NCBI GenBank assembly: GCA_004022145.1
Contig: RCNU01000063.1
Reading direction: 5' to 3' (one strand)
DNA from: Paecilomyces variotii
Lineage: Eukaryota
Length of the DNA stretch: 8,257 nucleotides
Shown here: one piece after another, positions 1 to 8,257 of the stretch
How the letters are laid out: each line of letters starts with the position of its first letter
How positions within the stretch are numbered: position 1 is the first letter of the stretch
Made by a program: the position numbers and the translations under genes
The notes under the pieces: generated by a model
The model's database searches: none
Told to the model about the DNA's origin: nothing
What the model saw: the letters and a program-made list of their open reading frames with translations, nothing else

Positions 1-1193
1 TTTAAGAAGCTTAGCTATTAAAATAAATTTAAATATTATTTATTTTATTAGCTTAATAAAAGCAGTTATAATTAATTAATCTAGTATCTCTTAAGTAATA
101 TCTTATATAGCTTTAGCTGCTATAATAATAGCTTATAGCTATAAAGCTATAAAAATAGCTTATTACTAAAAAGCTATAAGAGTAAAAAATTTAGAGATAA
201 TATTTAATTCTTATTAAATCCTAGAATATATATTATTTCTAGAATTTATTAAAGCCTTAAGACTACTGCTATTTACTAATCTAGACTAAATTTAAGGTTA
301 AACCTTAGGTTTTAGACTATATTTAAATTATACTATAGGTTTTAAGCTATATTCTAATAATTCTCTATATTAATTTCTAGTACTATTTCTTAGTATTTCT
401 CTGCTTAATATATTACTAATTAAGCAATTTAAATTATAAAGAGCTAAGGCGAGAAAGCTCTTTAATAAAAGTAATTAATTAGACTAATTAAATAAAATAT
501 AAGAGGTTAAAATATAAGTAAGTAGTAATTTATAAGTAATAGAGTTAAAGATAAGTTTAATAATAATTAGAATAAATTACTAATTTATTTAACTTCTATT
601 CTTTAAGAGAGTTATTTATCTATTTATTTATTTTACTAGATTATTTTAATAACTTAGTCTTAATAGCTATATTATATAATTAGTTAATCTAATTATTATA
701 TATAGATTTAGTTATTTTATTATTCTCTTAATAGTCTATAATATTAGTATTATAGCCTTAGTTCGTAATATTACAGGTTAATATAGTTTAGTATATTTAA
801 TATTTTTTAGCTTTATAGAGTTTATATTATAGAATTCTTTCTATAAGAGATTTAAAGAGGTCTTAATATTATTAAATAATACTCTTTTAATTATATTAGC
901 TATTTAAGCGTTAAGATTACTTAAAGCTAATTAAATAATCTTTATATTTTATTATATCTTTAATAGCTACTATTAAGTTTTTTATTTAATTTAAGAGATT
1001 AATAATAAAATATAAATATATTATTAGATAGTATCTTTAACTATATAGTAGATTAAATCTATTATTTATAAGTAGCTTTTAATATAATATTTAAAAATAA
1101 GTATTTTTATTTCTTTTAGCTTTAAAGCTAAACTCTTTAATATAGAAGTCTTTATAGTTTCTCTAGCTAATAAATTATTAAGATCTTTAAAGA

Positions 1194-1301
1194 ATAATAT
1201 AATTCTCTATTAACTAAATTACCTGCCTAAGTAAATTAATACTATATTATATATAAAATAGCCCTTTTTAAACTAAAATATCTTAATAATTAAGTATTTA
1301 A
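1194..1301 (+). repeat. Left arm of ~108-bp imperfect inverted repeat
   Basis: Core TAAATTACCTGCCTAAGTAAATTAATA matches the reverse complement of the right arm, TAAATTACTCGCCTAAGTAAATTAATA. Confidence 0.85.
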
Positions 1302-1526
1302 AGATTATTAAAATAAATATATATAAAACATATATTATTAAGATTATATATATTTAATTTTATCTGCTTAAGTCTTACTATTCTTTAAATATCTTAAATA
1401 AAATATAATTATAAAAATTATAATAGTAATTTATATTACTTAAATAATAAGTAATTTTTAAAGCTTAAAATCTTAATATATAAAAGTTTACTATTATAGA
1501 AAGTAATATACTAAGTATTATATATA

Positions 1527-1635
1527 TTAAATATATAGTTATTAAGAAATCTTAGTTTTAAAAGATATTATTCTATATATTATATGCTATTAATTTACTT
1601 AGGCGAGTAATTTAATTAGTAAAGAGTTATATTAT
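1527..1635 (-). repeat. Right arm of ~108-bp imperfect inverted repeat
   Basis: The reverse complement aligns to 1194-1301 with one indel and about 21 differing columns of 109 (manual count). Confidence 0.85.
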
Positions 1636-2818
1636 CTCTAAAGCATTTTATTTTACTTATTTTTAAGATTTAAACTTTATAAGTATATTTATTATCTTCT
1701 TTATATTATATTAAATATTTTATCCTAGTATAAGGCCTTATCTTAAATACTTATTTCTTATCTTCTTTAAGTATATAAAAATAGGCTTAATATTTTTATA
1801 CTAAGTGCTCTAGTAAGAGGTTCTTATTTAATATTTTAAAGTATTTCCTTTACTTTATAAGATATTCTCTATAGTATTCTATAGTACTAGTATATTTATT
1901 CCCTTTAAGAATTTATAGAGATATTAGTTTAATCTTTAATTCTTCTTCTTTAGCCTAGGATTTAAAATATTAAATTTCCTATTTTCTATTAATTTATTAA
2001 TATTATAGATAATAATTCTTTAATAAGATATTTTTACTTCCTTTAATAAAGGAGATTATATATTTAAAAGCTTTATTCTTTAATTTAAGTATATAAATAA
2101 ATAGTATTATCTATAATAATAAGATAGTTTATATATTCTTAAATTCTTAATAGCTTTATTAGCTATATATTTATATAAAAAACTCTATTAGTTTTAATAT
2201 ATATAGTTAAAAATCTTTAAAGACTAATTATTTCGCCTTTATTATATAATAAGCTTTATAATAAAAATTTATATTGCTTATAAGCTTAATTACCGCGAGG
2301 TTTAATTTAAAGATAATTTTAAGCTTTATAATATTAATATACCTTAATTGCCTATATAAGAGCTTTAAAGATATTATTAATATAATATTACTTATTAATC
2401 TATTAAGCTTAAGCTATAATATATTTTTATTCTTATATATATATTTAATAATTTAATTAATATTTATATTTAGTAGTTTATTATTCTGCAACTTATATTA
2501 TATTCTATATAAGGCTTTATTTTTAATTATAAAAAATAAATAGTATTTCTATTTAAAAATATAAAGAGTATAAATAAAAATACTATTTATTTTATTATTA
2601 TTAATATTTAAGTTTAATTTAATAATATATTTACCTTTACTTTTTACTAATATATTATTTATATAATTATATTTATATTATTACTTTTCTTTAAATATAA
2701 AGTTCTTATACTTAATAAATTAAAACTTATTATTATATATATTTTATATGCCTTAAAATTTACTATTTACTCTATAAATAGTATAAGTATTATTAATATT
2801 ACTATACTTATAAAGCTA
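1634..2818 (-). pseudogene. copia pol relic: aspartic protease, GAG-pre-integrase zinc finger, integrase core and SH3 domain
   Basis: Literal vs de-RIPed translation: VNSK=VDSG (2770-2759); IYNNKF*F=(M)CNDKSQF; KSKGK and TLYIF=ALYVP-like (protease); LYRQLRY=LHRxLGH (~2359-2339); YKAY=CEAC (2260-2249); IIIDNT=IIVDDA (2120-2103); LKLKNKAF=LKSKDEAF; INRK*E=IDGGxE (~1990-1976); FKS*AKEEELKIKL; IRPYTRIKYLI*YKEDNKYTYKV*I...CFRD=xGPRARIGYLVGYEGDNGHxYKVWI...RSRD (~1741-1634). One frame runs from 2818 to ~2180, with short frameshifts near 2178 and 2100. Confidence 0.88.
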
Positions 2819-2836
2819 TAGAAGTCTTTAGACTAG

Positions 2837-3030
2837 TTATATAGGTAATTCAGTTCAGTTTAGGGGAGAGTTAGACCGCCTATAGCGGGTTTTAGTTTAG
2901 GGCAGGAAAACTATACTTAAACTAAACTATATTCTAGCGGTTCGGTTTAAAACTAAAAAAACTAAAATATTTACTAAGACTGGGCGCTAAACTAACTTAA
3001 GTTAAATTTTTCTTAAACAATTTAGTTTAA
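2837..3030. mobile_element. Probable terminus of a second large mobile element, with short subterminal repeats
   Basis: An abrupt GC-richer island that keeps CA, TG and CG begins where copia homology stops. It has clustered GTTCAG/GTTTAG/GTTCGG units and their complements: CAGTTCAGTTTAGG 2851-2864, TTTTAGTTTAGG 2890-2901, AAACTAAACT 2919-2928, GCGGTTCGGTTT 2937-2947. Confidence 0.55.
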
Positions 3031-3949
3031 ATAATTTATATAGTTTATAGTATTAAAGGTATTAATATTCTATATTATTTTATATTATTATTAAATTTAT
3101 ATCCTTTTAAATCTATAGCTAAAAAATAGTTTAGATATAATATTATTATATTAAATCTAAAAGTATAAAAATAGTCTTTTAAAATATTATTAAATATTAA
3201 TATAGATTTTAAAATAATTATTATAGAAATATATATATATATTTATAAACTATAGTGCTAATAGAGTACTATTAAATAATATATATAATTTATTATAAAA
3301 GCTAAGATTATTAAATTAAAGAATAGATTTTATTTACTATTATTATTCTTAATAAAAAGTAATTTCTAAATTATTTTTTTAATAAGTTAATAGTAAAATC
3401 TATATATAATTAGTAAGTTATAACTTCTATAGAAAATATATAAATTCTATATATTTATAAAACTTATTAAAATTCTAACTTAAGTTTAAATTATTAAAAT
3501 TATATTATTCTTATAGCTATTTTTTTTTATCTAGATATAGTTTTTAAATTAAATATTATTCTCTTATAATAAATAATCCCCTAATTAAGCTATTTAATAT
3601 AGCTATTCTATTATAAATTACAGACACTTATTTTACCTTAATTTAGCTCTATTAATATAATACTATAATAATAAAACTAAGATCTTTTTTCTTATTAATT
3701 TTAAGAAATAATTTTATATTAAAAGAAGAAATTAATATAGTTATTTTTAGTCAGAATCTTATAAATTATAATTCTAAATTATAAGATACTTTTTCTTATT
3801 ATTTAAGAAAGCAATTAAAATAATTCTTTAAATATATTAGAATTATTTATTTTAAATTAAATTAGCTACCTATATTTTTATTAATATACTAAATATAATA
3901 AACTAGATTATTTAGTATTTTTTTACAGTAGATTATAAGTAGAAATATA

Positions 3950-4760
3950 TATTTTATATATTAATATTAGATAATAAAATTTACTAATTTACCTTTTAAG
4001 TAATATTAAGAAAAGAAAGAAAGTAAAAATAAATATAAGGATATCTCTTAATCTTATTAAGCTAAATAAAAAATATAGTAATTTTAGATAAAGTAGCTTT
4101 AAGATTAGTAAAGATATTTTTAGGAATAATTAGATTAATCTTAATAGTAACTATTATAACTTAAGGCTAATATCTTTTTTTTTAAAGGTAAATTAAATAA
4201 GATAGTTTTAAAAAAAAATATTAAGATTTTATAAAGTAATAGTTAAAAAAAATTATAAGTTATTTATTATTATAATAGCTCTAGATATAGAAGGTAGTTT
4301 AAATAGATAATCTAAGTTAGAAAAAAGTATTTTAACTTAAATTAGAATATATTAAAAGGTTATACTTAAAGTATTTAGTATTACTTTAGCTATATTACTA
4401 AATAAACTAATTATTGCCTATATATAACTTAGCCTATAGAAGAATAAGATAAGTAATAAATATTATATATTAATCTTTTAGTTAAGTATACCTAACTAAA
4501 ACCTAAGAATTTAAAGTATCTTTAAGATACTATTATAAGCTACTGAGAAAAAAATATAAGTAATAAGTTATTATAAGATATTACTAATAATAAAAATAAT
4601 AATAAATTAAATATATAATAGACCTACTTATAATTTAATTTAAGTTAAAATTTATAAGTTTAGTCTCTAAAAAATAAATAAGATTTATTTATTTAATTAG
4701 CAGTAATTTTATTAATAATAGTTAATTAGAGTAATAATAGAATAATTAATAAGAGAGCCT
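3950..4760 (+). pseudogene. Unidentified multi-exon gene relic (or 5' exons of the downstream gene)
   Basis: Intron-like segments (e.g. GTAGTT 4294 to ATTAG 4345) separate coding-like stretches such as 4347-4447 and 4482-4629. No recognisable domain; boundaries approximate. Confidence 0.25.
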
Positions 4761-4989
4761 AAAAAGTCTCTAATATTATATACCTATATATATATATATA
4801 ATTTCTTAATTAGGTATAGTCTATATTAGGAGTATATATATTATATTATTTTTTCTTTTATTATATTTATTTCTTTTATTAAATATATTTTTTAATAAAA
4901 AGAATAAATTCTAATCTAGTTAAAATTTAATTAAAGAACTTTAGATAAGAAATAATATATAAACTAGATAATAATTTAACTTAAGTTAG

Positions 4990-7970
4990 ATTATTTTTAA
5001 GAATATAAGGGAAAATTATTATATACTACTATAAGTTACTAACCCTATTATAATTAAAATTCTAACTTAAATTAAAGGCTCTATAACTTTACCTATTAGA
5101 TAAATAGTATAAATAATAAAAATATCTATTAAATAATAAGGTAAACTCTTTAAAATTTTAATATAGAGAATCTAGCTAGAAGTATTAATAAAAAAGACTT
5201 AAGGTTTATAATTATAGTAATTCTATAAAACCTTATTTAAATTTTAACTCTATTTAGATTAATATACTATATAGGCTAAAGGCTTATATAGCTAAGGCTA
5301 AAGTTTTCTTAATAATAAGAGATAATATAATCTATATAAAGCTTAAGAATAAATATCTGGGAATATTATATATAGATATAAAAAAGCTTAAAATATCTTA
5401 AAAAGATATAAAATATAATTAAGATATTAATACTAACTATATTAAGAACTTAAAGAATAAGTTCTATATTAGTATATAAAGATTTAATATTAATATATAA
5501 ATAAAAATAACTCTAAGTATTAAAGATTTTAACTTAGTATTATAGGTATATATAATAGAACTACTAGAACTAGTAAATATTAGTAATATTTATAGTCTCT
5601 TAAGATAGCAGTAGGATAAAGATAGTAATTTTTTTATTTACTTAAAGAAGTAGCTAAAAAGGCTTATATTACTAATATTATAAGCTAAATAATATTATTA
5701 TATAGCTCTTCTAAAGCTATTAATTAAATAGAAAAAAATAGCTATTATTAAAGCTATTAATTATAAAGAAAAGATAATTAAAAAATTATAGGCTAATATA
5801 TATCCTTATTTTAACTTAAATTAGAATTCAGCTAATTAATCTATAAATATATCTCTAGGCTATTAACCTCTATAATAAGGCAATATTATTAGAAATTCTT
5901 ATAGTATTATAATCTAATTATAAAGATATTGCTTATATTAATATTAATAAAGAGTATATATTCTTACTTATTAAAGAGTAAGAAAAGAAACTTATAAACT
6001 AATATAAAGAACTATTAAAAAACTATAAAAAGTTTAAAAATTAAGTACGCCCTATTATTAGTATATTATTTAACTATATAGCTTATACTATAGCCCCTTT
6101 ATATAATAATATTTAGTTATAATATCTGCGGGAGTATTTATAAATAGCTTATAATTACTCTTATTAAAACTATATATTAAGAGAGATAATTATAAATATA
6201 AAGCTAGATTAAGTATATTTAGAGATCTAATTTTAATTTTAATTTTCTAATTTAAATTAGATTTAGATTATAGAGTTTAAGAAGTTTTTTAGCTTTGCTA
6301 AAATAATCTTTATAGATAAATAAAGCAAAGTAATATTAATAAAGAATTAGAGACTAATTATTAAGTATTATTATAATATAAGCAACTATATCTTATATAT
6401 ATTATTCTTTTTTTTGCAGGCAAATTATAAAAATAATAGACTTAAGCTATTTTTAGATTATAAATAATTTAATAAATAATTATTACCTTACTTAAAGATT
6501 TCTATACTATCTCTTAAGAACCCTACTTAATAACTATCTTTCCTTATAGCTCTATTAGATAAAGCATATATATAAATATAGAAGAATATTTTAAAAAATA
6601 GGGAACTTAAGTTCCCCTTATAATAAATTCTAACTTAAATTAAATATAAAAATTAATTATAAACTAATTATTATAAGAACTTATAAATTAATCTTAATAA
6701 TAAAATCAGTCTCCTATTAAAATCTATGCTAAAATATATTATATTCTAATATAATCTAGAATAGTAATATTTTACTATAGCCTTTAAATATTTCTAAAAA
6801 TTCTAGTAAATAAATAAACTTTAATATTTTCTCTTTTATAAGTCTAATAATATATATACTACTAAGAGCTTTATAAAAAAACTTATTAATAAGCTCTATA
6901 AGGACTTCTTATAGACTTAGATAGATCTAAAACATTATATAATAACCTTATTTAACTATAATTAGAATTAATACTAATATCTTTTAACTACTAGAACTAT
7001 TTAATAACCTTTACTTCTAAAATATTAAAGAATAAGATAGTTATAACTAATAGTATATATCTTTTTTATTTTAAGCGGCGCTATTAGGCCTATATTCTCT
7101 ATATAACTTCTAAAATAATCTTACTTAACTTTAAGAATATTATAAGTTAATTTAATAATAAAAACAAGATTATAAGTTTAGACTATTCTAACTTAAATTA
7201 AAATTAATATAATATAAGGTAAATAACTTTCTATCTTTATTGCCTTTAGTAATATTATATAATAAGCCTAATTCTAATATAATAACGCGGTAAAGAACTT
7301 AAAAATCCTAAAAATTAATTAGTATAAGAATAACTTAAAGACCTAATCTAATATTACTAAGGCTCTATAGATATACTAATTTATTAAAAAAAGCATAATT
7401 TATATTATAAAATTTAGCTTCTCTAAGACTAATAATTATAAAAAAGATTTTAAGAATCTTATTAAGATTAAAATATATATATTATTAATTTAACTTAAGT
7501 TAGAAATTAACCTAATTTAAGAGAAATAATATTAGTATTTATAAGCACTAAAAAAGATTACTAATCTTTTAATTAAATAAGATTAGGCTCTAGATATAGA
7601 TAATATAAATAAATATTTACAATGCTTTATGCTAGACTATAATCTTAAAATTAAGAAAAATATATTATTTAAAAGAAGTTATATATACCTCTTTTAACAT
7701 TATTAAACTAACTACTAATAAATAAATGCCCTTATAATAATAATAAGGAATAATATAAGCTAGAGAATTAAAAATAGCTCTAAGCTGTTATTTTTAACTC
7801 CCTGAGAAAGAAATAAAAAATATTAAAAAATTCTACAGGTAAATAGATTAATATATCTATTCTAACTAAAGTTAAAATAAGATTTAATTAAAATTCTAGA
7901 TTAAGATATAAAGACTAATAAAGTAAATAATATACTTTAAAAAAATAATATAGATAATAATAATAAAGGT
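4990..7970 (+). pseudogene. RIP-inactivated multi-intron gene for a ParB/Srx-like domain protein, DUF3723-like (Starship accessory-type)
   Basis: Exon 5258-~5797 has literal KYLGILYIDIKKL (from 5351), then *DINTNYIKNLKNKF...*RFN=RDVDxNHVKNLKNKF...RRFD, then IL*AK*YYYIAL=LQAGQHRxxAL (5681-5710). The next exon has L*AINLYN=LWAVDLYD (5853-5876) and NINKE=DTDGE (5940-5954). This motif order resembles what I recall of DUF3723 N-termini. Candidate introns: 5031-5099, 5217-5257, 5798-5831/5858, 6213-6266, 7839-7899. Gene ends are uncertain. Confidence 0.55.
6601..6616. repeat. Perfect 16-bp palindrome GGGAACTTAAGTTCCC
   Basis: Equals its own reverse complement and shares the AACTTAAGTT centre of the dispersed motif. 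Confidence 0.9.
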
Positions 7971-8257
7971 AAGTTATTTTTCTTATTAATTATATTATTA
8001 AATAGTTATAATAATATTATTATTATAAGTATAAAAATAAGGCTAAGTTTTTAATTTAGGTTTAAATTTTTTAGTTTAGCTTTAGATAAGCTATCTTAAT
8101 AATATTTACTTAATATATAAGAAACTAACTTAAGTTAGAAGTAAAATAATTAAATTTTTTTTTAGACTAATAATATAATCTCTATTTTTAAGTTAAATTA
8201 TTAAGAGTAGTTTTCCTCTAGTAATAAGAACTTATATTATTTAAAACTTATCTTTAA

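Follow-up and report, generated by a model that had tools for sequence, protein, structure and literature searches.

The right-hand part of the analyzed window, a stretch of 8,257 nucleotides from Paecilomyces variotii, carries a dispersed palindrome that is real, strongly enriched, dyad-symmetric, and confined within the window to one multi-copy repeat degraded by repeat-induced point mutation (RIP). The motif can reasonably be read as a candidate site for a dimeric protein, and as a tentative explanation, still short of probable, we propose that it was recognized by a DNA-binding dimer belonging to a transposon-like element that was once active. The element today is a relic in which the reading frame and the partner gene are unrecognizable, and both the protein-binding role of the palindrome and the transposon nature of the element are putative.

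Copies and enrichment of the palindrome

The motif was counted over the whole window. The word TAAYTTAARTTA was found in 11 copies, all at or beyond position 2993, and TAACTTAAGTTA and AACTTAAGTT in 4 and 6 copies, respectively, to the right of 2989, with none of the three words in 1-2989. The pattern AAYTTAARTT occurred 14 times, 13 times on the right and once on the left (an all-A/T instance at 426), and all 23 sites with at most two mismatches from TAACTTAAGTTA were located at or beyond 2993. Together with three further copies, namely TAACTTAAGTTT at 3476-3487 (10-mer intact, left flank ATTC), GAACTTAAGTTC at 6603-6614, and TAACTAAAGTTA at 7863-7874 (one transversion), the 11 strict copies gave a total of 14, in agreement with the initial annotation, which had counted about 15 including transition variants.

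Motif counts and alignments placed TAACTTAAGTTA at 2993-3004, adjoining a GC-richer island, at 4977-4988, where the near-palindrome extends to about 26 bp and forms an 11-bp stem in the DNA fold, and at 7491-7502, at a homology break among genomic copies. The G>A form TAACTTAAATTA was present at 4333-4344 (a member of the 21-nt repeat family D7), 5063-5074, 5812-5823 (21 nt identical with the copy at 4328-4348), 6631-6642 (28 nt past the copy at 6603), and 7189-7200 (also recovered by the repeat search). The copy at 4636-4647 has the C>T form TAATTTAAGTTA, and the copy at 6248-6259, TAATTTAAATTA, has lost both C and G while retaining the flanking C (-2) and G (+11). The variant copy at 6603-6614 lies within GGGAACTTAAGTTCCC, where three flank positions per side are off-consensus and still complementary. 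The perfect 14-bp palindrome at 8125-8138 that had been annotated initially was read directly in the sequence as CTAACTTAAGTTAG.

In 2990-8257 the 11 copies of TAAYTTAARTTA compare with a dinucleotide-shuffle mean of 0.34 (maximum 3), and this count was reached by none of 1000 shuffles and by none of the 500 sequences generated under each of the Markov models of order 2, 3, and 4. For AACTTAAGTT the 6 copies compare with a shuffle mean of 0.07 (maximum 2), and 6 was not reached in 1000 shuffles. The shuffle check that the initial annotation had put forward for both sides thus returned enrichment on the right, whereas the motif count of 0-1 in 1-2989 equals the shuffle expectation; at the right-hand density about 7 copies would be expected in these equally RIPed 2989 nt. 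In an unbiased k-mer count of the right part the palindrome words were the sole C- or G-containing ones among the top 12 10-mers and 12-mers.

The conserved unit measures about 16-20 bp, (A)TTCT-AACTTAAGTT-AGAA(T), and the symmetric flanks recorded earlier are real: around the 10-mer, information content exceeds background between about -5 and +15, which yields (A)(T)TCT-AACTTAAGTT-AGA(A)(T). About 16 bp of the sequence itself, beyond its pairing, is conserved in 13 of the 14 copies. Differences among copies are almost solely C>T or G>A, the direction of RIP; within the 10-mer, two of the 14 copies have C>T at +2, six have G>A at +7, and one has T>A. Half-site matches numbered 30 (7.9 expected), 22 of them inside full palindromes; of the eight outside, three retain a C or G and five are all-A/T.

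Copies recur about every 400 bp (range 28-857 bp) along more than 5 kb, and their spacing is more regular than chance would produce (CV 0.59, P=0.025). The 10-mer starts modulo 3 are distributed 5/4/5, so that a common reading frame is absent. The unit repeated between copies is only about 21 nt long, its surroundings are non-homologous, and the segments between palindromes resemble one another at shuffle level.

RIP state, copy number and extent of the host repeat

Sequences affected by RIP are recognized by a TpA/ApT index above 0.89 and a (CpA+TpG)/(ApC+GpT) index below 1.03. The window has a GC content of 10-19%, RIP-type throughout, with indices of 1.35 and 0.14, respectively, and the dinucleotides CT (530) and AG (542) survive in numbers far above CA (32) and TG (27). 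The stretch is multi-copy in its organism and its copies differ chiefly by transitions (1712 of the 2057 difference places listed for read set X23); by indices, multi-copy status, and transition-type copy differences it is a RIP-mutated repeat. Between 4 and 20 contigs cover each place in X19 and X20, and the depth in X23 is about 270-570, which suggests roughly ten or more diverged copies. At position 4639 a T>C difference was present in 9 of 9 X19 contigs, 11 of 11 X20 contigs, and 234 of 425 raw X23 reads; this C restores TAACTTAAGTTA in the other genomic copies, and the motif therefore predates the amplification of the family.

The initial annotation had recognized the motif solely to the right of an element boundary near 2990. 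The one-sided distribution holds, but the boundary is unsupported by read depth, since depth in the bin 2761-3036 equals that of the bins further right, and the repeat family may therefore begin further left, at about 2750-2850. The GC-richer island at 2840-2990, which keeps some CpA and contains GTTTAGGG twice as well as inverted CTAAACT words, is multi-copy like the remainder (many reads have G2874>A) and may represent the family's less-mutated edge. On the other side the element may extend beyond the window end. Within the window, the long direct terminal repeats and gag/pol genes of an LTR retrotransposon are missing: apart from the 17-nt palindrome, 2990-3600 and 7400-8257 share no direct repeat, and Pfam and PDB searches matched no reverse transcriptase, RNase H, or integrase. 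Searches for an intact relative found none.

Putative function and alternative explanations

The window is a patchwork of RIP-inactivated ascomycete repeats, and the region from about 2750-2990 to the window end belongs to a multi-copy, transposon-like family. Prior to RIP, at least 14 copies of a dyad-symmetric sequence of 16-20 bp were present in this family, and each copy may have been read by a dimer of a sequence-specific DNA-binding protein. Candidates for the binder are a transposase or recombinase of the element itself, an accessory protein, and a recruited host factor; the array of sites would coat, pair, or regulate the element. The pre-RIP form TTCCAACTYRAGTTGGAA proposed initially is compatible with the copies, but TTCTGAC...GTCAGAA or the unchanged TTCTAAC...GTTAGAA fit equally well.

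The reading as dimer sites is favored by enrichment beyond composition, by conservation of the sequence itself with differences in the direction of RIP, by the non-homologous surroundings, absent common frame, and even spacing, and by a motif missing from the left 2989 nt that predates the amplification of a multi-copy family with transition-type differences. It is also favored over element termini, because full palindromes dominate the half-site matches. Against it, neither a binding protein nor a transposase nor any other protein family is recognizable in the element, and an intact relative was not found. Moreover, thirteen identical 16-bp sites in unrelated contexts arise more easily by copying than by selection of point mutations, the complementary changes at three flank positions per arm of the 6603 copy are what a hairpin predicts, some homology breaks at palindrome edges hint at recombination or termini, and the spread over 5 kb differs from the end-clustered arrays of transposase sites.

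Rather doubtful, in our estimation, is the explanation that a tiny palindromic unit spread within the ancestral element before amplification and had no trans-acting partner of its own, either as abutted transposon ends (...TTCTAACT-TA-AGTTAGAA...) or as a mobile palindrome resembling REP sequences or GC clusters. Units of 16-20 bp that are identical across unrelated contexts fit such copying, and the palindrome center can be read as end-TA-end or end-TTAA-end. The genomic copies also break near the motif: 313 raw X23 reads diverge just past 7504, one X20 contig enters non-RIP-like sequence past 7487, the joint 7488>2986 connects two palindromes, and among the 24 loose ends listed of 1828, at least three (4975, 7487, and 7504) of the 10 past 2990 fall within 5 nt of a palindrome edge. 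The segments 2992-3008 and 7487-7503 are exact reverse complements of each other, as expected of termini, but this 17-nt match consists of the palindrome with its usual flanks and is no better than the matches among internal copies. Read depth shows no drop at 2992 or 7504, and a test for a TIR transposon revealed neither a transposase nor a target-site-type flanking duplication beyond the palindromic AT itself. Informative isolated half-sites are just 3 compared with 22 within full palindromes, the stretches separating the palindromes lack the mutual homology that copies of a single small element would share, and the 2989 nt of other RIPed repeats contain no copy.

A structural role, in which a hairpin or cruciform of a nucleic-acid intermediate serves packaging, dimerization, priming, or replication and the fold matters rather than the sequence, appears improbable. 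Its dyad symmetry is perfect, the 6603 copy stays symmetric through three complementary flank changes, and two segments fold comparatively well (4968-4998, z -2.35; 6594-6624, z -1.86); in either case 8 of 200 shuffles folded equally well. However, the sequence itself is conserved in all but one copy, that one being the sole covarying copy, and 4 of the 6 copies tested fold no better than shuffles in their present RIPed state.

Quite improbable is the more specific version of the dimer-site reading according to which the dead RIPed element once bore a dense, even array for loading, coating, or pairing by an element-encoded dimer or tyrosine recombinase. Such an element would be a eukaryotic transposon whose entire body bears a parS-like or oriP-like array, and the literature searched contained no description of this design for fungal elements.

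Sites of tyrosine recombinases consist of inverted arms around a short center, and a symmetric center is atypical of them. The palindrome shares the inverted arms but has a symmetric center, and its use as the core or target site of a recombinase of the Crypton or Starship captain type, with the repeat as a landing pad or rearrangement substrate, seems decidedly unlikely. Homology breaks at palindrome edges would suit such a site. The true target of the Starship Enterprise is a 10-12 bp palindrome, CTACCT||AGGTAG (PMC8092012; PMC11162782), of which the inner ACTT|AAGT of our motif is a transition form, and some Starship families are reported to insert into AT-rich or RIPed transposons (PMC11162782). 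The likeness to Enterprise is, however, at chance level (5 of 6 half-positions with RIP transitions allowed, about 0.07 by arithmetic on base frequencies), a transversion separates the two at the outer position, and Pfam and PDB searches detected no recombinase relic.

Coding potential and the ParB-like alternative

The initial annotation had tentatively paired the sites with an adjacent ParB-like, DUF3723-type protein carrying a GxxR motif (GQHR), loaded onto a parS-like array of a Starship. The site half of this pairing survives, and 14 palindromic copies of 16-20 bp on one element resemble parS in form, whereas the protein half is without support and the pairing as a whole is very unlikely. 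Under a RIP-collapsed codon model, weak coding-like stretches were found on the + strand: the segment 3999-4685 (frame +3) scored 14.7, above the null 95th percentile of 11.6 and below the null maximum of 17.1 (n=200), and yielded no homologue, and the borderline segment 5192-5785 (frame +2) scored 11.3, below that percentile, and had no Pfam match. Six-frame Pfam searches (E≤1) returned no family, hence no ParBc, DUF3723 (PF12520), or DUF3435 (PF11917) signal, as did searches with the best coding-like pieces (E≤10). Six-frame phmmer against PDB (E≤10) gave no ParB chain and just two noise matches (RalBP1, E=0.2; hemolysin BL, E=1.1), and an exhaustive phmmer search of the best coding-like 300 residues (3903-4802, frame +3) against 1.84 billion representatives gave none at E≤0.001.

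A GQHR-like peptide is absent from all frames, also with a RIP-tolerant pattern. De-RIPing could yield G-Q-H-R at 17 places in 2990-8257, none of them with literal Gly and Arg codons; compatible sites are common, and the motif is not diagnostic. Since RIP at a GC content of 15% would erase most protein signal, these negatives, including those for ParBc with GxxR and for DUF3723, are weak, and a ParB-like/DUF3723 gene relic is unsupported, not disproved.

Starships carry a DUF3435 captain tyrosine recombinase at the 5' end, span tens to hundreds of kb with cargo, and occur in low copy number. The Starship label is unsupported for a repeat with roughly ten or more diverged copies by depth and no captain or auxiliary Starship gene detectable in the window, which at 8 kb is too short to show the element size. 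DUF3723 recurs as a Starship auxiliary gene of unknown function (PMC9156397); no paper in the literature searched joins DUF3723 or Starships to ParB.

A compositional artefact of RIP, in which C surviving before T and G surviving after A would leave more Y/R-symmetric words, retains hardly any probability and is refuted at window level by the motif counts, shuffles, and Markov models, the empty left part, and the conserved flanks, even though the C and G of the motif do lie in CpT and ApG contexts, the commonest survivors.

Comparison with known systems

For now, the palindrome is well documented as an odd sequence feature of a dead, RIP-mutated repeat and not as a protein/site system, and it could be used as a diagnostic word in annotating this RIPed repeat family. 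If intact relatives keep the array, a fungal mobile element would have marked its whole length with a dimer-binding palindrome, which could bear on recognition, compaction, silencing, or recombination of large fungal elements and would offer a testable DNA handle composed of a site and its binder.

In bacteria, ParB dimers read parS, a palindrome of about 16 bp of which one replicon or element carries several dispersed copies. The likeness is one of form: here a ParB-like gene is undetectable, the density is about one copy per 400 bp, the host is a RIP-dead multi-copy fungal nuclear repeat, and any sign of an autonomous replicon is absent. The dispersed palindrome does not count as evidence that fungi have a ParB-like system.

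Transposase-binding arrays, such as the 12-bp TnpA motifs of En/Spm, the subterminal hexamers of Ac, and the end sites of Tn7 and Mu, likewise reiterate a short element-specific motif, sometimes in inverted pairs, but stay close to the ends, at distances of up to a few hundred bp, whereas our copies spread over more than 5 kb and neither a transposase nor clear termini were found. Short palindromic units in unrelated contexts are also known from bacterial REP and Correia elements, yeast mitochondrial GC clusters, and Neurospora mitochondrial PstI palindromes; these are intergenic and genome-wide, in contrast to one AT-rich nuclear repeat within the window. Many-copy palindromes of 18-30 bp bound by an element-encoded dimer occur in the family of repeats of EBV oriP (EBNA1) and the baculovirus hr palindromes (IE-1), which form tandem clusters in episomal viruses, unlike the widely spaced copies in a chromosomal repeat described here. 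The Enterprise target (PMC8092012; PMC11162782) is likewise a 12-bp palindrome from a filamentous ascomycete, associated with a tyrosine-recombinase element, and its inner 8 bp match once C>T and G>A are permitted, but it is a single insertion target compared with a 14-copy array, and the likeness is at chance level with an outer transversion.

Composition of the window and counts of the palindrome

The GC content was between 0.10 and 0.19 in each 500-nt bin across the window, and extreme signatures of repeat-induced point mutation (RIP) were found both left and right of position 2990. The window dinucleotides gave a TpA/ApT ratio of 1.35 and a (CpA+TpG)/(ApC+GpT) ratio of 0.14, with 32 CA and 27 TG against 530 CT and 542 AG.

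Motifs were counted separately in the left part (1-2989) and in the right part (2990-8257) of the window. All occurrences of TAACTTAAGTTA (four), TAAYTTAARTTA (11) and AACTTAAGTT (six) were located in the right part, as were 13 of the 14 matches to AAYTTAARTT, the remaining one being an all-A/T copy at 426. Sites with at most two mismatches from the 12-mer numbered 23, every one at 2993 or later. In dinucleotide-preserving shuffles of 2990-8257 TAAYTTAARTTA occurred 0.34 times on average and at most three times, and none of 1000 shuffles had the observed 11 or more; nor was this number attained in any of the 500 simulations run under each Markov model (orders 2, 3, and 4). For AACTTAAGTT the shuffle mean in the same region was 0.07. 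When words of the right part were counted without bias, those with C or G in the top 12 of the 10-mers and of the 12-mers all derived from the palindrome. Since the palindrome words lie beyond the shuffles and are the sole C/G-containing top words, RIP-type composition is no explanation of the motif. The initial annotation had estimated about 15 copies; we counted 14, including three near-variants (3476, 6603, and 7863), and the 14-bp palindrome that it placed at 8125-8138 was present as described.

Anatomy and arrangement of the palindrome

In the alignment of the 14 copies the unit reads (A)(T)TCT-AACTTAAGTT-AGA(A)(T), a palindrome of 16-20 bp. Conservation exceeds background from about -5 to +15 relative to the 10-mer core, which bears out the symmetric flanks noticed initially. 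Within the 10-mer, differences between copies are limited to C>T (2/14), G>A (6/14), and one T>A. In the flanks, C at -2 is retained in eight copies and G at +11 in six, most of the others having T or A. Judged from the alignment, these differences are what RIP would make of one putative ancestral sequence. For the three TA steps, TTCCAAC...GTTGGAA (the earlier guess), TTCTGAC...GTCAGAA, and the unchanged TTCTAAC...GTTAGAA are each compatible with the window as ancestral forms. An origin of the arms from telomere repeats (CCCTAAC>TTCTAAC) is not favored because position -4 is A in six of the 14 copies.

The copy at 6603 deviates in that three flank positions per arm of GGGAACTTAAGTTCCC are swapped by complementary transversions; in no other copy do changes in one arm complement those in the other. 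Two palindrome copies lie 28 nt apart at 6603-6642, the first having GGG/CCC flanks instead of TCT/AGA. Hairpins are weak in the present RIPed state: of six copies that were folded, two clearly outdid their shuffles.

The copies are spaced 28-857 nt apart (mean 395) and more evenly than random (coefficient of variation 0.59 vs. 0.94, P = 0.025). Half-site matches numbered 30 against 7.9 expected, 22 of them within full palindromes, and only three isolated half-sites (4313, 5528, and 8189) were informative. Families recovered by a repeat search surround the palindrome and do not exceed about 21-31 nt. Under a transition-tolerant score the inter-copy segments showed no homology to one another (mean 18.0 and maximum 28.5, vs. 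16.8 and 26.5 when shuffled), and on this comparison an old tandem array whose units had diverged was rejected. The copy start positions fall into all three phases (5/4/5 modulo 3, by our own arithmetic), so the palindrome is not a repeated peptide. The search for target-site duplications around the unit yielded nothing beyond the palindromic AT.

The surrounding repeat family

Among public sequencing runs, small shares came from food-fermentation and grain metagenomes, from which no habitat is deduced. Four public runs of one organism were compared with the window, and the whole window was found to be repeated in the organism of the runs X19 and X20 (compared as contigs) and X23 (compared as raw reads). 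Between four and 20 contigs of X19 and X20 covered each place of the window, and the X23 read depth (both strands summed) was about 270-570 from 2761 to the window end and 75-450 on the left. Among 28,300 reads 25,344 were less than 95% alike, and the X23 differences were mainly transitions (1712 of the 2057 places listed). Provided that the 33 Mb of X19 contigs approximate the genome size, the right part would be present in roughly ten copies at ≥80% identity. Being multi-copy with transition-dominated differences, it belongs to a RIP-degraded multi-copy repeat family, for which an ordinary transposon relic is a better match than a giant low-copy Starship. The element boundary formerly placed near 2990 is not visible in read depth, the depth in bin 2761-3036 being equal to that of the bins to its right.

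Position 4639, within the copy TAATTTAAGTTA, is C in all nine X19 contigs, all 11 X20 contigs, and 234 of 425 X23 reads, as read from the 40 difference rows listed out of 2428. Because other genomic copies have C there, the consensus palindrome was present at this place before the family was amplified.

The strongest homology break of the right part lies at 7504, two bases past the palindrome 7491-7502, where 313 X23 reads match up to this point and then diverge. The reads diverging behind it agree with their consensus at 0.69, the depth of about 400 persists beyond, and most genomic copies depart from the window copy after this palindrome. Behind 7487 one X20 contig passes from the repeat into DNA of non-RIP-like character, one X19 contig begins matching at 4975, two bases ahead of the palindrome at 4977, and one joint connects 7488 to 2986. 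Loose ends no more than 5 nt from the edge of a palindrome made up three of the ten right-part rows among the 24 listed of 1828, so that a gathering of homology breaks at palindrome edges is suggestive only.

The stretches 2992-3008 and 7487-7503 are exact reverse complements of each other, a match amounting to just the palindrome plus its usual flanks. The segment 7505-8257 was rejected as a second copy of 2992-7503, no part of which it matches, and repeat comparison led us to reject LTRs as well as long TIRs joining the start of the right part to the window end.

A GC-richer island at 2840-2990 retains some CpA and contains GTTTAGGG twice and, two to three times, the inverted word CTAAACT, which is telomere-repeat-like (TTAGGG). 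The island is multi-copy like its surroundings, with G2874>A in many reads, and Rfam and tRNA searches found nothing in it; it may be a less-mutated edge of the right-hand repeat family. The left part holds a 94-nt inverted repeat (1179-1272/1557-1650, 77% complementary), whose arms are separated by 284 nt; it is an element of about 470 bp, either a foldback or a small TIR element. A joint of the “opposite strands” kind was recorded there by the read comparison, at 1264/1552. Under a RIP-collapsed codon model the minus strand of 229-2803 is weakly coding-like (frame -2 at 229-2079, score 13.1; frame -1 at 1625-2803, score 11.4; null 95th percentile 11.6), and frame +2 of 1-1000 has few stops as well. 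These left-part stretches had no Pfam match and are probably relics of other transposons.

Search for a partner gene

The initial annotation had tentatively paired the palindrome with a ParB-like, DUF3723-type gene relic bearing a GQHR motif; the searches lent this gene no support. Pfam returned no family for the window translated in six frames, X standing for stops (E ≤ 1), or for five selected pieces (E ≤ 10). In phmmer searches of the PDB with six frames of 2990-8257 (E ≤ 10), the two matches were noise, and none was to a ParB, recombinase, transposase, or reverse transcriptase. A homologue search with frame +3 of 3903-4802 gave 1946 word-sharing candidates, covering lengths of 165-525 only, none of them at E ≤ 10. 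An exhaustive phmmer search with the best coding-like 300 residues against 1.84 billion representatives had no match at E ≤ 0.001. No GQHR-like peptide was present in any frame, also when a RIP-tolerant pattern was used. Undoing RIP could revert 17 right-part sites to G-Q-H-R, none of which keeps literal Gly and Arg codons; a motif of this kind carries no evidential weight. Rfam (E ≤ 1) and tRNA searches had no matches, and neither codon periodicity nor a clear low-stop frame was detected.

The RIP-collapsed codon model gave a modestly significant coding-like stretch at 3999-4685 in frame +3 (score 14.7; null 95th percentile 11.6, maximum 17.1) and a borderline one at 5192-5785 in frame +2 (score 11.3). 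On this modest signal the plus strand may hold a gene relic, to which no family is assigned. The negative protein searches do not prove absence, because at a GC content of 15% most codons are hit.

DUF3723 is described as being of unknown function, with a remarked homology to an SMC-type TIGRFAM (PMC9156397). The literature search found no paper with DUF3723 and ParB together, and the papers co-mentioning ParB, Starship, and fungi concerned, by title and abstract, plasmid partitioning and compost mobile elements. Of the proposed protein/site pair, the site half stands as a real motif exceeding the shuffles, and the protein half is unsupported.

Search for relatives

Searching contigs from metagenomes by back-translation yielded no relative. 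The degenerate 18-mer TTCYRACTTAAGTYRGAA matched seven viral contigs, once each, and at least 120 metagenome stretches. All 127 fetched loci had a composite RIP index of at least 0.68 and at most two strict (12-mer) copies each, and were on these grounds rejected as relatives. In one metagenome 13 contigs (L011, L013, L014, L015, L056, L059, L062, L066, L074, L078, L079, L080, and L087) share a foldback repeat centered on GAGTTCCGACTTAAGTCGGAACTC. It is MITE-like, in contigs of 38-47% GC, with the center GAGTTC(C/T)GACTTAAGTC(G/A)GAACTC and flanking CTAAGAC/GTCTTAG words; this repeat is unrelated to the fungal one and came up solely through its match to the degenerate pattern. A few bacterial-looking contigs carry TTCTAACTTAAGTTAGAA twice. 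The non-RIP contigs L033 (4487-4552) and L067 (2775-2800 and 6096-6121) have TTCTAACTTAAGTTA(G/C)A twice with the same flanks, the copies being 38 nt apart in L033 and adjoining GCGATCGC words in L067; their appearance is that of bacterial repeats, either dispersed or of operator or iteron type. None of the fetched loci is homologous to the window element. Literature matches to the motif string were, by the 15 titles listed of 29, only primers and cloning sites.

Putative function and comparison with known systems

We tentatively regard the palindrome as the predicted recognition site of a sequence-specific dimeric DNA-binding protein, which the once-active element would have possessed. Its dyad symmetry, the conservation of sequence and not of pairing alone, and the prevalence of paired over single half-sites point to such a site, as do its restriction to the family, its even spacing, and its presence before amplification. 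The main alternative, spread of the palindrome by a copy mechanism or its derivation from abutted element ends, is possible if doubtful: identical units in unrelated contexts and the homology breaks at palindrome edges are consistent with it, whereas the lack of isolated half-sites, of homology between the inter-palindrome units, and of duplications argues against it. That the palindrome acts as a structural hairpin is unlikely, the covarying copy at 6603 being the sole pointer. A tyrosine-recombinase site is still less plausible; the architecture and the Enterprise target CTACCT||AGGTAG suggest one, but the likeness to the latter is at chance level. Pairing with a ParB/DUF3723 protein, for which the motif was found and the protein was not, is very improbable, and a compositional artefact, given the shuffles, can be practically discounted.

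A dimeric recognition site remains our preferred reading of a motif that is real and unexplained, within a dead repeat. In the papers searched, no description of a palindrome array of this kind in fungal elements was found. In its array form it resembles parS sets, transposase-site arrays, and viral maintenance repeats; unlike all of them, it extends through a multi-copy fungal repeat that is chromosomal and was killed by RIP, over all 5 kb visible in the window.

Follow-up and report, generated by a model that had tools for sequence, protein, structure and literature searches.

The 8,257-nt stretch of DNA analysed here (the window) is best explained, at a probability of roughly 0.45, as an AT-rich, RIP-destroyed repeat relic of a Paecilomyces-type (Eurotiales) genome, which carries a dead gene of three exons and in which a 20-bp palindrome, present before RIP, lies in both introns of that gene and in its flanks, dispersed in untranslated DNA. 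A sequence-only reading of the same DNA had suggested that copies of this palindrome sit inside introns; the idea is partly supported, holding for two introns that are open to checking.

The window has the composition of RIP-mutated DNA. Its GC content is 15.8%, CpA and TpG are depleted to 0.12 and 0.10 of expectation, TpA is in excess (TpA/ApT = 1.35; (CpA+TpG)/(ApC+GpT) = 0.14), and C>T and G>A changes distinguish it from an intact relative. RIP with a CpA bias has been made responsible for regions of about 20% GC in the P. variotii genome (PMC6300479); the window is like these in composition, and its nearest intact proteins come from P. variotii. The regions described there are RIPed retrotransposon copies, however, and the available sections of that account make no mention of the present gene family or of any palindrome. 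Rfam and tRNA scans of the window returned no match, and Pfam returned no family, DUF3435 included, for six stop-masked frames of the window and its sub-regions.

Homology identifies positions 5264–6467 (+ strand) as a RIP-killed copy of a gene that comprises 368 codons, three exons and two introns (Table 1). The stop-masked translation of 5258–5797 matches P0007 (HMMER, E 2e-22), and tblastn places residues 3–180 of P0010 on 5270–5803 (combined E 1e-85); P0007, P0010 and P0011 are all Paecilomyces variotii hypothetical proteins by name. With 5798–5846 and 6213–6260 removed, 5264–6467 aligns to the 368-residue P0010 over 370 columns, 197 of them identical, without internal gaps. In this spliced alignment each of the 25 internal stops stands against one of three residues, W (10), Q (10) or R (5). 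The replacements seen most often are E>K, A>I, T>I, R>Y, D>N and H>Y. Tests of composition had shown neither gene nor intron signal in the window, a verdict overturned by the homology found with stop-masked translation. The most stop-poor frame contains 8 stops in 180 codons, which 44 of 200 Markov simulations equalled; the true exon A contains 12 stops in 180 codons. Three-base periodicity is weak (mean chi-square 8.0 vs 5.9, reached in 2 of 100 simulations). Both tests, like those on donor-like hexamers and on GT...AG brackets described below, lacked power in this DNA and would have led to a mistaken dismissal of the sequence-only reading. A search for longer relatives of P0007 found none. 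P0008, a 1515-residue repeat protein (E 6e-12, 28% identity, 11 stretches), apparently matches through its composition or its repeats and was set aside.

The two segments removed from the alignment behave as spliceosomal (U2-type) introns in that they interrupt the coding sequence, are absent from the homologue and restore the frame on removal, their positions resting on the homologues' predicted gene models. Beyond the second, exon C resumes with ATT TAG ATT ATA GAG, corresponding to I-W-I-T-E of P0010. Intron 2 begins with GT and ends with AG, while the termini of intron 1, probably a RIP-mutated GTATGT...YAG, fit GT...AG only on the assumption of G>A at both ends. A 7-nt repeat (ATATATC) at both ends of intron 1 permits several placements, among which only 5798–5846 begins with [GA]T and ends with A[GA]. 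Both introns had been seen in the sequence-only reading, at 5798–5831/5858 and 6213–6266, and homology to P0010 shifts their boundaries slightly. The long exons that it had described as lacking clear copies (5258–5797 and 5859–6212) likewise hold none in their corrected extents, 5264–5797 and 5847–6212.

The palindrome itself is a conserved block of 20 nt with perfect dyad symmetry across 20 bp, its halves being ATTCTAACTT and AAGTTAGAAT. At two or fewer mismatches CTAACTTAAGTTAG has 12 copies in the window (starting at 2992, 3475, 4332, 4976, 5062, 5811, 6247, 6630, 7188, 7490, 7862 and 8125), every one of them within 2992–8138. Dinucleotide shuffles lead one to expect 0.48 copies and Markov models of orders 1–5 between 0.35 and 1.12, and 12 copies were reached in 0 of 200 shuffles and in 0 of 300 simulations for each order. 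A position weight matrix adds copies at 4632–4651 (score 18.9) and, marginally, at 6949–6968 (10.7, where the 95th percentile of the null is 12.4). There are 13–15 copies in 5 kb and none in the adjoining 3 kb, and the palindrome family tops the over-represented 10-mers and 12-mers of the window. Eight of the copies marked in the sequence-only reading (4333, 5063, 5812, 6248, 6631, 7189, 7491 and 7863) are recovered at two or fewer mismatches; the one near 6953 is marginal, and that at 4308 matches poorly and is picked up by neither method.

Table 1. Exons, introns and palindrome copies in the window
Feature	Position	Strand	Basis or remark
Exon A	5264..5797	+	tblastn and gap-free spliced alignment; ATA 5264-5266 at start Met of P0010
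Intron 1, 49 nt, ATATAT...CTATAA	5798..5846	+	absent from P0010; removal takes frame mod2 to mod0 and brings back collinearity
Exon B	5847..6212	+	P0010 residue 180 onward from 5850, frame mod0; spliced alignment
Intron 2, 48 nt, GTATAT...AATTAG	6213..6260	+	16-codon insert relative to P0010
Exon C	6261..6467	+	aligned to end of P0010; stop TAA 6465-6467 at same position
Palindrome 20-mer, first of cluster	2989..3008	.	mismatch scan, weight matrix; adjoins GC-richer island
Palindrome copy	3472..3491	.	mismatch scan, weight matrix; flanked by 11-nt direct repeat TTATTAAAATT, within local tandem repeat
Palindrome copy	4329..4348	.	21-mer identical to 5807-5827 (repeat family D7)
Palindrome copy	4632..4651	.	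weight matrix only; 3 RIP-type core changes
Palindrome copy	4973..4992	.	mismatch scan, weight matrix
Palindrome copy	5059..5078	.	about 200 nt upstream of start codon
Palindrome copy within intron 1	5808..5827	.	mismatch scan, weight matrix
Palindrome copy, 3' end of intron 2	6244..6263	.	final 3 nt of 20-mer enter exon C
Arm-swapped variant GGGAACTTAAGTTCCC(C)	6599..6616	.	central 10 nt same; arms different yet complementary
Palindrome copy	6627..6646	.	about 160 nt downstream of stop codon
Marginal palindrome copy	6949..6968	.	weight-matrix score 10.7, below null 95th percentile of 12.4
Palindrome copy	7185..7204	.	mismatch scan, weight matrix
Palindrome copy	7487..7506	.	mismatch scan, weight matrix
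Palindrome copy	7859..7878	.	23 nt downstream of donor-like CAG|GTAAAT
Palindrome copy, perfect 14-nt core	8122..8141	.	mismatch scan, weight matrix

Conservation around the centre of the palindrome spans −10 to +9 only. The flanks of the copies are as similar to one another as random segments are (Mann-Whitney p 0.50), and 1 of 66 flank pairs exceeds the 95th percentile of the null. Among 13 copies, 20 of the 22 differences in the core are C>T or G>A, and we infer that the copies were near-identical before RIP. The TpA steps of the palindrome could themselves be RIP products, and its pre-RIP letters are fixed only where intron 2 requires AG. Six copies folded as DNA reached between 0 and −4.7 kcal/mol, without a clear advantage of any of them over shuffles; on this ground a hairpin function was set aside for the present-day copies, which discards one candidate function without pointing to another. 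Direct repeats of at least 2 nt flank 7 of 13 copies (at element half-lengths of 8–9) compared to about 24% of random positions, but the AT at the outer ends of the palindrome is self-complementary, which confounds this count. A literature search for AACTTAAGTT, TAACTTAAGTTA and TAACTTAAATTA turned up primers and a single synthetic plasmid but, in the literature covered, no printed description of the palindrome, and a motif scan of prokaryote contigs gave, among the matches listed, only single-site loci, evidently due to chance.

A whole copy of the palindrome lies in each of the two introns and none in the exons. Were 12 copies scattered uniformly over the cluster, both introns would hold one with a probability of 0.006; for 13 copies placed anywhere outside exons the probability is 0.012. 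The palindrome appears to be excluded from exons. According to PMC5677156, fungal splice signals include a branch site CTRAY (secondarily TTRAY) and an acceptor YAG. In both introns a CTRAY or TTRAY lies shortly upstream of the 3' end. The last 14 nt of intron 2 are palindrome (6247–6260), and the CTAAT within them, 10 nt from the end, is its only branch-like site; here the palindrome probably supplies both the branch site and the acceptor TAG. In intron 1 the palindrome lies mid-intron and stops 22 nt short of the 3' end; the branch-like sites are TTAAC, within the palindrome, and GCTAAT, 11 nt from the end; in this intron it is probably a mere passenger. The suggestion that the palindrome overlaps branch-point and acceptor signals is thus borne out in intron 2 (CTAAT and TAG), while the acceptor role falls away in intron 1.

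The remaining copies lie outside this coding sequence. Five are upstream of the start codon of the homologous coding sequence (5264–6467), within 3472–5078, and six or seven are downstream of its stop. These roughly 11 copies cannot be introns of its coding part. Verification extends to two introns, and some 11 copies lie outside the sole recognisable coding sequence. The further introns that had been proposed (segments 4294–4345, 5031–5099 and 7839–7899, and sites near 6631, 6953, 7189 and 7491) all fall outside 5264–6467, and the notion of one gene spanning 4294–7899 gives way to a coding sequence that starts at 5264 and stops at 6465–6467. They had been recognised by bracketing GT (or AT) and AG; such brackets exist but are uninformative when set against random 14-mers, since a GT...AG segment of 34–70 nt encloses 7 of 12 copies vs 1902 of 3000 random 14-mers, and a GT/AT...AG segment encloses 12 of 12 vs 2978 of 3000. 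Each strand has 22 donor-like hexamers, and for 3 of the 12 copies such a hexamer lies 20–100 nt upstream. To see whether every copy marks an intron between coding exons, we also compared the best spliced model anchored at real copies with models at random positions, using 150 controls. Upstream of the gene, 107 (+ strand) and 47 (− strand) of the 150 controls scored at least as high as the real copies, as did 25 of 150 downstream on the + strand; downstream on the − strand none of the 150 reached the real copies, whose absolute score was only 4.1.

Several other readings of these data have to be weighed. It is very improbable that the palindrome is nothing special, namely ordinary branch and acceptor sites or chance words that RIP, acting on AT-rich DNA of low complexity, turned into similar palindromes. 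RIP does collapse sequence space, CTAAC (from CTAAC or CTGAC) and TAG (from CAG) are its expected products, and the branch and acceptor signals are really one coincidence, since a CTRAY read on the opposite strand always ends in YAG. However, Markov models up to order 5 yield at most 1.12 copies where 12 are observed, CTAAC occurs outside the palindrome only four more times on the + strand and twice on the − strand, intron 1 has a separate branch-like site and acceptor of its own, and conservation also takes in the ATT/AAT at the outer ends and the six bases between CTAAC and TAG. Because those six bases are fixed and the Markov models fail to reproduce the palindrome, an ordinary consensus made palindromic by RIP, which the sequence-only reading had named as its own possible undoing, is rejected for the copy set as a whole. 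A quite improbable alternative is that introns of a long gene, or of neighbouring genes, across 4294–7899 multiplied from one element of which the palindrome is the recognisable remnant. The palindrome is present in both verified introns, the downstream copies are 236–383 nt apart, an exon-like spacing, and a codon model, once trained on the gene, picks out further coding-like relics on the + strand at 7281–7613 and 7803–8093, with three segments scoring at least 13 against 0.27 expected (three seen in 0 of 200 simulations). Published introner-like elements (ILEs) are, moreover, said in the accessible part of one account to decay until indistinguishable from ordinary introns (PMC3609843). Yet the copies share nothing past the 20-nt core although RIP drives them towards convergence, the core sits at different positions in introns 1 and 2, the homologous coding sequence is limited to 5264–6467, the spliced-model test is not significant on the + strand, and the stop-masked translation of 7200–8102 is without relatives. 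The introner-like shared origin put forward earlier is not supported, with nothing common beyond the core and introns of ordinary length (49 and 48 nt).

It is unlikely that the palindromes form an array of operator-like or parS-like sites for a dimeric DNA-binding protein of the repeat unit, possibly the product of the palindrome-bearing gene itself. Introns and flanks would then be the places where sites leave the protein undamaged, as the sequence-only reading had offered as its second alternative. The perfect dyad symmetry over 20 bp, the clustering in 5 kb and the arm-swapped variant that remains palindromic all point this way, as do weak ParB/DndB-like fold leads from P0010. These leads consist of TIGR03187 (DGQHR; E 1.1e-4, 22 bits, below the cutoff of 58.85) and language-model neighbours at 0.86–0.89 (ParB_N, GmrSD_N, DndB and DUF6551, below threshold); every protein-family lead is below threshold, searches of Pfam and of PDB sequences with P0010 gave no match, and its AlphaFold model (pLDDT 37) is unusable for fold comparison. 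PADLOC returned a match to UzuA (E 0.0017). An array of binding sites also leaves unexplained both why the palindrome matches the splice consensus and why it should end exactly where intron 2 has its 3' splice site. In ParB-parS systems, clusters of 16–20-bp palindromes lie in and around the gene for a ParB-fold protein, and the present sites may be parS-like targets of a ParB-like protein encoded around them. However, parS is unrelated to splice signals, and the ParB-like assignment of P0010 is sub-threshold.

Repeated sequences common to different spliceosomal introns are known from the ILEs of Dothideomycete fungi, which are reported to decay towards ordinary introns (PMC3609843, PMC4457414). 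ILEs resemble one another along their entire length, exceed regular introns in size and have a stable predicted fold. Here likeness is confined to the 20-nt core, introns of 49 and 48 nt are no longer than regular ones, and six copies show no clear gain in folding over shuffles, so that whole-length likeness, extra length and stable predicted structure are all missing. As a class ILEs number tens to hundreds per genome, spread over many genes; the palindrome copies here were counted in one window. Also comparable are the internally symmetrical sister (stw)introns of Hypoxylaceae, which have proliferated without flanking duplications and contain a short palindrome, 5'-WTTCTAGAAA, that is dispensable for splicing (PMC8469720, in the sections available); the outer arms TTCTA...TAGAA of the present palindrome resemble it. 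Those introns are 93–207 nt long, alike over their full length and equipped with terminal inverted repeats of 45–55 nt, whereas the present introns have no terminal inverted repeats and share a 20-nt core in varying position. Many of the present copies, unlike theirs, lie outside any verified intron, and the Hypoxylaceae belong to the Xylariales while the relatives here are of Eurotiales type. In the language-model comparison the clusters closest to P0010 carry DUF3723 (score 0.94; 22% and 78% of members), which PMC9156397 describes as a conserved Starship cargo gene with no function assigned. P0010 gave no match to PF12520 even at E up to 10 and the six frames of the window none to DUF3435, and membership was set aside; the resemblance of 0.94, by itself, makes a Starship link a lead only.

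Under the explanation that we prefer, that of a RIP relic with a dead three-exon gene, the palindrome would be a short dispersed palindromic repeat of the repeat unit's untranslated DNA, tolerated where it is spliced out or untranslated; it is present once in each intron and never in exons, with about 11 more copies over the flanking 5 kb. Each half corresponds to the fungal branch-site consensus (CTRAY), with a reverse complement ending in YAG, so one copy offers a branch point and an acceptor on either strand and might be recruited as a 3' splice module. A more far-reaching version makes the palindrome a minimal 3' splice cassette that works in either orientation, with branch point and YAG on both strands, that spreads through untranslated parts of a mobile or repeated gene region and that can create or remodel a short intron in any transcript where it lands. 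This is a long shot, but if true the cassette would be the smallest introner-type element described.

A practical lesson is that this RIP-saturated DNA hid its gene from composition tests, while stop-masked translation still recovered the intact relative. To our knowledge, intron gain in fungi is still an open question. Known introns of the repeated kind, the ILEs and the sister introns of Hypoxylaceae, are long and resemble each other from end to end. A 20-nt palindromic core common to otherwise unrelated introns of normal size, and also to non-coding DNA close by, would make a distinct and far smaller unit of intron-associated repetition.

The intron question was decided by homology to an intact relative, P0010, rather than by tests of composition. 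A stop-masked translation of 5258–5797, searched against 1.84 billion representatives, matched three proteins, the top match being P0007 (E 2e-22), and a word search using this protein recovered P0007 itself, P0010 (368 aa) and P0011, each a named hypothetical protein of Paecilomyces variotii. By tblastn, 5270–5803 corresponds in a single frame to P0010 residues 3–180, and 5850–6458 in another frame to residues 180–366 with a 16-codon insert. When 5798–5846 and 6213–6260 are removed, the alignment to P0010 runs without an interior gap over 370 columns, of which 197 are identical, the stop codon of the gene falls at the same position as the end of P0010, and all 25 internal stops lie opposite tryptophan (10), glutamine (10) or arginine (5). 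Other replacements are of the type expected from repeat-induced point mutation (RIP), e.g. E>K, A>I, T>I, R>Y, D>N and H>Y. Taken together, the alignment, the placement of the stops and these replacements identify 5264–6467 as a three-exon copy of this gene inactivated by RIP, with predicted introns of 49 and 48 nt. The P0007 gene model lacks 46 residues (P0010 34–79) that are plainly coding in both the window and P0010; either the model removes true exon sequence, or that copy carries a deletion there.

The whole window has a G+C content of 15.8%, with CpA and TpG at 0.12 and 0.10 of expectation, TpA/ApT of 1.35 and (CpA+TpG)/(ApC+GpT) of 0.14. None of the six frames is open, stops making up approximately 11–14% of codons in each, and Pfam, Rfam and tRNA scans of the window gave no match. 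An inverted repeat at 1185–1643 (459 nt, 73% identity, self-BLAST E 1e-61) was judged real; the outer ~110 nt of its arms (about 1185–1300 and 1528–1643) align well, with differences that are mainly transitions, and the structure resembles a foldback or MITE-like element that has undergone RIP, or else a duplication in inverted orientation.

The palindrome reported in the sequence-only reading is borne out. At two mismatches or fewer, CTAACTTAAGTTAG has 12 copies, all within 2992–8138 and none in bases 1–2991, compared to 0.48 expected from dinucleotide shuffles (12 reached in 0/200) and 0.35–1.12 under Markov models of orders 1–5 (0/300 simulations per order), and the palindrome family is by a wide margin the most over-represented 10-mer and 12-mer in the window. 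Scanning with a weight matrix brings in a 13th clear copy, 4632–4651, together with a marginal one at 6949–6968. The motif-free and motif-rich parts of the window meet at an island richer in GC (2840–2990), which adjoins the first copy on its left and in which TTTAGGG-like words and AAACTAA occur in either orientation. In centre-aligned copies conservation extends from -10 to +9, reading ATTCTAACTT to the left of the centre and AAGTTAGAAT to the right, and no further out. Changes of the C>T or G>A kind account for 20 of the 22 core differences among the 13 copies, so before RIP, or while it acted, the copies were almost identical. One variant, GGGAACTTAAGTTCCC(C) at 6599–6616, 28 nt upstream of the copy at 6630, retains the central 10 nt while its arms are altered yet complementary, and would be a lone case of compensatory change. 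The copy at 3475 is bounded on both sides by a perfect direct repeat of 11 nt, TTATTAAAATT (3461–3501), which could be mistaken for a target-site duplication but sits within a local tandem array with a 14-nt period.

Both introns contain a whole copy (see table), while the 1,107 nt of exon contain none, in agreement with the earlier description of the long exons at about 5258–5797 and 5859–6212 as lacking clear copies. The probability of a whole copy in both introns is 0.006 for 12 copies placed uniformly over the cluster, and 0.012 for 13 copies placed anywhere outside exons. The word as it now stands has a stop codon in each of six frames. The word had also been described as containing both a branch-like site and a TAG acceptor. 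It would serve as both in intron 2, where the only branch-like site is the word's CTAAT, 10 nt before the intron end, and the acceptor is its TAG; it is not the acceptor in intron 1, where the word stops 22 nt short of the 3' end, a second branch-like GCTAAT lies outside it 11 nt from that end, and the word is probably a passenger. Since a functional intron requires AG at that point, the right arm in intron 2 would have read T[T/C]AG before RIP, and if the word was palindromic by then its left arm would have been CT[A/G]A. These arms agree with the fungal consensus CTRAY...YAG (PMC5677156), so that the resemblance to splice signals would be more than a product of RIP; as the reverse complement of CTRAY always ends in YAG, both signals are present on either strand. 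A degenerate palindrome-like sequence, ATTTTAACTCTATTTAGATT at 5241–5260, where the sequence-only reading placed an acceptor, ends 4 nt upstream of the start codon; its weight-matrix score of 5.7 is inside the null range.

Palindrome copies in the introns and coding-like relics in the window
Feature	Position	Strand	Remark
Palindrome copy	5811–5824		middle of intron 1
Palindrome copy	6247–6260		final 14 nt of intron 2
Coding-like relic	2183–2716	-	codon model, score at least 13
Coding-like relic	7281–7613	+	codon model, score at least 13
Coding-like relic	7803–8093	+	codon model, score at least 13

Five copies, within 3472–5078, precede the start codon and a further six or seven follow the stop; homologous coding sequence is limited to 5264–6467, and the outlying copies are therefore not coding-region introns of this gene, contrary to that part of the earlier claim. 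A GT...AG segment surrounds 7 of 12 copies compared to 1902 of 3000 random 14-mers (12 of 12 and 2978 of 3000 if an AT donor is also allowed); donor-like hexamers, at 22 per strand, are not enriched upstream of copies (present for 3 of 12), and the frames poorest in stops do not surpass those of simulated sequence. These three tests are powerless in RIP-saturated DNA. When the three exons were used to train a codon model, cross-validation gave the correct frame for exons A and B but not for the short exon C; the model identified three relics scoring at least 13 (0.27 expected; three reached in 0/200 simulations). They may be remnants of adjacent genes; a stop-masked translation of 7200–8102 found no homologue. 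A dynamic-programming test of whether an intron flanked by in-frame exons lies at each copy gave a score for the known gene reached by 0/100 controls, and was not significant on the downstream + strand (25/150 controls at least equal) or upstream (107/150 and 47/150); the downstream - strand exceeded 150/150 controls, but scored only 4.1.

Among published systems, introner-like elements and the symmetrical sister introns of Hypoxylaceae come closest; the sister introns are described as carrying a short intronic palindrome, WTTCTAGAAA, dispensable for splicing (PMC8469720). The present introns share with those sister introns a short internal palindrome, but differ from both systems in having only the 20-nt core in common, in their normal size, in the varying position of the core, and in the many copies outside verified introns. 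The literature searched yielded no printed mention of the palindromic word. Spread of the introns from a common introner-like source, one of two alternatives in the sequence-only reading, is improbable: flanks beyond the 20-mer resemble one another no more than random segments do (p 0.50; 1/66 pairs above the null 95th percentile) and the introns have an ordinary length, which leaves them without the features that define such elements. Less credible still is convergence by RIP or chance, including the proposal that the motif is the ordinary branch/acceptor consensus made palindromic by RIP; Markov expectation is at most 1.12 against 12 copies, and the AG needed in intron 2 before RIP would make the resemblance partly older.

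An array of dyads serving as putative binding sites for the encoded protein is unlikely, though less so, and is kept alive by what P0010 may be. It has no Pfam domain, its match to TIGR03187 (DGQHR; DndB-like, ParB-fold) is below cutoff (E 1.1e-4, 22 bits against 58.85), and its AlphaFold model is unusable (pLDDT 37). Its language-model neighbours carry DUF3723 (0.94), described as a gene conserved in Starship cargo, with no known function (PMC9156397), and, with DUF3723 entries removed, ParB_N, GmrSD_N, DndB and DUF6551 (0.86–0.89). The ParB/DndB (DGQHR) fold and DUF3723 are weak but mutually consistent leads for this family. The original observation is thus partly confirmed and its interpretation partly supported. 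We tentatively favour, with a probability of about 0.45, a short palindromic repeat belonging to the untranslated DNA of a repeat that RIP has destroyed, which lies in both introns of the sole recognisable gene and in one of them provides the predicted branch site and acceptor.
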